Part shown: piece by piece, positions 1 to 64,000 of the stretch
How the letters are laid out: each line of letters starts with the position of its first letter
How positions within the stretch are numbered: position 1 is the first letter of the stretch
From: Deltaproteobacteria bacterium
GTDB lineage: Bacteria; Myxococcota_A; UBA9160; UBA6930
Reading direction: 5' to 3'
DNA length: 64,000 bases
NCBI GenBank assembly: GCA_029261815.1
Contig: JAJDAQ010000086.1
Coordinates: forward strand, 47,448-111,447
The notes under the pieces: generated by a model
What the model was told of the DNA's origin: nothing
Databases searched by the model: none
The model's input: the letters and a program-made list of their open reading frames with translations, nothing else
Program-made: the position numbers and the translations under genes

Positions 1-1
1 T

Positions 2-1801
2 CTCCATGTCCACACGGCGCTCTCATCGGATGCCTGGAACTATGATCTCGAGGTGCGGCCGTACGGCGCGTACTCGTACGCCTTCGGCAACGAGATCGAA
101 CTCCCGCTTCCGGACGGCGGGACGCACGCGGTCCGCATCGACCGTCCACTCGATTTCATGGCCGTCACCGACCACGCGGAATTCCTGGGCGAACAGTTGC
201 TGTGCACGGATCCCGCATCCGAGGTGTATGACAGCGATACATGCGAGGGAATCCGAGCGTCGACCGCGCCGACCGACAGCCCGCTGGCGTTCAAGATCAT
301 GCACCCGATGCCTTCAAGGGAAAGCGATGTCTGCGGCACCGACCGCGTTCGTTGCGACGAGGCGATCTCGGCTGGGTGGCAGGAAACGATCGCGGCCGCC
401 GAGGCCTGGCAAGACACGACTGCGGCCTGCGAGCGGACGGCGTTCATCGGCTACGAGTACTCGTCGCATCGCTTGGGTGCCAACCATCACCGAAACGTCA
501 TCTTCGCCGGCAGTTCGGTGGTTTCGCGCCCCGTCTCGTACATCGAGGCGACGCGGGAGTGGGAGCTCTGGGAGTTGCTCCAGTCCGCGTGCCAGGACGC
601 AGGGACCGGGTGCGACGTACTCGCGATTCCCCACAACTCGAATATCTCGGCCGGCCGCATGTTCAAGGTCGACTACCCGGGAACGGATACGGTCGAGGAG
701 CAGGCCGCGCGTGCGCGCTTGCAGGCGGCCATGGAACCCATCGTCGAAGTGATGCAGCACAAAGGAGACTCGGAGTGTCGACGAGGCCTTCCCAACATTC
801 TTGGATCCGACGACGAACTCTGCGACTTCGAGAAGTTCGAGAACAACGCGGCGATGATGGATGGGGCGGATGCCTGTTACGACGGGACGTTCGCGGATTC
901 GATGCCGCACCTGGGGCCTGATTGCCTCTCGCACCGTAGCTATGCCCGATACGCCTTGATCGAGGGCCTCGCGGAAGAAGCGCGGATCGGTGTGAATCCG
1001 TTCAAATTCGGACTCATGGCGAGCACCGACACCCATAACGCCACGGGTGGCGGAGTCCGAGAACGGGACTGGGCCGGGCATCTCGGCGTTGCCGATGCCG
1101 ATCTCGGCCGGCGACTCTCGGACACACCGCGTGTCATGGGGAATGTCTCGAACAATCCCGGGGGTCTCATCGGTGTGTATGCAGAAGAGAACTCTCGCGC
1201 GTCGATTTTTGCCGCGATGAAGCGGCGAGAAGCCTTCGGGACGAGTGGGCCACGGATTCGACCACGCTTCTACGGTGGTTGGAATCTCCCGGAAGACCTC
1301 TGCAGCGCCCCCGGCCTCCTGGCGCGGGCCGACGCTGTCGGTGTTCCGATGGGGTCCGATCTGCCGGACCGCCGGGCGGAAGCGCCGCGGTTCGCGTTCT
1401 TCGCCGAACGGGATGTCGGCGCGCCGGACGCGCCCGGGGGCCTTCTACAACGGATCCAGGTGATCAAGGGTTGGGTCGACGATGACGGCGGCCTCCATCA
1501 GGAAGTCATCGACATCGCCGGCGGCCCGAACGGCGCTTCGGTCGACCCCGCAAGCTGCGAAGTCTCGGGCCCGGGTGCAGACTCGCTGTGCGCCGTGTGG
1601 ACGGATCCGACGTTCGACCCCGAGCGGAGGGCCGTCTACTACGGCCGCGTCGTCGAGAACCCCAGCTGTCGCTATTCGGCCTGGGATTGCATCGGCCTCG
1701 AAGGGGAGGACCGCCCCGCGCACTGCGACGCGCCGACCTACGGTCCAGAGATCCAGGAACGCGCCTGGACTTCGCCGATCTGGTACACCCCAGGCGGCTA
1801 G
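2..1801 (+). CDS. DUF3604-family protein (PHP-like metallohydrolase fold), 5' end cut by the window edge
   Basis: The frame stays open back to position 2 (LHVHTALSSDAW precedes the listed GTG at 53). It is a collinear paralog of 34426-36282, sharing RPLDF..V.DHAE, NSNISAGRMF/NPNLSGGRMF, Q.KGDSE, STD.H and TSPIW motifs. Confidence 0.8.
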   Translation, partial: LHVHTALSSDAWNYDLEVRPYGAYSYAFGNEIELPLPDGGTHAVRIDRPLDFMAVTDHAEFLGEQLLCTDPASEVYDSDTCEGIRASTAPTDSPLAFKIMHPMPSRESDVCGTDRVRCDEAISAGWQETIAAAEAWQDTTAACERTAFIGYEYSSHRLGANHHRNVIFAGSSVVSRPVSYIEATREWELWELLQSACQDAGTGCDVLAIPHNSNISAGRMFKVDYPGTDTVEEQAARARLQAAMEPIVEVMQHKGDSECRRGLPNILGSDDELCDFEKFENNAAMMDGADACYDGTFADSMPHLGPDCLSHRSYARYALIEGLAEEARIGVNPFKFGLMASTDTHNATGGGVRERDWAGHLGVADADLGRRLSDTPRVMGNVSNNPGGLIGVYAEENSRASIFAAMKRREAFGTSGPRIRPRFYGGWNLPEDLCSAPGLLARADAVGVPMGSDLPDRRAEAPRFAFFAERDVGAPDAPGGLLQRIQVIKGWVDDDGGLHQEVIDIAGGPNGASVDPASCEVSGPGADSLCAVWTDPTFDPERRAVYYGRVVENPSCRYSAWDCIGLEGEDRPAHCDAPTYGPEIQERAWTSPIWYTPGG

Positions 1802-1842
1802 GCGGCGACACGCCCCCTCCCCACCTTCCCAAGGAGACTCCC

Positions 1843-2658
1843 ATGTCCGATCCCTTCCGCTACGACGGCCGCCGCGTCCTGCTCACCGGTGGTTCTTCCG
1901 GTGTCGGTGCCGCCACGGTTCGGCTGCTGACCGATGCCGGAGCAGAGGTTCACGTCATCGACGTCAAGCCGGTCGAAGGGCCCGCTGCCTCTTTCATCGA
2001 AGCCGACATGGGCGATCTGGCCTCGGTAGACGCAGCATTGGCCAAGGTCGAGGGGCCGATCCATGGGCTCTTCAATATCGCCGGCATCCCGGGAACGCGC
2101 GGGGCCTCGTCCGTCATGAAGGTGAACTTCCTCGGGCTTCGACACCTGACCGAGAGCCTGTTGGATCGAATGCCGGAAGGCAGTGCCGTCGTGAACGTGG
2201 CCTCGATTGCCGGCGGCGGTTGGCCTGGACATCTGACCCAGATCCAGGAGTTGCTCGCGACCGATGGCTTCGCGAATGGACTCGCCTGGTGCGAAGCGCA
2301 GTCCGAGGACCTGATCGGAGACGGTTACGGGTTTTCCAAGGAGTGCGTGCAGGTCTACACGATGCAGCGCGCCAAGGAACTCATTCAGCGCGGCATTCGC
2401 ATCAACTCGATCTGCCCGGGGCCGATCGAGACCGGGATCATGCCCGAGTTCAAGGCCTCGATGGGTGTGAAGACGATCGAGTGGACCGTGAATGAGGTCA
2501 TCGGGCGACTCTCGCAACCGGAAGAGCATGCGCCGGCCCTGGTGTTCCTCGGCAGCCCGGGAGCCAGCTACATCTCGGGCCACAACCTCGCCACGGATGC
2601 GGGATTTACCGGTGCGATGACTACGGGGCAGATCGACTTCAGCGGACTCGCAGGTTAG
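1843..2658 (+). CDS. SDR-family oxidoreductase
   Basis: ATG at 1843 follows AAGGAG at 1831-1836. It has the Rossmann motif LLTGGSSGVGAAT and SDR length. The longer listed ORF from 1588 has an Arg/Pro-rich non-coding-like N-terminus. Confidence 0.85.
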   Translation: MSDPFRYDGRRVLLTGGSSGVGAATVRLLTDAGAEVHVIDVKPVEGPAASFIEADMGDLASVDAALAKVEGPIHGLFNIAGIPGTRGASSVMKVNFLGLRHLTESLLDRMPEGSAVVNVASIAGGGWPGHLTQIQELLATDGFANGLAWCEAQSEDLIGDGYGFSKECVQVYTMQRAKELIQRGIRINSICPGPIETGIMPEFKASMGVKTIEWTVNEVIGRLSQPEEHAPALVFLGSPGASYISGHNLATDAGFTGAMTTGQIDFSGLAG

Positions 2659-3056
2659 GCGCTCGCGCGCGGCCGGAAGTACGGCAGCGTGATCTCGTCT
2701 GACATCACACGAAACGCGACTTCCACGGCGAGCCCGATGGACACGTCGTCGGGTGCGATGTCGACCAGGTTCGTCAGCATGTGCCAGCCTTCGTCCAGCG
2801 CGATGATGGCCACCACATAGGGCGCCTCGAACTCGGGCCGCTGCGGCCGATGTACGACGGTGTAGCTGTAGACAGTGCCGAGACCGCTGCTCTCGGTCCA
2901 TTCCAGGGTTTCCGTCAGGCAACGGGTGCAACCGGGACGCGGAATGAATACGAGCTGGTCGCAGGTCGTGCATCGCTGCACGAGGAGGCGGCCGTCCTGG
3001 CAGGCTTCCCAATGGGGTGCGGAGACCGGCGTCTTTCGCGGCAACGGGATCGTCAT
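2655..3056 (-). CDS. DUF35 Zn-ribbon/OB-fold protein (acyl-CoA-associated)
   Basis: Double CxxC zinc ribbon (CTTCDQLVFIPRPGCTRC) followed by an OB-fold-like region. Its start overlaps the stop of the upstream thiolase-fold gene (ATGA at 3053-3056). Confidence 0.8.
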   Translation of the reverse strand: MTIPLPRKTPVSAPHWEACQDGRLLVQRCTTCDQLVFIPRPGCTRCLTETLEWTESSGLGTVYSYTVVHRPQRPEFEAPYVVAIIALDEGWHMLTNLVDIAPDDVSIGLAVEVAFRVMSDEITLPYFRPRASA

Positions 3057-4204
3057 GCGGGTTCCTTCCCGAGGAGCAGCGCATCACAGAAGAGGGCGCC
3101 TGCACCCCCATTGGTCGCGAGGGCCACCTTCGCGTCGGGAACGGTGAGTGCATCCGGAAGTTCTCCCCGGAGCTGGCGCACACTATTGGTGACCTTCTGC
3201 AGCATCTGCGCGAGACCCGCATGGCTGTAGGAGAGCAGTCCGCCGTTGGTGGCGACCGGAAGCTCACCGCCCGTGCGGATTCGCCCGTCCATTACGAAGT
3301 CGCCGCCCTCGCCGTAGCCGCAGAAGCCCATGACTTCTAGCTGACGGATGACTTCGAACGAGAAGGGGTCGTAGATCTCGGCGACGTCGACGGCGGCCGG
3401 TGTCAGGCCCGCTTGCGAAAAGGCGCGCTTCCCCGCCCGTTCGCCGACGCGCCCGTGAAGATCGAACAGCGGCGCCGCCGTGTAGGACATGCCCTGGCGA
3501 TCCATGCCGCCGCCGAGGAGATAGACGGGATCGGCGTCGAGGTCCCGGGCGCGTTCGCTCGTCGTCAATACGAGACTGGCGCCGCCCTCGCTGTTGATGC
3601 AGCAGTCGAACAGGTGAAAGGGAGTGGCCACCATGCGCGACGCCAGGACATCTTCGGGTGTGACCTCGCGGCCGAACATCACCGCTTCGGGGTTGCGCGC
3701 GCCATTGGAGCGAATGGCAGCGGCGACTTCGGCGAGCGCTTCTGGTTTCGTGCCATACACGTGCATGTGTCGTTGGGCGATCAGGGCGAACTCGGCGGCC
3801 GTATAGAGGCCCCAGCACTCGACGAACTCATTCGACGGTCGTGTCCACGAAACCGTGGCGCTGTGGTCCTGGTACTCACCGGATTGTGCGGCCGCAATCA
3901 AGACGGTGTCGCACTGGCCGCTGGCGATGGCGGATGCGGCTTCGAGCACGGCCTCGATTCCGGGACTGCCGGTGCCGGTCCAGCACGGGTGGCCTCCCAG
4001 CCATTGCACGGCCTCCCGGGCGTGGATTCCCGAGACCCAGGTGGAAGCGTTGACGCCGTCGACTTCGGCCGCCGTCAAGCCGGCCGAGGCCAGACCGCCG
4101 CGCATGGCATCGAGCAAGAGCGCCGGTTCGGCGACATCGAGCCGCTTGGCTTGCTCGGTGTGATAGGCGCCGACGATCGCGACATCGTGAAGATTCCGTG
4201 CCAT
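3053..4204 (-). CDS. Thiolase-fold protein, SCP-x/lipid-transfer-protein type (possibly aldolase-like)
   Basis: 383 aa with thiolase-like blocks (VAIVGAY, NSEGGASLVL, ATNGGLLSYSHAG, ATNGGAG). The loop where CxSG is expected reads GTGSPG. Confidence 0.75.
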   Translation of the reverse strand: MARNLHDVAIVGAYHTEQAKRLDVAEPALLLDAMRGGLASAGLTAAEVDGVNASTWVSGIHAREAVQWLGGHPCWTGTGSPGIEAVLEAASAIASGQCDTVLIAAAQSGEYQDHSATVSWTRPSNEFVECWGLYTAAEFALIAQRHMHVYGTKPEALAEVAAAIRSNGARNPEAVMFGREVTPEDVLASRMVATPFHLFDCCINSEGGASLVLTTSERARDLDADPVYLLGGGMDRQGMSYTAAPLFDLHGRVGERAGKRAFSQAGLTPAAVDVAEIYDPFSFEVIRQLEVMGFCGYGEGGDFVMDGRIRTGGELPVATNGGLLSYSHAGLAQMLQKVTNSVRQLRGELPDALTVPDAKVALATNGGAGALFCDALLLGKEPA

Positions 4205-4207
4205 CGG

Positions 4208-6712
4208 CTATTCGCCGCCGAACCGGAAGCCGAGTCGGACGCCATAGATGCGTTGGCCGATCGGCCCGAAAGCGGCGGCCACGTAAGGGAGTTGCACCGT
4301 AATCGTGCGCCCGTAGAAGAAGTCCTCTTCCAGGTTCTCGCCGAAGACCTCGACCGAATAGCGACCGTCTGCACTCTCCCAGATGAAGCGGATGTCGGTC
4401 TGGGTGTAGGCCTCGATCCGATCGACCCCGGCCACATTGAAGGGCCTCCGGGTCGAGTCGTCCTTCCACGCGAAGGCGATGACAGGCGTGAGCGTTCCGT
4501 ACTCGCCCAGGTCCCACTCGTAGCGGCTGATCAAGGAGAACGACCATTTTGCTGCGTCTTCGAGCTGGTTCCCAGCGAGATCCTGGAGCGCCGTCGTCTG
4601 GTCCGTGATCTTGGCGATGCATGCCGGGTCACTCAGGGCGACGCCGCGCGGATCGAGGTCGTCCGAGGAGCAGAATTCATCGAACGTGGCATCGAGGTAG
4701 CCGGCTGCGATCTGGATCAGCCAGTCGTCGGTCGGGAACCAGCGCGCTTCGAACTCGATCCCCCAGTTGGTCGCGCCGCCTGCGTTCTCGGTCAGGACCT
4801 GGAAGCCCGCGATCTTGGGAACCTGGAGGTTCGTGTAGTCGTAGTGGAACGCGGTGAGCGCCGTGTTCAGCCGCTGATCTGGCCAGTTCGCCTTCCAACC
4901 TACCTCCCAGGCACGGACGATTTCTTCTTCCACCGGGTTTGGCCTCCCCGGAAGGAGTGCCGGGTCGTCGAACTCGACGATTCCAGCTTTGTATCCCTTC
5001 GAGTACTTGGCGTAGAGCGTCTGGTCCTCGGTCGCGAACCACTTGAGGCCGACCTCGTACGTCATTTCGCGGAAGATGTCCTTGACGTGATTGGATCCGC
5101 CGCTCGTCAGGGGCGTCGGGAGCTCCGTGGTCTTCCGGGAATAGCGATCGCGGTTCTTTCGGACGCCCATGAAGACCTCGACATCGATGGCCTCGGACCA
5201 TTCCGTCCAATCGAAGGGTCGAACCGTCATGTTGGCGAAGGGGGCGAAGCCCGATTCCTCGATGCGGGCGAGGGTTCCGGTCTGCACAAAGGGAACCCGC
5301 GTGAAGTCGTTCCGATAGAGCTCCCGGTCGTACCAGAAGAGGCCCAGTGTCCAATTCACCGGTTGTTCGCCGTCGGAGTGGAGCCGCATTTCGCCGACCC
5401 AGTTCTCGGTCTCGTCGGAGCGATAGTTGTTCACGATCTCGAGGATCGTCCCGTCGACTTCGGCGAAGAACTGCTCCTTTTGCCGGTAGTAGCCGCCAGC
5501 GACGGACAGGACGAGATCGCCGAGCAATGGGACGTTGGCGAAGCGTCGCTCGAAATCCATGTCGGTGAAGTAGACCTCGTTCTCGGGGTCCTGGACATCG
5601 AACGCGTTGGTGGCAAGGCGCCGGTCCCGGTCGTCGGCGATCGTGATGTCGCCGAAGTACGAGGGGTCCCGAAGGACCCCGGGCAGCAGCGTGCCGGCGC
5701 CGTTGACGAGGATATTCTCGAGCGCGTCGTCCTGGGTCTGGATTCCCGGGTCGACGCACAGGGCGGTGACGACGGGTTGGCATGCTGCCAGCGCCACGTT
5801 GGACGCCAGCGCGTAGATCACCGATTGCGGGCTCGTCAGGAGGCTTTGCTTGAACTGCACCAAGCCGTCGTACGGGTCGAAGGGGTGGACCCCGAGTTGC
5901 TGCAAGTCGAAGTTGGACACCCGTGGCGCACTGTCGGCGAACCGGGGAATTCCGACCGTGCCGCTTGCCTCTTCATCCTTGCTCCAATAGCCCCGCCAGT
6001 GGGCGACGGTGTCCTCGTCCGGCTGCCACCGCAGTGTCCCGCGGAACGTCCACGCGTCGGTGCCGCCATCCCGTCGGCGTCCTTCGGTGTTGCGGAGTGC
6101 GGCGTCACGGATGTCCCGCTGGAGAACGAAGCGCGCGGTCAGTCGGTCGTCCCCTTCGCCAAGCAAGGGAACGTTGACGCCGCCGCGAAACTGTCGGCGG
6201 TCGAAGCTTCCGAGCGTGACATCGCCGAACGCTTCCCAGTCGGCGGTGGGCCGTTTCCAGGTCACGTTGATTGCTCCAGCGGTGGCATTCCTTCCGTACA
6301 CCACACCCACCGGGCCACGTTGGACCTCGATGGTCTCGATGTCATAGAGATCGCCGTAGGTTGCCGTCGTGAACTGGAAGATCCCGTTCAAGTGGGCGGC
6401 CACGGGCGATTGGCCCGTGAAGGACTGCGTGATGCCGCGGATCGCGATCGCGCCATTTCCCGCATCCTTGATCTGGGCATTGGGGATGAGGGTGATCACG
6501 TCCTGCAGGGTCTCGATGTTCAGCTCGCGGATCGCACTCTGATCGAATGCCGAGATCGTCGCTGCGACGTCCTGTAGCGATTCGTCGCGCCGCGTGATCG
6601 AGACGCGGATCTCGTCGATTCCCGCGAGGTCATCTGCGGCGCGAACCGGTTCGGCTGTGGGCAGGGAAAGCAGAAGACCTGACGCGAGGCAGAGCAGGGC
6701 GCGCTTCTTCAA
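4208..6712 (-). CDS. TonB-dependent receptor (paralog of 23934-26489)
   Basis: Plug motifs (DEIRVSITRRDESLQDV, IEVQRGPVGVVYGRNATAGAINV) and a long beta-barrel. Likely TTG start at 6712, 5 nt after GAGGAG, giving signal peptide MKKRALLCLASGLLLSLPTAEPVRA. The listed ATG at 6769 is an alternative. Confidence 0.85.
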   Translation of the reverse strand: MKKRALLCLASGLLLSLPTAEPVRAADDLAGIDEIRVSITRRDESLQDVAATISAFDQSAIRELNIETLQDVITLIPNAQIKDAGNGAIAIRGITQSFTGQSPVAAHLNGIFQFTTATYGDLYDIETIEVQRGPVGVVYGRNATAGAINVTWKRPTADWEAFGDVTLGSFDRRQFRGGVNVPLLGEGDDRLTARFVLQRDIRDAALRNTEGRRRDGGTDAWTFRGTLRWQPDEDTVAHWRGYWSKDEEASGTVGIPRFADSAPRVSNFDLQQLGVHPFDPYDGLVQFKQSLLTSPQSVIYALASNVALAACQPVVTALCVDPGIQTQDDALENILVNGAGTLLPGVLRDPSYFGDITIADDRDRRLATNAFDVQDPENEVYFTDMDFERRFANVPLLGDLVLSVAGGYYRQKEQFFAEVDGTILEIVNNYRSDETENWVGEMRLHSDGEQPVNWTLGLFWYDRELYRNDFTRVPFVQTGTLARIEESGFAPFANMTVRPFDWTEWSEAIDVEVFMGVRKNRDRYSRKTTELPTPLTSGGSNHVKDIFREMTYEVGLKWFATEDQTLYAKYSKGYKAGIVEFDDPALLPGRPNPVEEEIVRAWEVGWKANWPDQRLNTALTAFHYDYTNLQVPKIAGFQVLTENAGGATNWGIEFEARWFPTDDWLIQIAAGYLDATFDEFCSSDDLDPRGVALSDPACIAKITDQTTALQDLAGNQLEDAAKWSFSLISRYEWDLGEYGTLTPVIAFAWKDDSTRRPFNVAGVDRIEAYTQTDIRFIWESADGRYSVEVFGENLEEDFFYGRTITVQLPYVAAAFGPIGQRIYGVRLGFRFGGE

Positions 6713-6783
6713 GAAGTCTCCTCGGGCAGCCGGACACAGGCGTGCGGGGGAACCCGGCCATGGTATCACCGACGGCGGATCGG

Positions 6784-6804
6784 AATCCTGCGCGTTCCAG
6801 GATT
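6784..6804. promoter_or_regulatory. Inverted repeat AATCCTG-N7-CAGGATT in a divergent promoter region
   Basis: Perfect 7-bp arms lie between the TonB-dependent receptor start (6712, minus) and the SnoaL-like gene start (6915, plus). Confidence 0.2.
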
Positions 6805-6914
6805 TCGACGGTACCCGCCACTACACTCCTGCGAATTGGGATTTCCCGCGGCCGGTCTGTGCGAGCAGTTCCGCGCCGATACCGACCACGACGATGTGGC
6901 ACTGGAGGCTTGAG

Positions 6915-7340
6915 ATGGGCGCTGTCGAGGATGCCAACAAGGCATTGGCCCGAACGTTCTTCGAGGCATTGAGCACCGCCGATGCTGCGACGCTGGATCG
7001 CCTCTACGCCCCGGACTTCGAGCTCTGGACCGCGGGCTCGCTGCCCTTCTCCGGCCGCAAGACGCGGGAGCAGTCGCTGGCGAATGCGCCGATGGTGCTC
7101 GGCATGTTTCCGGACGGGCTCGCCTTCGAAATCTCGGCGATGACGGCCGAAGGCGAACGCGTCGCGATCGAAGCGGTCAGCAAGGGAACGCATGCCAGCG
7201 GGAAGGCCTACGCGAACGACTACCACTTCCTGATGCGGGTGCGGGACGGCCAGATCATCGAGTTCAAGGAGTACATGGACACCGAGCACGCTCGCGACGT
7301 GTTCTTTGCCGAGGGCGCAGCGCTCGTGGGGACGACCTAG
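6915..7340 (+). CDS. NTF2/SnoaL-like (ketosteroid-isomerase-like) protein
   Basis: ATG at 6915 follows GGAGG at 6904-6908. The pattern ANKALARTFFEALSTADAATLDRLYAPDF is typical of SnoaL-like domains. The listed longer ORF N-terminus is Arg/Ser-rich junk. Confidence 0.75.
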   Translation: MGAVEDANKALARTFFEALSTADAATLDRLYAPDFELWTAGSLPFSGRKTREQSLANAPMVLGMFPDGLAFEISAMTAEGERVAIEAVSKGTHASGKAYANDYHFLMRVRDGQIIEFKEYMDTEHARDVFFAEGAALVGTT

Positions 7341-8446
7341 CCGACGGCCTCGAGGCGCCTGGCGATCGCGTCGGTCGTTCCGTTGTTGACCGCCATGTTG
7401 TTCTCCGCCGGAATCAGGCCGGCGCGGACCATCCGGTCGCCGAGACCCACCATGATGACGTTGAAGCGCATCAGGGCGTAGATCTCCCAGTAGTCGATGT
7501 TGCCGGCGGACATTCCGGTCGCGTTTTCCCAGATGGCGACCATTTCTTCGCGGGTCGGGAAACCTTCGAGTCGCGGGGCCTGCATATCGTCGAACGACTG
7601 CCGATCGAACATGAGCCACCAGCCGATGTCGGCCTGGGGCGAAACCAGCGAGGCCGCTTCCCAGTCCACCACGGCGACGCAGCGGTAGTCGCGCCAGATC
7701 ATGTTGCCGAGGCGCGAGTCTCCCCAGGAGAGGCCGACGGGGGTCTCTTCGGCGTTCGCACGGAGGTAGTCGAAGCATTCCCGCAGCACCGGGTGCGAGC
7801 GATCACCGAGCTGACGCGTGGCGGTGTCTTCGTACAGGTCGAGTTGCAGCGCGAGGCTTGGGTTGCCGGTGCCGGAAGGGTCGAGCCAGTCGAGTCCGGT
7901 CTTCTTCCAGTCGAGCGTGTTCAGGGCCGCCATCGTTTCGATGCCGCTCTTCAGCATCCGGGCGCGCTCCTCGGGTGTCGCCTCTTCCTTGAGGAAGCCG
8001 TCCGTGGAATAACGTGGGACGTCGGCCGGGATCACGCCCTCGACGAACTCCATGACGAAGAATGGGCGTCCCAGCACTGAAGTATCCGCTTCGAAGGGCA
8101 GGGTCGGCGGAATCGGAGCCACGCCGGTGGCTTCGACGTTCTTCATGATGCGATGCTGCACCTCGACCGAGCGCGCGCAGGCCGGGGTCTGTTGCGGAAA
8201 CAGCGCGCCGCCTTCCGGTTCGATGCGGGCCACGAAGCGTTGGCTGGTTTCGGCTCCGCCTTCGCTCCAGGTGGCGGAGAAGAAGACGGTCTCGTTCGAG
8301 AAGCCGGTGGCCCGGGGCATGTCGACGTCGTGCACGCGGAGGTCGGTCACGTCCGGACGCTGCTGCCTCATCCAGGTGTCGAGCGACTCGCGGTAGCTCT
8401 CGGGGTCGCGGACGGCCTTGGCCGGGGTGGCTTCGCTCTCGGACAT
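7337..8446 (-). CDS. Phosphotransferase-family (APH-like) kinase
   Basis: Catalytic-loop-like WGDSRLGN (D..N) and VVDWE motif; 369 aa. This family is often linked to acyl-CoA dehydrogenases. Confidence 0.75.
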   Translation of the reverse strand: MSESEATPAKAVRDPESYRESLDTWMRQQRPDVTDLRVHDVDMPRATGFSNETVFFSATWSEGGAETSQRFVARIEPEGGALFPQQTPACARSVEVQHRIMKNVEATGVAPIPPTLPFEADTSVLGRPFFVMEFVEGVIPADVPRYSTDGFLKEEATPEERARMLKSGIETMAALNTLDWKKTGLDWLDPSGTGNPSLALQLDLYEDTATRQLGDRSHPVLRECFDYLRANAEETPVGLSWGDSRLGNMIWRDYRCVAVVDWEAASLVSPQADIGWWLMFDRQSFDDMQAPRLEGFPTREEMVAIWENATGMSAGNIDYWEIYALMRFNVIMVGLGDRMVRAGLIPAENNMAVNNGTTDAIARRLEAVG

Positions 8447-8535
8447 GAACGCTCCTTGGGGGGCAGGGTGGCGGAAGCGGAAGGGATACCACGACGAGCG
8501 GGTGTGGGCCGCCCGTCATCGCTAGCGTCGAAGCG

Positions 8536-9300
8536 ATGGCCTTGACCTCGAACCAGCGCGCGGACTACGAGCGAGACGGTTTCGTCCTGCTTCCGCGCTT
8601 GATCCCGCAGTCCGAGCTGGCCCGCTGGTCGGCGCGCTTCGAAGACCTGGTATTGGGTCGGGTTCCGGCGCCTGAACGGCTCGTCGTCATGAAGGACGTG
8701 ATGGTTGCGAAGGGCGAGGCTGAGGCGCCGACGCCGCTTCACGCCATCAACAAGATCCTGAGCTTCGAGGAAGACCCCGTGCTCTGGGAGTACGCGGTTT
8801 CCCCTCCGTTGTTGTCCGCCGTCCGCTCGCTGGTGGGCGAAGCGCTCTACTCGATCTCATCGAATGTGTTCAACAAGCCACCGGGCGTGGATGGGCGTCA
8901 CCCGCTCCACCAGGACCTGCGTTACTTCGCGCTGCGCCCGGCGGAGAAGATCGTGGCGGCGTGGACGGCCATCGATGACTGCACGCGCGAGAACGGATGC
9001 CTGGCAGTGATTCCGGGGAGTCACAGGAGTGATCTCCATCGCCACGGGCTGCCGGACTGGGAGCACGTCAACTTCGGGTTCTTCGCCGCCGACGGCGTCG
9101 ACCCGGAGGCCCGCGTGCACATCGAGATGGCACCCGGCGACACCCTGCTTTTTCACCCGCTGCTGGTCCATGGGAGCGGGCGCAATCGGAGCGACGGTTT
9201 TCGACGCGCGATTGCGACCCACTACGCATCCCAGGACTGCGAGCGCCCCGCGGCGGCGCGTAAGCGCCAGCCCGTGATGAAGGCGATCCCGGCGCCCTAG
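8536..9300 (+). CDS. Phytanoyl-CoA dioxygenase (PhyH) family Fe(II)/2-oxoglutarate oxygenase
   Basis: N-terminus YERDGFVLL, HxD motif (HPLHQDLRYF) and distal LLVHGSGRNRS. Confidence 0.8.
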   Translation: MALTSNQRADYERDGFVLLPRLIPQSELARWSARFEDLVLGRVPAPERLVVMKDVMVAKGEAEAPTPLHAINKILSFEEDPVLWEYAVSPPLLSAVRSLVGEALYSISSNVFNKPPGVDGRHPLHQDLRYFALRPAEKIVAAWTAIDDCTRENGCLAVIPGSHRSDLHRHGLPDWEHVNFGFFAADGVDPEARVHIEMAPGDTLLFHPLLVHGSGRNRSDGFRRAIATHYASQDCERPAAARKRQPVMKAIPAP

Positions 9301-9339
9301 GCGCTGGCCCATCGGCGCCGCGCGGGCTATCCACGCGCG

Positions 9340-10653
9340 ATGCGGCCCGACTTCCCGTTCCGCCCGGCCGCGCTGCCGTTCTACTACGGCTGGGTTGTGC
9401 TCGTGGCCTCGACCCTGGGCATCGTGATGAGCGCGCCGGGGCAGACCATCGGTGTCTCCGTCTTCACGGAATCGCTATTGGACGCCACCGGTCTGTCGCG
9501 AGTCGATTTCAGCGAGACCTACCTGATCGGAACGCTGATCAGCGGGCTGTTGCTTCCCGCTGCGGGGGGCTTCGTCGACCGCTTCGGGGTTCGGCGCGGC
9601 GTGGTGCTGGCTTCCGTGGGCCTTGGCAGCGTACTGGTGTTCCTGAGCCAGGTGGACCGGATCGCGGAAGCCGTCGCCGGCCTCGGGCCCTCGCCGCGCG
9701 TTTCTGCCTACGGGCTCCTGGTGCTGGGGTTCCTGGGGCTTCGGTTCTCGGGCCAGGGGATGCTCACGCTCGTCTCGCGGACCATGTTAGGCCGATGGTT
9801 CGAGCGCAGGCGCGGTCTGGTTTCTTCGATCCAGGGCCCGTTTTCGAGCATTGCCTTCGCCAGTTCCCCCGTGGTGCTCGCCGGGTGGGTGTCGGCATCC
9901 GGGTGGCGCGGCGCGTGGCTCGAGATGGCCCTCGTCGTGGGGGTCGGCATGGCGTTCGCGGGTTGGCTGCTGTTTCGGGAAAGCCCCGAAGCCTGTGGTC
10001 TGGTTCTCGACGGTGGCCTTTCGCCGATCGACGCGTCCACGAGTGCGCCTCCGCCCGCGACGCGTGACTTCACGCGAGGCGAGGCGCTGCGAACAGCCGC
10101 GTTCTGGGTGGTCACGCTCGGGATCGGGAACCACGCGATGGTGGGGACCGGCATGGCGTTCCATATCGTCGACCTCGGTGCGGAGGCCGGGCTCACCGAG
10201 GCGCAATCCCTGGGGCTCTTCCTGCCGGTCACCCTTGTCAGCGTGCCGACCGGAATCCTGGTTGGGGCCGCCGTCGATCGCTTCCCGATTCGTTTCCTCG
10301 TCATGGCCATGATGGTCGGTCAGATGCTGATGTTCGGGCTGGCCCCGCACCTGGGCGACCCGTTGCTGCACGCGATCTGCATCGCGGGCTGGGGATTCTC
10401 CGGGGGGTTCTATGGGCCGCTGACCGTGGCCGCGCTCCCGAATTTCTTCGGCCGTGAGCACCTGGGTGCGATCCAAGGCGTGATGATGATGGTAATCGTC
10501 GTCGCGAGCGCCCTCGGGCCGGCATTGCTCGCCTACGTCAAGGATGCCTTCGGTTCCTACACGCCCGGACTGCACGCGTTGGCCTTCCTGCCGCTGGTGG
10601 TTCTGCTCGTGGCGCCTTTCACTCGCAATCCGCAGCAGCGATCGGCGGTCTGA
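9340..10653 (+). CDS. MFS transporter
   Basis: 437 aa, hydrophobic throughout with about 12 predicted helices and an MFS-like loop (GGFVDRFGVRRG). Confidence 0.8.
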   Translation: MRPDFPFRPAALPFYYGWVVLVASTLGIVMSAPGQTIGVSVFTESLLDATGLSRVDFSETYLIGTLISGLLLPAAGGFVDRFGVRRGVVLASVGLGSVLVFLSQVDRIAEAVAGLGPSPRVSAYGLLVLGFLGLRFSGQGMLTLVSRTMLGRWFERRRGLVSSIQGPFSSIAFASSPVVLAGWVSASGWRGAWLEMALVVGVGMAFAGWLLFRESPEACGLVLDGGLSPIDASTSAPPPATRDFTRGEALRTAAFWVVTLGIGNHAMVGTGMAFHIVDLGAEAGLTEAQSLGLFLPVTLVSVPTGILVGAAVDRFPIRFLVMAMMVGQMLMFGLAPHLGDPLLHAICIAGWGFSGGFYGPLTVAALPNFFGREHLGAIQGVMMMVIVVASALGPALLAYVKDAFGSYTPGLHALAFLPLVVLLVAPFTRNPQQRSAV

Positions 10654-10713
10654 GCCCACCCGGACCGGGTTCGTCTACACTCGCCCGTCCCGTTGCTGGA
10701 GGAACTGGAGCCG

Positions 10714-13700
10714 ATGAGCCTCGAGAGTGTATTGGTGGCCAACCGTGGCGAGATCGCCGTGCGCATCCTGCGCGCGGCGGCGGAACTGGGCATCGAATCG
10801 GTCGCGATCCACTCCTCGGATGACGCGGCCTCGTTGCACGTCCGCAAGGCCGACCGCGCAATCGCGCTCTCGGGAAAGGGCGCTGCCGCCTATCTCGATA
10901 TTCCAACCGTCGTAGCGGCCGCCGTGAGTGCGGGCGTCCAGGCCGTGCACCCGGGCTATGGCTTCCTGTCCGAGAACGCCGAGTTCGCCCGCCAATGCCG
11001 TGAGGCCGGTCTCGTCTTCGTCGGGCCCGCGAGCGAGACCCTGGCCCAGTTCGGCGACAAGGCCCGTGCCCGTGAGCTGGCGCAGGCGTGCGACGTTTCC
11101 GTGCTCAACGGCACCTCGGGACCGACCTCGCTGGACGACGTCTGCGCGTTCTTCGACTCCCTGGGCGACGGCGCAGCCGTGATGATCAAGGCGATTGCGG
11201 GCGGCGGCGGGCGCGGCATGCGTGCGGTGGAACGCCGCGAGGATCTGGCCGAGGCATACGATCGTTGTCAGTCGGAGGCGACCAAGGCGTTCGGGAGTGG
11301 CGACGTCTACGCTGAGGAACTCGTACGACGTGCGCGTCACATCGAAGTGCAGATCCTCGGAGACGGCTCCGATGTCAGCCATCTGCACGAGCGTGAGTGC
11401 ACGCTGCAGCGCCGAAACCAGAAGCTGATCGAGATCGCGCCCAGCCCCACGTTGGCCGCGTCGACCCGCGACGCACTGACCGAAGCCTCGGTCCGGATGG
11501 CGCGGGCCGTCGACTACGCAAGCCTGGGTACGTTCGAGTTTCTGGTGGACGCAGAAGATGAGACCCGCTTCGCATTCATCGAAGCCAACGCGCGCTTGCA
11601 GGTCGAGCACACGGTGACTGAAGAAGTGACCGGGATCGATCTGGTGCGTGCGCAGCTCGAGATCGCCGGCGGTGCGACATTGACGTCACTCGGACTCGAT
11701 CAGGCCGACATCCCCGCGCCCCGGGGTTTCGCGATCCAGTGTCGCGTCAACACCGAGAAGATGAACAAGAAGGGGACACCGCTCCCGAGTGGGGGGAAGC
11801 TCACGGCGTTCGAGCCGCCGTCGGGTCTGGGCATTCGCACGGATACCTACGGTTACACCGGCTACACGACGAGCCCCGCGTTCGACTCGCTACTGGCGAA
11901 ACTCATCGCCCATTCGACGTCGCCGCGGTTCGAGGACGCCGTCATACGCGCACATCGCGGCCTCGCGGAGTTTCGCATCGAGGGCTTTGCGACCAACATC
12001 GGATTCCTCCAGGCGTTGCTGCGCCACCCCGACGTGGTCGCAAACCGTGTGACGACCAAGTTCGTCGAGGACAACGCCCGGGAACTCGCCGGGTCGCCGA
12101 TCGAGACACGGACCTTCCCGGCCGCCGATTCGGAACCACCGGCCTCGCCGGAGGCTTCGGTAGCCGGGCTCGCCGGCGTGAAGCTCGATTCAACGGATCC
12201 CCTTGCCGTACTCGACCATGGGAAGGCGGAGAGGGCGGTGCAGTCATCGAAGCCGGCGGCGACGCCGGTCGCCGAGTCCACGGGCCCGGCTGGGGCCATC
12301 GCCGTCGCCGCGCCGGTCCAGGGCACCATCGTCAGTCTCGAGGTCGCGGAGGGGGACCTCGTCCATGCTGGACGCCCGCTCCTGGTCATGGAAGCGATGA
12401 AGATGGAACACGTCGTCACGGCCGGAGTGTCGGGTCGTGTCGCGAGTCTTGGGGTGGCGGCTGGCGACACCGTGCTCGAAGGCCACCCGCTTGTCTTCAT
12501 CGAAGCCCGCGAAGTCGCGGCTGAGCGGGAGGACGAAGCCGCCCAGATCGATCTGGATCATGTCCGACCGGACCTGGCCGAGGTCTTTGACCGCCACGCC
12601 ATGGGTTTGGACGCGAAGCGCCCCAAGGCGGTGGAGAAGCGCCGAAAAACCGGGCAAAGAACGGCGCGCGAGAACGTCGCCGACCTGGTCGATGAGGGAA
12701 GCTTCATCGAGTACGGCGGACTCATGCTGGCGGCACAACGGCGCCGTCGCAGCGTGGAAGACCTGATCGAAAATACGCCCGGCGACGGCATGATCGCCGG
12801 CGTCGGGACCGTCAACGCGGCGCTCTTTCCGGACACCGACGCGCGCTGCGTCGCGATGTCATACGACTACACGGTCCTGGCTGGAACGCAGGGCGGGCAG
12901 AACCATCGCAAGAAGGATCGGATGTTCGAGCTCGCCGAAGAGTGGCAGCTCCCGGTCGTGCTCTTCAGTGAAGGGGGTGGCGGCCGCCCCGGTGATACCG
13001 ATGGCGTGGGCGGCAGTGGACTCGATTGTTGGGCGTTCCAGTACTTCGGCGCTCTGTCGGGGCTGGTGCCGCTCGTGGGCGTCAACAGCGGCTATTGCTT
13101 TGCCGGCAACGCCGCATTGCTTGGCTGTTGCGATGTCGTGATTGCGACGGCCAATTCGAACATCGGAATGGGTGGCCCCGCGATGATCGAAGGCGGCGGG
13201 CTCGGAGTGTTTCGCCCGGACGAAGTCGGGCCGATGGAAGTGCAGCGCGCCAACGGCGTGGTCGATATCGCGGTCGAAGACGAGGCCGAGGCGACCGCGG
13301 TGGCGAAGCAGTACCTCTCGTATTTTCAAGGTGCGCTCGAGGACTGGGATTGCGCGGACCCGCGGCTCCTCCGAAGTGCGATCCCCGAGAACCGCCTGCG
13401 GATCTACGACGTGCGGGAGGTCATCGCCGGTCTCGCGGATACCGGTTCGGTCCTGGAGCTGCGTCGCGATTTCGGCCACGGGATGGTCACGGCGTTCGCA
13501 CGTGTCGAGGGTCGCCCGATCGGGATCATCGCGAACAACCCGACCCACCTGGCCGGCGCCATTGACAGTCCGGGTGCAGACAAGGCCTCGCGATTCATGC
13601 AGCTCTGTGATGCCTTCGATGTGCCCATCCTGTTCTTGTGTGACACGCCCGGAATCATGGTCGGTCCCGAGGCCGAGAAATCAGGAACCGTCCGCCACGC

Positions 13701-14118
13701 CGCACGCATGTTTGTCACAGGCGCGAGCCTGAGCGTGCCCTACTTCACGATCGTCCTGCGCAAAGGTTACGGGCTCGGCGCTCAAGCGATGGCGGGCGGG
13801 AGCTTCAAGGCGCCGTTCTTTACCGTCGCATGGCCTACAGGAGAGTTCGGCGGCATGGGGCTCGAGGGGGCGGTGAAGCTTGGCTACCGGAAGGAACTCG
13901 CTGCGCTCGAGGACCCGGACGAGCGACGTGCCCTCTACGACAAGATGGTTGCCGGCATGTATGACCGGGGGAAGGCCGTGAGCACAGCGTCGTTCTTCGA
14001 GATCGACGACGTGATCGACCCCGCCGACTCCCGTCACTGGATCTCGAGGGCGTTGGCTTCGGTTCCGCCGGCCCCGCGCCGTCGCACGAAGAAGCGGCCG
14101 TTCGTCGACACCTGGTAA
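10714..14118 (+). CDS. Single-chain acyl-CoA carboxylase (biotin carboxylase + BCCP + carboxyltransferase fused)
   Basis: N-terminal BC/ATP-grasp domain (VLVANRGEIAVRILRAA, HIEVQILGD). Biotinyl domain with the EAMKMEH motif. C-terminal about 520 aa is a carboxyltransferase (YDYTVLAGTQGGQNHRKKDR, FLCDTPGIMVG). ATG at 10714 preferred over the listed TTG at 10693. Confidence 0.85.
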   Translation: MSLESVLVANRGEIAVRILRAAAELGIESVAIHSSDDAASLHVRKADRAIALSGKGAAAYLDIPTVVAAAVSAGVQAVHPGYGFLSENAEFARQCREAGLVFVGPASETLAQFGDKARARELAQACDVSVLNGTSGPTSLDDVCAFFDSLGDGAAVMIKAIAGGGGRGMRAVERREDLAEAYDRCQSEATKAFGSGDVYAEELVRRARHIEVQILGDGSDVSHLHERECTLQRRNQKLIEIAPSPTLAASTRDALTEASVRMARAVDYASLGTFEFLVDAEDETRFAFIEANARLQVEHTVTEEVTGIDLVRAQLEIAGGATLTSLGLDQADIPAPRGFAIQCRVNTEKMNKKGTPLPSGGKLTAFEPPSGLGIRTDTYGYTGYTTSPAFDSLLAKLIAHSTSPRFEDAVIRAHRGLAEFRIEGFATNIGFLQALLRHPDVVANRVTTKFVEDNARELAGSPIETRTFPAADSEPPASPEASVAGLAGVKLDSTDPLAVLDHGKAERAVQSSKPAATPVAESTGPAGAIAVAAPVQGTIVSLEVAEGDLVHAGRPLLVMEAMKMEHVVTAGVSGRVASLGVAAGDTVLEGHPLVFIEAREVAAEREDEAAQIDLDHVRPDLAEVFDRHAMGLDAKRPKAVEKRRKTGQRTARENVADLVDEGSFIEYGGLMLAAQRRRRSVEDLIENTPGDGMIAGVGTVNAALFPDTDARCVAMSYDYTVLAGTQGGQNHRKKDRMFELAEEWQLPVVLFSEGGGGRPGDTDGVGGSGLDCWAFQYFGALSGLVPLVGVNSGYCFAGNAALLGCCDVVIATANSNIGMGGPAMIEGGGLGVFRPDEVGPMEVQRANGVVDIAVEDEAEATAVAKQYLSYFQGALEDWDCADPRLLRSAIPENRLRIYDVREVIAGLADTGSVLELRRDFGHGMVTAFARVEGRPIGIIANNPTHLAGAIDSPGADKASRFMQLCDAFDVPILFLCDTPGIMVGPEAEKSGTVRHAARMFVTGASLSVPYFTIVLRKGYGLGAQAMAGGSFKAPFFTVAWPTGEFGGMGLEGAVKLGYRKELAALEDPDERRALYDKMVAGMYDRGKAVSTASFFEIDDVIDPADSRHWISRALASVPPAPRRRTKKRPFVDTW

Positions 14119-14140
14119 ACGGAAACGGAACGGAGACAGC

Positions 14141-15217
14141 ATGTTCGACCTGGATCCCGGCGATGAGTTGGCCCTGATCGTCGATACTGCCCGGAAGCTT
14201 GCAGAAACGGAGCTGACGCCCCGAATGAGGGAGTCCGAAGCCGCGCGCGCCGTCGATGCCGGTCTGCTCGCGGCCTGGGATGAAGTCGGTCTCGCGGCGC
14301 TTGAGCTGCCCGAGCGCCACGATGGTGCTGGCCTCGGCTGTGTCGCGCGTGTGCTGGTCAACGAGGAACTTGCGGCCGGCGATGCCGGCGCGGCGCTCGC
14401 GCTCGACCCGTTCGGGCCGGCGTTGACGACATTGCTCGAAGTCGGCGGCGACGATGCAGTGACCGCGCTGACGAGTGCCTTGGATCACGGGGCGTCCCGC
14501 GCGATCCTCGTGATCGTCGACGCCGTCGATGTCTCCGCTGACACGCTGACGCTGGACGCGGCCTGGGTTCCGGCGGATGAGGCGGGGGCCGTCGTCGTCC
14601 TGGCCGGCTCCGACGCGTTTCTGGTCACCGAGGGGATCTCCCTCGAGCGCGTTCGCGGGGCAGGTCTGCGCGCCGCGGGTGCTGCAAGGCTCGAACTCGA
14701 GGGAGCCTCGATCGCCGGCCGCTGGACGGACGCCGCTGGTGCGGAGCGGGCCCGAGCGCGTGCGCGCCTCCATGCGGCATCGCTGCTGCTGGGTGTGATG
14801 CGAAGCGCGTGCGATTTCTCCACCGCCTACTCCCAGGAGCGCGAGGCCTTCGGGAAGCCGATCGGTCACCACCAGGCCCTTGCGTTCCTGATGGTCGACA
14901 TGCGGATGGCGCTCGATGCGGCGCGTTTGCTCGTGCATGAGGCGGCTTGGCGCGTCGACCGCGCGTTGCCCTGCGCCGCAGAGGCGGCCGCCGCATGGGC
15001 CGAGTGCATTGAAGCCTCGCGGCTGATCGGCCCCAACGGGGTCCAGGTGCTCGGCGGCCACGGCTTCATGGCCGACTATCCGGTTGAAAAACACATGCGA
15101 GAGTCGCGTGCACTCGGTTTGCTATTCGGGGGCTACGACGCGGCCATCGAGGAAGCGGGCCAACGACTCGTGGAAACCGACACGCCGCTTGACCTCGGCC
15201 AGTCAGGAGCGCTGTGA
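14141..15217 (+). CDS. Acyl-CoA dehydrogenase-fold protein, probably a non-catalytic partner subunit
   Basis: ACAD N- and C-terminal helical domains are recognisable (YSQEREAFGKPIGHHQALAF). The position of the catalytic-base motif (I/V)YEGT reads LLFGGY. The middle domain is Ala/Gly-rich. Confidence 0.7.
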   Translation: MFDLDPGDELALIVDTARKLAETELTPRMRESEAARAVDAGLLAAWDEVGLAALELPERHDGAGLGCVARVLVNEELAAGDAGAALALDPFGPALTTLLEVGGDDAVTALTSALDHGASRAILVIVDAVDVSADTLTLDAAWVPADEAGAVVVLAGSDAFLVTEGISLERVRGAGLRAAGAARLELEGASIAGRWTDAAGAERARARARLHAASLLLGVMRSACDFSTAYSQEREAFGKPIGHHQALAFLMVDMRMALDAARLLVHEAAWRVDRALPCAAEAAAAWAECIEASRLIGPNGVQVLGGHGFMADYPVEKHMRESRALGLLFGGYDAAIEEAGQRLVETDTPLDLGQSGAL

Positions 15218-16389
15218 TGGAATTCGCGATCGACGCCGCGATGCGGGAACGAATCGAAGAGGCGCGAGAAGTCGGGCAGCGTGAGATTCGCCCCGCCGGC
15301 CTCGAGGCCGATCGGAATGCCGCGCCGATTCCGGTGGGAGATCCCTTCTTCGACCGGTGTCTGGAACGCGGCGAAGGACGAACGCGCTGGGCGGGCCCGA
15401 ACGCGCCGAAATCGAAGCCCCGAAAATCGAACGTGATCTTGAGCCTGCTGTTGGCCGAGGAACTCGCCTACTGGGACCGCGGTGTGATCAACGCCACGCC
15501 AGGCCCTGGACTCCCGGAACAGAGCGTGATCGGCATGGGGACCGATGAGCAGAAGGAGCGCTTCCTCGGCCCCTTCCTCGAACCCGACAAGCCCCGCTGG
15601 GCTTGTTTCGGAATGACCGAGCCGGGGGCCGGTTCCGACGCGGCCGCGATTCGTACACTGGCGCGCAGGGACGGTGACCACTGGATCCTGAACGGGGCCA
15701 AGTGCTTCATCGGCGCGGCCTCGCGTTCCGACTGGCTGCTCATCCAGGCCACCGTCGACCCGAGCAAGGGTCGGGCGGCACAGCGCGCATTTCTGGTCGA
15801 GCAGGGAACGCCTGGGCTCGGCGGGTTCAAGATCGAAAAGAAAATGGGGCTCAAAGCGTACGAATCGACGTCGTTCACGCTTGAAGACGTCCGCCTCCCA
15901 GCCTCTAATTTGCTAGGCGGCGAGGAACGTTACGAGCGAAAGGCCGGCTTCAAGGCCGCGATGCAGACGTTCAATGCCGGGCGGCCAGTGATCGCGGCGA
16001 ACGCCGTGGGAATCGCTCGCGCGGCTCTCGATGAATCGATCCGGTTCGCCCGCGAGACGGACCTCCTCGGGCGTGACCGGGTGCGCGACCGGATCGAAGC
16101 GATCGCGCGAAAAGTGCGGAAGGCGCGGCTCATCTGCCTCCGTGCGGGTTGGCTGGCCGATCAGCAACGGGCCAACATCATCGAGGCGTCGATGTCGAAA
16201 GCGATGGCGGCCCAGGTGGCGCAGGAAGCCGCGAGCATGGGTCTCGAACTGCTGGGTCTGGTCGGGGGACGCGGGGACCATCTGATCGAGAAGCTCTACC
16301 GCGATGCGAAGGCGATGGACATCGTCGAGGGCACGGGGCAGATCCAGCGGATGATCATCGCGCGGCAGCTCGTCGGGCTGCCGCGTTAG
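15217..16389 (+). CDS. Acyl-CoA dehydrogenase (catalytic subunit)
   Basis: CFGMTEPGAGSDAAA, and YRDAKAMDIVEGTGQIQ with the catalytic Glu present. The start overlaps the stop of the upstream ACAD-fold gene; RBS CAGGAG at 15204-15209. Confidence 0.85.
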   Translation: MEFAIDAAMRERIEEAREVGQREIRPAGLEADRNAAPIPVGDPFFDRCLERGEGRTRWAGPNAPKSKPRKSNVILSLLLAEELAYWDRGVINATPGPGLPEQSVIGMGTDEQKERFLGPFLEPDKPRWACFGMTEPGAGSDAAAIRTLARRDGDHWILNGAKCFIGAASRSDWLLIQATVDPSKGRAAQRAFLVEQGTPGLGGFKIEKKMGLKAYESTSFTLEDVRLPASNLLGGEERYERKAGFKAAMQTFNAGRPVIAANAVGIARAALDESIRFARETDLLGRDRVRDRIEAIARKVRKARLICLRAGWLADQQRANIIEASMSKAMAAQVAQEAASMGLELLGLVGGRGDHLIEKLYRDAKAMDIVEGTGQIQRMIIARQLVGLPR

Positions 16390-16401
16390 GCGGGAGAAGA
16401 A

Positions 16402-17184
16402 ATGCCTGATTTCGGTCGATTCGGCGACGTGGCCGTGACCCTCGACGACGGGTTCGTGGCACTCGCCGAGGTCCAGCGTCCGCCCAACAACTTCTTCGAT
16501 CACGCGCTGATCGCATCGCTGGCGGACGCGTTCGAGGCGCTCGATGCGGAGGCCGGATGCCGCGCGATCGTGCTCGCATCCGACGGGCGGCATTTCTGCG
16601 CGGGCGCGAATTTCGCTTCAAAGGAGCCCGCGACAACGGGAACGTCGGGAACGCATCTCTATGACGAAGCCGTGCGTTTGTTCGCAACACAGACGCCCGT
16701 CGTCGCCGCAGTTCAGGGGGCTGCCATCGGCGGCGGGTTGGGCCTCGCACTGATGCCCGACTTCCGGGTGGCTGCACCGGAAGCGCGCTTCAGTGCGAAC
16801 TTCGCCCGACTCGGCTTCCACCACGGTTTTGGGCTGTCGGTGACACTCCCGAGGTTGGTCGGTCCACAAGCGGCGGCCGAACTGCTCTACACGGGGCGGC
16901 GGCTCAAGGGGGAGGAAGCGCACGCGTTGGGCCTGTGCGACCGACTCGTTGCGTTGGCCGACGTCCGCGACGAGGCGCATGCGCTCGCGGCCGAGATCGC
17001 GACCTCGGCGCCGCTCGCCATCGCAAGCATTCGGGAGACGCTCCGCGGCGGGCTCGCCGACGAAATCCGTACTGCCACCGACCGCGAGAAGGCTGAGCAG
17101 GACCGGCTTCAGCGGACCGCTGATTTCAAAGAAGGCACCCGCGCCATGGCGGAACGAAGAGCCCCCCGGTTCGAGGGGCGCTGA
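16402..17184 (+). CDS. Enoyl-CoA hydratase/isomerase (crotonase) family
   Basis: Crotonase oxyanion-hole blocks (FCAGANF, AAVQGAAIGGGLGLAL). Confidence 0.85.
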   Translation: MPDFGRFGDVAVTLDDGFVALAEVQRPPNNFFDHALIASLADAFEALDAEAGCRAIVLASDGRHFCAGANFASKEPATTGTSGTHLYDEAVRLFATQTPVVAAVQGAAIGGGLGLALMPDFRVAAPEARFSANFARLGFHHGFGLSVTLPRLVGPQAAAELLYTGRRLKGEEAHALGLCDRLVALADVRDEAHALAAEIATSAPLAIASIRETLRGGLADEIRTATDREKAEQDRLQRTADFKEGTRAMAERRAPRFEGR

Positions 17185-17185
17185 A

Positions 17186-19369
17186 TCAAGGGACCTGCGT
17201 CGGGCGCACCTGGATCGGGATCGCGCTCATCAGCGGGATCCCGGTGTAGGGGTCGTAGTCGCGGTCGACCGGGGTCAGTCGCCCGGTGTTGCTCCCGGTG
17301 TTCCGAACGTCAAGATCGGCGCGGCTGCCCGGGACGTCGCCGTACCCATGCGGCATCGAAACCAGGCCGCGGCGGAGCCCGTCCTCGGGCTGGACGACGC
17401 CAAGAATCGCGGCGTGGTCGGACTGGATCTCGACGATGTCGCCGGCCGCTACGCCGAGGGTGGCCATGTCATCCGGATGCATGAAGGCCGGGTTCGTCTT
17501 CCACTGCCGGGTGAGCCTGGGGATGTCTCGTCCCGCCGAGTTGTGGCTCGAGAGCAGGCGACGGCTGATCAGTCGGAAGGGGTAGTCGCCCGCGGTCGGC
17601 ATCGGCTCGACAGCGACTTCCGCGAGTTCGCCCATCATCAGGTCATTCGCGAGGTCGAGTCGGTCCTCGCAGCCGGTGCGCTTCGGGAGCACGGTACTGG
17701 TCGGTGCCTCGAAGACGGCGCCATGCGGGTGACGCTTCACTTCGGACAGCGGGACACGCGAACCCGTGGTCAGCATCTCGAACAGCCCGTCGGTGGTTGG
17801 CGGTCGTTCCATGTCGAGTTCGAAGACCGCAGGGTTCTCGACGGTCGGACCCCAGGAGTACGACGACGTCACGGTCAAGGGAAGTCCCATCGCACGGCCG
17901 AGGCCGTAGAAGAACGCCCACTCTTCGATGACATCCGATCCTGTCGGCGGATCGACCAGGGCGGGCGCGTACTGGGCGTAGGGCATGCCATAACCCATCG
18001 CGTAGGGAACGAGCGTTTCTGTCGGGAGCGACATCCCCGGTTGTTCGAGCGAGAGCCGGGGTGCGATGACGTAGTCGGCAAGCTGAGCCGTCGCGGACAT
18101 CTTGATGTCACAAGTCACGAGGAGCTCGAGCGCTTCCATCGCTGCATGCGTCTTGAGTTGGTCGGGCCACGCGGCCATTGGATTTCCGCCGATGCAGAAG
18201 AGCGCCTTTACCTGCCCCGGTCCCTCCAGCAGGATCTCGTCGGCCAGCGCCGCGGTGGGTAGGCCGGCCGCGGTGTCGGTCAGACCCCGGATGCGAAGTC
18301 GCTCGCCGAACCCCCAGCCCGGCGTCGGTGCCGAGGGTTCCGCACGGACCTCGACCGGCGGTAACAGGGCGCCGGGGTTCGGGAGCAGCTCGCCGGCTCG
18401 GAGCCAGCGGCCGCATAGCGTGTTCAGGCAGAGCAGGAGGTACTCCGTGAGGTTTCCGCGGCGGGCCATGTTCGGCCCCGTCCCCGCATTCGCGCAGCCG
18501 CGGCTGCCGCCGGCGAAAACGCGCGCGGCGCGCACGATTTCCTCGGCCGGAACATCTGCGCGCCGTGAGACGGCTTCGGGCGTAAAGGGGGCCACGGCCG
18601 CGCGCAGGTTCTCGAAGCCGGCGGCGTTCTCCTCGATGAAATCCTTGTCGTGGAGACCCTCGTCGATGATGACGCGGAGGATGCCCGCCAGGACGGTCGG
18701 GTCTTCGCCCGGGCGCGGTTGCAGGTGGACGGCGGCCTTTCGCGCCGCGTCGCTGCGGCGCGGATCGATCACGACGAGCTGGAGGCCGTCCTTGACCGCG
18801 CGATCGAGGTGCCAAGCGGGGTTGTGTACGGGCACGCCGATGGACTTCGACACGCTCGGGTTGGCGCCGACCAACATCCAGGTGTCCGCGCCTTGCCACG
18901 GCTGCGCGCCTGCGGCCCACCGGCCGTGCAGGGCGGGTGCGATCATCTTGCCCGGCTGATCGATCGTGGCGCTGGTGAAGCGCATGGGCGATCCGATCGC
19001 GTTCATCCATGCCATCGCGACGGGGACTGCGGCCGGGTACGGAAACGAGAACGTGCCGGTGTAGATCGCAACCGATCGCGGGCCGTGCTCGTCGAGAATG
19101 GCCTGCACGCGGGCGGCGACCTCGGCGATCGCCTGTTGGTGGGGAATGGCGTCGTGCCCTCCAGCGGCATTGCGCTTCTGGCTATGCAGCAGGCGGTCCG
19201 GGTGGGCGTGCTGTTCGGGGAGGGCATGCCCCTTCGGGCAGGCGTAGCCGTGGTAGATCGGGTTCTCCCGGTCGCCACGCACTTTCACGGCGCGCCCGTC
19301 TTCGACATCGACGAGGATTGCGCACGATGCGTGGCAGAACCGACAGATCGACGGATGGGTTTCAGTCAT
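17186..19369 (-). CDS. Molybdopterin (bis-MGD) oxidoreductase, cytoplasmic, with an N-terminal [4Fe-4S] motif
   Basis: 727 aa with CRFCHASC...CPKG (CxxCxxxC...C). MopB blocks, no twin-arginine signal, uninterrupted frame. Paralog of 54568-56745. Confidence 0.8.
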   Translation of the reverse strand: MTETHPSICRFCHASCAILVDVEDGRAVKVRGDRENPIYHGYACPKGHALPEQHAHPDRLLHSQKRNAAGGHDAIPHQQAIAEVAARVQAILDEHGPRSVAIYTGTFSFPYPAAVPVAMAWMNAIGSPMRFTSATIDQPGKMIAPALHGRWAAGAQPWQGADTWMLVGANPSVSKSIGVPVHNPAWHLDRAVKDGLQLVVIDPRRSDAARKAAVHLQPRPGEDPTVLAGILRVIIDEGLHDKDFIEENAAGFENLRAAVAPFTPEAVSRRADVPAEEIVRAARVFAGGSRGCANAGTGPNMARRGNLTEYLLLCLNTLCGRWLRAGELLPNPGALLPPVEVRAEPSAPTPGWGFGERLRIRGLTDTAAGLPTAALADEILLEGPGQVKALFCIGGNPMAAWPDQLKTHAAMEALELLVTCDIKMSATAQLADYVIAPRLSLEQPGMSLPTETLVPYAMGYGMPYAQYAPALVDPPTGSDVIEEWAFFYGLGRAMGLPLTVTSSYSWGPTVENPAVFELDMERPPTTDGLFEMLTTGSRVPLSEVKRHPHGAVFEAPTSTVLPKRTGCEDRLDLANDLMMGELAEVAVEPMPTAGDYPFRLISRRLLSSHNSAGRDIPRLTRQWKTNPAFMHPDDMATLGVAAGDIVEIQSDHAAILGVVQPEDGLRRGLVSMPHGYGDVPGSRADLDVRNTGSNTGRLTPVDRDYDPYTGIPLMSAIPIQVRPTQVP

Positions 19370-20382
19370 CGTGTTGGGATCTCCTCGAGGGTGGCCCGGA
19401 GCGCCGGGTCGGCCTGCTTGGCGCGACGGATTCGTTCGAGGCCTCTCTCCATGATCGGGTGGCCGTGGTCAGTGATCGCAGCCTGGTAGCTGGGCCGCGC
19501 TCGCCAGCGATGCCAATAGGCGGTGACGTGCGGCCGACTGTCCGGGCCGATGAACACGTGCAGCGAATCTGCTTCCCGCAGTCTCTCGAGCACTACGGCC
19601 CAGCTGACATCGGCCAGCGAGAAGGCGTCCCCGAGGATCCAGGGACCGCCGGTCTTTGCGAGTTGTTCTTCGAGGGCGTCGAGGTGCTCGTGCATGTGAC
19701 CGAGGCAGCGCCCAATGATCTTGGCCGCAGGCCCCTTGTGAAGCTTTGCGATGCCGACCTGCTTCATGCCGAGAAACAACAGGGGTCGTTGTCTGTAGCG
19801 GTGGAAGAGCAGGCCTTCGAGGATCCGCATCCGGGGAATCTCCTCGATCATGGCGGCGAAGAGCGGGGCCGTCAGGCCCGGAACCGTGTTCCCCGCGCTC
19901 TCGTGGGCGGCCGCGAGCGGATCGTCCCCATAAAGCGATGATCGGTCGATCCATTGTTGCATCTCTGCAGCGAGGGCCGGATCGTCCGGAACCAGCGGCG
20001 CAGCGTCCTCCGGCGCATGATCCGCCGCATAACGGATCTGTTCGTGGCTCTCGTAGATGGGGTTCCCGTCGTGAACCAACACCGGGACGGTGCCGCCGGG
20101 ATTCACGCCGAGGAACCGTCGGCTGAGGTTTTCGTACGAGCCCGTCTCGATGAGATCGATGGGGTGGCTCTTGTAGGACACTCCGAGCTCGGCCAGGCAG
20201 AGCCTCGACTTCTTGGAGCAGAGCGAAAGCGCGTTGTGATAGAGCTCCCACTCCTCCTCGTGGGGGAGGGTGACTTCCGGACGATGGCCCGCCGGGACCG
20301 CATGGGTCTTGCGCTGGCTTCGTTCGTAGGTGAACCAGGCGAGCGCGCCGACCACGGCCAGGACGATGAGCGCGGCGATCAT
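19366..20382 (-). CDS. Glutathione S-transferase-like protein with an N-terminal transmembrane helix
   Basis: N-terminal hydrophobic helix MIAALIVLAVVGALAWF. GST N-domain-like segment (LYHNALSLCSKKSRLCLAELGV...VNPGGTVPVLVHDGNPIYESHEQIRY). Its stop overlaps the start of the downstream MopB gene (ATGA at 19366-19369). Confidence 0.65.
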   Translation of the reverse strand: MIAALIVLAVVGALAWFTYERSQRKTHAVPAGHRPEVTLPHEEEWELYHNALSLCSKKSRLCLAELGVSYKSHPIDLIETGSYENLSRRFLGVNPGGTVPVLVHDGNPIYESHEQIRYAADHAPEDAAPLVPDDPALAAEMQQWIDRSSLYGDDPLAAAHESAGNTVPGLTAPLFAAMIEEIPRMRILEGLLFHRYRQRPLLFLGMKQVGIAKLHKGPAAKIIGRCLGHMHEHLDALEEQLAKTGGPWILGDAFSLADVSWAVVLERLREADSLHVFIGPDSRPHVTAYWHRWRARPSYQAAITDHGHPIMERGLERIRRAKQADPALRATLEEIPTR

Positions 20383-20478
20383 CGGATCTCCTTCGAAGTG
20401 AAGCCGACGTTAGCCCAATGGCGGTGACCGAAACCATCGATCGGGGTTGGCAGTGATACGATCCTGCCGGAGGATGCG

Positions 20479-21258
20479 ATGACGGTAGCGGGAAGACTCG
20501 CAGGCAAGGTTGCCCTCATTTCGGGGGGTGCGCGCGGCATGGGGGAGGCGCATGCGCGCCGCTTCGTGGCCGAAGGCGCCCGCGTCGTGCTGGGAGACGT
20601 ATTGACCGAACCCGGCCGCGCACTCGCCGACGAGCTGGCAGCAGCGGCTCGCTTCGTCGAACTCGACGTCACCAACGAGTCCGACTGGGAAGCGGCGGTC
20701 GATGCGACGGCCGCGGCATACGGCAAGCTCGATATCCTCGTGAACAACGCGGGGGTCCTGCACTTCGACGCGCTGGAGCGGACGGCGTTGGCCGACTACG
20801 AACGCGTCGTCCGAATCAACCAGACCGGCGTCTTCCTGGGCATGAAGCACGCGATCCCTGCGATGCGGTCCGCCGGCGGCGGTTCGATCGTGAACATCTC
20901 GTCGATGGCCGGACTCCAGGGTGTCGCCGGGGCGATCGCGTACTCCGCGAGCAAGTGGGCCGTTCGCGGGATGACGAAGACGGCAGCGCTCGAGGTGGGC
21001 CCGGACGGAATCCGCGTCAACTCGGTCCACCCGGGCGGCATCGACACACCGATGGTGGCCGGTGCGGCTGCGACCGACGAGACGCGCGGCGGGGCCTACG
21101 CGCGTTACCCGATTCCCAGGATCGGTCGCCCTGAAGAGGTCGCTGAACTGGTTTGCTGGCTCGCGTCGGATGCCAGTAGTTATTCGACGGGCGCCGAGTT
21201 CGTGATCGACGGCGGCGCCAGCGCCGGCTCGGTGCCGAGACTCAAGAAGCCCGACTGA
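20479..21258 (+). CDS. SDR-family oxidoreductase (hydroxysteroid-dehydrogenase-like)
   Basis: GKVALISGGARGMGEA, NNAG, YSASKWAV. Confidence 0.85.
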   Translation: MTVAGRLAGKVALISGGARGMGEAHARRFVAEGARVVLGDVLTEPGRALADELAAAARFVELDVTNESDWEAAVDATAAAYGKLDILVNNAGVLHFDALERTALADYERVVRINQTGVFLGMKHAIPAMRSAGGGSIVNISSMAGLQGVAGAIAYSASKWAVRGMTKTAALEVGPDGIRVNSVHPGGIDTPMVAGAAATDETRGGAYARYPIPRIGRPEEVAELVCWLASDASSYSTGAEFVIDGGASAGSVPRLKKPD

Positions 21259-21352
21259 TCCGGGCGCTCGTCGGCCGAGCGGGCTCCGCGCCGGAGCCGG
21301 GTCGGCGCATCATCCTGCGGCCGGGCGCTCGCTGTCGACGAGATCCGGCCGG

Positions 21353-21383
21353 TTCGCATCCGCGACCCCGCTGCACCTATGAT
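21353..21383 (+). promoter_or_regulatory. Candidate sigma70-type promoter (-35 TTCGCA, -10 TATGAT, 19-nt spacer)
   Basis: This is the only AT-containing patch in the 199-bp gap upstream of the SDR at 21458. The -10 sits within the palindrome CCTATGATAGG (21376-21386). Confidence 0.25.
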
Positions 21384-21457
21384 AGGGCCGCGAGCCGAGG
21401 CCACGGGTGGCGCCCGGCCGTCCGCTCTCCTTCTACTCCCCATCCAAGGAAGATCCC

Positions 21458-22372
21458 ATGAGCACATTTTGTGAAGATCGCGTCTGCATCGTGACGGGCG
21501 CTGGACGTGGCATTGGCCGCGAATACGCACTCATGCTCGCCTCCCACGGCGCCAAGGTCGTTGTGAACGACCTTGGGGGCGCTCGCGATGGCAGTGGCGC
21601 CGACCTGGGCCCGGCCGACGAAGTGGTGGCCGAGATCAAGGCCGCCGGCGGCGAAGCGGTCGCCAACGGCTCGGACGTGTCGGACTTCGGCCAGGCGAAG
21701 GAAATGATCGAACAGGCGGTGGATACCTATGGCCAGCTCGACGTCGTCGTGAACAACGCCGGGATCCTGCGCGACCGGATGCTGGTGAACATGGAGGAGA
21801 GCGAGTGGGACGCCGTGATCCAGGTGCATATGAAGGGCACGTTCTCGCCCGCCCATCATGCGGCTGCCTATTGGCGCAACCTGAGCAAGGCCGGCAACCC
21901 GGTCGACGCGCGACTCATCAATACGACGTCGGTGTCGGGCATCTACGGAAATGCCGGTCAGACCAACTATGGCGCCGCAAAGGCCGGCATCGCGGCGTTT
22001 TCGATCATCGCGAGCCGCGAACTCAAGCGTTACGGCATCACCGTCAACTGCATCGCGCCGGGCGCGCTAACGCGCCTGACCGAGGACCTGCAGCCGGGCG
22101 AAATCACCGATGAGATGCGCGAGCGGCAGAGTCCCCGCTGGATCGCCCCGATCGTGACCTGGCTCGCGAGCCGCGAGTCGAGCGATGTCACGGGTCGGGT
22201 CTTCGAGGCGTCCGGCGGCGTGCTGGCGATCGCCGAGGGCTGGCATCGTGGCCCGCGCGTGGATCCGGTCGAGGACCCGACCACGCTGGGCCCCATCGTG
22301 CGAAACATGGTCAAGGAAGCGCGCCTGAATGCCGGAATGAACGGCGAAGATCAGGACGGCGGACTCGGCTGA
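21458..22372 (+). CDS. SDR-family oxidoreductase (extended, 3-hydroxyacyl-CoA-dehydrogenase-like)
   Basis: ATG at 21458 follows AAGGAAG. Motifs CIVTGAGRGIGREYAL, NNAG, YGAAKAG; 304 aa. Confidence 0.85.
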   Translation: MSTFCEDRVCIVTGAGRGIGREYALMLASHGAKVVVNDLGGARDGSGADLGPADEVVAEIKAAGGEAVANGSDVSDFGQAKEMIEQAVDTYGQLDVVVNNAGILRDRMLVNMEESEWDAVIQVHMKGTFSPAHHAAAYWRNLSKAGNPVDARLINTTSVSGIYGNAGQTNYGAAKAGIAAFSIIASRELKRYGITVNCIAPGALTRLTEDLQPGEITDEMRERQSPRWIAPIVTWLASRESSDVTGRVFEASGGVLAIAEGWHRGPRVDPVEDPTTLGPIVRNMVKEARLNAGMNGEDQDGGLG

Positions 22373-22405
22373 GTCGATTCTCGGATTGCTCCAAGCGCCG
22401 TCGAT

Positions 22406-22419
22406 TTGAACATGTTTCA
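22406..22419. promoter_or_regulatory. Operator-like palindrome TTGAACATGTTTCA (site 1 of a tandem pair)
   Basis: Fits TnnAACnnGTTnnA. It is an AT-rich patch in the intergenic region upstream of the carotenoid-oxygenase operon. Confidence 0.6.
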
Positions 22420-22424
22420 AGCGA

Positions 22425-22438
22425 TTGAACATGATAAA
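22425..22438. promoter_or_regulatory. Operator-like site TTGAACATGATAAA (site 2, 19 bp downstream of site 1)
   Basis: The left half-site is perfect and the right half degenerate. It overlaps an extended -10-like TGATAAAGT on the + strand. Confidence 0.5.
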
Positions 22439-22514
22439 GTCGGCGGCGCGAGGGCACTCCCGCCCCGCCGACGCGGGCTGTCCGGCCCCTGCTGAGTCCC
22501 GAGAGGAGCGCCAC

Positions 22515-23852
22515 ATGGCTGCCAGTCCCGAAGAGAAGCCCTTCCACCTGCAGGGCAACTTCGCCCCGGTTCCCGAAGAGATGACCGAGGAGAACCTCGA
22601 GGTCATCGGCGCGATCCCGCCCGAACTCTCCGGCCTCTACGTCCGAAACGGCTCGAACCCGGCCACGGGTGAGTCCGAGCACTGGTTCCTGGGCAACGGC
22701 ATGGTCCATGGCGTCCGCCTCGATGGCGGCAAGGCCTCGTGGTACCGGAACCGCTACGTGCAGTCCTTGATGCTCACCGACCCCGATGCCAAGCGGATCT
22801 CGGACAAGGGTGAAATGGACTACCGCGTCTCGGCCGCCAACACGCACGTGCTCAAGCATGGCGGAAAGCTCCTGGCGCTTGAGGAAGGCTCCTTCCCGTA
22901 CGAGCTGACGGATGAGCTCGAGACGGTCGGTGCCTTCAACTACGGCGGCAAGCTGAACACCTCCTTCACTGCGCACCCGCACATCTGCCCCGTCACGGGC
23001 GAGATGATCGGCTTCGGCTACGGCCAGCTTCCGCCCTACCTGACCTATCACCGCATCAGCCCGGACGGCAAGCTCGTGCAGTCGGAGGTCATCGATGTGC
23101 CCGGCCCGACGATGATGCACGACTTCTCGATCTCCGAGAAGCACGCGCTGTTCATGGACCTGCCGGTCGTGTTCGATATGCAGGCCGCACTCGCAGGCAC
23201 CATGCCGTTCAAGTGGAGCGACGACTATGGCGCCCGCATTGGCATCATGCCCCGGACCGGCGGCAACGCCGATGTGAAGTGGTTCGAAATCGATCCCTGC
23301 TATGTCTTCCATACCGTGAACGCATGGGACGAAGGCAACAAGGTGGTGTTCGATGTCTGCCGCATCAGTGAAGTCTGGCGTGACGCAGGCGACATGGGTG
23401 GCGGCAACGGAAAGCAGACGCTGCATCGCTTCACCTTCGACCTCGACACCGGAAACGTCGGTGAACAGACCCTGGACGAACGCGGCATGGACTTCCCGCG
23501 CGTGGCAGATGCCCGGGTCGGCCTGAAGAACCGCTACGCCTACACGCTGCAGTTCGGCGAGCTCGGTTCCTTCGCGGGTCATCTCAAGTTCGACCTCCAG
23601 ACCGGAAAGAGTGAGCTTCACGCCTATCCCGAGGGAGCGTCTCCGGCCGAGGCCGTCTTCGTGGCGGCGCCGGGTGCTGATGCGGACTCCGACGAGGGAT
23701 GGGTCATGAACTACGTCTACGACGACGGCTCCGGAAAGAGCGAACTCGTCATCCTCGACGCACAGAATTTCAGCGGCGATCCGGTGGCCCGGGTCAAGTT
23801 GCCGCAACGCGTTCCCTTCGGTTTCCACGGCAGCTGGGCCGGCGACGCCTAG
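22515..23852 (+). CDS. Carotenoid cleavage oxygenase family protein
   Basis: ATG at 22515 follows GAGAGGAG. N-terminal signature LQGNFAPVPEE...LEVIGAIPPELSGLYVRNGSNP and MMHDFSISEKHALFMDLP. Confidence 0.85.
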   Translation: MAASPEEKPFHLQGNFAPVPEEMTEENLEVIGAIPPELSGLYVRNGSNPATGESEHWFLGNGMVHGVRLDGGKASWYRNRYVQSLMLTDPDAKRISDKGEMDYRVSAANTHVLKHGGKLLALEEGSFPYELTDELETVGAFNYGGKLNTSFTAHPHICPVTGEMIGFGYGQLPPYLTYHRISPDGKLVQSEVIDVPGPTMMHDFSISEKHALFMDLPVVFDMQAALAGTMPFKWSDDYGARIGIMPRTGGNADVKWFEIDPCYVFHTVNAWDEGNKVVFDVCRISEVWRDAGDMGGGNGKQTLHRFTFDLDTGNVGEQTLDERGMDFPRVADARVGLKNRYAYTLQFGELGSFAGHLKFDLQTGKSELHAYPEGASPAEAVFVAAPGADADSDEGWVMNYVYDDGSGKSELVILDAQNFSGDPVARVKLPQRVPFGFHGSWAGDA

Positions 23853-23933
23853 CGAGCCTCCCCTTCAGGTCCGCGCGTCCGTTGGAGGGGTTCCACGGCG
23901 CTTCGGGCCTGCTCTTTGATTCGAGGAGAAATC

Positions 23934-26489
23934 ATGCGCCTTCGCCCGGTGTGCATGTTCATCGTGTTCCTGACGCTCGTGCTCCTGGCGAGTCCCGCGT
24001 TTGCACAGGCAGATGCGGAAACAGACGAACTACGGGATATCGACGAGATCGTCGTCAACATCACCAAGCGGACCGAGTCGCTGCAGGAGGTTTCCGGCAC
24101 CTTCAGCGTCTTCGATTCATCGATCATTCGCGAGACGAATATCGAGCGGATCGCGGATGCGGTGGCGCTGATCCCGAACGTGCAGATCAAGGGCGGCTCG
24201 AACCAGTCGATCTCGATCCGTGGCATCTCGCAGTCGATCGTGTCGCAGTCTCCGGTCGCGCGGCACGTCAACGGCGTCTTCAAGTTCGACAACGAAGCGT
24301 ACACGGGCCACTTCTACGACCTCGAGAACATCCAGGTCGCGCGCGGGCCGTCGGGCACCGTCTATGGCCGCAACGCAACGGCGGGCGCCATCGACTTGCA
24401 ATGGAAGCAGCCCCACGACGAATGGGAAGTCTTCGGCGACATCACGCTGGCGAACACCGACCGCTACCACTTCCGCGGTGGGGTGAACATTCCGTTCCTG
24501 GGCGAAGGGAACGAGAAGTTGATGGGTCGGCTTGTGATCCAGCGCGAAATCCACGACGGCTGGGTCGACAACGAGCTGACCACCCGCAACAACGACCCGG
24601 ACAAGGGCGACGATTTCTTTGCGCGCTTCAGCCTGAAGTCCGTAATCAGCGAAGACACGGAGGTCATCGGTCGCGGCTACTACCACCGACGTGAAGATGG
24701 CATCGCGTCGAGTACCCCGGTCCTGAATACCTTCACCGAGGGCCTGCTGCGATTGCCGGCGCCCCTTGGCGTCGTGCGTACCGATCCCTTCAACGGCTAC
24801 ACAAAGTTCAAGGCCGACATCCTGGCGAACCCGGCCGTGGGCGCCGTCTACACGCTCTTCTCGAACGCGACCGCGGCGAACTGCATGATCATGGCGCCCG
24901 CATGCCCGGATGGCTCGATCCAGACGCCGGATGACGCGCTCGAGTACTTCCTGGTCAACGGAATCAACGCGTTCGGCGGCATCCCCGGCTTCTTCCGGAG
25001 CACCGAAGTCTTCAATACGCCCCAGGCCATCCAGCAGGGCGACCGGCAGACCCGGAATAGCGCCCATCGGCTCGGGGACGGGAAACTCGAAGTCTGGGGC
25101 TTCGACGGTCAGTTCGACACGCGGCTCCCCAACGTTCCGGGCCTCGGCGACGTCGGCTTCACCCTCATCGGGGGCTGGGAGCATTTCGAGCGGAACTTGC
25201 TGACGGATCTCGACGGCACCGAGCTCCTGGTCCTCGATGTATCGAACCAGTTCGAAGAGAATCTCTACACAGCGGAATTCCGGTTCTCATCAGAGGGAGA
25301 CGGACCGGTCAATTGGATCGCCGGCTTCTTCTGGTTCACCCGTGACCGCGACTCGGTCCAGGACACGGTCGTCTCGTTCGTGACGCCGGAGGCTAACTCG
25401 ACGGTGAAGGAGAGCGGCTTCGCGCCGTTCATCAACATCCAATGGGACATCATCGACTCGGTGACGCTTGAGGGCGGTGTCCGCTGGAACCGCGACCGAT
25501 TCTTCATCGACCGACTTGACCCGGCGACCTCGGTGCAGCCTTTCGATCTTCAGCTCCGGGCTGCCGAGAAGTTCCGCGAGACGACCTACGAGGCCAAGAT
25601 CAACTGGGAAATCACGGAAGATCACCACCTCTACGCGAAGTTCGCCCACGGCTACAAGGGTGGGCTTCTCGAGTTGGACATCAGCGGTGCCGTCGCACAG
25701 CTCCAGGCACTGGTCCCGCCGGAAAGCGTCAACTTCAAGAATGTGGCGAGTCCGGAACTGATCGACGCCTTCGAAGTCGGACTGCGGACCCAGTGGCTCG
25801 ACGGCATGATCACGGCCAACCTGACCGCGTTCTACTACGACTACACCGATCTCCAGGTCACCCAGATCACGGGTGCCCAGATCCTCACCGAGAACGCCGG
25901 TGAGGCAACGATCCAGGGGCTCGAGCTTGAACTCGTGGTCGCGCCCACCGAGAACTGGCTGATCATGTTTTCTGCCGGCTACCTCGACGCCGAGTTCGAC
26001 ACCTTCTGCTCCGACGATCCCTTCCAGTTCTTCGCGGTTTCGGAGCCCGGCTGCGCGGCACCGGCCACCAACGCGTTCAATGCTGGCCTCGGACTCGATG
26101 GCAAGAGCAACCTTGCCGGCAACCGGTTGGAAGATTCGCCCGAGTTCGACCTAACCTTCGTCACCCGGTACACGATCGCCCTCGGCGAGTGGGGAACACT
26201 CACCCCCGTTGTCGAGTTCCAATGGACCGACGAATACTTCTCCCGGCCTTACAACCTCCCGATCGACAAGATCGCGTCGCGCTCGAAGACCGACCTGCGG
26301 CTGATCTGGGAAGATGTCGAGAAGAAGTACAGCGTCGAGCTCTTCGTCGAAAATCTCGAGAACGAGACGGTCTTCGGGCAGCGCCTGATCGGTGCCGAGT
26401 TTCAGGGCGGGTTCCCGGTCCAGGTCGGGACGTTCCCGCCGCGGATCTACGGTATCCGGCTCGGCTTCCACTTCGGTGGCGACAGCTGA
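23934..26489 (+). CDS. TonB-dependent receptor (paralog of 4208-6712)
   Basis: ATG at 23934 follows GAGGAG. Signal peptide MRLRPVCMFIVFLTLVLLASPAFA. Plug motifs DEIVVNITKRTESLQEV and IQVARGPSGTVYGRNATAGAIDL. Confidence 0.85.
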   Translation: MRLRPVCMFIVFLTLVLLASPAFAQADAETDELRDIDEIVVNITKRTESLQEVSGTFSVFDSSIIRETNIERIADAVALIPNVQIKGGSNQSISIRGISQSIVSQSPVARHVNGVFKFDNEAYTGHFYDLENIQVARGPSGTVYGRNATAGAIDLQWKQPHDEWEVFGDITLANTDRYHFRGGVNIPFLGEGNEKLMGRLVIQREIHDGWVDNELTTRNNDPDKGDDFFARFSLKSVISEDTEVIGRGYYHRREDGIASSTPVLNTFTEGLLRLPAPLGVVRTDPFNGYTKFKADILANPAVGAVYTLFSNATAANCMIMAPACPDGSIQTPDDALEYFLVNGINAFGGIPGFFRSTEVFNTPQAIQQGDRQTRNSAHRLGDGKLEVWGFDGQFDTRLPNVPGLGDVGFTLIGGWEHFERNLLTDLDGTELLVLDVSNQFEENLYTAEFRFSSEGDGPVNWIAGFFWFTRDRDSVQDTVVSFVTPEANSTVKESGFAPFINIQWDIIDSVTLEGGVRWNRDRFFIDRLDPATSVQPFDLQLRAAEKFRETTYEAKINWEITEDHHLYAKFAHGYKGGLLELDISGAVAQLQALVPPESVNFKNVASPELIDAFEVGLRTQWLDGMITANLTAFYYDYTDLQVTQITGAQILTENAGEATIQGLELELVVAPTENWLIMFSAGYLDAEFDTFCSDDPFQFFAVSEPGCAAPATNAFNAGLGLDGKSNLAGNRLEDSPEFDLTFVTRYTIALGEWGTLTPVVEFQWTDEYFSRPYNLPIDKIASRSKTDLRLIWEDVEKKYSVELFVENLENETVFGQRLIGAEFQGGFPVQVGTFPPRIYGIRLGFHFGGDS

Positions 26490-26535
26490 TCATTCGAACG
26501 CACAAGTCTCTCGAAGCAGACCGGAAGGAGGGACT

Positions 26536-27798
26536 GTGAGTACGGCAGTCGATCTCAACAAGTACGACCCGATGGCGCGGGATGTCCAACAGGACCCCTA
26601 CCCGTACTACGAAGCGCTACGTCGCGACGCGCCAGTGTTCCAGCATCCGAAGTCGGGGATCTACTTCGTGTCGCGCCTGGACACCGTGAACCACGTGTTC
26701 GCGAATCCGGGTCTCTTCTCGTCGCAGTTCAGCAACACGGGTACGCCGCCCGGGTCGCCGGGCCTCGGCGCGAAGCTCAAGGAGATCGCGTCGAAGGGGC
26801 AGCCCCAGATCAACACGATGTTGACGGCTGATCCGCCCGATCAGACGCGTTACCGCAAAACCGTCGGGCGTGCGTTCTCGACACGCAGGATCCTTGCGCT
26901 CGAACCCGTGATTCGGGAAATCACGCGCGACCTCATCGCTCAATGGCCGGACGAGGGGACCGTGGACTTCGTCAACACGTTCTCGGTGCCGTTTCCGGTC
27001 CGCGTGATCGCGCACACCCTCAACATGGCGCCCGAAGCCGTCGACAAGATCAAGTGGTGGTCGGACGCATCGGTCGCCACGCTCGGCGTGGCGCTCAGCG
27101 AAGAGGATCGGATCGCGGCGGCAGAGGGCGTCGTCGAGTCCCACCAGTACTGGGCCCGGGAGTTTGCTGCGCGACTGGCGGAGCCGCGCGACGATTTCCT
27201 CACGGAGCTGACCCAGGCGTCGTTTGTCGAGCAGAGCGGTGATTCCCGGACGCTCGAGATGCCCGAACTCGTGAGCATCATCCTCCAACTCATGGTGGCC
27301 GGGAACGAAACGACCACGAAACTCGTCAACGAGACGGTGAAGCTGTTGATCGAGAATCCCGCGGAGTGGAAGCGGATCCAGGAAGACCCGTCGACGATCC
27401 CGGCCATGGTCGAAGAGGCACTGCGCATGTCGAGCCCCAACCAGGGTCTCTTCCGGATCGTGAAGGAAGACACCGAGCTCGACGGCGTTTCGATCCCGGC
27501 CGGTTCCACGCTCTGGGTGATGTTCGGTGCGGCGAACCGCGACGAGCGGTTCTTTCCCGAGCCCGACAAGTTCGACCCGACGCGCGAGAACGTGCGCGAC
27601 CACATTGCCTTCGGAAAGGGCGCCCACTTCTGCATCGGAGCCCCGCTCGCCCGGCTCGAAGCCAGGGTCTGTTTCGAGGAACTGTCCTCGGCGATCGCCG
27701 ATTGGAAGTTCTCGGACGGAAACACGTTCGAGTACGAGCCGAGCTACATCCTGCGAGGACTCAAGAACCTGTCTCTCGATATCCGGAAGGCACGCTAG
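26536..27798 (+). CDS. Cytochrome P450
   Basis: GTG at 26536 follows GGAAGGAGGG. I-helix LMVAGNETTT, EXXR region and heme loop FGKGAHFCIGAPLA. Confidence 0.9.
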   Translation: MSTAVDLNKYDPMARDVQQDPYPYYEALRRDAPVFQHPKSGIYFVSRLDTVNHVFANPGLFSSQFSNTGTPPGSPGLGAKLKEIASKGQPQINTMLTADPPDQTRYRKTVGRAFSTRRILALEPVIREITRDLIAQWPDEGTVDFVNTFSVPFPVRVIAHTLNMAPEAVDKIKWWSDASVATLGVALSEEDRIAAAEGVVESHQYWAREFAARLAEPRDDFLTELTQASFVEQSGDSRTLEMPELVSIILQLMVAGNETTTKLVNETVKLLIENPAEWKRIQEDPSTIPAMVEEALRMSSPNQGLFRIVKEDTELDGVSIPAGSTLWVMFGAANRDERFFPEPDKFDPTRENVRDHIAFGKGAHFCIGAPLARLEARVCFEELSSAIADWKFSDGNTFEYEPSYILRGLKNLSLDIRKAR

Positions 27799-28587
27799 GT
27801 GCCGGCGCTCGAGGGGCAAGTCGCCGTCGTCATCGGTGGCTCCGGCGGGTTTGGAGAGGGAATCGTAGAGCGATTCGTCGCGGAAGGCGCCACGGTCTGG
27901 ATCGCGGCGCGCGATGAGACGCGTGCCGCGGAAGCTGCCGCCCGGCTTGGCGCCCGTGCCTTCCCCTGCGACATCACGAAGAGCGCCGACGTCAAGGCGC
28001 TGGCCGACCGCGTCCTGTCCGAATCCGGCCGAATCGACATCGCCGTGAACTCAGCCGGCTATGAAGACAACTGCGCGATCGCCGACCTGGAACCCGACCG
28101 CGTGGAGCGCATGGTCGCGGTCCAGTTCACGGGAGCGCTCTACGTCATTCAGCACATGGCGAATGCGATGGCTGCGGGTGGCTCGATCATCACGATCGGC
28201 TCGTTGACAGCGACGCTGACGGCCGATGGCTACGCGCCGTACGCAGGTGCGAAGGCCGGGATCAACCATGCCACGCGCATCGCGGCCGCCGAGTACGGCC
28301 CGAAGGGCGTTCGGGTGAACGTCGTCTCCGCCACGCTCGTCGAAACCCCGATGACGGCCGCGATCACGAATGCGCCCGGTGTGCGAAGAGCGTTCGTGGC
28401 CGAGACGCCACTTGGACGTTTCGGCAGCATCGATGACATCGTCAACGCGGTCTTCTGGTTGGCGTCCGACCAGAGCGCCTTCGTGACCGGACAGAATCTC
28501 CACATCGACGGAGGGACGTCTCTCCGCCGTCTTCCGACGGTGGCGGACTTCATTCGTTCTGCCCAGGAAGAGGCAGCCGAAAGCTAG
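27799..28587 (+). CDS. SDR-family oxidoreductase
   Basis: GTG immediately after the P450 stop. Motifs VAVVIGGSGGFGEG and YAGAKAG. Confidence 0.8.
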   Translation: MPALEGQVAVVIGGSGGFGEGIVERFVAEGATVWIAARDETRAAEAAARLGARAFPCDITKSADVKALADRVLSESGRIDIAVNSAGYEDNCAIADLEPDRVERMVAVQFTGALYVIQHMANAMAAGGSIITIGSLTATLTADGYAPYAGAKAGINHATRIAAAEYGPKGVRVNVVSATLVETPMTAAITNAPGVRRAFVAETPLGRFGSIDDIVNAVFWLASDQSAFVTGQNLHIDGGTSLRRLPTVADFIRSAQEEAAES

Positions 28588-29318
28588 GCGGGCGGGTCCG
28601 GTCCCAGGTAGACCGAGATCTCCACAGCGTCCGGCACGTTCGAGTACTCGATATGCGCTTCGCGCGTTTCTGACTCGTAGCGTCCACAGCCGCGTACGTA
28701 GCCGAGGTAATCCTCGGGAGCGAAGACGTCGCCGGTATTGTCGGCAACGATGATCGCGCCCGGCTGGATCAAACCGTGAGCTTCCAGGCTTTCGAGGTCT
28801 GCGCGGTAGAGATCCTTCCAGTGGTCCAGGAAGACCAGGTCGAAGGGGCCGTCCAGCTTGGGGATCTCCTCGTCCGACGCTGCGCATCGCAGGTCGACGC
28901 GGTCGGCGAAGCCCGCGCGCGCGATGTTGTCGCTTGCTGCTTCGTAGGCGTTCTGGTCCTTTTCGATCGAGACCAGCCGTCCGCCGTCGCCGAGCCGCTG
29001 GCAGATCATGATCGCCGAATAGCCGCAGTATGCGCCGAGTTCGAGCACGCGCGCATCTCCACGCAAGCGCCCGATCATTTCCGTGAGAAGAGGCCCCTTG
29101 TCGGGGCCGACGCTCATCAGGAAGCGCTCTTCGACCGCATAACGGTCGAGCGCCGCCAGGACACCCTCGGCGTCGCCGGGCGAAACGCGCTCGGCGACGT
29201 AGTCGCGTGCGCGCAGTGCCCTGGGGGGCGCGCCCGTCACCCGATCGATCGCAAAGTGGAGGACGTTTCGTGCCGCCCAGGGAAGGGCCTTGGGCGTGAG
29301 CATTCTCGAGAGGTTCAT
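28584..29318 (-). CDS. Class I SAM-dependent O-methyltransferase (catechol-O-methyltransferase-like)
   Basis: Motif I VLELGAYCGYSA, then DLVFLDHWKD and IIVADN. The start at 29318 (MNLSRML) is chosen to leave a divergent promoter gap. The listed ATG at 29384 is an alternative. Confidence 0.75.
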   Translation of the reverse strand: MNLSRMLTPKALPWAARNVLHFAIDRVTGAPPRALRARDYVAERVSPGDAEGVLAALDRYAVEERFLMSVGPDKGPLLTEMIGRLRGDARVLELGAYCGYSAIMICQRLGDGGRLVSIEKDQNAYEAASDNIARAGFADRVDLRCAASDEEIPKLDGPFDLVFLDHWKDLYRADLESLEAHGLIQPGAIIVADNTGDVFAPEDYLGYVRGCGRYESETREAHIEYSNVPDAVEISVYLGPDPPA

Positions 29319-29399
29319 GCAGACAGTCTGGCACACTCGGGCCGGCTCGGATGCTAGGGTCGCCTCTCGTCTCGTGACCTCCAACGGAAGGAGTCTCGT

Positions 29400-30251
29400 A
29401 TGAAGATCGGTGTATCCAACTTCCCGACAGACTATTCGATCTCAGCGGTTGCTCTCGGCCGAGCCTGCGAGGAACGCGGCTTCGAGTCGTTGTGGGTGAC
29501 GGAGCACACGCATATCCCGGCGTCGCGGCGCACCCCGCATCCCTCGGGCGCGCCGCTCCCTAGCATCTACTGGGAGAGCTACGAGCCCTTCACTTTCCTG
29601 GCCCAGGTGGCGGCCGTGACCGAGCGCCTTCGCATCGGTACCGGGATCTGCCTCGTGCCTGAGCATCATCCGATCGCGCTCGCCAAGCGGGTCGCTTCAC
29701 TCGACTCGCTCTCGGGCGGCCGCTTCGATTTTGGAGTGGGTGCCGGGTGGAACGCGGAGGAGTTGGAGCATCACGGAGTCGCATTCAAGGACCGCTGGAA
29801 GATCCTGGCCGAGTCCGTCGCAGCCATGAAGCGGATGTGGACGGAGAAGGAGCCCGAGTTCCACGGCCATTGGGTGGATTTCGAGAAGGTCTGGGTGGAA
29901 CCGAAGCCCGCGCAGAAGCCGCATCCGCCGGTTCATGTGGGCGCCAGTTCGAAGTGGGCCATTGAACGTGTGGCCGAATTCGGGGACGGGTGGATGCCGA
30001 TCCTGGGTTCGTGTGACATCGACGAGCGAATGGACCAGCTCAAACGGCTCTGCGACGAGAAGGGGCGGGATCCGGGGGCCATCGAGATCTCGGTCTTTGC
30101 TGCGCCGGGCAAGAAGGCGGCGCTCGAAGCATTGGCCAAGCAGGGCGTCGATCGGGTGATCCCGTTGCTCCCGACGCGGGACGAAGATCAATCTCTCCGC
30201 TGGTTGGACGAGCACGCGTCACTGGTCGAATGGGCTCAGGATCTGGCCTGA
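29400..30251 (+). CDS. Luciferase-like (LLM class) flavin/F420-dependent oxidoreductase
   Basis: MKIGVSNFPTDY...FESLWVTEHTHIP, GRFDFGVGAGWN, KPHPPVHVGA; RBS GGAAGGAG. Confidence 0.8.
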   Translation: MKIGVSNFPTDYSISAVALGRACEERGFESLWVTEHTHIPASRRTPHPSGAPLPSIYWESYEPFTFLAQVAAVTERLRIGTGICLVPEHHPIALAKRVASLDSLSGGRFDFGVGAGWNAEELEHHGVAFKDRWKILAESVAAMKRMWTEKEPEFHGHWVDFEKVWVEPKPAQKPHPPVHVGASSKWAIERVAEFGDGWMPILGSCDIDERMDQLKRLCDEKGRDPGAIEISVFAAPGKKAALEALAKQGVDRVIPLLPTRDEDQSLRWLDEHASLVEWAQDLA

Positions 30252-30282
30252 AGGCTGGGCGGCGGTGTCTATGGCCGGCCAA

Positions 30283-30296
30283 TTTCACGCGTTTAA
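30283..30296. promoter_or_regulatory. Operator-like site TTTCACGCGTTTAA (site 1 of a tandem pair)
   Basis: Degenerate match to the shared palindrome, upstream of the TetR gene. Confidence 0.4.
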
Positions 30297-30301
30297 ACGA
30301 A

Positions 30302-30315
30302 TTGAATCGGTTAAA
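30302..30315. promoter_or_regulatory. Operator-like site TTGAATCGGTTAAA (site 2, 19 bp downstream), overlapping -10-like TAAAAT
   Basis: It ends 8 nt before the GTG start of the TetR gene at 30324. The same GTTAAAATCC string precedes the second TetR gene. Confidence 0.5.
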
Positions 30316-30323
30316 ATCCCCGC

Positions 30324-31016
30324 GTGCGATTGATGGCCCAGCAGAAACTCGAGCGACGGGAACGCATCCTTGCGGCCGCGCGCGAGTTGATCGCCGAGTT
30401 GCCTTACAAGGAAATCACGGTGCGCGAGCTGGCCCGGCGCTGTCGCGTCTCGGTGCCCACGCTGTACAACCAGTTCGGCGGCAAGGACGCCTTGCTGGCA
30501 GCGGCGGTCGAGTCGCAATTCCGCGAGGCCCTTTCGGAGATGGTCCCCCCGGAAGAACTGCCGGGCGCAGAGCGGATCCTGGGCATGGTCTCGCGGGTCG
30601 CCCGCCAGACGACGGAGCTCGCGGAGTACCACGCTTCGCTGATCCAGGCATTCGCCGAAGAACAACACCAGACCGAGGCAATTCAGCAATCCCTGGCCGT
30701 TGAACTCACCCGGTCGTTCGCCCAGGAACTCGAGGCGATGGCGGCGAAACGTCAGTTGGCCGAGTGGGTCGATTGCGGGGTGCTGGCCGTCCAGCTCACA
30801 ACCGCGTGTATCAGTGCATCCGTGATCTGGGGCCAGGGAATGGTCGACGACGAGGGGCTCGACGCGTTCATGCGTCACGGGGCCGCGACGCCGATCCTGG
30901 CATGCGCCCGCGGACCGGTTCGCGCAGAGCTCGAGGCCGTTGTGCGGGAGGCGCAGGATCATCTCCGTGAGGCGCTGACGATTCCCGAGGACGCGGCCAC
31001 CGAAGAAACCGCGTAG
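30324..31016 (+). CDS. TetR-family transcriptional regulator (paralog of 46943-47617)
   Basis: HTH region ITVRELARRCRVSVPTLYNQFGGKDALL. The N-terminus MRLMAQQKLERRERIL aligns with MTLLAQQMAERRERIL of the paralog, which supports the GTG start. Confidence 0.85.
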   Translation: MRLMAQQKLERRERILAAARELIAELPYKEITVRELARRCRVSVPTLYNQFGGKDALLAAAVESQFREALSEMVPPEELPGAERILGMVSRVARQTTELAEYHASLIQAFAEEQHQTEAIQQSLAVELTRSFAQELEAMAAKRQLAEWVDCGVLAVQLTTACISASVIWGQGMVDDEGLDAFMRHGAATPILACARGPVRAELEAVVREAQDHLREALTIPEDAATEETA

Positions 31017-31044
31017 TCCACGCGAAACAGGCGAAGGAGCCATC

Positions 31045-31809
31045 ATGTCCATCGAATCGCTATTTGACCTGTCCAACGACGTTGCCGTGGTGACCGGTGC
31101 CGGTCGCGGGATCGGCGAAGGGATTGCCAAGGTCTTCGCCGAAGCGGGAGCCGCAGTGGTCTGCGCCGCGCGCCGCGCCGAAGAAATCGAACGTGTCGCC
31201 AAGGACATCCGCGATGCCGGCGGCCGCGCGATCGCCGTGCCGACGGACGTGACAGACGAAGACGCCGTCGACGCCTTGGGTGCGCGCGCGGTGTCCGAGT
31301 TCGGCTCGCTCGATATCTGGGTGAACAACGCGGGCGGCTCGCCGATCCAGTCGCCGCTCGTCGATCTGCCCCGAGAGGAGTGGGACGCGACCCTTCGCCT
31401 GAACCTGACGGCGCCGTGGGTGTGCACGCGCGCTGCGTCGAAACACATGGGCGAGAGCGGAGGTCGCATCCTCCATATTTCGTCGCGCGCCGGTTCGGAT
31501 CCGGTCCCTGGAAGCGGCCACTACTCCGCCGCGAAGGCAGGTCTCAACAACATGACCGTTTCGATGGCGCGCGAACTGGGGCCGCGGATTCGCGTCAACA
31601 CGATCGAGCCCGGTGCCGTGCCGACCGAGATCATGATGCAAGCGCTTCGGTTGAAGGAAGACGACCTTCCGCAACTTGAGAAGGCTCTCAAACTCCCGGC
31701 CGGGCGCCTGGGCACACCGCGCGACCTCGGCGCGGCGGCCCTCTACCTCTGCTCTCCGGCTGGCGAGTGGGTGACCGGAATCATCCTGCCCGTCAGCGGT
31801 GGGATGTAG
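31045..31809 (+). CDS. SDR-family oxidoreductase
   Basis: VAVVTGAGRGIGEG, NNAG, YSAAKAG; RBS GAAGGAG. Confidence 0.85.
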   Translation: MSIESLFDLSNDVAVVTGAGRGIGEGIAKVFAEAGAAVVCAARRAEEIERVAKDIRDAGGRAIAVPTDVTDEDAVDALGARAVSEFGSLDIWVNNAGGSPIQSPLVDLPREEWDATLRLNLTAPWVCTRAASKHMGESGGRILHISSRAGSDPVPGSGHYSAAKAGLNNMTVSMARELGPRIRVNTIEPGAVPTEIMMQALRLKEDDLPQLEKALKLPAGRLGTPRDLGAAALYLCSPAGEWVTGIILPVSGGM

Positions 31810-31814
31810 GTCCG

Positions 31815-34241
31815 CTAAAAGGTCCCGCCAATCTCGAGGCCGATGTATCGCGGCGGTGCCCAGGTCTGGAAGCCGACCGACGGCAGGGCCTGCTCTATGT
31901 ATTCGGTGTTCCCCAGGTTCTTGCCCACCAGTGCGACCCGGTAGTCGACCCGGTCGCTCGACCACTCGTAGGCGATCGTGCTGTCAACGAGGTTGTAGGA
32001 GTCGATGCCAAAGGGCGTTCCAAAGGCACTGGGGATGAAGATGATGTCGTCCTGGTGCTTCCAGCGGACATCGGCGATGAGCGTGCCGGGACCGATCTCC
32101 AGGGTGTAGGTCGTTCCGACGGTGAAGGAGAACTTCGGTGACCGGACCAGCTGCCCGCCGCCGACGTTCACCATGCAGTTCGCCGGATCCACTTGGCAAG
32201 TCGGTCCCGCGGTTCCGTTCAGTCCCAGCGGCAGTTGTTCTGCGCGCTGGGTGCTGTCCGCGATGTCGCCTGTCTGATAGCCGGCGGAACCGTAGAAGCG
32301 GATCATCTCGTTGAAGGCCCAGCTCGTCTCGAGTTCAACACCCTCGACCTGGACCTCCTCGCCGTTGAGCTGGAACGTATTGGTTCCGGGTCCGACGCCC
32401 GGCGTTTGGATGATCGAGATCGTCTGCGGGTCTTCGGTCGTCGACTTGAAGGCGGAGAGGTTCACGATCAAGGAGCTGTCGAACCACTCGCTCCGGATCC
32501 CGACCTCATACTGCTCGAGGGTCTCCGGCTCGTAGGTCAGGTACGTCGGGTCGACGCCACGGTTCGAGAAACCGCCACTTCGGAACCCTTGCCCGTACGA
32601 GAAGTAGACCATGACATTCTCGTTGATGCGGTAGTCGGTCGAAGCCTGGAACACCACGTCGTTCCAGTCGTCGTCCGCGCGCAGCTTGTCGCCGCCCCCG
32701 ATCGGCACCAGGACGCCGGCCGCGCCGGGCGTATTGGTTAGGCGGAACGAGGTCTCGAAGTCCTTCTCTTCGTAGATGTACCGGACGCCGGCGGAGGCGT
32801 TCCAGTCCTCGGTGATTGCGAATGTCGCAGACCCGAAGACCGACCATGAGTCGTCCTTCTCCCGCGTGCGCTGGGTGACCGGCGGCGAGGCCAGGAGGCA
32901 CATCGCTCTTCCGCCGACGACGGCGCCGTTGTTCCCACCGATGACTGCACACGGCAGCGGCATGGGCAGCGGATTCGGGATCTGGATGACCTGGTTGGTC
33001 TCCTGTCGGATGGAGGCATCGTGATGCCAGAGGAATACACCGGCGGTCACGCTGAGGCGCTCGTCGAGGTACGTGTGCGTCCAACGCAGTTCCTGGGAGA
33101 ACTGATCGAATGCCTGGGACCGCGTCGTATGAAGCTGTGCGAACGGGGTGTTCGGGTCGATCGGCCCCGGGAACGGAGCGAGGTTGAATGGCAGAGCGCA
33201 GGTCACGTTGGTTACGCCACACACGCCACCGTCGAAGTCCTGCAGTGCCTTGTCGGAGCTGTCCATGTATGAGGTGACGGACTCGAATGTCCCGAAGTCG
33301 GTTTCCCACGTGATTTCGAGGCTGAAGATCTGAGCGTCGAACGCGATCCCTTCCTCCGGCATCCGGTCGGAGCGGCCCATGTGCGGGTCGTCGCCGTTGA
33401 ACAGGGCATCCTGGTTCTTCAGGCCGCCGCGGTCCTGCATCCAATCCCAGTTGGCAAGGACACTCAGGTTCTCGGTCGGCTCCCAGAGCAGCTTGGCGTT
33501 GATGGCTTCGTAGTCGACGTCGCCGCTATCCGCGCCGGTTAGGCTGTTCTGCGAGAAGCCGTTCCCGTCCTTGCGGATGTAGCCGACGCGAAGCGCCAAC
33601 TGGTCCTTGATGATCGGGATGTTGCCCACGCCCTGGATCGTCCAGATGTCGCCGTCGCCGGGGCCGTCGAAGTTTCCGAAGGAGCCCTTCAGCCGCCCGC
33701 CGTACTCTTCGAGATTCGGGCGTTTGCGCCGCACGGAGATCGTGCCGCCCGTGGTGTTCTTCCCGAATAGCACCGTCTGCGGGCCGCGGTTGATCTCGAC
33801 CTGCTCGATGTCGAACGTGTCGAGAATCTGGCCGGTGCTGGTTCCCAGGAAGACGTTGTCGATCAGGACGCCGACCGGAGGCGCCTGCGTTCGATCCACG
33901 TCGCTGTACCCCTGCCCGCGGATGTAGATCGCGGCCTGGCCCGCGCCCGAGTTCTGTTGGCCGATGAAGACGTTCGGCGCGAGGCCGTCAAAATCTCGTA
34001 GCGTGCTAGGCGCCACGGATTCGATCAACGCCTGGTCGAACGCGGTCACCGCGACGGGCACGTCCTGGATCGACTCAGCGCGCTTGCGCGAATAGACCAG
34101 GATCTCGTCGATGTCCTTGAGTTCGCCGTCGCCTTCTGACGGCACGACGGCGGTATCCTGCGCGAGCGCGGGACCGCCCATCAGCGCGGCCATCAGGAGC
34201 GGAAGAAGCAACGAGGCCCGGAGGCCGTGGTATCTCGACAT
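31815..34241 (-). CDS. TonB-dependent receptor (paralog of 36349-38721)
   Basis: The start at 34241 gives signal peptide MSRYHGLRASLLLPLLMAALMGGPALA. Plug motifs DEILVYSRKRAESIQDV and VEINRGPQTVLFGKNTTGGTISV. C-terminal Phe. Confidence 0.85.
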   Translation of the reverse strand: MSRYHGLRASLLLPLLMAALMGGPALAQDTAVVPSEGDGELKDIDEILVYSRKRAESIQDVPVAVTAFDQALIESVAPSTLRDFDGLAPNVFIGQQNSGAGQAAIYIRGQGYSDVDRTQAPPVGVLIDNVFLGTSTGQILDTFDIEQVEINRGPQTVLFGKNTTGGTISVRRKRPNLEEYGGRLKGSFGNFDGPGDGDIWTIQGVGNIPIIKDQLALRVGYIRKDGNGFSQNSLTGADSGDVDYEAINAKLLWEPTENLSVLANWDWMQDRGGLKNQDALFNGDDPHMGRSDRMPEEGIAFDAQIFSLEITWETDFGTFESVTSYMDSSDKALQDFDGGVCGVTNVTCALPFNLAPFPGPIDPNTPFAQLHTTRSQAFDQFSQELRWTHTYLDERLSVTAGVFLWHHDASIRQETNQVIQIPNPLPMPLPCAVIGGNNGAVVGGRAMCLLASPPVTQRTREKDDSWSVFGSATFAITEDWNASAGVRYIYEEKDFETSFRLTNTPGAAGVLVPIGGGDKLRADDDWNDVVFQASTDYRINENVMVYFSYGQGFRSGGFSNRGVDPTYLTYEPETLEQYEVGIRSEWFDSSLIVNLSAFKSTTEDPQTISIIQTPGVGPGTNTFQLNGEEVQVEGVELETSWAFNEMIRFYGSAGYQTGDIADSTQRAEQLPLGLNGTAGPTCQVDPANCMVNVGGGQLVRSPKFSFTVGTTYTLEIGPGTLIADVRWKHQDDIIFIPSAFGTPFGIDSYNLVDSTIAYEWSSDRVDYRVALVGKNLGNTEYIEQALPSVGFQTWAPPRYIGLEIGGTF

Positions 34242-34425
34242 CAAGCGTCCCCTCGCCAACGGACATCGATGCGGCATTGGGTTGAGTGATGCATCCGCGA
34301 TGTCCGGGCCCAGCTATTCTCTCATGCAACCGAGCGGATGCGGTGCCCGAAATTGGCCTTTTTTGGGGGCCGAAGCGGCAGTTATTCCGCGATTGAACGA
34401 GGCCTTCGGGCCCGAGGAGCCACGC

Positions 34426-36282
34426 TTGTCACGGACCCGATCCATCTTTTTGTTGGCGGTTCTCGTCGCTTCTTCCGCCGGCGCCCAAACCGTCGGTTAT
34501 TCGCCACACGTGGATGCAGATTTCCCCCGACAGGTGTACTGGGGAGATACCCACCTCCACACGAACCTCTCGCTCGATGCGAACATGTTGGGCAACGTTG
34601 GGCAGACGGCGGCCGATGCCTATCGTTTTGCCCGTGGAGAGACCGTGGTCGCCACGAACGGCGAGCCGGTGAAACTTCGTCGTCCCCTCGATTTCCTCGT
34701 GGTCGCCGACCACGCGGAGTATCTGGGCGTCCTCGATGGCCTCCGCCGAGAAGACGAGACGCTCCTGACGAACGCCACCGCGCGCCGCTGGCAGGCCGCG
34801 TTCGCCAAGGGCGATACCACGCCGTTCCAGGAGTTCGCGGCATCGCTAAGTGAGGGCAAGAGCCGCCTCGTGAACCCGGCATTCGACCGCATCGGATGGG
34901 ATGCGCAGATCGCCTACGCCGAAGCATTCAATACCCCGGGCGTCTTCACCGCGTTCATCGGGTACGAGTGGACCTCGATGCCCGGTGGAAACAACCTTCA
35001 CCGGGTCGTCGTCTTCCGGGACGACGCCGAGCGTGCGCGACAGACACTGCCATTCAGCGCCTTTGACAGCGACGCACCCGAGGACCTCTGGGCCTTCCTG
35101 GCCCGTTACTCGGAAGACACTGGCGGCGAAGCGCTCTCGATCGCGCACAACCCGAACCTGAGCGGCGGTCGCATGTTCTCGATGAACGACACCGACGGAC
35201 AGCCCCTGACCCGCGAACAAGCCGCGACCCGCGCTCGCTACGAGCCGCTCGTCGAAGTCACGCAGTACAAGGGTGACAGCGAGGCCCATCCGTACCTCTC
35301 GCCCGAGGACGAGTTTTCGGACTACGAATCCTGGGACCGGGCCAATATCTCGTTCGCCGAAGTGCATCGCGACGAGTGGTTCGCCGGAGAGTACGCGCGT
35401 TCGGCCCTTCGTCGTGGTCTCCAGGTCGCGAAGCGATCGGGCGCCAACCCGTTCCGTTTCGGCATGATCGGCAGCACGGACGCCCACACGGGTCTGGCTG
35501 CCGCCGATGAGGATGATTGGTGGGGAAAGTTTGCGGCCAACGAGCCTGGGCCGAAGCGCTGGAACACCACACTGACGGGCACCCAGCTGCCGGTCCCGGT
35601 GTACCAGTGGCAGATGGCGGCATCCGGCTACGCCGCCGTGTGGGCCCGGGAGAACACCCGGGCGTCGCTCTTCGATGCCATGAAGCGACGCGAGACCTAT
35701 GCGACCACGGGGCCGCGGATGGTGGTGCGGTTCTTCGGCGGCCGAGACTTCGCCGCGCCGGACGCGCACGTCCCTGACCTCGCCCGGCTCGGCTACGCGA
35801 AGGGCGTGCCGATGGGCGCCGTCCTTCCCGCCGACGACGCGGGCCGCGCTCCGAGTTTCCTCGTCAGCGCGTTGCGCGACCCGGATGGCGCGAATCTAGA
35901 CCGCGTGCAGATCATCAAGGGCTGGGTCGATGGATCTGGCGAATCGCACGAGCAGGTGTTCGATGTTGCTTGGGCCGGGGACCGAAAGCCGAACCGCAAG
36001 ACAGGGCGACTGCCCGCCGTCGGTGACACGGTCGATGTCGCCAGCGCGACCTACGCGAACACGATCGGCGCGCCCGTCCTCACCGCCGTCTGGCAGGACC
36101 CAGGTTTCGATCCGGCCCAGCACGCGTTCTACTACGCGCGCGTGATCGAGATTCCCACGCCGCGCTGGACGCTGTACGACGCCGTTCGCTACGGCATCGA
36201 ACTCCCCGACGAAGTCCCGCTGACCACCCAGGAACGCGCCTACACCTCACCGATCTGGGTCGAGCCGCAGGAAGGCAACTAA
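34426..36282 (+). CDS. DUF3604-family secreted protein (PHP-like metallohydrolase fold)
   Basis: TTG at 34426 lies 6 nt after GAGGAG and gives signal peptide MSRTRSIFLLAVLVASSAGA. HxH-type motif GDTHLHTNLS. Paralog of 2-1801. Confidence 0.8.
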   Translation: MSRTRSIFLLAVLVASSAGAQTVGYSPHVDADFPRQVYWGDTHLHTNLSLDANMLGNVGQTAADAYRFARGETVVATNGEPVKLRRPLDFLVVADHAEYLGVLDGLRREDETLLTNATARRWQAAFAKGDTTPFQEFAASLSEGKSRLVNPAFDRIGWDAQIAYAEAFNTPGVFTAFIGYEWTSMPGGNNLHRVVVFRDDAERARQTLPFSAFDSDAPEDLWAFLARYSEDTGGEALSIAHNPNLSGGRMFSMNDTDGQPLTREQAATRARYEPLVEVTQYKGDSEAHPYLSPEDEFSDYESWDRANISFAEVHRDEWFAGEYARSALRRGLQVAKRSGANPFRFGMIGSTDAHTGLAAADEDDWWGKFAANEPGPKRWNTTLTGTQLPVPVYQWQMAASGYAAVWARENTRASLFDAMKRRETYATTGPRMVVRFFGGRDFAAPDAHVPDLARLGYAKGVPMGAVLPADDAGRAPSFLVSALRDPDGANLDRVQIIKGWVDGSGESHEQVFDVAWAGDRKPNRKTGRLPAVGDTVDVASATYANTIGAPVLTAVWQDPGFDPAQHAFYYARVIEIPTPRWTLYDAVRYGIELPDEVPLTTQERAYTSPIWVEPQEGN

Positions 36283-36293
36283 CGCCGCAAAGA

Positions 36294-36326
36294 AAAGCGG
36301 CCCGGGAGCCGTGCTCCCGGGCCGCT
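36294..36326 (-). terminator. Rho-independent terminator hairpin (possibly bidirectional)
   Basis: Perfect 14-bp GC-rich stem AAGCGGCCCGGGAG / CTCCCGGGCCGCTT with a 5-nt loop. On the minus strand it is followed by TTTTCTTTG. It sits between convergent genes ending at 36282 and 36349. Confidence 0.8.
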
Positions 36327-36348
36327 TCATGCGGTCTCGTTCTGTGGA

Positions 36349-38721
36349 CTAGTACTCGATGGTGACCTGTCCGAAGAACGTGCGCGGCCGGGCGAAGCTC
36401 TGGAAGCCCACCGAAGGCAGCGCGTTGGCGCGGTAGTCCTCGTCCGTCAGGTTGCGGCCGAAGATTCCGAGTCGGATGTGCTCGGTGACCTGGAGGAAGA
36501 CCGAAGCATCGAGGATGCCGTAGCCGTCTTCCGAGTCCGGGAGCGGTCCGAGGTTGGCAAGCGTGAAGTCATCCATGTCCCGGTAGCTGACCTGTCCGCC
36601 GATGCCCATGCCGTTGCCGAGTTCACCGTCGTAGATCAACGACAGTGCCCAGTTCCAGTCCGGCGTGCGCGAGAGCGGCGTGGTCGAGAAGTCGATACTT
36701 CCCTGTGCCGCGGATCCAGGAGTGCCCGGGCCGCCGACCAAGCCGACCGGCACGCGGCGCGCGTCGATCTGGGCTTCGTCGATCTCGATGTCCTGATAGC
36801 CGCCGGTCGCGTTGACCGAGAGTCCCTCGACCCAGGGAATGTCCGCCTGGATCTCGAGTTCGACACCCCAACCGCTCACCTCATCGAAGTTGTTGTTGTA
36901 GGTGTTCGTCCCTCGCGGTCCGCCCGGTGTATTGACGACGAAGTTGGCCTGATAGCCCTCGACCTCCTGGTAGAAGATGTTCCCGTTGACGATCAGGTCG
37001 CCATCGAGGAACACGTTCTTCGAGCCCAGTTCGTACGTCTCGACGGATTCCGGTTCGAACGTGTTGAACGTCTCGCCGTCACCCGTGAAGTTGTTCTGCC
37101 CCATCACGGTTTCGGAGAGCGTTCCGCGAATCGAGAAGCCACCCGATCGGAAACCCTCGGAACGGGTCAGGTAGACGAGATGGTCGTCCGTGACCTGCCA
37201 GGTCACACCGAAGCGGGTGATGACCTCGTTGAACGAAGCGCTGTCCGTGAAGTTGACGGCCGTATTCGTGATCGCGCCCGGTGTGAGCGGCGCGACGCGG
37301 ACGGCGTCCTGGAAGACGCTCTTGATGTCGAAATCTTCACTGATGTAACGCGCACCAGCGGAGACGGTCACATTCTCGAGGATGTCAAAGTCCACGTTCG
37401 CGAACAGGGCGTAGGACGAAGTCTCCAGGGTTGAGTTCTGCACCGCGATATTCGCGAACGCAGGACCCAATACGGTCTGGAGATTGAGGTCCGTGTGCTG
37501 CTGCAGCGTGAGCTTGCTCTCATAGAAGTACGCACCCACGATCGTGTGTACGCGGTCGTCCGCGAAATCGGACGCGAAGCGGATCTCCTCGCTGAACTGG
37601 CGATAGAGCTGCATCCGGTTCGTGTGCAGCGAAGGCGCTGGGAAGCGCGGGTTGCCATTGTAAGGGCAACCACGGCCGCCCAGGTCGGTGACACACGTGG
37701 AGTCGAAGTCCTGGATCACGTCGTCACTGCCACTGACATAGCCCGTGATCGAGGTCAGGGTGCCGATTGCATTGTCCCAGTTGATCTCGGCACTGATGCG
37801 CGTCGTCTCGTAGTCGGTCGGCTGCTCGATGTCGGCCAGGGAGTCGTGCGGGTCGAGCCCGTTCGCGCCCGGCAGGTTCTGCAGGCCGGGAATCAGCGGG
37901 TTGTCTACGAACGACAGCGTGTTCTCAGCCTGCACCGGAGGCGTCTCGCTCTCGTCCTTCATGTAGTCGAACAAGAGATAGATCGAGAGGTCTTCGGTCG
38001 GATCCAGCTGGAGCCCGGCCGTGATGAGCAGGTTCTCGATGTCGCCGAGGCTGCTGCCGTCGTACAGGTTCTCGTAGAACCCGTCGGCTTCGCGGTACTG
38101 CACGCCCAGCTTGAGGGCGGCCAGGTCGTTGAACAATCGGCCGGTATTGAGAACGGCCTTGGCGCCGTATTCATCGAACGTCCCGTACGTGAACTGGGCG
38201 CGAACCCCCATGTCCTCGGTCGGTCGCGTGCGCTTGATGTCGATCACGCCCGCGGTCGTGTTCTTGCCGTACAAGAGGCCCTGCGGCCCGCGGTTGATCT
38301 CGATCTGGGCAACATCGAACAGGTCGGTCAGCTGCCCAGTGTTGGTTCCGAACGAGATTCCGTCGACCATCACACCGAATGCGGGGCTCTGGGCCTTCTC
38401 GACGTCGGCATAACCCTGGCCGCGCGAGTAGATCGCACCGATGCCGGGGCCCGCCGTCTGGTTGCCGATGAACAGGTTCGGCGCGAGACCGGTCGCGTCG
38501 AGCAGATTCTGCGGCGCCGCGATCTCGAGGTACTCGCCGCCGATCACGGTGACCGGGACGGGAACGTCCTGCACGTTTTGTTCGCGCCGTAGGGTCGTCA
38601 CGATGATCTCGTCGACGGCGTCCTTGTCATCTTCCGCTTGGGCGATGGCCGGAGCCATCAGGCCCACTGCGATCGCGAGGACCAGCGCGTTGCGCCAACC
38701 CATCTGGTTCCGGGTAATCAT
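36349..38721 (-). CDS. TonB-dependent receptor (paralog of 31815-34241)
   Basis: The start at 38721 follows GGAGGG and gives signal peptide MITRNQMGWRNALVLAIAVGLMAPAIA. Plug motifs DEIIVTTLRREQNVQDV and IEINRGPQGLLYGKNTTAGVIDI. C-terminal Tyr. The listed ORF runs further upstream through non-coding sequence. Confidence 0.85.
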   Translation of the reverse strand: MITRNQMGWRNALVLAIAVGLMAPAIAQAEDDKDAVDEIIVTTLRREQNVQDVPVPVTVIGGEYLEIAAPQNLLDATGLAPNLFIGNQTAGPGIGAIYSRGQGYADVEKAQSPAFGVMVDGISFGTNTGQLTDLFDVAQIEINRGPQGLLYGKNTTAGVIDIKRTRPTEDMGVRAQFTYGTFDEYGAKAVLNTGRLFNDLAALKLGVQYREADGFYENLYDGSSLGDIENLLITAGLQLDPTEDLSIYLLFDYMKDESETPPVQAENTLSFVDNPLIPGLQNLPGANGLDPHDSLADIEQPTDYETTRISAEINWDNAIGTLTSITGYVSGSDDVIQDFDSTCVTDLGGRGCPYNGNPRFPAPSLHTNRMQLYRQFSEEIRFASDFADDRVHTIVGAYFYESKLTLQQHTDLNLQTVLGPAFANIAVQNSTLETSSYALFANVDFDILENVTVSAGARYISEDFDIKSVFQDAVRVAPLTPGAITNTAVNFTDSASFNEVITRFGVTWQVTDDHLVYLTRSEGFRSGGFSIRGTLSETVMGQNNFTGDGETFNTFEPESVETYELGSKNVFLDGDLIVNGNIFYQEVEGYQANFVVNTPGGPRGTNTYNNNFDEVSGWGVELEIQADIPWVEGLSVNATGGYQDIEIDEAQIDARRVPVGLVGGPGTPGSAAQGSIDFSTTPLSRTPDWNWALSLIYDGELGNGMGIGGQVSYRDMDDFTLANLGPLPDSEDGYGILDASVFLQVTEHIRLGIFGRNLTDEDYRANALPSVGFQSFARPRTFFGQVTIEY

Positions 38722-38857
38722 CCATCCCTCCTGAGTGCGCCGGTACGGGCAGAGCGGCGCGGCTGCGGCATCATGCCGCTGGCCTGCAGTCCGACCCGGA
38801 CTCCCCATCGGAGTCGGGAGGAAATGCGAGCCTATATTGGCACGGTCCGGAACGGAA

Positions 38858-38871
38858 TTGCACGTGTTAAA
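38858..38871. promoter_or_regulatory. Operator-like site TTGCACGTGTTAAA
   Basis: It lies in the divergent region between the receptor (38721, minus) and the SDR (38941, plus). It is embedded in the larger inverted repeat TTGCAC-N10-GTGCAA (38858-38879) and overlaps TGTTAAATT. Confidence 0.5.
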
Positions 38872-38940
38872 TTGTGCAACCCGTCGCAAAAGTGACCGGA
38901 AGTCGGGTCTTTTTGGCCCCAATCGCAAAGAGGGATCGTG

Positions 38941-39717
38941 ATGCTCGAAGGCAAGGTGGCGGCGGTGACCGGCGGAAGCCGAAGCATCGGCCGCGGAATC
39001 GTCGAGGCGTTCCTGGCCGGCGGGGCTTCGGTGGTCCTGAACGGTCGCGACGAGGCCAAGGGGCAGCGCGCCCTCGAAGAGCTGGGCGCGGGCGATCGCG
39101 CCGTGTTCGTGGCTGGAGATGTCCGCAATGCGGCCGACATCGCGCGGCTCGTCGATGAAGCCGCGTCGCGCTTCGGGCGCCTGGACATCATGGTCAACAA
39201 TGCCGGCGGGATCACCGAACCTGCGCCCGTCGCCACACTGACGGACGAAGCGTGGGCCAACGACCTTCAGTGGAACCTGTCGAGTGTGTTCTACGGAACG
39301 AAACACGCGCTCCGGCACATGCTGGCGCAGGGGAGCGGATCGATCATCAATATCTCGTCCGTGGAAGGGAAGATGGGCTTCGCCGGGATGGCCGGCTACG
39401 CGGCGGCCAAGCACGGCGTTCATGGGCTCACCAAGTCGACGGCGCTCGAAGTGGGTCGCCAAGGCGTCACCGTCAACGCGATCTGTCCCGGTCTCATCCT
39501 GACCGACGCCGTCGTGAATGGCGGGCCCGACACCGCGGCCTCGATGGGGCTTACCTATGACCAGCTCGTCAACGATGTCTTCAAGGCGAAGACCGCGACC
39601 GGGGAGCTCAATACGGTCGAACAGATCGCAGCGGTCGCGGTCCTGCTGGCGTCCGACGCGGGCAGGGGAATCACCGGGACGGCCATTTCCGTCGATGGCG
39701 GTCAGACGCCCTACTAG
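38941..39717 (+). CDS. SDR-family oxidoreductase
   Basis: GKVAAVTGGSRSIGRG, NNAG, YAAAKHG. ATG at 38941 (GTG at 38938 is an alternative), after AAGAGGGA. Confidence 0.85.
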   Translation: MLEGKVAAVTGGSRSIGRGIVEAFLAGGASVVLNGRDEAKGQRALEELGAGDRAVFVAGDVRNAADIARLVDEAASRFGRLDIMVNNAGGITEPAPVATLTDEAWANDLQWNLSSVFYGTKHALRHMLAQGSGSIINISSVEGKMGFAGMAGYAAAKHGVHGLTKSTALEVGRQGVTVNAICPGLILTDAVVNGGPDTAASMGLTYDQLVNDVFKAKTATGELNTVEQIAAVAVLLASDAGRGITGTAISVDGGQTPY

Positions 39718-39723
39718 CCTTGG

Positions 39724-40296
39724 CTAGTCGTTCGGGTCGCTGTCACGCTGGAAGGCCGCTTCGAGGGACCAGCGGTCCCCGTGCAGTGCCGCGCGCGTCC
39801 AGTCCATTTCGACGCGTCGCTCAGCGATCTTCCACTCACCGCTCCGGCGTTCGAAACGGTCTCGGTAGCGGCCGCCGAACAATGCATGGGTCTCCGTGCC
39901 GTCTTCGCCATGCACCGGGTGGAACGCAAGCACGTAGCTTTCGACATCGGCCCGGTCGTCGCGCAGTTCGATCAGCACGTTTGTGACGTGATGTTGGCTG
40001 CGGAGCTCGAAGGGGGCCAGGAGCGCGACGATCCGGTCCGCGAACTCGAACGCGCTTCCCACGAAGGAGCCGTGGTCGTCGACCGCATCGGCGTGGTAGG
40101 CACTTCGGATCAGCGCCGCGTCGCGACCATCGACGCCGGCACAGTAGCGGGCCAGCGCTTGCCGAATGGCCCGGTCGGCCTCGAGCGCGAAAAGCGCGTC
40201 CGCAGCGGGAGGCGCGACTCCATCGTCGCGCCGAAAGATGCCGAATTTGCGTTCGAATCGGTGTCGGCGCCGATGGGAGCCCTGGCCGATCGGCAT
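39724..40296 (-). CDS. NTF2/SnoaL_4-like protein
   Basis: EADRAIRQALARYCAGVDGRDAALIRSAYHADAV pattern. It lies 5 nt downstream of the crotonase gene on the same strand. Confidence 0.7.
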   Translation of the reverse strand: MPIGQGSHRRRHRFERKFGIFRRDDGVAPPAADALFALEADRAIRQALARYCAGVDGRDAALIRSAYHADAVDDHGSFVGSAFEFADRIVALLAPFELRSQHHVTNVLIELRDDRADVESYVLAFHPVHGEDGTETHALFGGRYRDRFERRSGEWKIAERRVEMDWTRAALHGDRWSLEAAFQRDSDPND

Positions 40297-40301
40297 CGCG
40301 C

Positions 40302-41168
40302 CTAGCTCCGCTTCGCCTGGTCCCGGATGATCTTCACGCCCGCGGGGTCCACCAGCATGCCGTGGACCTGTTGGTTGTTGCTATGTCCGAGCTGTTGCAG
40401 CGACATGGCGGCCTGAAGCGCGGTGTAGAGGCCTTGCGCGTCCTGCGCCTGGTTGACCGATTGCTTTGCCAGTTTGAGTCCCATCGACGGGCGCGCGGCG
40501 ATGCGTGTGGCCATCTCGAGCGTGCGTGCGGGCAGGTCGTCCAGGGGGACCACCTGATTCACCATGCCGAGCTGCTTGCCTTCCTCGGCCGAGATCGCCT
40601 CGCCCGTGAACAGCATTTCCTTGGCCTTTCGCACACCGACTTCCCACGGGTGCGCGAAGTACTCGACGCCATTGACGCCGAATGCGACCACGGGGTCGGA
40701 GAACTGCGCGTTCTCGGCCGCGATCACCAGGTCGCAAACCCACATGAGCATGAGGCCGCCCGCGATCACCTTGCCCTGGACTTCGGCGATCGTCGGCTTC
40801 GGCAGGTTTCGCCAGCGCCAGCACATGCCGAGGTAGATCTCGTGCTCGACGGCCATGTGCCCCTCGGCGCCCGGCTCATCGAATCCACCCCAGCCACTCA
40901 CGGTTTCGAACGCTTCCATCGGATCGCTGTCGCGGAGGTCGTGGCCCGACGAGAAGTGCGGGCCGTCGGCTGCGAGAATGATGCACTTGACCGTGTTGTC
41001 CTGGGCCGCGCGGTCGAATGCCGCGTTCAGCTCGTAGGTCATGCGCTTGCCTTGGGCGTTTCGCGCGTCGGCGCGCGCGAGAACGATCCGGGCGACGCCC
41101 TCGGCGGGCGTTTCGTAGCGGATCTGCTCCCAGCTGTTCGGGTCGGCGGCGTCGATGGCGGCGGCCAT
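40302..41168 (-). CDS. Enoyl-CoA hydratase/isomerase (crotonase) family
   Basis: The start at 41168 follows AAGGAG. Motifs ARIVLARADARNAQ, FSSGHDL, EVQGKVIAGGLML. Confidence 0.85.
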   Translation of the reverse strand: MAAAIDAADPNSWEQIRYETPAEGVARIVLARADARNAQGKRMTYELNAAFDRAAQDNTVKCIILAADGPHFSSGHDLRDSDPMEAFETVSGWGGFDEPGAEGHMAVEHEIYLGMCWRWRNLPKPTIAEVQGKVIAGGLMLMWVCDLVIAAENAQFSDPVVAFGVNGVEYFAHPWEVGVRKAKEMLFTGEAISAEEGKQLGMVNQVVPLDDLPARTLEMATRIAARPSMGLKLAKQSVNQAQDAQGLYTALQAAMSLQQLGHSNNQQVHGMLVDPAGVKIIRDQAKRS

Positions 41169-41217
41169 GGGTTCTCCTTGGGGAAACGAGACCGCATCGG
41201 CCTCGTGAACGCTTGAT

Positions 41218-41231
41218 TTTAACATGTTTAA
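41218..41231. promoter_or_regulatory. Operator-like palindrome TTTAACATGTTTAA
   Basis: It lies in the divergent region between the crotonase (41168, minus) and the E1-alpha gene (41285, plus). The minus strand reads TGTTAAAAT (41216-41224), an extended -10-like element. Confidence 0.6.
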
Positions 41232-41284
41232 GTGGTCTCATGTCGGCCCCGTTGTCGGCCCGAACGCCGCAGAGGAGTGCCTGA

Positions 41285-42253
41285 ATGGACTTGTCCCGCG
41301 AGACCTTGATCGAGGTCTACCGACGGATGCGCACCATCCGATCCTTCGAGGAGAACCTCCAGGCCCTGGTTGCGGCCGGCAAGGTCGGTGGCTTCATGCA
41401 CCTCTACGCCGGCGAGGAAGCCATCGCGGTCGGCGTCTGCATGCAACTGACGGACGCGGACCTGGTGGGTTCGACGCATCGGGGCCACGGCCACTGCATC
41501 GCCAAGGGTGTCGATGTGAAGGCGATGATGGCGGAGTTGTTCGGCCGCGCGACCGGGACGAACAAGGGCAAGGGCGGCTCGATGCATATCGCCGACGTCG
41601 ACAAGGGCATGATGGGGGCCAACGGCATCGTGGGGGGTGGCATTCCGCTGATCACGGGCGCCGCACTCACCGCGCAGGTGAAGGGCACGGATTCGCTCGC
41701 GGTCGGTTTCTTCGGGGACGGCGCCACCAACCAGGGGCAGTTCCACGAGTCGCTGACGATGGCGGCCAACTGGAAGTTGCCGGTCGTCTACGTCTGCGAA
41801 AACAACGGCTTCGGCGAATTCACACCCACGGAGTTCGTCGTTCCCGTGAAGGATATCGTCGAGCGCGCCAAGTCGTATTCGATGCGCGCTGTGATCGCGG
41901 ACGGCATGGACTTCTTCGACGTCTACGAGAAGATGGGCGAGGCCAAGGCGCTCGCACTGGCGGGGGAAGGTCCGACGTTGCTCGAATGCAAGACCTACCG
42001 CTTCTACGGCCACTACGTCGGCGACCCGACGCCGTACCGCAACAAGGAGGAGGCCGAGGACTGGATCCAGAACCGCGACCCCCTCGACATCTTCGAACGC
42101 AAGGCCACCGAGGCCGGGATCCTGACGACCGATGATCTCCGCGAAGTCGACGGCGACGTCGAGCAGCTGATGCGGGAGGCCGTGGAAGAAGCGGAGCAGG
42201 CACCCATGCCTTCGGTCGACGACGTCCTGACCGACGTCTACGTGAGGTACTAG
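41285..42253 (+). CDS. acoA: TPP-dependent dehydrogenase E1 alpha subunit (acetoin-dehydrogenase type)
   Basis: MHLYAGEEAIAVG, HRGHGHCIAKG, GKGGSMHIAD, GFFGDGATNQG. Confidence 0.8.
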   Translation: MDLSRETLIEVYRRMRTIRSFEENLQALVAAGKVGGFMHLYAGEEAIAVGVCMQLTDADLVGSTHRGHGHCIAKGVDVKAMMAELFGRATGTNKGKGGSMHIADVDKGMMGANGIVGGGIPLITGAALTAQVKGTDSLAVGFFGDGATNQGQFHESLTMAANWKLPVVYVCENNGFGEFTPTEFVVPVKDIVERAKSYSMRAVIADGMDFFDVYEKMGEAKALALAGEGPTLLECKTYRFYGHYVGDPTPYRNKEEAEDWIQNRDPLDIFERKATEAGILTTDDLREVDGDVEQLMREAVEEAEQAPMPSVDDVLTDVYVRY

Positions 42254-42255
42254 GG

Positions 42256-43263
42256 ATGGCACGCGAACTGAATACGGGCGCCGCGATCAACGAAGCCATT
42301 GCGATCGCGATGCGCACGGATCCGGACGTGATCCTGATGGGCGAGGACGTCGCGGGTGGCGGAGATCGGTCCAAGGAAGGCACCGAGGAGATGGGCGGCG
42401 TGCTTGGTACGACCCGCGGCCTGGTCGGCGAGTTCGGCATGAATCGCGTGCGCGACACGCCGATCGCCGAGATGGGCCTGATCGGTACGGCGGTCGGGGC
42501 GGCCGCGACCGGTCTGCGGCCCGTCGCCGAGCTGATGTTCATGGACTTCCTCGGGACCAGCCTCGACCCGCTGCTCAACCAGGCCTCGAAGCTCCGATAC
42601 ATGTTTGGCGGCAAGGTGAAGGTGCCGTTGACCGTCCGAACCGTGAGCGGCGCCGGGATGCAGGCGGCGGCCCAGCACTCCCAGTCGCTCTACTGGATGA
42701 CGACCGGGATCCCGGGACTCAAGACCGTGATTCCGTCGAACCCGGCGGATGCCAAGGGGCTGCTCCTGGCGTCGATCCGTGACGACGATCCGGTCATCTT
42801 CTGTGAGGCCAAGGGCATTCTCAACCTGGTCGGTGAGGTTCCGGAGGAGGACTACGAAATCCCCCTCGGCGTGGCCAATGTCGTGCGCGAAGGGACGGAT
42901 GTCTCGCTCGTTGCCTTCGGTGCGACCGTGAGTACGGCAATGAAGGCGGCGAAGGCACTGGAAGGCGCAGGAACCAGCGCCGAAGTCATCGATCTTCGCT
43001 CGCTGTCGCCGATCGACGAGACCGCCATCCTGACATCGCTCGAGAAGACCGGCCGCATGGTCATCATCGACGAGTCGACCCCGCGCTGTTCGATCGCGCG
43101 CGACATTGCCGCGGTGTGCGTCGACAAGGGCTTCGACTTCCTGAATGCGCCGGTCAAATGCGTCACGGCCCCGCACACGCCGGTGCCGTTCAGCGCTGTC
43201 CTGGAGCAGGCCTTCTTGCCGTCGGCCCAGGACGTGCTCGACGCCGTCGGCGAGATGGGCTGA
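42256..43263 (+). CDS. acoB: Dehydrogenase E1 beta subunit (transketolase-like)
   Basis: GEDVAGGG, RVRDTPIAEMG, PVIFCE. It starts 2 nt after the E1-alpha stop. Confidence 0.8.
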   Translation: MARELNTGAAINEAIAIAMRTDPDVILMGEDVAGGGDRSKEGTEEMGGVLGTTRGLVGEFGMNRVRDTPIAEMGLIGTAVGAAATGLRPVAELMFMDFLGTSLDPLLNQASKLRYMFGGKVKVPLTVRTVSGAGMQAAAQHSQSLYWMTTGIPGLKTVIPSNPADAKGLLLASIRDDDPVIFCEAKGILNLVGEVPEEDYEIPLGVANVVREGTDVSLVAFGATVSTAMKAAKALEGAGTSAEVIDLRSLSPIDETAILTSLEKTGRMVIIDESTPRCSIARDIAAVCVDKGFDFLNAPVKCVTAPHTPVPFSAVLEQAFLPSAQDVLDAVGEMG

Positions 43264-43270
43264 GGCGACG

Positions 43271-44551
43271 ATGGCCACCGCGATCTCGATGCCCAAACTC
43301 GGCATGACGATGGAAGAGGGCACGGTCGTGCAGTGGCCGCTCTCTCCCGGTGACCCGGTCGAGAAGGGCGAGCTGCTGCTGATCATCGAATCCGAGAAGA
43401 ACGAGGTCGACATCGAGTCGCCGGCGTCGGGCTTCTTTCGACACATCTATGTCGAAGAGGGCGATACGGTCCCGTGCGGTTCGTTGCTAGGCGCGATCAC
43501 GGAGACGGAGGACGAAGACTTCGACGCGGATGCCTTCCATGCCGCCGAAGACCGTCCGGAGAACAAGGGCGGCGGCGCGCTCGAGGTGAAGGTCGCGCCG
43601 AAAGCCGCTGCGGCGGCCGCCACGCCCGCAGCCCGGGCCGACAAGCCCGTGGCGCCCGCTGCACGCGGCACAGCGAAGAAGCTGGGCATCGACCCGCAGG
43701 ATGTGGCCGGAACGGGCCCCGGCGGCCGTGTCACGAAGGAAGACGTCGAGGCCTATGCGTCGGCTCGCGAGGCACTGGTGCCGGTCGCAGAGGGCGTTTC
43801 GCTCGAAGTGCTCGCCTTGGGCGACGGCGATCCAGTCGTGTTGCTGCCCGGGCTCGGGACCGATGTTTCTGCCTTCGCTCGCCAGACGCCGATGCTGGCT
43901 GAGCGTTTCCACGTGCTCGGCGTCAACCCGCGTGGCGTCGGACTTTCTGACGCGCCGGACGCCGATGTCTACGACGTCGCGCAGACAGCGGCCGACGCGG
44001 CCGCCACGTTCGAAGGTGCCGCCCACATCGTGGGCGCGAGTCTGGGCTCGGCCGCCGCCATCGAGCTCGCACTTTCCTACCCGGACAAGGTGAAGTCGCT
44101 GACACTGATCACGCCCTTCGTCGACGCATCGCCACGACTCGTCGCCATCGGAGAGGGCTGGCGCCGTGCTGCGGCGGAGACCACGCCGGAGACGCTCGCA
44201 GCAACGCTCTTACCGTGGTTCTTCTCTGCGAGCTTCCTGGGCGATGCAGCTGCGCGCGGGCGCACATTGCGCGGCCTCGCGCAGACGGTGGCGCGGGTTC
44301 CGGCAAGGACGCTCGATCGCATGACCGCGGGTCTCGAAGCCTGGTCGGGGACGCGCGCGTCCTCGCTCGGCCAGATCGCGGTGCCGACGTTGGTCGTCGT
44401 GGCGGGAGAAGATCTGCTCACGCCGGGTGCCGAAGCCATCGCGGCCGGCATTCCGGGTGCCACGGTGCTCGTGGTCGATGGCGCAGGGCACGCCGTCGCA
44501 CTCGAAGCGGGCGATGCCGTCAACGACGCGCTCGCGTCGCACCTGGGTTAG
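43271..44551 (+). CDS. acoC: AcoC-type E2: lipoyl domain + E3/E1-binding domain + alpha/beta-hydrolase domain
   Basis: Lipoyl domain (MPKLGMTMEEGTVVQW...IIESEKNEVDIESP), an Ala/Pro linker and a PSBD-like segment (ARGTAKKLGIDPQDVAGTGPGGRVTKEDV). The C-terminus is a hydrolase fold with the GASLG nucleophile elbow. Confidence 0.75.
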   Translation: MATAISMPKLGMTMEEGTVVQWPLSPGDPVEKGELLLIIESEKNEVDIESPASGFFRHIYVEEGDTVPCGSLLGAITETEDEDFDADAFHAAEDRPENKGGGALEVKVAPKAAAAAATPAARADKPVAPAARGTAKKLGIDPQDVAGTGPGGRVTKEDVEAYASAREALVPVAEGVSLEVLALGDGDPVVLLPGLGTDVSAFARQTPMLAERFHVLGVNPRGVGLSDAPDADVYDVAQTAADAAATFEGAAHIVGASLGSAAAIELALSYPDKVKSLTLITPFVDASPRLVAIGEGWRRAAAETTPETLAATLLPWFFSASFLGDAAARGRTLRGLAQTVARVPARTLDRMTAGLEAWSGTRASSLGQIAVPTLVVVAGEDLLTPGAEAIAAGIPGATVLVVDGAGHAVALEAGDAVNDALASHLG

Positions 44552-44554
44552 GTC

Positions 44555-46084
44555 ATGGTCGCTTTTGCCGCCCGCCTCGCAGAAGAACGACCCGACGAAG
44601 TCGCCCTGCGCGACTCCGACCGCGCGCTGTCCTGGGCCGATCTGGACGATGCGCTGAATCGCGCTGCCAACGCGCTGCTGACGTTCGACCTCGGGCCCGA
44701 CCATCGCATCGCCGTCTTCGCCGAGAACTCGGTCGAGACCGCCATCGCGCACATGGGCGGCCTGATCGGTGGCGCCTCATCGGTGCCGGTCAATTTCCAT
44801 CTGACCGCGGACGAAGTCGCGTACATCCTCGAGGACTCGGACACGCGCGTTCTCTTCGTCGGTCCCGAAACCGCGGAGCGCGGGGCGGCGGCGGCTCGCC
44901 AGGCGGGTGTGGCGACGGTCGTCGGCTGGCGGTGCGAAGGCGTCGCCGGAATCACTGACTGGCTCGATTGGCTCGCGTCGGCCTCCGGGGAGCCGGCGCC
45001 CGTGGATCACGCGCCGCGGCCCAACCTGCTCTACACGTCGGGCACGACGGGTCGCCCCAAGGGCACCGACCTCCCGCCGACCATGTTCGCGGCCGGCGAC
45101 ACCGTGGCCGAGCACCTGGAGAACGTGACCAAGGGTCCCTTCGCCCAGTTCGGCACGCATGGGGTGATCGGGCCGCTCTATCACACGGGTCCATTGTCGG
45201 GTTCGCGCAACCTGGTTGGCGGCGTCCCCGTCGTGATCCTGTCCCGCTTCGATGCGGAGGGCGTGCTGCAGGCGATCCACGAGTACGGCATCGAGTCGTC
45301 GGTCATGGTGCCCACGCACTTCGTCCGTCTGCTCGCGCTCCCGGAAGAGACCCGCGCGAAGTACGACCTTTCGAGCCTCAAGTTCATCTTCCACACCGGC
45401 TCGTCATGCCCGGTGGACGTGAAGCAGGCGATGCTCGACTGGTGGGGGCCCGTGATCTGGGAAGCCTACGGCGCGAGCGAGGTGGGAACGACCTGTTCGA
45501 TCGGGCCCGAAGACTGGCTTGCCCATCCCGGGTCCGTCGGAAAGGCGGCACCGCCGTTCGAGGCGCTCTGCGTCGACGATGACGGCAACGAACTTCCGCC
45601 GAATACCGAGGGCCGGCTCTACTTCCGCGATATGACGGGGCGCGGTGTCGTCTATCACAACGACCCGGCGAAGTCGGCCGCCGCGCACTTGCGGCCCGGC
45701 GTCTTCACGCTTGGCGAGATCGGCTACCTCGACGAAGACGGATTCGTTTTCATCACGGATCGTTTCTCGGACATGGTGGTTTCGGGCGGAGTGAACCTCT
45801 ATCCGGCGGAGCCTGAGAAGGAACTCATCAACCATCCCGAAATCGCCGACGTGGCCTGCATCGGCGTCCCCCATCCGGAAATGGGCGAGGAGCTGAAGGC
45901 GCTGGTGATCCCACGCGATCCTGCGAACCCGCCCGCTGCGTCCGAACTGATCGCTTGGGTCCGGGAGCGGATCTCGACGTACAAGTGCCCGCGCTCGGTC
46001 GATTTCGTCGACGATCTCGGGCGCAACACCATGGGCAAGATCAACAAGCGCAAGCTCCGGGCGCCCTACTGGGAAGGACGTTAG
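44555..46084 (+). CDS. Acyl-CoA synthetase (AMP-forming, ANL superfamily)
   Basis: YTSGTTGRPKG, EAYGASE, GEIGYLDEDGF, GKINKRKLR. Confidence 0.9.
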   Translation: MVAFAARLAEERPDEVALRDSDRALSWADLDDALNRAANALLTFDLGPDHRIAVFAENSVETAIAHMGGLIGGASSVPVNFHLTADEVAYILEDSDTRVLFVGPETAERGAAAARQAGVATVVGWRCEGVAGITDWLDWLASASGEPAPVDHAPRPNLLYTSGTTGRPKGTDLPPTMFAAGDTVAEHLENVTKGPFAQFGTHGVIGPLYHTGPLSGSRNLVGGVPVVILSRFDAEGVLQAIHEYGIESSVMVPTHFVRLLALPEETRAKYDLSSLKFIFHTGSSCPVDVKQAMLDWWGPVIWEAYGASEVGTTCSIGPEDWLAHPGSVGKAAPPFEALCVDDDGNELPPNTEGRLYFRDMTGRGVVYHNDPAKSAAAHLRPGVFTLGEIGYLDEDGFVFITDRFSDMVVSGGVNLYPAEPEKELINHPEIADVACIGVPHPEMGEELKALVIPRDPANPPAASELIAWVRERISTYKCPRSVDFVDDLGRNTMGKINKRKLRAPYWEGR

Positions 46085-46846
46085 TTGCCGGCCGGCCTCG
46101 TCGCCGTCGTCACTGGCGCTGCCTCGGGGATCGGGCGAGCGACCGTCGAGCGCGTGGTTGCAGCCGGTGGGTCGGCCGTTGCGATGGACCTGGATGGTGA
46201 GCGCCTCGACTGGGTGGACTCGACCGAACGGGTGGCTGCGTTCGCCGGCGATGTGACGGACGAAGCCGCGAATCTTGCAGCGGTCTCACTCGCGGAAGAG
46301 CGTTTCGGGCGCGTCGATTCGGTCATCCTGAACGCGGGCTTTCCGGCCGCGGGTTCGATGGAGGGTCTCCCGCTCGAACAGTTCGACCGCGTCGTGGAAG
46401 TCAATCTCAAGGGACCGCTGCTGGGCATCCGGGCTGCGGCGCCGGCCCTCCGTCGAAACGGCGGCGGCGCAATCGTGGTGACCGCCTCGGTCTCCGGACT
46501 GGGCGGCGACCCGGGCATGTTTGCCTACAACGCGGCCAAGGGCGGAGTCGTGAACCTGGTTCGCGCGGCCGCAATCGAGCTCGCGAACCAGCAGATCCGG
46601 GTGAATGCCGTTTGCCCCGGGCCTATCCGTACGCACATGACCGAGCCTGTGATCGAGGCGGACCCAGGCTGGGCCGAAGGGCTTCTGGCCCATGTTCCGC
46701 TGGGTCGTTGGGGCGAAGCCGACGAAGTGGCAGCCGTCATTGAGTTCCTGGCCTCCCCCGCGGCGAGCTTCGTGACCGGGGTCGTGCTGCCCGTGGATGG
46801 CGGGATTCGGGCGGGTTCGGGTCAGTTTCGGCCACCCCGAGGCTGA
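46085..46846 (+). CDS. SDR-family oxidoreductase
   Basis: TTG immediately after the upstream stop. Motifs VAVVTGAASGIGRA and YNAAKGG. Confidence 0.8.
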   Translation: MPAGLVAVVTGAASGIGRATVERVVAAGGSAVAMDLDGERLDWVDSTERVAAFAGDVTDEAANLAAVSLAEERFGRVDSVILNAGFPAAGSMEGLPLEQFDRVVEVNLKGPLLGIRAAAPALRRNGGGAIVVTASVSGLGGDPGMFAYNAAKGGVVNLVRAAAIELANQQIRVNAVCPGPIRTHMTEPVIEADPGWAEGLLAHVPLGRWGEADEVAAVIEFLASPAASFVTGVVLPVDGGIRAGSGQFRPPRG

Positions 46847-46919
46847 AACAGGGGTCGTCTTGCGCGTTGGTGGGCCGAATTCTTGCCGGAGACACGATTC
46901 CGTGCGCCCAAAGGTCGGC

Positions 46920-46933
46920 TTTATCGTGTTAAA
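46920..46933. promoter_or_regulatory. Operator-like site TTTATCGTGTTAAA overlapping extended -10-like TGTTAAAAT
   Basis: It ends 9 nt before the ATG of the TetR gene at 46943. TAAAAT at 46930-46935 lies 7 nt from the start codon and no Shine-Dalgarno is visible. Confidence 0.55.
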
Positions 46934-46942
46934 ATCCTTCGC

Positions 46943-47617
46943 ATGACGCTCCTTGCCCAGCAAATGGCCGAGCGCCGCGAACGGATCCTCCAGGCGGCAC
47001 GGGACGTGATCGCCGAACGCGGATTCGACGGCCTCACCATGCGAGAACTCGCGCAGGCCGCCGGGGTGACGGTTCCCACCATCTACAACCTCATCGGGAG
47101 CAAGGACAAGGTCCTGTTCGCGGCCGTCGAGGAGCAGACCGAACGCTTCATGCGCGGGATCGAGCGGGGCGCCGGAGACGTGATCGCCGTGATCAACGCC
47201 AACGAGCGAGAGCTCGAGCGGGCGCCCGACTACTACCGCTCCTTGCTCCGACTGATGATGGCGTCGGAAGCGGCGGGGCCAGCGCGTGCGAACGTCGGCC
47301 GCGCGCTTCGAGGACAGATTCGCGGGGCGCTCGGCGAACTCGCGGAAGAGGGCTCCCTCGAGTCCTGGGTGTCGCTCGACGCACTCCAGGACGAGATTCA
47401 ATCGTCGCTGTGGGCGCTGAGTCTGGAGTGGGCGAACGGCCGACTTGCCAGCGAGGACCGCGCTCGGCGCAGTGTCTTCGCGGTCGGGCTGATGCTCTTG
47501 GCCGTCAGCCGCGGCGAAGCGCGAGAAGAGTTCGCACGGATCGTGCGAGATCATCAGCCGGATGGCCCGTCACAAACGGGAATAGGAAACGTCACTTCGA
47601 TGGAGCGACGACAATGA
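46943..47617 (+). CDS. TetR-family transcriptional regulator (paralog of 30324-31016)
   Basis: HTH region LTMRELAQAAGVTVPTIYNLIGSKDKVLF. The ATG at 46943 aligns with the paralog N-terminus. Confidence 0.85.
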   Translation: MTLLAQQMAERRERILQAARDVIAERGFDGLTMRELAQAAGVTVPTIYNLIGSKDKVLFAAVEEQTERFMRGIERGAGDVIAVINANERELERAPDYYRSLLRLMMASEAAGPARANVGRALRGQIRGALGELAEEGSLESWVSLDALQDEIQSSLWALSLEWANGRLASEDRARRSVFAVGLMLLAVSRGEAREEFARIVRDHQPDGPSQTGIGNVTSMERRQ

Positions 47618-47904
47618 AGCTGCGTCACGCGATGACCGGGGCCATCTACACGAATCGCCCCGATGGTCGTGTGGATGTCGAACTCGACGGCAAGACCGGC
47701 GTGTTCGAAACCACGGGCGAGTACGTGAGTGGGGAGCTGCGCCAGGCGGATCCCCACATGTTGGATTGGATGCGGGACAGCCAGCCGGTCCCCAATCGAC
47801 GAACCGGAAACATGGGCGTCGGCGCCGCGGAGGCCGCGGGCCCTGCAGGCGTGGCGTTGCCCCAGCTCGGGACAAGCACCCGAACCGAAGGAAGGAAAGG
47901 TCAC
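47614..47904 (+). CDS. In-frame upstream extension of the SDR below (uncharacterised domain of about 55 aa plus a low-complexity linker)
   Basis: ATG at 47614 overlaps the TetR stop (ATGA). There is no stop before the SDR start at 47905. The first ~55 codons have coding-like G/C-ending codons (MKLRHAMTGAIYTNRPDGRVDVELDGKTGVFETTGEYVSGELRQADPHMLDWM). Confidence 0.4.
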
Positions 47905-48663
47905 ATGGATCTTGGACTCAACGGACGGAAGGTGCTCGTCACCGCCGCAACACGTGGCATCGGACTCTCCATCGCCCAGCACTTCGCCGACGAAGGTTGC
48001 GACGTCGCGCTCTGCGCGCGCGGTGAAGGCGGAATCGAGACCGCTACCAAGGACCTGGAAGCACGCGGCGCCAAGGTGTTCGCCCGGGCGGTCGACGTGG
48101 CCGACGGCGGCGCCTTCAAGCAGTTCGTCGCGGATGCGGCCGATGCACTCGGTGGCCTCGACATCTTTGTCAGCAACGCATCCGGTGGCGCCGGCCCGGG
48201 CGAGAAGGCCTGGCAGGCGAGCTTCGATGTCGACATGATGGGCGCCGTTCGCGGCGTGGATGCGGCGCTGCCCAGCCTCGAAGCCTCGGACGCGGGAAGC
48301 GTGATCTTCATCAGCTCCACCGCCGCGCTCGAATACCTCGGCGTCCCGCAGGCCTACAACGCGATGAAGGCCGCCCTGATCGCGCACGCGGGGGACATGA
48401 GCCAGGCGTTGGCGCCGAAGGGCGTTCGCGTGAACGTGATCTCGCCCGGTCCCGTCTACTTCGAAGGCGGAAACTGGGAGATGATCAAGCAGGCCATGCC
48501 CGCGATGTATGAAGGTGCCCTCGCGCAGTGCGCGATCGGCCGCATGGGCGCGCCCGAAGAGATTGCACGCGCGGTCGTGTTCCTCGCGAGCCCGGCCGCC
48601 AGCTTGATCACCGGTGCGAACCTCGTCTGCGACGGCGGTTTCACCAAGCGGATGCCGTTCTAG
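47905..48663 (+). CDS. SDR-family oxidoreductase (core; may start at 47614)
   Basis: ATG at 47905 follows GAAGGAAGGAAAGG. Motifs KVLVTAATRGIGLS and YNAMKAA. Confidence 0.85.
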   Translation: MDLGLNGRKVLVTAATRGIGLSIAQHFADEGCDVALCARGEGGIETATKDLEARGAKVFARAVDVADGGAFKQFVADAADALGGLDIFVSNASGGAGPGEKAWQASFDVDMMGAVRGVDAALPSLEASDAGSVIFISSTAALEYLGVPQAYNAMKAALIAHAGDMSQALAPKGVRVNVISPGPVYFEGGNWEMIKQAMPAMYEGALAQCAIGRMGAPEEIARAVVFLASPAASLITGANLVCDGGFTKRMPF

Positions 48664-48723
48664 TCCGAAGTACGCATCGTCGTACCGGTTCGCCCTGCGC
48701 GGCCGGACCGATGGGAGATTGTC

Positions 48724-50091
48724 ATGGCCATCGAACCCCTGATCGAAATCGAAGCCGGGCAGGGCCCGCGCTCATCGGGCGTGACCTACCAGGACCTGCT
48801 CGACGCAGAGACCCGCGAGGTTCCCGAGGTGCTGCGCATGCAGGCCGCGCGGGAGACCCCGGTCGTGCGGGTGCCCATCGACCGGTACACGTCGCAGGAG
48901 TTCCACGACCTCGAGGTCGAGAAGGTCTGGAAGAAGGTCTGGCAGTTCGCCTGCCGGGAGGAGCAGATCCCCGAGCCCGGTGACCATACGGTCTACGACA
49001 TTGCGAACCTGTCGATCCTGGTCCTTCGCGACGAAAGCGGAGAGATTCGGGCGCACCACAACGTCTGCCTGCATCGCGGCCGCGCGCTGAAGGACTTCGA
49101 CGGCAACAGCAGCGACCTCCGCTGCCCGTTTCACGGCTGGACGTGGAACCTTGACGGCTCGCTGAAGGAGATCCCCTGCCGCTGGGACTTTCCGGATGTC
49201 GACCAGGACGACTATGCGCTCCCGCCGGTGAAGGTCGCGCTCTGGGGCGGCTTCGTGTTCATCAATCTGGACCCGGACTGCGAGCCCTTCGAGAACCATA
49301 TCGGCGATCTGGGCAAGCACTTCGAGCGTTGGCCGCTCGAGAAGCGATACACCGAAGCCCACGTTGCCAAGCTCCTGCGCTGCAACTGGAAGGTGGCCCA
49401 GGAGGCCTTCATGGAGGCCTACCACGTCGTCGGGACCCATCCGCAGATTCTGGCTGGAATCGGCGATGCGAATACCCAGTACGATGCCTGGGACACGTTC
49501 TCGCGCGCGATGACGCCTAACATGACGCCGAGCCCCCACCTGACCGAGGAGCCCACAGAGCAGGAGATGATCAACTCCATGCTTTCGGTGAGTCTCGACG
49601 AGGGGCCGATGTTCAACGTGCCCGAAGACATGACGGCGCGGCAGATGCTGGGCCAGATGACGCGGATGCAGCTCCAGGCGCAGGTGCCGTCGGTGCAAGA
49701 ATTGACCGACGCCGAGCTGGCCGATTCGTTCTACTACACGCTGTTCCCGAATTTTCATCCGTGGGGCGCGTACAACAAGATCGTCTACCGCTTCCGGCCG
49801 TACAAGAACAAGCCGAACGAGTGCATCATGGAAGTGCTCTTCCTGTCGCCGTTCCGCGGCCGCAGGCCTCCGGCGGCCAAGGTCAAGTGGATCGATTTCG
49901 ATGCGCCGTGGAGCGACGCGATTCCCGAGTTCGGAAGCCTGGCCAAGGTCTTCTCGCAGGATGCGTACAATATTCCGCATGTGCAGAAGGGCCTCGAAGC
50001 GGCGCAGCACACGCACGTGACCTTCGCGAACTACCAGGAAACGAAGATCCGTCACTTCCATACGCTGCTCGAGAAGTATCTGCAGGCGTAG
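48724..50091 (+). CDS. Rieske [2Fe-2S] non-heme-iron oxygenase, alpha subunit
   Basis: Rieske motif CLHRG...CPFHGW, mononuclear-iron motif EAYHVVGTHP; 455 aa. No beta subunit is adjacent. Confidence 0.85.
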   Translation: MAIEPLIEIEAGQGPRSSGVTYQDLLDAETREVPEVLRMQAARETPVVRVPIDRYTSQEFHDLEVEKVWKKVWQFACREEQIPEPGDHTVYDIANLSILVLRDESGEIRAHHNVCLHRGRALKDFDGNSSDLRCPFHGWTWNLDGSLKEIPCRWDFPDVDQDDYALPPVKVALWGGFVFINLDPDCEPFENHIGDLGKHFERWPLEKRYTEAHVAKLLRCNWKVAQEAFMEAYHVVGTHPQILAGIGDANTQYDAWDTFSRAMTPNMTPSPHLTEEPTEQEMINSMLSVSLDEGPMFNVPEDMTARQMLGQMTRMQLQAQVPSVQELTDAELADSFYYTLFPNFHPWGAYNKIVYRFRPYKNKPNECIMEVLFLSPFRGRRPPAAKVKWIDFDAPWSDAIPEFGSLAKVFSQDAYNIPHVQKGLEAAQHTHVTFANYQETKIRHFHTLLEKYLQA

Positions 50092-50106
50092 GTTCGAGGG
50101 AAGATC

Positions 50107-50304
50107 GTGGCGTTTGAAGTGCAGGTGGACCGCACCCGTTGCCGCGGTTCGAGGTCATGCGTGCGGCGCGCGCCGGGTACTTTTTCGCTCGATGAGGAGC
50201 GTATCGCGGTCGTTGCAGAGCGTCCGACGGACTCCGAAGAGGCGATTCGCGAAGCCGCTGCCGTTTGTCCATTCTTTGCGATCTCTACCAAGGAGACTCG
50301 ATGA
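50107..50304 (+). CDS. Small single-cluster ferredoxin
   Basis: 65 aa with Cys pattern C-x5-C ... CP (RCRGSRSC ... AAVCPFFAI). GTG follows GAGGGAAG. Confidence 0.7.
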   Translation: MAFEVQVDRTRCRGSRSCVRRAPGTFSLDEERIAVVAERPTDSEEAIREAAAVCPFFAISTKETR

Positions 50305-51062
50305 CTGATGCCCCGAAGGAACGTGTGGACGCCGTCCTGATCGCAGGTGGCCGTTATCACGACATCGACTATGCGCGTGGGGAACTCCTGAAGCTGTTGG
50401 CCGAGCACCCGCATGTCCGTGTGACGGTCGACTCGGACTACCGGAATACCGAGGCCATCGAAGCCGCGGATTTCCTCATCACGTATACGTGCGACGTGCG
50501 TCCGACCGACGCGCAGCAAGAGGTCCTGGCCGACTACGTTTCCAGCGGCGGCCGCTGGATGGCGCTGCACGGAACGAACTCGGCCCTCGACTTCGTCGAG
50601 AATGGTGTCGACGCGCCGCGCTCCGCGTTTCCGAAGATGGCCCATACGCTGGGCAGTCAGTTCGTGGCACACCCGCCCATCCAGAAATACAAGGTCGAGA
50701 AGCGGAGTCCGGATCATCCGCTGGTGTCTGGTGTCGATGAGTTCGAAACCGACGACGAGCTCTACCTCTGCGAGTATCACGATTTCGACAAGCTCGAAGT
50801 CCTGCTCGATTGCCACTACGCCGGCAAGGCGGAGGGTTTCATCGAAGCCAACTGGGACGATGCAGACCGCCACCTCGTGATGTACCTGCGACCGTTGGGG
50901 GAAGGGGCCGTCCTCTACAACACCTTGGGCCACTGCCGAGGGCATTGGGATATGCGGCCGGCCATGGACTACTACCCGGTCGTCGAACGCTGCTCCTGGG
51001 AGAAGCCCGAGTACCATGAGCTTCTCCGGCGGGGGATTCGTTGGTGCCTTCAGGAACTCTAG
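50301..51062 (+). CDS. ThuA-domain protein
   Basis: ATG at 50301 follows AAGGAG and overlaps the ferredoxin stop (ATGA). Motifs VLIAGGRYHDIDYAR, WMALHGTNS, ELYLCEYHD. Confidence 0.65.
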   Translation: MTDAPKERVDAVLIAGGRYHDIDYARGELLKLLAEHPHVRVTVDSDYRNTEAIEAADFLITYTCDVRPTDAQQEVLADYVSSGGRWMALHGTNSALDFVENGVDAPRSAFPKMAHTLGSQFVAHPPIQKYKVEKRSPDHPLVSGVDEFETDDELYLCEYHDFDKLEVLLDCHYAGKAEGFIEANWDDADRHLVMYLRPLGEGAVLYNTLGHCRGHWDMRPAMDYYPVVERCSWEKPEYHELLRRGIRWCLQEL

Positions 51063-51087
51063 GCGGCGTCGCGTCCAGGCCTTCGTG

Positions 51088-51624
51088 ATGCGCGCGATCG
51101 CGCTTCGACGTTACGTCCCGGAAGACGCGTACGCGTTGACTGAAGCCGCACACGAGTCGTGGCGCGAAGTCGGCCCCTGGATGGAGTGGTGCAAGCCCGA
51201 TCTGCCGCTTCGCGAAGCGGAAGCCTGGGTCGCCGAGCAGGTCCAGCGCTTCAACGAGGGGACGGCCTACGAGTTCACGATTCGTGACGCAGGAGACGGC
51301 GCATATCTGGGCGCATGTGGGGTCAACCACATCGAGCCCGTGAACCGCTACGCGAACCTGGGGTATTGGGTGCGCACGTCGGCAACGCGCCAGGGCGTTT
51401 GTCAGCAGGCGGTGAAGCAGCTTGCGGGCTGGATATTCGGGAACACCGATCTGGTGCGGCTCGAAATCGTTGCCGCAGTCGGCAACGCGGCCAGCCAACG
51501 CGCCGCAGAGAAGGCGGGCGCCGAGCGTGAGGGAACCCTTCGCAAGCGCCTGAAGATGCACGGACTGTGGCATGATGCCGCCATCTACTCGCTGACCCGA
51601 GACAGCGTCCCGACGGCGCCGTAA
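51088..51624 (+). CDS. GNAT N-acetyltransferase, RimJ/RimL-like
   Basis: LRRYVPEDAYAL..., ANLGYWVRTSATRQGV, NAASQRAAEKAGAEREGTLRKR. Confidence 0.75.
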   Translation: MRAIALRRYVPEDAYALTEAAHESWREVGPWMEWCKPDLPLREAEAWVAEQVQRFNEGTAYEFTIRDAGDGAYLGACGVNHIEPVNRYANLGYWVRTSATRQGVCQQAVKQLAGWIFGNTDLVRLEIVAAVGNAASQRAAEKAGAEREGTLRKRLKMHGLWHDAAIYSLTRDSVPTAP

Positions 51625-51659
51625 ACGCGCGACACACCTCGGAACCCGGAGTCGTCCTG

Positions 51660-52175
51660 TTGGATTCTCGCATCTCGATCGGTTGGAACGAATACGTGGA
51701 CCTGCCGGAATGGGGGGTCAAGGGCCTCAAGGCCAAGGCCGACTCGGGCGCCAAGACCAGCGCTCTCCATGTCGAAGACATCGAACTGCTGCCGCGCGGT
51801 CGCATCCGGTTCGTGGTGATCGTCCACCGCGAACAGCGAGATCGCCACGTGCGCGTGGAAGCCCGCATCGTGCGCAGGAGCCGTGTCCGGTCGAGCACGG
51901 GCCACTACGCATTCCGGTATTTCGTCTCGACCACGCTGCGCCTCGGCGGGATCGAGCGTGAGGTCGAGATCAGCCTGGTAGACCGGGAAAAAATGACCTT
52001 CCGCATGTTGCTTGGGCGGTCGGCGCTCGCCGGAGGCTTCGTGATTGATCCTGGGCGTCGGCGAATGCTCGGAAATCGCAAGGTTCGCCGAAAGCCCACG
52101 CTGAAGACCAAGCGCAAGACCGCACTCAAGAACAAGGTCGCGAGCAAGCGCCCGGTGAAGCGCAAGCGAACCTGA
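51660..52175 (+). CDS. RimB/DUF785-family retropepsin-like endopeptidase (annotated elsewhere as ATP-dependent zinc protease) with a Lys/Arg-rich C-terminal tail
   Basis: IGWNEYVDLPEWGVKGLKAKADSGAKTSALHVEDI (DSG active-site-like motif). The tail is RKVRRKPTLKTKRKTALKNKVASKRPVKRKRT. TTG start. Confidence 0.75.
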   Translation: MDSRISIGWNEYVDLPEWGVKGLKAKADSGAKTSALHVEDIELLPRGRIRFVVIVHREQRDRHVRVEARIVRRSRVRSSTGHYAFRYFVSTTLRLGGIEREVEISLVDREKMTFRMLLGRSALAGGFVIDPGRRRMLGNRKVRRKPTLKTKRKTALKNKVASKRPVKRKRT

Positions 52176-52185
52176 CCGGGCACGC

Positions 52186-53187
52186 TCAGGTCAGCAGCGT
52201 CTGGAACTCTTCGACCGACGAAGCGGCGTCATCGAGTCGCTCGAACGTCGCAACGTGGAAGAGCGCGTCGCCTTCGTTGACGACAGGGATCTCGCTTCGC
52301 CCGATGATCAGACCCGCGTCGGGACTCAGTACTTCCGACTCGTCTGATCCGAGCGGGTCGGCGACGTGAGCCAGGAGCTGGCCCTTCTCGACGCGGTCCC
52401 CCAGGTCGACGTGTGCGCGAACGAGACCGCCCTGGGGTGCCCTCGTCCAGCGACTGCCTTGCGCGATCATCGGAGGCGCTCCGGGTTTTGACTTGATCTC
52501 GGGCAACATGTTCAGGGCGCGCATCACGTTGAGGATTCCGCGTTCGCCGCCCCGGATGGCCCACTTGTCGAATCGCAGGGCTTCGCCGGCTTCGTACAGC
52601 AGCATCGGGATCCCGGTGTCGACCACCGTCTGTCGGAGCGACCCATCTCGCAAGTTGGAGTTCAGGATGACGGGCACCCCGAAGGCCCGCGCAAGGCGTT
52701 CGGTCTCCTGGTCGTCCAGGCACGCGCGAATCTGGGGAAGGTTGGTGCGATGCACCGCTCCTGTGTGCAGGTCGATCCCGTGGGTCGCGTTCGAGATGAT
52801 CTCGCGCACGAACGTGTCTGCGAGTCGCGCCGCCAAGGAGCCCTGACTTGAGCCGGGGAACGACCGGTTCAGGTCGCGTCGGTCGGGGAGGTAGCGACTC
52901 AGCGAGACGAAGCCGTACACGTTGACGACCGGGACCGCGATCAGGCTGCCGCGCAGGCTGGTGAGCGCGCGACGCCGCAGGATCCGCCGGATGATTTCGA
53001 CCCCGTTGATCTCGTCGCCATGGATGGCGGCGCAGATGAACAGCCGAGGGCCCGGCTTGCGGCCGTGAACGACTTCGACAGGGAGCGAGACTTCGGCACC
53101 CGACGCGCGTCGGCTCACCGGGATCTGGACGGTTCCGCGTGATCCCGGCGCGAACTCGACACCGCCGATATGGAGCGACTCACTCAC
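52186..53187 (-). CDS. Succinylglutamate desuccinylase/aspartoacylase (AstE/AspA) family zinc deacylase
   Basis: RLFICAAIHGDEINGVEI zinc-binding H..E motif and DLNRSFPG. Its start overlaps the rimK stop by 8 nt. Confidence 0.8.
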   Translation of the reverse strand: MSESLHIGGVEFAPGSRGTVQIPVSRRASGAEVSLPVEVVHGRKPGPRLFICAAIHGDEINGVEIIRRILRRRALTSLRGSLIAVPVVNVYGFVSLSRYLPDRRDLNRSFPGSSQGSLAARLADTFVREIISNATHGIDLHTGAVHRTNLPQIRACLDDQETERLARAFGVPVILNSNLRDGSLRQTVVDTGIPMLLYEAGEALRFDKWAIRGGERGILNVMRALNMLPEIKSKPGAPPMIAQGSRWTRAPQGGLVRAHVDLGDRVEKGQLLAHVADPLGSDESEVLSPDAGLIIGRSEIPVVNEGDALFHVATFERLDDAASSVEEFQTLLT

Positions 53188-54376
53188 CCGAAGACTGCCT
53201 CAGCGCCGACTTCGACGGCTTTCGCTTCTTCTTGGAACGCCGGTCCGGGGCGAGCCCTCGGAGCGTGAGTGTCTTGCCGAAGCAGAGCAGCACGTCTCCA
53301 GGCAGGATCTCGCGCGACATCATGGGGTTCGGGATCGAAATCGTGTCCCGGTGGATTGTCAGCACCAGCACGTCGTGATCCCTGAGCTTCGAGTCCGCGA
53401 TCGTCTTGTGCGCAAGCGAAGAGGTCTCGTCGATCGGAATCTCCATCACCCCGTAGCCACTCTGGAGGGTCAGGCGCTGACGGATGTCGATATCCGGGAA
53501 CAGCACCTCGTTCTCGATCAACTGCACGATCTCGCCGGCGACATCGATTCCTGTCGCAGTTTCGATGCCCTCGAGGCCGGGGGACGAGTTGACCTCCATG
53601 AGGATCGGGCCGTCCTTGCCCTCGAGCATGTCGACACCGGCCACCCGCAGCCCAAGAATCTGCGCTGCATGAACGGCCGTCCGTTCGTATTCGGGCTCCA
53701 GTTCCAGGACTTCGGCGCTACCGCCGCGGTGGATGTTGCTGCGAAACTCATCGCCCTGGGCCGTCCGTCGCATCGCGGCCACGACCCGGTCGCCGACGAC
53801 GAACGCGCGCACATCCTTGCCCTTGCTCTCCTTCACGAACTGCTGGAGCAAGACGCTCATCTTCGCCGGACCGGAAAGTGTTTCGATGATGGCTTCGGCG
53901 ACCGCGGACGTTTCGGCCAGGATGACGCCGATGCCCTGGGTGCCCTCGAGCAGCTTGACGACGACGGGCGGGCCTCCCATGCGTTCGATGCCGGGGAGGA
54001 TCTCGCTGCTATGCCGAACGAACAAGGTCTTCGGAATCCCGACGCGGTGGCGGGAAAGCACCTGCAGCGCCCGCAGCTTGTCTCGGGACACGGAGATGCC
54101 GTGGGACGGATTGACGCAGAAGACGCCCATCTGCTCGAACTGGCGAACGACCGCGGTGCCGAAGAATGTGACGGACGCGCCGATGCGCGGGATCACGGCA
54201 TCGTAGTCGCCGAGGCGTTTGTTCTTGTAGTAGAGCGTCGGGTCGCCTTCTTCGACTTCGATCGAGAACGACAGAGTATTCAGGACGCGCGCTTCATGTC
54301 CTCGCGACTCGGCGGCTTCCTTGAGGCGCTTCGTGCTGTAGAGGCGCGGGCCTCGGGAGAGAATCGCGATCTTCAT
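53180..54376 (-). CDS. rimK: RimK-type ATP-grasp alpha-L-glutamate ligase fused to a C-terminal TrkA_C (RCK_C) domain and a basic tail
   Basis: MKIAILSR...YDAVIPRIG, VVVKLLEGTQGIGV, FRSNIHRGG, MEVNSSPGLEGIE. The TrkA_C-like segment is GYGVMEIPIDETSSLAHKTIADSKLRDHDVLVLTIHRD...LPGDVLLCFG. The tail is RRSKKKRKPSKS. Confidence 0.85.
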   Translation of the reverse strand: MKIAILSRGPRLYSTKRLKEAAESRGHEARVLNTLSFSIEVEEGDPTLYYKNKRLGDYDAVIPRIGASVTFFGTAVVRQFEQMGVFCVNPSHGISVSRDKLRALQVLSRHRVGIPKTLFVRHSSEILPGIERMGGPPVVVKLLEGTQGIGVILAETSAVAEAIIETLSGPAKMSVLLQQFVKESKGKDVRAFVVGDRVVAAMRRTAQGDEFRSNIHRGGSAEVLELEPEYERTAVHAAQILGLRVAGVDMLEGKDGPILMEVNSSPGLEGIETATGIDVAGEIVQLIENEVLFPDIDIRQRLTLQSGYGVMEIPIDETSSLAHKTIADSKLRDHDVLVLTIHRDTISIPNPMMSREILPGDVLLCFGKTLTLRGLAPDRRSKKKRKPSKSALRQSSGE

Positions 54377-54441
54377 GGGCTTGGGCCTCGGTTTAGGATG
54401 GCGACGCGCGGTCGCCAGAACCTCGGGTAGGTGGAGCGTTC

Positions 54442-54456
54442 ACTCATTCAATGAGT
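54442..54456. promoter_or_regulatory. Inverted repeat ACTCATT-C-AATGAGT upstream of rimK
   Basis: Perfect 7-bp arms in an AT-richer patch, 66 nt upstream of the rimK start codon. Confidence 0.25.
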
Positions 54457-54567
54457 TGCGCTTCGTCTCGAGCGAAAACGCGACGTTCGGCAGGTCTTCT
54501 GTGCCCAGCTTGTGGCGAACCGTCAGAGCATCACCGACTTGACGGGCCCGTGCCCGCGCCGGCTGGC

Positions 54568-56745
54568 CTATGCAGGCGGCGCTGCCTCTGCGACCGCGAA
54601 GACGTTGACCGGGATCGCGCTCTGCCGGGCCATACCCGTGATCGGGTCGTAGTCGGTCGCGTCGTCGACCAGTCGATTGGTGGCGGCCCCCATCTCGCGC
54701 ACCTTGGCATCTTCGTTGGGGGTATCGCCCCAGGCGTGGGCCATCGAGATGACGCCACGACGGATTTCGTCACTGGCTTCGACGACGGCGGGCACGCTGG
54801 CGTGCTCCGAGCGGATCTCGACGAGGTCGCCGGTCGCGATTCCGAGGGCATCGAGGTCTTCCGGGTTCATGAAGGCCGGGTTGGTCGTGCCTTCCTTTCG
54901 GATGGCGTCGAGGTACTGGCCCGAGGAATTGTAGACGTGGCGCAACCGTCGCGAGATGAGGCGATGGCTGAAGCTGTCGCCGTCCTCGCCGTAACCGGCA
55001 CCATCGGGCGTGAAGGTCTCCGCCCGGATCTCGTGCAGGTCATTGCAGACATCGACCGGCCCCACGTCGAGTTTTCCTTCGTTGCCGGGGTCAGCCGGCT
55101 GGACCGTGATGGCGACATCGTCGTAGACCTGTCCGCCCGGGGCTTCACGAATCTCGGCCAGGTCCACCCGCGACCGCGGCAGTACCCGCCTCATCACGTC
55201 GAGCTTCGACGGCTTTGCATCGACGGGCAGTTCGCCGCCGGCGAGGGGGATCGGCGTGCCGAGACGGTGCGCCATCCCCCAGTAGATCTCCCACTCTTCG
55301 ATGGCGTCGAAGCCGGGGTCGGCCACGGCCTGCGTGTAGTGCGCGTACGGCATCGAGTACCACGAGTCGGTCAGGATGTTCACGTCTTCGCGCTCGATGT
55401 GGATCTTGGGAGCGATGACGTAGTCGGCCAGCTTGGCCGTCGCCGAAAGTCGGATGTCGGCACAGACCAGCAGGTCGAGTTCCGCGATCGCCCTCAGTGC
55501 CTTCTCCTGGTTCGGCCACGCGACGACGGGGTTGCCCCCCATGCAGAACAGGGCGCGGACCTGTCCGTCGCCCGGCATCAGGATTTCGTCGGCCAGGGCC
55601 GCCGTCGGCATCTCGCCCACACCCCCGATGAAGATCTCGCTGAGACCGCGAACGCGTGACTGCGCGCCGATGCCCCAAGCGGGGAAGGGCGGGATCGCCT
55701 GGGCCTTGCGCGGCGTCGGCGAAAGGATGCCCGGGTTCGGGACGGCATCGCCCTCGCGGTTTACACGTCCACATAACGTCGCGATGGCGAGTACGAAGTG
55801 CTCGGTGACATTTCCGCGCGGGGCCATGTTGGGCCCCGTGCCGCAACTCACGCCGCCGCGTGTGCCGCCGGCAAAGAGGCGGGCGGCTTCGACGACCTGG
55901 GCCGCCGGAACGCCGGCGCGGCTCTCGACGTACTCGGGCGTGAACGCCTCGACGGCGTCTCGCAGTCGATCGACACCATCGACGTGCGCGTTGCAGAACG
56001 CTTCGTCGTGGAGGCCTTCGCTCAGGATCACGCGCGCGATTCCGGCGAGCAGGGTCGGGTCCTCTCCGGGCTTCACCGCCAGGTGGAGGTCTGCGCGCCG
56101 CGCGACTTCGGTCCTTCGCGGGTCGATCACGATGACCTTCAGGCCACGCTTCTTGGCGTCGCGATAGCTCTTGGACGGGCTGAACGACGGAATTCCGCCG
56201 TAGGGCGAGAATGCCGAGACCAGCGGGTTGTTGCCGACCACCAGGATCGTGTCGGCACTCTCGAAACTATGGCCACCGGCACTCCAGAGTCCGTGGCGCG
56301 CCATCGCGACGAACTTGGCCGGCTGGTCGATCGTGACGCTCGTGTAGAACGACGGTGACTCGATCCCGGTATGCCAGCCGCGTGCGACGGCGAGTTGCGC
56401 CGAATTCTGGAACGAGTGGGTGCCGAGGTAGCTGGCGATGGCGCGCGGCCCGGACTCGGCGATGAGGCCCTTGAGGCGATCGGCGATCTCGTCCAGCGCC
56501 TGTTCGGTCGGGATCTCCTCGAAGTCGCCGGAAGACGTTCGCTTCAAGGACGAGCGCAGGCGCTCGGGATGGTTGGTGAGATCGGGCATCTGGCGGCCCT
56601 TGATGCAGGTGTAGCCGCCGTAGACGGGATCAGACGTGTCACCGCGGACCGCGACGAGCCGTCCGTCCGAGTCGACATCGGCCTCCATCGCGCAGTAGGC
56701 GTGGCAGATTCGGCAGTACGTCTTGTGTGTCGTGAGACTCATCAT
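54568..56745 (-). CDS. Molybdopterin (bis-MGD) oxidoreductase, cytoplasmic, with an N-terminal [4Fe-4S] motif (paralog of 17186-19369)
   Basis: The start MMSLTTHKTY at 56745/56742 follows GAGGAA. Motif CRICHAYC...CIKG. It aligns collinearly with the first copy (VIDPRR, PGEDPT.LAGI, GTGPNMA.RGN). The listed ORF extends upstream through an Arg-rich non-coding-like stretch. Confidence 0.8.
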   Translation of the reverse strand: MMSLTTHKTYCRICHAYCAMEADVDSDGRLVAVRGDTSDPVYGGYTCIKGRQMPDLTNHPERLRSSLKRTSSGDFEEIPTEQALDEIADRLKGLIAESGPRAIASYLGTHSFQNSAQLAVARGWHTGIESPSFYTSVTIDQPAKFVAMARHGLWSAGGHSFESADTILVVGNNPLVSAFSPYGGIPSFSPSKSYRDAKKRGLKVIVIDPRRTEVARRADLHLAVKPGEDPTLLAGIARVILSEGLHDEAFCNAHVDGVDRLRDAVEAFTPEYVESRAGVPAAQVVEAARLFAGGTRGGVSCGTGPNMAPRGNVTEHFVLAIATLCGRVNREGDAVPNPGILSPTPRKAQAIPPFPAWGIGAQSRVRGLSEIFIGGVGEMPTAALADEILMPGDGQVRALFCMGGNPVVAWPNQEKALRAIAELDLLVCADIRLSATAKLADYVIAPKIHIEREDVNILTDSWYSMPYAHYTQAVADPGFDAIEEWEIYWGMAHRLGTPIPLAGGELPVDAKPSKLDVMRRVLPRSRVDLAEIREAPGGQVYDDVAITVQPADPGNEGKLDVGPVDVCNDLHEIRAETFTPDGAGYGEDGDSFSHRLISRRLRHVYNSSGQYLDAIRKEGTTNPAFMNPEDLDALGIATGDLVEIRSEHASVPAVVEASDEIRRGVISMAHAWGDTPNEDAKVREMGAATNRLVDDATDYDPITGMARQSAIPVNVFAVAEAAPPA

Positions 56746-56777
56746 GGTTCCTCTACGGAGTGGAATGTACCGGTGGC

Positions 56778-57749
56778 CTAACTTCCTGCGAGCTTGGCGA
56801 CGACGGGTGCGAACGCGTCCATGACTTCGGCGCCTACGGAGACGTAGGAAATGCCGAAGGCTTCGCGGCGCCGTTGCAGCTCCTCGACGATCTCGTCGAC
56901 GCTGCCGAAGAGCGCGTGCGGATGCGCGCGCATCTCGTCCGGCGTGATCCCGAATGCGCCTGCCATTCCCTCGGCGACGGCGCCCTGTCCTTCGCCGATG
57001 AAGGCAAAGTAGGCCGCGATCTCGAGCTCCAGGTCGTCGAACCGGTCGCCGGCGGCATCGCGGATCCATCCGACCTTGTTCGCCGTCTCTTCAGCCGTGC
57101 CTGTCTTCACACCGTCGGGACCGATCACGCCCGATTGGTTGTTGAAGTTGAGGCTGACGATGTCGGCTTCGCGGGCGGCCAGGGACAGCACGCGCTTGCC
57201 GCCGCCGCCAATCATGATCGGCGGGTGCGGTTTCTGGATCGGCTGCGGGGCCGCCTCGTAGCCGCTGATGTTGATGTGGTCTCCCTTGACGTCGATCTGG
57301 CCGGGCGCGAAATGCGCTTTCATGAACGCCACGGTTTCCGCGAGGCGGGAGATGCGGACGGGTGCCGGATCGAAGTCGAGCCCGATGGCTTCGTACTCGC
57401 CCGCAAGCCACCCCGCCCCGAGACCGAGTTCCAGGCGACCGCCGGAGAGCAGGTCCAACGTCGCCGCTTCCTTCGCCAGGACGGCCGCCGGTCGGTAGTC
57501 GATACAGAAAACGCGGCAGCCCACCTTCAGGGTCGACGTCGCTTCCGCCGCTACCGCGATCGCGGGAACGGCCGCCAATGTCTGCAGCGGATGATTCGTT
57601 GCTTCGAGCGCGGGGCCCGGCCCAAGGATGTGGTCGGCCAGATGCAGGGCTGAGAAGCCGAGGCCTTCGGCCTTGCGGGCGCGCTCTCGCCACTCGTCGC
57701 CGGAGTCTGCGCTGAAGCTCTGGACCGAGAATCGGAACGGATGGGGCAT
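56778..57749 (-). CDS. Luciferase-like (LLM class) flavin/F420-dependent oxidoreductase
   Basis: The start at 57749 follows AGGAG. Motifs FSALHLADHI, GRLELGLGAGW, KPHPPIMIGGGG. Confidence 0.8.
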   Translation of the reverse strand: MPHPFRFSVQSFSADSGDEWRERARKAEGLGFSALHLADHILGPGPALEATNHPLQTLAAVPAIAVAAEATSTLKVGCRVFCIDYRPAAVLAKEAATLDLLSGGRLELGLGAGWLAGEYEAIGLDFDPAPVRISRLAETVAFMKAHFAPGQIDVKGDHINISGYEAAPQPIQKPHPPIMIGGGGKRVLSLAAREADIVSLNFNNQSGVIGPDGVKTGTAEETANKVGWIRDAAGDRFDDLELEIAAYFAFIGEGQGAVAEGMAGAFGITPDEMRAHPHALFGSVDEIVEELQRRREAFGISYVSVGAEVMDAFAPVVAKLAGS

Positions 57750-57801
57750 GGCGGACTCCTGGCGCAAGGCAGCGGTGTCGATCGGACTGGAATCTTGCCG
57801 C

Positions 57802-57815
57802 TTGAACGTGTTAAA
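57802..57815. promoter_or_regulatory. Operator-like palindrome TTGAACGTGTTAAA
   Basis: This is the best match to the shared motif. It lies in the divergent region between the LLM gene (57749, minus) and the SnoaL-like gene (57905, plus) and overlaps TGTTAAAAC. Confidence 0.6.
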
Positions 57816-57904
57816 ACCGAGGCCATTCTACCGCCTCGATCCGCCGCGCGGGCGTCTTTCGCGCCCGACGGTGGGGAACCTGCGCTGGCGGCCGAGGAGA
57901 CCCG

Positions 57905-58360
57905 ATGAGTGATCCGATCGCCGATGAACTGGCCATCCGAAACCTGGTAGCGCGCTACTCCGATGCCGTGAACCGTCGCGATGCCGAGGCCTGGGGCAAT
58001 TGCTGGGCCGAAGACGCCGTCTGGAAGATCATGGGCATGGCGCCCGAGGGCCGCGAGACCATCGTCGGCCTCTGGAGCCAGTTCATGGGTGGCTTCCCGT
58101 TCGTGGTGCAGATGCCGAGCGAGTGCCTGATCACCCTCAATGGGGACGAGGCCACCGTGCGCGCGTACCTGACCGAGACCGGCAAGGGACCGGACGGAAG
58201 CGGGATGCTGACGCTGGGCGTGTACCACGATCGCGTTCGGAGAGAGGCCGACGCCTGGCGCTTCACCGAGCGAAGCTTCCACGCGATGTACTCGGGCCCG
58301 ATGGACATGAGCGGTGAGCCCGCGGGCTTCCCGGCAGAGATTACGGAGGCGGCGAAATGA
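57905..58360 (+). CDS. NTF2/SnoaL_4-like protein
   Basis: DELAIRNLVARYSDAVNRRDAEAWGNCWAEDAVW pattern. Confidence 0.75.
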   Translation: MSDPIADELAIRNLVARYSDAVNRRDAEAWGNCWAEDAVWKIMGMAPEGRETIVGLWSQFMGGFPFVVQMPSECLITLNGDEATVRAYLTETGKGPDGSGMLTLGVYHDRVRREADAWRFTERSFHAMYSGPMDMSGEPAGFPAEITEAAK

Positions 58361-58716
58361 GCAGCGATCTGATCATCATCGCAGGCAAGGTGACTGTAGA
58401 CCCGGCAAAGCGGGACGAGACCCTCGCCAGTGCGGCACAGCTCATGGAAGACACACGCACCCAGAAGGGTTGCCTCGACTATGTGTGGTCTGCGGATCCG
58501 ACGGATCCGGCGCGCATCTACGTCTTCGAGCGCTGGGAGTGTCAGGCAGACCTCGCCGCCCACCTGAAGGGCGACTACTACCTGCGGATGCGGGACCACA
58601 TCGGCTCGGCCGGGCTGACGGGCGCCGAGACCCAGAAGTACCGGATCGACTGGGCCGAGCAGGTCTACGACGAGACGGGAACGCCGCGGGCGGATTTCTT
58701 CACCGCCCCCGACTGA
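58357..58716 (+). CDS. ABM-domain (antibiotic-biosynthesis-monooxygenase-like) protein
   Basis: 119 aa with IIIAGKVTVDPAKRDE...CLDYVWSADPTDPARIYVFERWECQADLAAH. ATGA overlap with the upstream gene. Confidence 0.7.
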   Translation: MSSDLIIIAGKVTVDPAKRDETLASAAQLMEDTRTQKGCLDYVWSADPTDPARIYVFERWECQADLAAHLKGDYYLRMRDHIGSAGLTGAETQKYRIDWAEQVYDETGTPRADFFTAPD

Positions 58717-58810
58717 GTGGGCCGGGTCGCTTCCGGGAGTGACCATGGGTCATCCGGATCGCGCCATTTCGCGTACAATGCCGGGTTCTCCCCTCGCTCT
58801 GGAGCCCGGA

Positions 58811-61800
58811 ATGCATCGCTCGCGTCTGATCCTGTTCCTTCTGCTTGTCCTTTCGATGATGGCGGCCCGCTGTTCGGCGCCCCAGATCGTGATCGTCGCG
58901 CCCGGCGACGAGGTCACGACGTTCGACTTCGTCGTCCAGGTGCAGTTGCCGCCGGGCGCGACGCTGAGCGCGGCCACATTGAACGGCTCGCCGCTGCCGC
59001 TCGCACCGAGTGGATCCGGCGTCTACGAAGCGGCCCTCCAGGCCGGCCCGCCGCTCCTCGACAACAATGTGCTGGTGGTCGATGCGCTCGACGCAGAGGG
59101 CGGTGCGATCTCCCGCGGCCACGACTTCCTCTACGCCCCGGGCAAGGCGCAGCTCTTCCGCATCACGGACGACGATGACCTGATCCGCGGCCCGCTCGCC
59201 CATTCGCGGCTGGGCGATTTCATGCTCGCCAATGGCACCGCGCGTTTCGTCGTGCAGGACGTGGCGCAGCGCGATCTCTACAGCGTGGGCCAGTTCGGCG
59301 GCAACCTGATCGACGCGGAACTGGTCAGCCGACCGGGGCGCGATCAGTTCCTCGAAGTACAGCCGATGCTCAACGTCGAGACCGTCATCAATGCCCAGAC
59401 CGCCGAGATCGTGAACGACGGCCAGGACGGAACCGCCGCGATCCTGCGCACCTGCGGGCCCGATGACCTACTCGACTTCGTCAATCCGTCGAGTGCGATC
59501 GCCGATGCCGGCATCACGCCACCCGCGTTCTTCGATGACCTCGACCTGCCGATCGAGGCGTGCACGGACTACATCCTCGAGCCGGGCACCTCGTACGTTC
59601 GGATGGACACCACGGTGTTCAACAACGACACCCAGGCGCTCTCGCTCGCGGTCGGAGACTGGTTGAACGGTGGCGGCCAGCTCGAGCAGTGGAGTTCGCC
59701 GCTGCTGATGGGCGAGGCCCTGATCGGCAACACCGACCTCGTTAGTTTCATCGGGTACGCGCAGGGCGAAGGCGTCGACTACGGCCTCCAGATCATTCCC
59801 GATCCGCTCGGCGCGCCGCCCAACATCTTTACGACCAGCGGAGTGAGCGTGTTGCTCTACAACGCGAACGCGCTGCTGACCCTGCTCGGGACGCCACCGC
59901 CGTTCACGGTCGCGGCCGGCGGACAGCGCACCTATACCCGCTACTTCTCCGTCGGAGACGGCTCCGGCGCGAATTCGGTCGATGTCGCGGCGTTGACCAC
60001 CCAGACGGCGACCAGTCCGCTCAGCGGCTGTGTCACCGTCGCGGGCACGCCGCTGGCCGGTTCGCGCGTCAGCGTGGTCACGTTCAACGGCGCTGGCCAG
60101 CCGGCCTTCATGCGCTCGCAGTTCGTGACCGAGCCGGGTCCGTGCCCGAATTACTCGGGCACGCTGCCGAGTGGTCAGTACCAGGTGGCCGCGGCGCGCG
60201 ACGGTTCGGCCTTCATCGGCGGGAACACGACACCGGCCTACGTGCCGGTGTCGATCGCGGCTCCGGGGCCCGGCGCCGTGGTGGACTTCGATCTGCCCGC
60301 ACCGGCACGGCTCGAGGTCACGGTCACCAATTCAGAGGGAGATCCGGAACCCGCACGCGTGACCGTGGTCGGTTTCGATCCGAGTCCGGCACAGACCTTT
60401 CCCGGGCCTTCGTTCCCGGGCTTCGGAGGGTCGACCCTGGCCGTCTTCCGCGACCCGAAGGATCGCAGTCCGTTTGGCATCGCGGCGTTCGAATACGCCG
60501 ATGCCGCCGGTCTGGCTGGATTGGATGTCGAGCCGGGCAACTACGAGGTCGTGGTCAGTCGCGGCACCGAGTACTCCATCGACCGGTTCACGGTGCAACT
60601 CGGCGGCGGCACGGTCACGGCGTTGCAGGCCCAGATCGATCGCGTGATCGATACGCCCGGCTTCATCTCGTCCGACTTCCACGTCCATGGCATCCACTCG
60701 GCTGACTCGCGGGTGTCGCATGAACGACGCGTCCTGCAGTTCGCGGGCGAGGGGGTCGAGAACCTGATCATGACCGACCACCACGTCCATACGGACCTGC
60801 GGCCCACGATCGCGGCCCTCGGTATGGTCGAGGCGCTGACGTCCACGGTTGGCGAAGAGATCACGACCTTCGACTATGGGCACTTCAACGGGTACCCGTT
60901 CACGGTCGACCCGAACGTCCCGAGTGGCGGTTCCACCGACTGGGGGCGTGCAGCTCCTCCTGGCGAGGACTTTCCGAGCTTCGGCAACTACAACGCGACG
61001 CCGCCCGAGATCTTCAGCCTCGCCGTGAACGGTGCCCAGGCAACGCCGGACACCACGGTCCAGATCAACCACATCGGAAGCTTCTTCAATCCGCTTCGGG
61101 TGGATACGTCGGTCGCGGGCCCGATCACCGACGGCCTTGACGATGCGCTACGCGCCGAGCGAAGGCTTCCGCCGGTATCGCAGGCGCCCAACCTGTTCTT
61201 CCCGTATCCGGCCCTCGAACTCTGGAATGGCTCGAGCCGAGGCGCCCAGAGCGAATTCCGCAACGAGCGGATCGGGGTCTGGATGAACCTGCTGAACAAG
61301 GGCTTGCCGACGACCATGATCTCGGACACCGACACCCACGACTACCGAACGCTCCGGTCCGCGGGCGCGCGAACGTGGACGGCAGCGTCGACGGACCGGG
61401 CACGTTTCATCTCGAGCGATGAAGTCGCGCGCTCGGTGGATGCCGGCAAGGCCGTGGGCGGTCAGGGCATCTACGTGCAGACCCGTCTGCTCGCGCGAGA
61501 CGGCTCGGAGGGGATCGCGGATCTCTCGCTCGGCGGTGTGACCCAGGTCTCTTCGGCCGACGGCAGTATCGATCTGGAGATCCACATCCAGGCGCCGGCG
61601 TGGGCGGCCTTCGACACCATCGAGGTGTACTCGAACGCACCGACGACGCCGGTGAACCCGGCCGCCCCGTACGCTTTCGTGGCCACGCCGGACCAGGTGC
61701 TGGTCGAAGGCGACTGCAGTCTGGCGACGGGTGGGGACGGTGATTTCGACATCGTGAGCGTTCCGATCGCGGGGACGAATGCGTCGCGTCAGGAAGCCCA

Positions 61801-62047
61801 CGTGGTCGTGCCGTATCGCGGCCTGACCGCGGACGCGTGGTTCGTGGTGGTGGTTCGGGGCGAGGACGGCGCGTGCGCGCCCATGTTCCCCGTCTACGCT
61901 TCGAGTCTGCGGCAGGACACGAACCTGTCCTTGGCCGACCTGCTCGACGGAAACGTGGGCGAGGACGGTGTCATGGCCCTCGGCGTCACCAACGCGTTGT
62001 ATGCCGATGTCGACGGGACGCCGGGGATCCAACCGTCCAACCCCTAG
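58811..62047 (+). CDS. Large secreted multidomain protein with CarboxypepD_reg-like repeats and a PHP/CehA-McbA-like metallohydrolase region
   Basis: ATG at 58811 lies 6 nt after GGAG. Signal-like N-terminus MHRSRLILFLLLVLSMMAARC. Motifs SGCVTVAGTPLAGSRVSVV and GTLPSGQYQVAAARDG. Metal-motif-like DFHVHGIHSADS, MTDHHVHTD, ISDTDTHD. Confidence 0.6.
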   Translation: MHRSRLILFLLLVLSMMAARCSAPQIVIVAPGDEVTTFDFVVQVQLPPGATLSAATLNGSPLPLAPSGSGVYEAALQAGPPLLDNNVLVVDALDAEGGAISRGHDFLYAPGKAQLFRITDDDDLIRGPLAHSRLGDFMLANGTARFVVQDVAQRDLYSVGQFGGNLIDAELVSRPGRDQFLEVQPMLNVETVINAQTAEIVNDGQDGTAAILRTCGPDDLLDFVNPSSAIADAGITPPAFFDDLDLPIEACTDYILEPGTSYVRMDTTVFNNDTQALSLAVGDWLNGGGQLEQWSSPLLMGEALIGNTDLVSFIGYAQGEGVDYGLQIIPDPLGAPPNIFTTSGVSVLLYNANALLTLLGTPPPFTVAAGGQRTYTRYFSVGDGSGANSVDVAALTTQTATSPLSGCVTVAGTPLAGSRVSVVTFNGAGQPAFMRSQFVTEPGPCPNYSGTLPSGQYQVAAARDGSAFIGGNTTPAYVPVSIAAPGPGAVVDFDLPAPARLEVTVTNSEGDPEPARVTVVGFDPSPAQTFPGPSFPGFGGSTLAVFRDPKDRSPFGIAAFEYADAAGLAGLDVEPGNYEVVVSRGTEYSIDRFTVQLGGGTVTALQAQIDRVIDTPGFISSDFHVHGIHSADSRVSHERRVLQFAGEGVENLIMTDHHVHTDLRPTIAALGMVEALTSTVGEEITTFDYGHFNGYPFTVDPNVPSGGSTDWGRAAPPGEDFPSFGNYNATPPEIFSLAVNGAQATPDTTVQINHIGSFFNPLRVDTSVAGPITDGLDDALRAERRLPPVSQAPNLFFPYPALELWNGSSRGAQSEFRNERIGVWMNLLNKGLPTTMISDTDTHDYRTLRSAGARTWTAASTDRARFISSDEVARSVDAGKAVGGQGIYVQTRLLARDGSEGIADLSLGGVTQVSSADGSIDLEIHIQAPAWAAFDTIEVYSNAPTTPVNPAAPYAFVATPDQVLVEGDCSLATGGDGDFDIVSVPIAGTNASRQEAHVVVPYRGLTADAWFVVVVRGEDGACAPMFPVYASSLRQDTNLSLADLLDGNVGEDGVMALGVTNALYADVDGTPGIQPSNP

Positions 62048-62067
62048 CCCGCGCGGAGGTCCGTCCC

Positions 62068-63303
62068 GTGCAGGGTCATCGACGGGCGTTGATCGCGTGC
62101 GCGGGCGTCGTCTGGGCGCTCGGCGCCGCGGGCGCTGCCGGCGCGGCGGTCGATCTCGAGGTGTTCGAACGCGCCGCTCCGACGGTCGTCGCGATAGGCG
62201 AGGTCGTCGCGGTCGAACCGCTGGACCCTCGCGCGTGGCGGCTGGACATGCGTTGCGACGAACCCCTGAACGGCGATGGCGATGGCGTCATGACCCGCTC
62301 GGTGGTGTTCGAATCGCCCATGCGGGGTGGGGCAACGCCCGCCGAAGTCGGAGACCGACTCCTCCTGGCACTCGAACCCCTGCGACTGACCACGGCCTGG
62401 CGCAAGCGACTGGGTGCCTCCGCGACGGCGGCCCACTGGACCGTGGCTGACAACGGTCGCGCCCTGGTCCGTCGCCCTGCATCCGGTGCGATCGAGATCC
62501 TTCGGCATTTCCTGCGGTTGCCCGCGATCGCACGCAACGGCTCAGACGGCGTGCGACATCTGTTGGCGCTGGCGGCCGAGGTGCCGGTTCCGTTGGGTGC
62601 CGCCGCCGCCCGCCGTCTCCGGTCGACGCGTCCGGGCGGGCCGGTGCCGGCCCCGGTTGCGGACCTGGTCGTTCGGTCGTTGCGGCGCGAGCAGGGCGAC
62701 ATCGTCAACGCGGTGTTGCAGTGGATCGAGGAAGCGCGGCCCGCCGGTCTCGTCGATGCGCTGGAGCACGCATCGGCTGCCGAGGACGCACCGGCCGCCG
62801 TCTTCGAAGCGCGCGCGCGTCTTTCGTCAGGGCTGGAGCCGCGCACGATCCTGGCATTGGGAGATCACGCCGAAGCCACGCACCGCGAGGTCGCGGCCCG
62901 CTGGGCCGCCCGCGCCCAGGGGGATCGACTCGAGGATTGGGCCACCCACGATCCCGATGCCGACGTGCGCATCGCGGCGATACGCCGGCGCGCGGCCATC
63001 GGTCTCGATTCTCAGTGGGGCCGGGGCGCGTTCGGCGACGCCGAGCCCCGGGTCCGCGGCGAGGCCGCCCGGATCTGGGCGGCCGCTGGCGACGCCGACA
63101 TCGGGCCGATTCGCGACGCGGTGTTCGGCGACGACATCGCCGTCGCGCAGACTGCGATCCTGGCACTGCATCTCTCGGGCCGGCCAGAGGCCATAAGCGT
63201 CCTCGAAGAAGCGGCCCGCACGCACCCGTCCGCGGAGCTGCGGAAGGTCGCCGGGATCGCTTTGGGGCAGCCCCTGGGCGAAGTGCATTTGCCAGCGGAT
63301 TGA
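62068..63303 (+). CDS. HEAT-repeat (PBS-lyase-type) protein with a signal-like N-terminus
   Basis: GTG at 62068 follows GGAGG. N-terminus MQGHRRALIACAGVVWALGAAGAAGA. Repeats HDPDADVRIAAIRR, DAEPRVRGEAARIW, HPSAELRKVAGIAL. Confidence 0.6.
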   Translation: MQGHRRALIACAGVVWALGAAGAAGAAVDLEVFERAAPTVVAIGEVVAVEPLDPRAWRLDMRCDEPLNGDGDGVMTRSVVFESPMRGGATPAEVGDRLLLALEPLRLTTAWRKRLGASATAAHWTVADNGRALVRRPASGAIEILRHFLRLPAIARNGSDGVRHLLALAAEVPVPLGAAAARRLRSTRPGGPVPAPVADLVVRSLRREQGDIVNAVLQWIEEARPAGLVDALEHASAAEDAPAAVFEARARLSSGLEPRTILALGDHAEATHREVAARWAARAQGDRLEDWATHDPDADVRIAAIRRRAAIGLDSQWGRGAFGDAEPRVRGEAARIWAAAGDADIGPIRDAVFGDDIAVAQTAILALHLSGRPEAISVLEEAARTHPSAELRKVAGIALGQPLGEVHLPAD

Positions 63304-63317
63304 AGGATGATCGCGCG

Positions 63318-64000
63318 ATGACACAAGCGCCCGATCTTCTGGAAGCCGCGCGCGCACTCGGACCCGAGCTTGCGGCGCGTGTGCACGAGGGAGAGGCCGC
63401 GCGCCGCGTGCCCGCCGACCTCTCCGCCAAGGTTGCGGCCTCGGGGTTCTACCGGGCATACATTCCCCGCTCGCTGGGGGGGGACGAGCAGCACCCGGGC
63501 CACGCGAACGCGGCCGTCGAGGAACTGGCACGCTTCGACGCCTCCGTCGCCTGGGTCACGTTCATTGCGATGACGTCGGGTTCGGCGCTCTCGGACATCC
63601 CCGAAGCTGCGGCGCGAAAGATCTACGACGAACCGACGCGGATGATCGCCGGGGTCTTCGCGCCGATGGGCCGAGCGGAACGCGTCGACGGTGGGGTTCG
63701 GGTGAGCGGCCGATGGTCTTGGGGTTCGGGGACCGACAATGCCGACTGGATCCTGGGAGGCTGCCGCTTCATGAAAGACGGCGAGCCGGAGCGGATGCCT
63801 GGAGGTGCGCCGCGAGCGAACATGGTGCTGCTACCGCGGAGCGCGGTGACGCTGGCCGGGAACTGGAACGCGTCCGGTCTGTGCGGCACGGGAAGCGGAG
63901 ACTTCGAAACCGCGGACACCTTCGTTCCCGACGAGCACGTCCTGGGCATGGGCCTCGGAAGGCCCGAGGTCGGGCCGCTCTACCGCTTCCCGCGTTTCGG
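63318..64000 (+). CDS. Acyl-CoA-dehydrogenase-fold flavin-dependent monooxygenase (HsaA/DszC-like), 3' end cut by the window edge
   Basis: Not in the ORF track because there is no stop in the window. My translation from ATG 63318 is open to 64000: MTQAPDLLEAARALGPELAARVHEGEAARRVPADL...VSGRWSWGSGTDNADW...GTGSGDF. Confidence 0.65.
   Translation, partial: MTQAPDLLEAARALGPELAARVHEGEAARRVPADLSAKVAASGFYRAYIPRSLGGDEQHPGHANAAVEELARFDASVAWVTFIAMTSGSALSDIPEAAARKIYDEPTRMIAGVFAPMGRAERVDGGVRVSGRWSWGSGTDNADWILGGCRFMKDGEPERMPGGAPRANMVLLPRSAVTLAGNWNASGLCGTGSGDFETADTFVPDEHVLGMGLGRPEVGPLYRFPRF

Follow-up and report, generated by a model that had tools for sequence, protein, structure and literature searches.

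The closest described system is RimABK/RimBK of Pseudomonas (Little 2016, PMC4741518; Grenga 2020, PMC7343187; Little 2025, PMC11957791). RimK homologues are known to add glutamate to a protein or to free glutamate. Pseudomonas RimB is a retropepsin-like endopeptidase that needs at least 5-6 contiguous Glu; in vitro, RimK and RimB together generated free poly-Glu chains that reached 28-36 residues, and poly-Glu has been detected in vivo as well (PMC11957791). In P. aeruginosa, RloABC combines the RimK-related ATP-grasp protein RloC with the retropepsin RloA, by which poly-Glu was cleaved in vitro, and is tied to hypo-osmotic stress tolerance (PMC12239564). Cyanophycin is made by the ATP-grasp polymerase CphA1 and digested by cyanophycinase, and the dipeptide that is left is hydrolysed by CphZ, a member of the AstE family (PMC9974463). 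The Rim-system literature searched made no mention of an AstE/AspA-family hydrolase.

Layout of the locus and its likeness to RimBK

The window, a 64,000-nucleotide stretch of contig JAJDAQ010000086.1 from a Deltaproteobacteria bacterium, holds four adjacent genes that a sequence-only reading had described as a protein-glutamylation module. All four ORFs were recovered where that reading had placed them, and its family assignments agreed with Pfam and NCBIfam matches.

51088..51624, + strand: GNAT acetyltransferase (PF13302 Acetyltransf_3, E = 6e-24)
51660..52175, + strand: RimB-type retropepsin-like aspartic endopeptidase (171 aa, TTG start; PF05618, E = 4e-26)
52176..52185, no strand: 10-bp spacer between the facing stop codons of the convergent RimB and AstE-like genes
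52186..53187, - strand: AstE/AspA-family (M14-like) zinc hydrolase (333 aa, GTG start; PF24827, E = 4e-39)
53180..53187, - strand: 8-nt overlap of the rimK stop and the AstE-like GTG start, GTGAGTGA
53180..54376, - strand: rimK, alpha-L-glutamate ligase (ATP-grasp; 398 aa; PF18030 and PF08443)

The overlap and the convergent gap are both real. The 8-nt overlap recurs in two related loci (L009 and L083) and likely couples the translation of rimK and the AstE-like gene. No terminator-like site was found in or near the spacer.

Like Pseudomonas RimBK, the window encodes a RimK ATP-grasp ligase (E = 2e-99 against the solved Pseudomonas RimK, 7QYR) and a PF05618 peptidase with a D-S/T-G motif, both of which appear cytoplasmic. 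However, it adds an AstE/AspA hydrolase and a TrkA_C domain on RimK, and lacks RimA. Its rimB is convergent with rimK rather than co-transcribed, and the RimB-like protein, whose best NCBIfam match is RimB, scored 103 bits, under the equivalog cutoff of 200.

RimK consists of a core (aa 1-290), in which Rimk_N is followed by the RimK ATP-grasp domain (Pfam), and a C-terminal extension. It scored 333.4 bits against the NCBIfam RimK equivalog (cutoff 331) and matched E. coli RimK (4IWX/5ZCT) at E = 2e-86. Two features lie in the extension.

53276..53449, - strand: TrkA_C (RCK_C-type) domain, RimK aa 310-367 (PF02080, 35.2 bits, cutoff 27)
53183..53251, - strand: polybasic C-terminal tail of RimK, APDRRSKKKRKPSKSALRQSSGE, from the translation

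The TrkA_C domain was kept in all 120 top homologue clusters and in 80/80 metagenome relatives. An abundant, undescribed RimK subfamily shares this fusion. The domain resembles the MthK RCK domain weakly in sequence (E = 0.3) and is presumed to be a ligand- or ion-sensing regulatory domain. It had been overlooked in the sequence-only reading. A similar basic RimK tail is present in L009.

The RimB-like protein has a catalytic motif and a basic tail of its own.

51741..51749, + strand: D28-S-G30 catalytic motif, from the translation
52074..52172, + strand: polybasic C-terminal tail, NRKVRRKPTLKTKRKTALKNKVASKRPVKRKRT, tail pI 12.0

D28-S-G30 corresponds to the DTG motif of P. fluorescens RimB, with catalytic D31. 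Relatives of the RimB-like protein carry DTG in place of D-S-G, and their polybasic tail is shorter or absent. By homology, the peptidase is predicted to be specific for polyglutamate.

Conservation of the gene trio

Linkage of rimK, rimB and the AstE-like gene, set beforehand as a refutation test, was conserved across phyla. In an AstE-centred search, RimK was encoded within 6 kb in 58/80 species loci and RimB in 49/80. The commonest gene order was rimB>rimK>astE-like (30 loci), and the gap from RimK to AstE was mostly ~35-85 nt. These loci span Gammaproteobacteria, Desulfobacterota, Planctomycetota, Spirochaetales, Bacteroidota, Nitrospirota, Omnitrophota and one archaeon. That archaeon, the methanogen Methanolobus, has the trio as abutting genes and a bona fide RimK (465 bits). 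A Vibrio europaeus replicon (RefSeq) carries rimK, the AstE-like gene and a PF05618 peptidase gene in that order on the same strand. Among 26 RimK-centred loci with at least 2 kb on either side, 12 encoded the AstE-like protein and 17 RimB; RimB accompanied the AstE-like gene in 12/12.

The linkage is strong yet not universal. Neither RimK nor RimB was found within 6 kb in 22/80 AstE-centred loci, mostly from halophilic Halomonadaceae, and about half of the RimK-TrkA_C loci had no AstE-like gene nearby. Stand-alone AstE-like copies nonetheless retain every invariant residue. One locus (L088) has overlapping RimB and AstE-like genes, in that order, with no RimK nearby. No recurrent gene fusion was found; an in-frame RimB-AstE ORF (L017) was a singleton. 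In L085, a paralogue of the AstE-like protein with 41% identity and the same motifs adjoins an RloB-like gene and an RloC-type alpha-L-glutamate-ligase-like gene (TIGR02291, 339 bits, cutoff 314). RloABC is a paralogous system with a secreted RloA and, in RloB, a membrane pseudo-transglutaminase; the window lacks both RloB and RloC.

The GNAT is a bystander, unrelated to the conserved module. It had been counted as a fourth member, and that part of the proposal fell: it was found in 0/80 genome and 0/80 metagenome related loci. It was missing even from the closest relative (77% identity), in which MgtE fills that position. Its description as RimJ/RimL-like is correct at the level of the Pfam family, but its scores were far under the cutoffs of both the RimL model (50 bits, cutoff 184) and the RimJ model (22 bits, cutoff 190). 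A public gene call starts the gene at an alternative upstream ATG (51016).

The AstE-like zinc hydrolase

The AstE-like protein is present in at least 599 species. Its AF2 model (pLDDT 85.6, pTM 0.88) retains the family's C-terminal beta-domain. The best Foldseek matches were DoeB (6TWM) and 3CDX, followed by CphZ (TM 0.65-0.69, 13% identity). The closest solved homologues, the DoeB/EutE N-alpha-acetyl-DABA deacetylase (6TWL/6TWM) and the uncharacterised 3CDX, 3NA6 and 2QJ8, share 25-27% identity and align over the full length, C-terminal beta-domain included (TM 0.77-0.80). CCP5 reached TM ~0.46 with 12-14% identity, sharing the M14 core only. Alignment located the predicted active site.

53011..53022, - strand: H56-G-D-E59 motif, zinc ligands 1 and 2 (CphZ H50/E53 equivalents)
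52864..52896, - strand: R98...D-R103-R104-D-L-N107-R108, predicted C-terminal-carboxylate clamp (CphZ R102/N112/R113 equivalents)
52765..52767, - strand: H141, third zinc ligand, aligned with the DxH motif of 3CDX/DoeB
52591..52593, - strand: E199, general base/acid, aligned with a conserved Glu of 3CDX and DoeB and equivalent to CphZ E251

H56, D58, E59, R98, R104, N107, R108, H141 and E199 were invariant in 81/81 AstE-like copies. The carboxypeptidase-type catalytic apparatus is thus complete, with zinc ligands, base and clamp all kept, and from its sequence the protein is predicted to be an intact zinc hydrolase. In the model, residues 90-101, R98 and Y99 among them, form a loop of low confidence that is probably mobile. 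Beyond the zinc ligands, base and clamp, six arginines (R104, R121, R147, R154, R185 and R249) were invariant in the 81 copies. Five of them, R121, R147, R154, R185 and R249, have no conserved counterpart in DoeB or 3CDX, and such clade-specific arginines fit an anionic substrate. The likeness to CphZ extends to the H-E-H zinc site, the Glu base, the Arg/Asn/Arg carboxylate clamp and the fold, whereas the acidic Arg-binding pocket of CphZ has no evident counterpart and extra invariant arginines are found instead.

Assignment of the protein as DoeB, AstE or ASPA was rejected; it scored 92 bits against the DoeB equivalog (cutoff 403). No ectoine genes are near the gene in the window.

Proposed polyglutamate turnover and competing readings

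On balance, we consider it probable that the window holds one copy of a widespread rimK, rimB and AstE-like module that makes and dismantles alpha-linked polyglutamate. TrkA_C-fused RimK would add Glu one by one to a protein C-terminus (that of S6 where present), or alternatively to free glutamate, giving free poly-alpha-L-glutamate. RimB would cut within poly-Glu stretches of 5-6 residues or longer, as Pseudomonas RimB is known to do. The AstE-like protein may be the finishing enzyme for stretches too short for RimB: a zinc carboxypeptidase or dipeptidase that would grip the free C-terminal carboxylate of its substrate and release terminal Glu from short alpha-oligoglutamates, possibly from stubs of the S6 tail, as free Glu. 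This exopeptidase role is favoured by its small-substrate relatives, including CphZ, and by the RimB minimum of 5-6 Glu. In cyanophycin metabolism, too, the polymer is built by an ATP-grasp enzyme and broken up by a dedicated peptidase, and the small pieces are left to a zinc hydrolase of the AstE/AspA fold; however, that polymer is beta-Asp-Arg rather than the alpha-poly-Glu proposed here, and its upstream peptidase is the serine enzyme cyanophycinase rather than an aspartic endopeptidase.

The four genes might instead form a ribosome-modification module in which the AstE-like protein is a CCP-like deglutamylase of the S6 tail and the GNAT acetylates ribosomal proteins, which we regard as unlikely. 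There is a conceptual likeness to tubulin TTLL/CCP, in which an ATP-grasp glutamate writer is matched by an eraser of zinc carboxypeptidase fold. The RimK score reaches the cutoff of the S6-ligase equivalog, the GNAT gene precedes rimB by 35 nt on one strand, and a channel could in principle admit a flexible poly-Glu tail. The deglutamylase proposal is partly sustained by the carboxypeptidase-type site and by the retrieval of CCP5 at fold level. But the CCP5 likeness is that of the M14 core, with a TM well below that of the small-substrate enzyme DoeB, and the AstE/AspA subfamily differs from M14 CCP in its extra C-terminal domain and the small size of its known substrates. Bitto et al. in 2007 are said to have reported that the ASPA C-terminal domain bars polypeptide access, and the corresponding beta-domain is kept here. 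The absence of the GNAT from 160/160 related loci argues further against this module. Finally, S6 is questionable as an obligate target because the same trio, bona fide RimK included, occurs in Methanolobus; archaea are not known to have ribosomal protein bS6. A role in erasing short oligo-Glu or the stubs of tails therefore appears more likely than protein deglutamylation.

We likewise give little credence to a small-molecule pathway in which a small glutamyl conjugate is produced by the RimK-type ligase, a small N-acyl amino acid is hydrolysed by the AstE-like protein, and no polymer or protein takes part. Mammalian RIMKLA/B (N-acetyl-aspartyl-glutamate, beta-citrylglutamate) and archaeal MptN and CofF are precedents for such a ligase, and cofactors are glutamylated by known RimK homologues. 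Every characterised AstE/AspA enzyme takes small substrates, among them the close relatives DoeB, CphZ, AstE, ASPA and aminoacylase 3; characterised members cleave non-peptide N-acyl amino acids or a beta-linked dipeptide, and none an alpha-peptide. The mammalian NAT8L/RIMKLA-B/ASPA set (N-acetylaspartate, NAAG) unites a GNAT, a RimK-like ligase and an AspA-family hydrolase in one metabolite family, and all literature co-mentions of RimK and aspartoacylase concern this pathway. However, conservation of the module does not extend to the GNAT here, and RimB has no counterpart in the mammalian set. RimB, whose specificity is for stretches of 5-6 or more Glu, would be left without a role, yet it was present in all 12 RimK-centred loci with an AstE-like gene; moreover, the RimKs of the window and its relatives score as the RimK equivalog, not as MptN/CofF.

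It is quite improbable that the AstE-like protein breaks down an N-acylated osmolyte or amino-acid derivative and clusters with rimBK through a shared ionic or osmotic signal alone: DoeB, its closest solved homologue, degrades an ectoine-derived N-acetyl compound, the gene stands alone in the 22 loci described above, and Mg2+ and mechanosensitive transport genes abound in the neighbourhood, but the DoeB cutoff was missed, in several lineages the gene overlaps rimK or rimB at start and stop codons, which points to stoichiometric co-expression, the paralogue is independently paired with a second glutamate-ligase-like system, and the stand-alone copies keep all invariant residues.

Under the polyglutamate reading, a physiological role in cation or osmotic homeostasis is suggested by the TrkA_C fusion on the ligase and by the surroundings of the module, since Mg2+ transporters or MscS channels were also encoded in 26/58 RimK-linked loci. 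This role is drawn from gene neighbourhood and is speculative. The trio probably builds and breaks glutamate chains across many bacterial phyla, and the AstE-like enzyme is its previously unstudied member.

Genes of the window and their families

The four open reading frames that the sequence-only reading had described at 51088-54376 were located at those positions. The 8-nt overlap between the GTG start of the AstE-like gene and the rimK stop was likewise confirmed, as was the convergence of the RimB-type and AstE-like stops with 10 bp between them.

51088-51624 (+), GNAT acetyltransferase gene
51660-52175 (+), RimB-type peptidase gene
52186-53187 (-), AstE-like zinc hydrolase gene
53180-54376 (-), rimK
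53276-53449 (-), TrkA_C domain of RimK (aa 310-367)

Pfam assigned Rimk_N (PF18030, E = 4e-40) and ATP-grasp (PF08443, E = 6e-57) domains to the RimK protein, which also matched solved RimK structures (7QYR, E = 2e-99; 4IWX, E = 2e-86). Its score with NCBIfam equivalog NF007764 (S6--glutamate ligase) was barely over the cutoff (333.4 bits vs 331). The additional C-terminal TrkA_C domain had been omitted by the sequence-only reading. The RimB-type protein matched PF05618 ("Zn_protease", E = 4e-26), is encoded within 1 kb of rimK, and has D28-S-G30 in its translation as counterpart of the D31 DTG motif of RimB. NF052261 (RimB) was its top NCBIfam match, above RloA1-3, but the score (103 bits) did not reach the cutoff of 200; we therefore use the label "RimB-type" and do not claim orthology with RimB. 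The GNAT protein matched Acetyltransf_3 in Pfam and fell far short of the NCBIfam cutoffs for RimL (50 bits vs 184) and RimJ (22 bits vs 190). The families proposed for RimK, the RimB-type peptidase and the AstE/AspA-type enzyme were upheld, and the RimJ/RimL status of the GNAT protein was not. No rpsF gene was found in the 64-kb window, and a promoter and terminator scan of 50900-54700 gave nothing above shuffled expectation.

The RimB-type protein and RimK both end in strongly polybasic tails (encoded at 52074-52172 (+) and 53183-53251 (-), respectively), the former with pI 12; shorter versions occur in relatives. These tails could be candidate binders of polyglutamate, RNA or ribosomes. The flanks of the module (48724-51062 and 54568-57767) encode a Rieske ring-hydroxylating oxygenase alpha subunit, a ThuA-like protein, a molybdopterin oxidoreductase and a luciferase-like monooxygenase, apparently unrelated catabolic genes that did not recur in the related loci.

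Conservation of the gene linkage

The sequence-only reading had proposed a four-gene module and had named loss of the gene linkage as the result that would speak against it. A search of a one-genome-per-species collection with an alignment of AstE-like orthologues detected the AstE-like protein in at least 599 species, and the best 80 loci (52-66% identity) were analysed. These span Gammaproteobacteria, Desulfobacterales, Desulfuromonadales, Planctomycetota, Spirochaetales, Bacteroidota, Nitrospirota, Omnitrophota, Acidobacteria, Fraserbacteria and the archaeon Methanolobus. When the 6 kb around each AstE-like gene were searched by tblastn with the window proteins, RimK was found in 58 of the 80 loci, RimB in 49 and the GNAT protein in none. 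The most frequent layout, with rimB, rimK and the AstE-like gene in that order on one strand, occurred in 30 loci, and the gaps between rimK and the AstE-like gene were mostly ~35-85 nt. All-against-all clustering of neighbouring ORFs revealed no other recurring window genes. A Vibrio europaeus replicon, as annotated and curated in RefSeq, likewise has the trio on one strand; the RefSeq name of its PF05618 peptidase, "RimK/LysX family protein", looks like a misannotation.

A RimK-centred metagenome search gave the same picture. All 80 RimK matches carried TrkA_C and none of the 80 loci had the GNAT gene. In the 26 loci where rimK had 2 kb or more of sequence on either side, the AstE-like gene was present in 12, RimB in 17 and GNAT in 0, and every locus with an AstE-like gene also had RimB (12/12). 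The closest relative (L083, 77% identity) keeps the window layout, with RimK-TrkA_C followed by an overlapping AstE-like gene and then a convergent RimB gene; MgtE occupies the place held by GNAT in the window. GNAT was absent throughout L083-L088, and a further relative among them (L088) has overlapping RimB and AstE-like genes with no RimK nearby. These findings demonstrate, with a high degree of confidence, that rimK, the RimB-type gene and the AstE-like gene form a conserved three-gene module; the GNAT gene is a bystander.

In 22 of the 80 loci, mostly from Halomonadaceae, the AstE-like gene stands amid unrelated genes without its trio partners. The linkage is thus strong yet facultative. 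The solitary Halomonadaceae orthologues adjoin a TetR regulator, DusA, a catalase or an RND efflux pump.

Solitary Halomonadaceae loci: L043, L045, L046, L050, L053, L055, L056, L059, L062, L064, L067, L073, L080-L082

Two sets of matches were set aside. One in-frame 497-aa ORF (L017:5524-7017) appeared to be a Rosetta-stone fusion of RimB and the AstE-like protein, and because it joins both families they were merged in the ORF clustering. A database search with the fusion returned only stand-alone proteins of ~341 aa, one of them 97% identical; the ORF is a singleton, probably due to stop-codon loss or assembly error. Solitary matches on haloarchaeal plasmids (~37% identical) were taken as distant paralogues and left out.

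The AstE-like enzyme and its proposed reaction

The AstE-like protein matched PF24827 (E = 4e-39), has no signal-like N-terminal segment, and was judged by eye to be cytoplasmic. Its AF2 model (pLDDT 85.6, pTM 0.88) and full-length Foldseek matches showed a two-domain fold, a catalytic alpha/beta domain followed by a C-terminal beta-domain. The best PDB matches were DoeB/EutE and three uncharacterised structural-genomics proteins including 3CDX (TM 0.77-0.80, 25-27% identity), followed by the cyanophycin dipeptide hydrolase CphZ (TM ~0.65-0.69), then AstE, aminoacylase 3 and ASPA, and only after these by M14 enzymes of a generic kind, among them CCP5, a tubulin deglutamylase (TM ~0.46). NCBIfam equivalog scores were all short of their cutoffs (DoeB, 91.7 vs 402.7; ASPA, 24 vs 180; AstE, 15 vs 306), which places the protein in a distinct uncharacterised clade.

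The zinc ligands H56, E59 and H141, the general base E199, and residues R98, N107 and R108 were invariant in all 81 AstE-like copies. The last three are the equivalents of CphZ R102, N112 and R113, which grip the free C-terminal carboxylate of the substrate (PMC9974463). Six further arginines (R104, R121, R147, R154, R185 and R249) were likewise invariant in 81/81 copies, and all of these except R104 were found not to be conserved in DoeB or 3CDX. Such clade-specific invariant arginines are as expected for an enzyme with an anionic substrate. The solitary Halomonadaceae copies keep all these invariant residues. From the fold matches together with the invariant zinc, base and carboxylate-clamp residues, the AstE-like protein is a predicted active zinc amidohydrolase, of an uncharacterised clade, that frees a C-terminal amino acid.

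The sequence-only reading had cast this enzyme as a potential second eraser, paralleling the tubulin deglutamylases (CCPs). The CCPs are marked by an M14 domain of their own type preceded by a beta-sandwich domain at the N-terminus, and they act on protein tails. They resemble the AstE-like protein solely in a core-level fold match (TM ~0.46, 12-14% identity), no M14 Pfam match was obtained, and the AstE-like protein does not belong among them. CphZ offers a closer precedent. It hydrolyses the dipeptides that remain after cyanophycinase fragments cyanophycin, itself the polymer of an ATP-grasp enzyme (PMC9974463). However, CphZ is only 13% identical to the AstE-like protein, and the HMMER alignment between them covers the C-terminal domain only. 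Features of CphZ are an acidic D222/E223 pocket for Arg/Lys and clustering with cyanophycin genes; in the annotated or recurrent gene neighbourhood of the module, neither cphA nor cyanophycinase was seen. We treat CphZ as an analogue of the AstE-like enzyme and not as a member of its family.

RimK extends S6 with alpha-linked glutamates and can also synthesise free poly-alpha-L-glutamate (PMC11957791). RimB, an endopeptidase of retropepsin-like type whose catalytic residue D31 lies in a DTG motif, binds and stimulates RimK and cleaves poly-Glu, for which it requires at least 5-6 contiguous glutamates (PMC11957791); it would therefore be unable to complete degradation. In the proposed scheme, RimK would polymerise glutamate and RimB would fragment the polyglutamate, as shown for homologues of each, and the AstE-like enzyme would strip terminal Glu off short alpha-oligoglutamates and possibly also off short S6 stubs. 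Gene linkage, active-site chemistry and the family precedent of CphZ tip the balance slightly in favour of this exopeptidase role. Two erasers in one locus are plausible, but the second is more likely to be a peptidase that finishes off small substrates than a protein deglutamylase of the CCP kind.

Similar pairings occur beside the module in a few relatives.

L085:196-3943 (also L086, L087), AstE paralogue, RloB-like 7TM pseudo-transglutaminase and RloC-type alpha-L-glutamate-ligase-like genes
L083:6676-9559 (also L084), MgtE, PP2C phosphatase and a second short RimK-like ATP-grasp gene, downstream of the module

The paralogue (388 aa; 41% identity to the AstE-like protein of the window) shares the signature motifs of that protein and has ~48 additional N-terminal residues. 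It adjoins the RloB-like and RloC-type genes in one lineage, and these genes are divergent from the RimK-RimB-AstE operon. Its position suggests that the AstE-like subfamily has been repeatedly paired with glutamate-ligase systems. The second RimK-like gene of L083 and L084 is paired with a putative carboxypeptidase of the MATCAP/QEGLA family (PF08014), which would be a further ligase and C-terminal-peptidase pair.

Substrate, ion-transport neighbourhood and significance

The sequence-only reading had named S6 as the protein to which RimK adds glutamates. A complete, tightly packed cluster was found in the archaeon Methanolobus bombayensis (L040:4616-7017), where the rimB stop overlaps the rimK start and the AstE-like gene abuts rimK. 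The cluster adjoins the methanogen marker SepCysS and was probably acquired by horizontal transfer; its ligase scored 465 bits with the RimK model and did not score as MptN or CofF. To our knowledge, archaea have no bS6. The module in Methanolobus must therefore act on another target, e.g. free poly-Glu or another protein, and there may be substrates besides S6, or one that matters more than S6.

A Mg2+ transporter or MscS-type channel lay within 6 kb in 26 of 58 RimK-linked loci vs 1 of 22 RimK-less loci; by a rough estimate, chance would give a few per cent per locus. The RimK-linked loci included 15 with CorA (frequently as the next gene after the AstE-like gene), 10 with MgtE, 15 with an MscS-type channel, and CNNM/CorC in 4 clustered loci and L009. 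These genes flank the module in many phyla, often on the same strand and straight after the AstE-like gene, and the same pattern appeared in 11 of 26 loci of the RimK-centred set. No Mg2+ transporter or MscS channel gene was found in the 64-kb window.

Loci with Mg2+ transporter or MscS flanks: L004-L006, L008-L010, L012, L015, L017, L021, L022, L027, L034-L036, L039, L040, L042, L047, L048, L051, L063, L065, L066, L078, L079
L089:2337-10442, Vibrio europaeus pVeu-CECT8426, one strand: dCache/HAMP/GGDEF diguanylate cyclase, rimK, AstE-like gene, PF05618 peptidase, MgtE, CorA, MscS, universal stress protein (Usp), in that order
L089:6470-9398, Mg2+ transporter and MscS genes of the same replicon
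L009:1811-10093, cluster flanked by TrkH, CNNM/CorC transporter, DAC-domain diadenylate cyclase and MgtE

The fusion of RimK with TrkA_C (RCK_C-type) defines an abundant and highly conserved subfamily, 76-89% identical over the best 120 clusters, whose members are named in databases merely "S6--glutamate ligase"; no description of the fusion was found in the literature searched. In some K+ transporters, c-di-AMP is bound by RCK_C domains as its receptors. Given this precedent and the diadenylate cyclase neighbour, seen in the single locus L009, TrkA_C on RimK might be a candidate c-di-AMP receptor. Homology pointed to no ligand, the sole match being a non-significant one to MthK.

Two other lines of data agree with this gene context. 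The paralogous Rlo system is needed for hypo-osmotic stress tolerance (PMC12239564), and in an independent phylogenomic comparison, brackish genomes were enriched over their marine sister genomes in rimK (K05844), CorA and a mechanosensitive channel. Taken together, gene context, Rlo and brackish data suggest, short of proof, that the module is tied to cation and osmotic homeostasis.

Glutamate is the main cytoplasmic anion. We tentatively put forward, as a possibility that we consider rather unlikely at present, that the trio runs a regulated cytoplasmic cycle of polymerisation and depolymerisation of poly-alpha-L-glutamate, which would buffer free glutamate and K+/Mg2+ counter-ions as a cyanophycin-like "charge and osmolyte capacitor". 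The cycle would be switched by the RimK TrkA_C domain and second messengers and act with Mg2+ transporters and MscS channels, S6 tails being one output and not its purpose. Such a cycle would explain the persistence of the trio in an archaeon without bS6.

RimK and RimB are already known; the window encodes a RimK-family member fused to TrkA_C and a diverged peptidase of the RimB type. What is new is that the RimBK system is extended by a third enzyme, itself conserved, and by the fusion of a sensor domain. The Rim literature searched held no mention of a zinc-hydrolase partner, and the Rim papers searched did not mention carboxypeptidase, magnesium or osmotic stress. RimK and succinylglutamate desuccinylase were not co-mentioned in the literature searched, and co-mentions there of RimK with deacylase or aspartoacylase were limited to unrelated or mammalian NAA/NAAG contexts. 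A comparative genomics study by Iyer et al. in 2009 reportedly linked RimK-like ligases with peptidases and may cover such neighbourhoods.

RimK and RimB are under active experimental study in connection with ribosome modification and proteome remodelling as well as virulence and antibiotic sensitivity; the work that we know of has all been done in Pseudomonas and E. coli. A third enzyme, highly conserved and found with rimK and rimB across much of bacterial diversity, is a concrete candidate for a missing step, the clearing of short oligo-glutamates or tail stubs. For the large "predicted deacylase" family, present in those 599 or more species, it also provides a substrate hypothesis open to direct testing. 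The TrkA_C domain on RimK, like the Mg2+-transporter and MscS genes that recur beside the module, points towards cation and osmotic homeostasis as an unexplored context for poly-alpha-glutamate.

Follow-up and report, generated by a model that had tools for sequence, protein, structure and literature searches.

In this study, we analysed two adjacent genes, here called A and B, within a 64,000-nucleotide stretch of DNA (the window; contig JAJDAQ010000086.1, positions 47,448 to 111,447) from a bacterium assigned to the Deltaproteobacteria. The product of gene A is a large exported member of the PHP superfamily that we consider likely to be an envelope-located hydrolase with a trinuclear metal centre, most probably a phosphoesterase, and to be served by the product of gene B as a dedicated exported HEAT-repeat partner. 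This reading was built on five properties that were observed directly, namely the domain architecture, the PHP homology, the invariance of the metal ligands, the export signals of both proteins and the co-conservation of the two genes. Features are listed below in window coordinates, all on the + strand, with the basis of each assignment in brackets.

58801..58804, +, GGAG ribosome-binding site of A, 6 nt 5' of the ATG (sequence reading)
58811..62047, +, gene A, predicted 1078-aa exported multidomain PHP-type metallohydrolase (open reading frame, homologues, model)
58811..58873, +, signal peptide of A (MHRSR + LILFLLLVLSMMAA), ending at the conserved Cys21 (sole hydrophobic segment of A)
58883..59161, +, N-terminal Ig-like beta domain of A, aa ~25-117 (all-beta, pLDDT >90 in the model)
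59183..60010, +, beta-supersandwich of A, YidC-P1/galactose-mutarotase-like, aa ~125-400 (Foldseek and profile search)
60011..60640, +, two CarboxypepD_reg-like beta-sandwiches of A, aa ~401-610, with Cys pair C407/C445 (PF13620 in homologues; all-beta model)
60659..61444, +, PHP-type catalytic domain of A, aa 617-878 (NF038032 and domain profile against PDB)
61448..62044, +, C-terminal beta-sandwich of A, aa 880-1078, with Cys pair C969/C1022 (model secondary structure, pLDDT 87-96 over most of it)
62055..62059, +, GGAGG ribosome-binding site of B, 8 nt 5' of the GTG (sequence reading)
62068..63303, +, gene B, 411-aa exported HEAT-repeat partner (open reading frame, GTG start)
62068..62148, +, signal peptide of B (MQGHRR + ALIACAGVVWALGAAGAAGAA) (sole hydrophobic segment of B)
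62149..62934, +, N-terminal region of B, aa ~28-289 (conserved columns, 36-sequence alignment)
62935..63282, +, PBS-type HEAT repeats of B, aa ~290-405 (Pfam HEAT_2 and profile matches)

Gene Boundaries and Export Signals

The frame of gene A runs from an ATG at 58811 to a TAG at 62045-62047 and is enclosed by a longer open reading frame from a GTG at 58739. The ATG was taken as the start because of the spacing of the GGAG and because the N-termini of homologues align with the MHRSR start of A. Third-position GC of 0.85 in A and 0.80 in B indicates that both are real coding frames, and their coordinates and sizes agree with those of a first-pass annotation of this DNA, which had reported products of 1078 and 411 aa; the spacer between them is, as reported there, exactly 20 nt. 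A total of 564 homologues of A were found, the best 120 of which are all full length, and AlphaFold modelled full-length A with a pLDDT of 83.5 and a pTM of 0.82. The family is extensive, with 1388 clusters (50% identity) matching at E<=1e-30, whose members are exported multidomain PHP proteins of ~1000-1100 aa. Identities of 50-79% among homologues indicate vertical conservation across the whole lineage, in which A is present in one or two copies and its C-terminus is not polymorphic.

Both A and B have a single hydrophobic segment, located at the N-terminus, which bears out the signal-like N-termini described at first pass and points to export of both proteins rather than to a cytoplasmic location. 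The hydrophobic core of the signal is followed by a cysteine in 190 of 205 members of the A family (93%), the residue at -1 to it being Ala, Gly or Ser in ~56% and Arg in 24. In A this residue, Cys21, is the sole unpaired cysteine among seven; the others form three pairs (C215/C251, C407/C445 and C969/C1022), two of which are invariant, consistent with disulfides. Judging from the sequence, A is probably lipid-anchored via Cys21, with less certainty for the A of the present locus, which reads AARC, has Arg at -1 and does not match the standard lipobox [LVI][ASTVI][GAS]C. Orthologues of B carry signal peptides, some with clear lipoboxes (LAGC, LAAC, LTAC); B itself has no lipobox, its LIAC being too near the N-terminus to serve as one.

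Non-Catalytic Domains of A

From its N-terminus onwards, A consists of the signal peptide, the conserved cysteine, an Ig-like domain, a supersandwich, two CarboxypepD_reg-like sandwiches, the PHP domain and a C-terminal sandwich. The Ig-like domain is variable across the superfamily, with low conservation, and lies outside the conserved core (profile positions 115-1083). Conserved in the supersandwich are D136, R154, D168, D178, D222, N271 and the Cys pair C215/C251; Foldseek matched this domain to 3bs6 (YidC P1, TM 0.54), 3k25 and 4bze (GalM) with a probability of 1.00, and the best five matches of its profile against PDB were all to YidC P1 and weak (E 0.05-0.25). The supersandwich also resembles the accessory domains of glycosidases.

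The CarboxypepD_reg-like segments proposed at first pass are backed by the beta-sandwiches of the AlphaFold model and by the relatives of A. In A itself no PF13620 was found by Pfam, even at E<=10, but 16 of 30 close homologues have this domain at the corresponding place, as do eight of nine distant members of the family, six of those eight scoring above the 32.3-bit cutoff. On the basis of these relatives the domain was assigned to A, in which by homology it is present and has diverged past Pfam detection. The first part of the C-terminal sandwich, to aa 943, is covered by the CehA/McbA domain model (NF038032) that also matches the catalytic domain.

The PHP Catalytic Domain

The NCBIfam model NF038032 (CehA_McbA_metalo) matched aa 617-943 of A with an E of 1.1e-21 and 77.7 bits, narrowly under its curated cutoff of 80 bits. 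It also matched all 30 relatives of A that were tested at E<=1e-5 (best E 1.3e-24), and one distant relative is named 'CehA/McbA family metallohydrolase' in RefSeq; Pfam PF02811 did not match A. When a profile of the domain was compared with PDB, the best matches were 9etk (E=2.7e-6) and 3e38 (E=9e-4), followed by 2anu, 7ug9, 4gc3 and 1m65, with the motifs HxH..D, TDH, E..GHFN and SDxH aligned, and the sole non-PHP match was unrelated (E=0.39). By this significant sequence similarity, A belongs to the PHP superfamily. The first-pass annotation had likened A to PHP/CehA-type hydrolases, which these matches uphold; its remark that neither protein resembles a characterised enzyme was overstated for A, whose catalytic domain is recognisably related to the characterised enzymes CehA/McbA, RNase AM and the 3E38/Sb-PDE group.

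The HxH and DxH motifs that were noticed in the sequence (DFHVHGIHS, aa 622-630; MTDHHVHTD, aa 654-662; DTDTHD, aa 839-844) proved to contain invariant histidines and aspartates. Ten residues of A are invariant (H624, H626, D632, H657, E683, H691, H754, E803, D841 and H843), and all except E803 are predicted metal ligands, invariant in 79 homologues, 36 diverse domains and 84 diverse full-length members. By alignment and spacing these nine correspond one-to-one with H61/H63/D68/H93/E135/H142/H203/D260/H262 of No-PDE/3E38, for which a trinuclear zinc site was demonstrated experimentally (PMC11656708). Together they complete the PHP ligand pattern of HxH, Asp/His following the first strand, His, bridging Glu, His, His and DxH. 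Conservation in A is highest in the PHP domain. The PHP fold is a distorted (beta/alpha)7-barrel whose ligands cluster where the strands end C-terminally. In the full-length model of A, strands and helices alternate through aa 617-878 and the ligands lie at strand ends; by homology, they would cluster in space. The model of the isolated catalytic domain was of low confidence (pLDDT 55.6), and the best eight Foldseek matches to it were all PHP proteins, individually non-significant (E 0.015-0.8).

The 3E38-type PHP phosphoesterases, which include the phosphodiesterases Sb-PDE and No-PDE (Sphingobium/Novosphingobium), align with A at HxH..D, DH, E..GHFNA and SDxH and have the nine-ligand trinuclear centre predicted for A, with no HEAT partner mentioned in the excerpt of their description (PMC11656708). 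The 3E38 structure was deposited as that of a two-domain PHP protein. These enzymes are of ~340 aa versus 1078 aa for A, and substrate-pocket residues are not comparable at such a distance. The best solved-structure match of A, covering at least the first half of the domain, is RNase AM/YciV (TrpH; 9etk, 7ug9), a PHP-family 5'-3' exoribonuclease and pAp phosphatase that has the HxH-x(5-6)-D, TDHD and E motifs in common with A (PMC11528712). RNase AM is a cytoplasmic single-domain protein of ~290 aa acting on short oligonucleotides, whereas A is exported and carries large insertions in the barrel's second half. CehA/McbA aside, the detectable relatives are all phosphoesterases or nucleases.

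The phosphoesterase assignment has to be weighed against the possibility that A is a periplasmic CehA/McbA-like carbamate, carboxyl-ester or amide hydrolase of a small natural or xenobiotic compound, with B as an accessory binding protein. Characterised members of the CehA/McbA family hydrolyse carbamate esters, not phosphoesters. Like A, these carbamate (carbaryl) hydrolases have a PHP-like catalytic domain; their family model is the best curated match of A, the RefSeq name of the distant relative agrees, and the genome surroundings of A are rich in catabolic genes. In addition, McbA is periplasmic, CehA has an N-terminal signal peptide and the histidines of the PHP-like domain are essential (PMC8292978). 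However, A scores under the family cutoff, and a tblastn search of 72,556 plasmids found nothing, which makes the relationship a remote one, beyond the reach of BLAST. Carriers of cehA/mcbA are expected to be among those plasmids. Unlike mobile xenobiotic genes, A is vertically conserved, is not tied to mobile elements and has no fixed catabolic neighbours. It also differs in having a dedicated HEAT-repeat partner and ~600 extra N-terminal residues (the Ig-like domain, the supersandwich and the two CarboxypepD_reg-like modules), and four added large beta modules are hard to square with a small-molecule esterase. With the other detectable relatives all being phosphoesterases or nucleases, we regard a CehA/McbA-like activity as unlikely, and favour a phosphoesterase.

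The HEAT-Repeat Protein B

The PBS-type HEAT repeats recognised in B at first pass were confirmed by Pfam HEAT_2 (PF13646), which matched aa 323-400 with 30.9 bits versus a cutoff of 27.7 and is present in 34 of 36 orthologues, and by matches of the B profile to alphaRep (E=3.5e-60), CpcE/F (E=6e-6; phycocyanobilin lyase subunits) and MTH187 (E=1.6e-6). These profile matches are limited to the C-terminal third of B, where the likeness to PBS-lyase-type HEAT proteins, YibA included, is strong. What sets B apart from those proteins is its signal peptide, together with a conserved N-terminal region (~250 aa) that has no match in Pfam, NCBIfam or PDB; nothing in B suggests bilin-lyase chemistry. 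Eight residues of that region, W81, E82, E83, R91, W111, R114, P137 and R273, are invariant in 36 sequences. Sixteen full-length orthologues of B were identified, after which scores fall sharply to those of generic HEAT proteins.

Conservation of the Gene Pair and Its Neighbourhood

Gene B directly follows A in 59 of 64 loci (92%), and the gap is -4 nt (start/stop overlap) in about 22 loci. Many uncultured bacteria of the Binatia/Myxococcota type have retained the two genes side by side, so that the co-conservation named as a check at first pass is borne out. B is absent beside the second copies of A in the same genomes and beside distant members of the A family, and it is therefore dispensable for the basic enzyme; those second copies retain every catalytic residue. 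It also diverges faster than A, with a mean column identity of 36% versus 58% and a closest relative that is 50% versus 79% identical. Catabolic genes, such as acyl-CoA dehydrogenases, amidohydrolases and SnoaL/ABM, abound in the genome around the pair.

The first-pass annotation had further proposed that A and B are an extracytoplasmic hydrolase and binder belonging to a catabolic island centred on a SnoaL/ABM pair and acting on the island's substrate. SnoaL_4 and ABM genes are indeed immediately upstream of A in the window, and SnoaL, ABM, A, B and an acyl-CoA-dehydrogenase-like gene form a same-strand run with gaps of -4, 94, 20 and 8 nt. No terminator-like site was found within this run, which says little, since this was a simple consensus scan that returned fewer sites than expected by chance. 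Of 85 loci examined, only L010 also had this gene order, which identifies the adjacency as lineage-specific synteny. In the locus with the closest orthologue of A (L001, 79% identity) the upstream genes are different and lack SnoaL/ABM, and no neighbour other than B is common to more than 12 of the 85 loci. A role on an island substrate is thus improbable.

We give similarly little credence to a toxin-immunity pair, in which A would be a secreted effector or toxin, such as a nuclease or phosphodiesterase, and B would inhibit it or confer immunity to it. The position of B directly downstream, its frequent translational coupling and its much faster evolution would fit such a pair, as would the fact that some PHP enzymes are nucleases. 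Against this, A is conserved in one or two copies across the lineage with a C-terminus that is not polymorphic, and ordinary Sec-type signals are found on both proteins. No secretion-system, Rhs/CDI or defence markers were found, and PADLOC returned no defence-system match for A or B at E<=0.01. Moreover, the catalytically intact second copies of A without B would be self-harming were B an essential antidote. Least probable of all is that A has no catalytic function and serves the envelope as a structural or adhesive protein, with a PHP domain of purely structural role, as in E. coli Pol III alpha. A consists mostly of beta-sandwich modules whose best fold matches are pilins and adhesin-like proteins, and inactive PHP domains are on record (PMC3666897), but such domains have lost their metal ligands, whereas all nine are invariant in 84 diverse members of the A family and lie in its most conserved part.

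Proposed Mechanism

For the favoured pairing of an exported PHP phosphoesterase with a HEAT-repeat partner, we infer metal content, bond type, lipoprotein status, physical A-B interaction and substrate as follows. A would be exported via its N-terminal signal peptide, and its PHP domain is predicted to hold three metals. Homology assigns H624, H626 and D841 to the alpha metal, H691 and H754 to the beta metal, E683 to a bridge between these two, and D632, H657 and H843 to the gamma metal. In such a centre, water would be activated by the alpha and beta metals, with the gamma metal serving as Lewis acid for the leaving group, and the most likely chemistry is hydrolysis of a phosphate mono- or diester. 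The catalytic domain is surrounded by four beta-sandwich modules, one of them the carbohydrate-module-like supersandwich, which suggests that the periplasmic or cell-surface substrate is large or polymeric. B would be exported separately, from the same transcript as A and often with coupled translation. Its HEAT solenoid and conserved N-terminal region most likely bind A or the substrate of A, in the role of adaptor, scaffold or regulator.

A bolder version, which we hold only as a long shot, is that A and B constitute an undescribed lineage-wide envelope system of Binatia/Myxococcota-type bacteria, in which A is a lipid-anchored trinuclear PHP phosphodiesterase acting on a phosphodiester polymer and B, through its conserved N-terminal region and HEAT solenoid, is an obligatory substrate-delivery or regulatory subunit. 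The polymer might be a phosphoglycan of the envelope or capsule, or else nucleic acid or organophosphate from outside the cell that serves as a phosphorus source. If true, A would be the first known case of a PHP enzyme working with a HEAT-repeat subunit of its own.

Significance

Most of what is known of PHP enzymes concerns small phosphatases and nucleases of the cytoplasm, or domains within DNA polymerases, and to our knowledge no member of the large exported multidomain family to which A belongs has been characterised. The A-B pair is a known enzyme class in a new form and not a new kind of system; it overturns no concept, and large exported hydrolases without an assigned substrate are common. 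What it adds is that one clade of an exported PHP family gained a dedicated exported HEAT-repeat partner. In practice, the analysis yields a clear annotation of domains, catalytic residues and operon partner, together with a short list of testable activities. The pair is highly conserved and occurs in the majority of genomes of an uncultured but abundant lineage from soil and sediment and associated with sponges, which suggests an important role in the envelope or in nutrient scavenging.

Genes A and B

The first-pass annotation had described a large ORF followed 20 nt downstream by a second, and both genes were confirmed at those positions, A with 1078 codons for amino acids and B with 411. 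Third-position GC content is 0.85 in A and 0.80 in B in a genome of 65% GC, which is the pattern of real genes. A longer A could start at GTG 58739; the N-termini of homologues line up instead with the MHRSR start. The three metal-type motifs picked out in the annotation lie at aa 622-630, 654-662 and 839-844 of A. A promoter/terminator scan and an Rfam scan of 57.4-64 kb gave no terminator, promoter or riboswitch clue. The three minus-strand ORFs below were assigned by eye from their translation and by match to two fetched homologous loci, L001 (the closest orthologue of A) and L010 (MAG OFTM159), and the Shine-Dalgarno-like motifs were read from the sequence.

Features in and around the A-B pair (coordinates, strand, feature)
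53180-54376, minus, RimK-like ATP-grasp ORF
54568-~57000, minus, large molybdopterin-oxidoreductase-like ORF
56778-57767, minus, luciferase-like monooxygenase ORF
57905-58360, plus, SnoaL_4 gene, upstream of A
58357-58716, plus, ABM gene, overlapping SnoaL_4 by 4 nt and 94 nt upstream of A
58801-58804, plus, Shine-Dalgarno-like GGAG before A
58811-62047, plus, A, ATG start, stop codon 62045-62047, 1078 aa
62055-62059, plus, Shine-Dalgarno-like GGAGG before B
62068-63303, plus, B, GTG start, 411 aa
63312-64000, plus, 5' part of an acyl-CoA-dehydrogenase-like (ACAD) gene, starting 8 nt after the B stop and running off the window

The catalytic domain of A

Pfam returned nothing useful for A even at E <= 10, its sole match being a spurious one to a transmembrane family. 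The NCBIfam model NF038032, 'CehA/McbA family metallohydrolase', matches aa 617-943 (E = 1.1e-21) at 77.7 bits, just below its curated cutoff of 80 bits, and is also matched by 30 of 30 A relatives tested. Neither phmmer with A nor the full-length family profile retrieved anything relevant from PDB sequences, so the catalytic domain alone was aligned across 36 diverse members of the family (28-43% identity to the window protein) and the resulting domain-only profile was searched against the PDB. The matches were essentially all PHP-family structures, the sole exception being an unrelated mitoribosome-associated LYR-family protein (E = 0.39).

PHP-family matches of the domain-only profile (PDB entry, protein, E value)
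9etk, RNase AM/YciV, 2.7e-6
3e38, 'two-domain protein containing predicted PHP-like metal-dependent phosphoesterase', 9e-4
2anu, TM0559, 2.5e-3
7ug9, 5'-3' exoribonuclease, 6.6e-3
4gc3, histidinol-phosphate phosphatase, 0.014
1m65, YcdX, 0.24

The HxH...D, TDH(D), E and SDxH motifs coincide in these alignments, and GHFNA is additionally common to 3e38. Work published in 2024 on Sb-PDE and No-PDE, which are relatives of 3E38, showed that their trinuclear zinc site is fully occupied, with H61, H63 and D260 as alpha ligands, H142 and H203 as beta ligands, E135 bridging alpha and beta, and D68, H93 and H262 as gamma ligands (PMC11656708). By alignment and spacing, the equivalents in A are H624/H626/D841 (alpha), H691/H754 (beta), E683 (bridging) and D632/H657/H843 (gamma). 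None of the nine positions varies among 79 reference-genome homologues, among the 36 diverse sequences or among 84 full-length members with pairwise identity below 55%. The same holds for E803; D622 is invariant in the second and third of these sets, the broader two. No other part of A is as highly conserved as the PHP domain. On its sequence profile and ligand conservation the catalytic domain can be assigned to PHP and, by homology, its metal ligands would cluster in space.

Modelled alone, the catalytic region (aa 612-885, window 60644-61465) is poor (pLDDT 55.6), probably because the PHP barrel needs the neighbouring beta domains to pack against; within the full-length model the same residues are mostly at 70-96 pLDDT, two low-confidence loops excepted. 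The top eight Foldseek matches of the low-confidence isolated model, each at E 0.015-0.8, are all PHP, comprising the PHP domains of Pol III alpha, PolC and DnaE1, and TM0559.

The most likely chemistry of A is phosphoester hydrolysis, since phosphatases, phosphodiesterases and nucleases account for all the solved relatives that could be detected, and since its ligand set matches the 3E38/Sb-PDE type. The serious rival is that A is a CehA-like carbamate or ester hydrolase, for which the best curated family match, CehA/McbA, speaks, and to which we give a small but real probability. A tblastn search of plasmids with the catalytic and C-terminal part of A, aimed at cehA/mcbA, returned no match. 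A purely structural role is unlikely given the invariant metal ligands.

Domain architecture and family of A

The full-length AlphaFold2 model of A is confident (mean pLDDT 83.5, pTM 0.82), and gives the layout below.

Domain layout of A (aa, domain)
1-21, signal peptide
~25-117, Ig-like beta domain
~125-400 (window 59183-60010), large beta-supersandwich
~401-610, two beta-sandwiches
617-878, alpha/beta catalytic domain
880-1078, C-terminal beta-sandwich

Of 30 close relatives, 16 have CarboxypepD_reg (PF13620) at the position of the ~401-610 sandwiches, as do 8 of 9 distant relatives; Pfam did not detect it in A of the window itself. Whole-chain Foldseek is dominated by beta-sandwich matches (pilins, SpyCEP, glycosidase accessory domains), with PHP absent from the top 50. 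The supersandwich matches, at Foldseek probability 1.00, the YidC periplasmic P1 domain (3bs6, TM 0.54), Slr1438, galactose mutarotase and glycosidase accessory domains. YidC P1 also fills the top five PDB matches of its domain-only profile, weak matches (E 0.05-0.25) that agree with Foldseek and are not significant alone. From the flanking beta modules, one with a carbohydrate-module-like fold, we infer that the substrate may be large or polymeric. The supersandwich residues D136, R154, D168, D178, D222 and N271 are kept across the whole superfamily, and many Asp/Asn/Gly motifs (NDGQDG, GPDDLLDF) are also invariant in the close A family; they could bind calcium or belong to the substrate cleft.

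Hundreds of full-length homologues (~1070-1130 aa, 50-79% identity to A, none annotated) were found in metagenome-assembled genomes labelled Candidatus Binatia, Myxococcota or 'Deltaproteobacteria'. In an exhaustive A-profile search, 3697 representative clusters scored E <= 1e-3, and 1388 reached E <= 1e-30. Profile positions ~115-1083 make up the conserved core. A RefSeq Vulgatibacter sp. protein named 'CehA/McbA family metallohydrolase' is identical to one distant family member.

Predicted export of A and B

The sole hydrophobic segment of A is its N-terminus. Two cysteine pairs, C215/C251 and C407/C445, are invariant, and with the third, C969/C1022, are consistent with disulfide bonds outside the cytoplasm. 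The only unpaired cysteine, Cys21, directly follows the hydrophobic core, and 190 of 205 family members have a cysteine at the equivalent position. Taken together, these features make export of A well supported by sequence. The residue at -1 is Ala, Gly or Ser in about 56% of the members with this cysteine, matching a standard lipobox, and Arg in A of the window and 24 others, so that lipid anchoring is likely for the family and uncertain for this protein. With 82 Asp and 40 Glu but just 46 Arg and 4 Lys, mature A is extremely acidic and has a net charge of -72. Signal peptides are also found at the start of B and its orthologues, several of which have clear lipoboxes. McbA is demonstrably periplasmic, and CehA has an N-terminal signal peptide (PMC8292978).

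The HEAT-repeat protein B

The earlier description of B as a PBS-lyase-type HEAT protein held up: Pfam HEAT_2 matches aa 323-400 above cutoff and is present in 34 of 36 orthologues, and a search with the B profile brings up alphaRep proteins, MTH187, the CpcE/F subunits of phycocyanobilin lyase and YibA (E down to 3.5e-60). These HEAT-type matches are restricted to the C-terminal third. The first ~250 mature residues (aa ~28-289, window 62149-62934) have no Pfam, NCBIfam or PDB match, and the family's most conserved positions (W81, E82, E83, R91, W111, R114, P137) sit in this N-terminal region. The B-profile search gave 16 full-length orthologues, below which scores fall sharply to those of generic HEAT proteins. 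Sequence change is faster in B than in A, with a mean column identity of 36% versus 58% and a nearest relative at 50% versus 79%.

Conservation of the A-B pair

On four long contigs a gene of 413-419 aa directly follows the ~1080-aa gene every time, and the flanks vary. Loci were taken from one genome per species. In 64 of them the sequence continues for 1 kb or more downstream, and B adjoins A in 59 of these 64. The end of A and the start of B share 4 nt in about 22 of the 59, which suggests translational coupling. The five exceptions, which include second A copies in genomes whose other copy has B, are deep branches of the A tree with every metal ligand kept and unrelated genes downstream. 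A B-like neighbour is also absent beside three more distant A-family members. It follows from both absences that B was recruited in one clade and is dispensable for the basic enzyme. Second A copies with all metal ligands and no B were seen at loci L020, L036, L046, L050, L052 and L065, with same-MAG partners at L030, L025, L027 and L053; L036, L046, L050 and L052 form one clade of B-less copies.

That A copies without B retain their catalytic residues makes a toxin/immunity pair unlikely. A defence system was also judged unlikely, no defence-system signature having been found around the pair.

Flanking-ORF clustering over 85 loci revealed no third conserved gene, none being common to more than 12 of the 85; the large clusters were antisense shadow ORFs inside A and B. 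The pair had been proposed to serve the substrate of the SnoaL/ABM gene group upstream, a link that did not survive comparison: these genes lie upstream of A in just one other locus, L010, with which alone the window shares the order luciferase-like monooxygenase-SnoaL-ABM-A-B-ACAD. Such lineage-specific synteny makes that role unlikely, and the conserved unit is A plus B, not the island. As the order A-B-ACAD also occurs in both L001 and L010, the operon may extend further downstream in that sub-lineage.

Discussion

The CehA/McbA enzyme class is already known, and the NCBI pipeline names some A relatives by that domain. No characterised example was found either of the ~1080-aa exported layout seen in this very large and uncharacterised family or of a conserved HEAT-repeat partner that has an unmatched N-terminal region and is often translationally coupled. 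The reading that we favour, with moderate confidence and from sequence comparison, is that A would be an envelope-located hydrolase with a trinuclear metal centre and B its dedicated exported HEAT-repeat partner.
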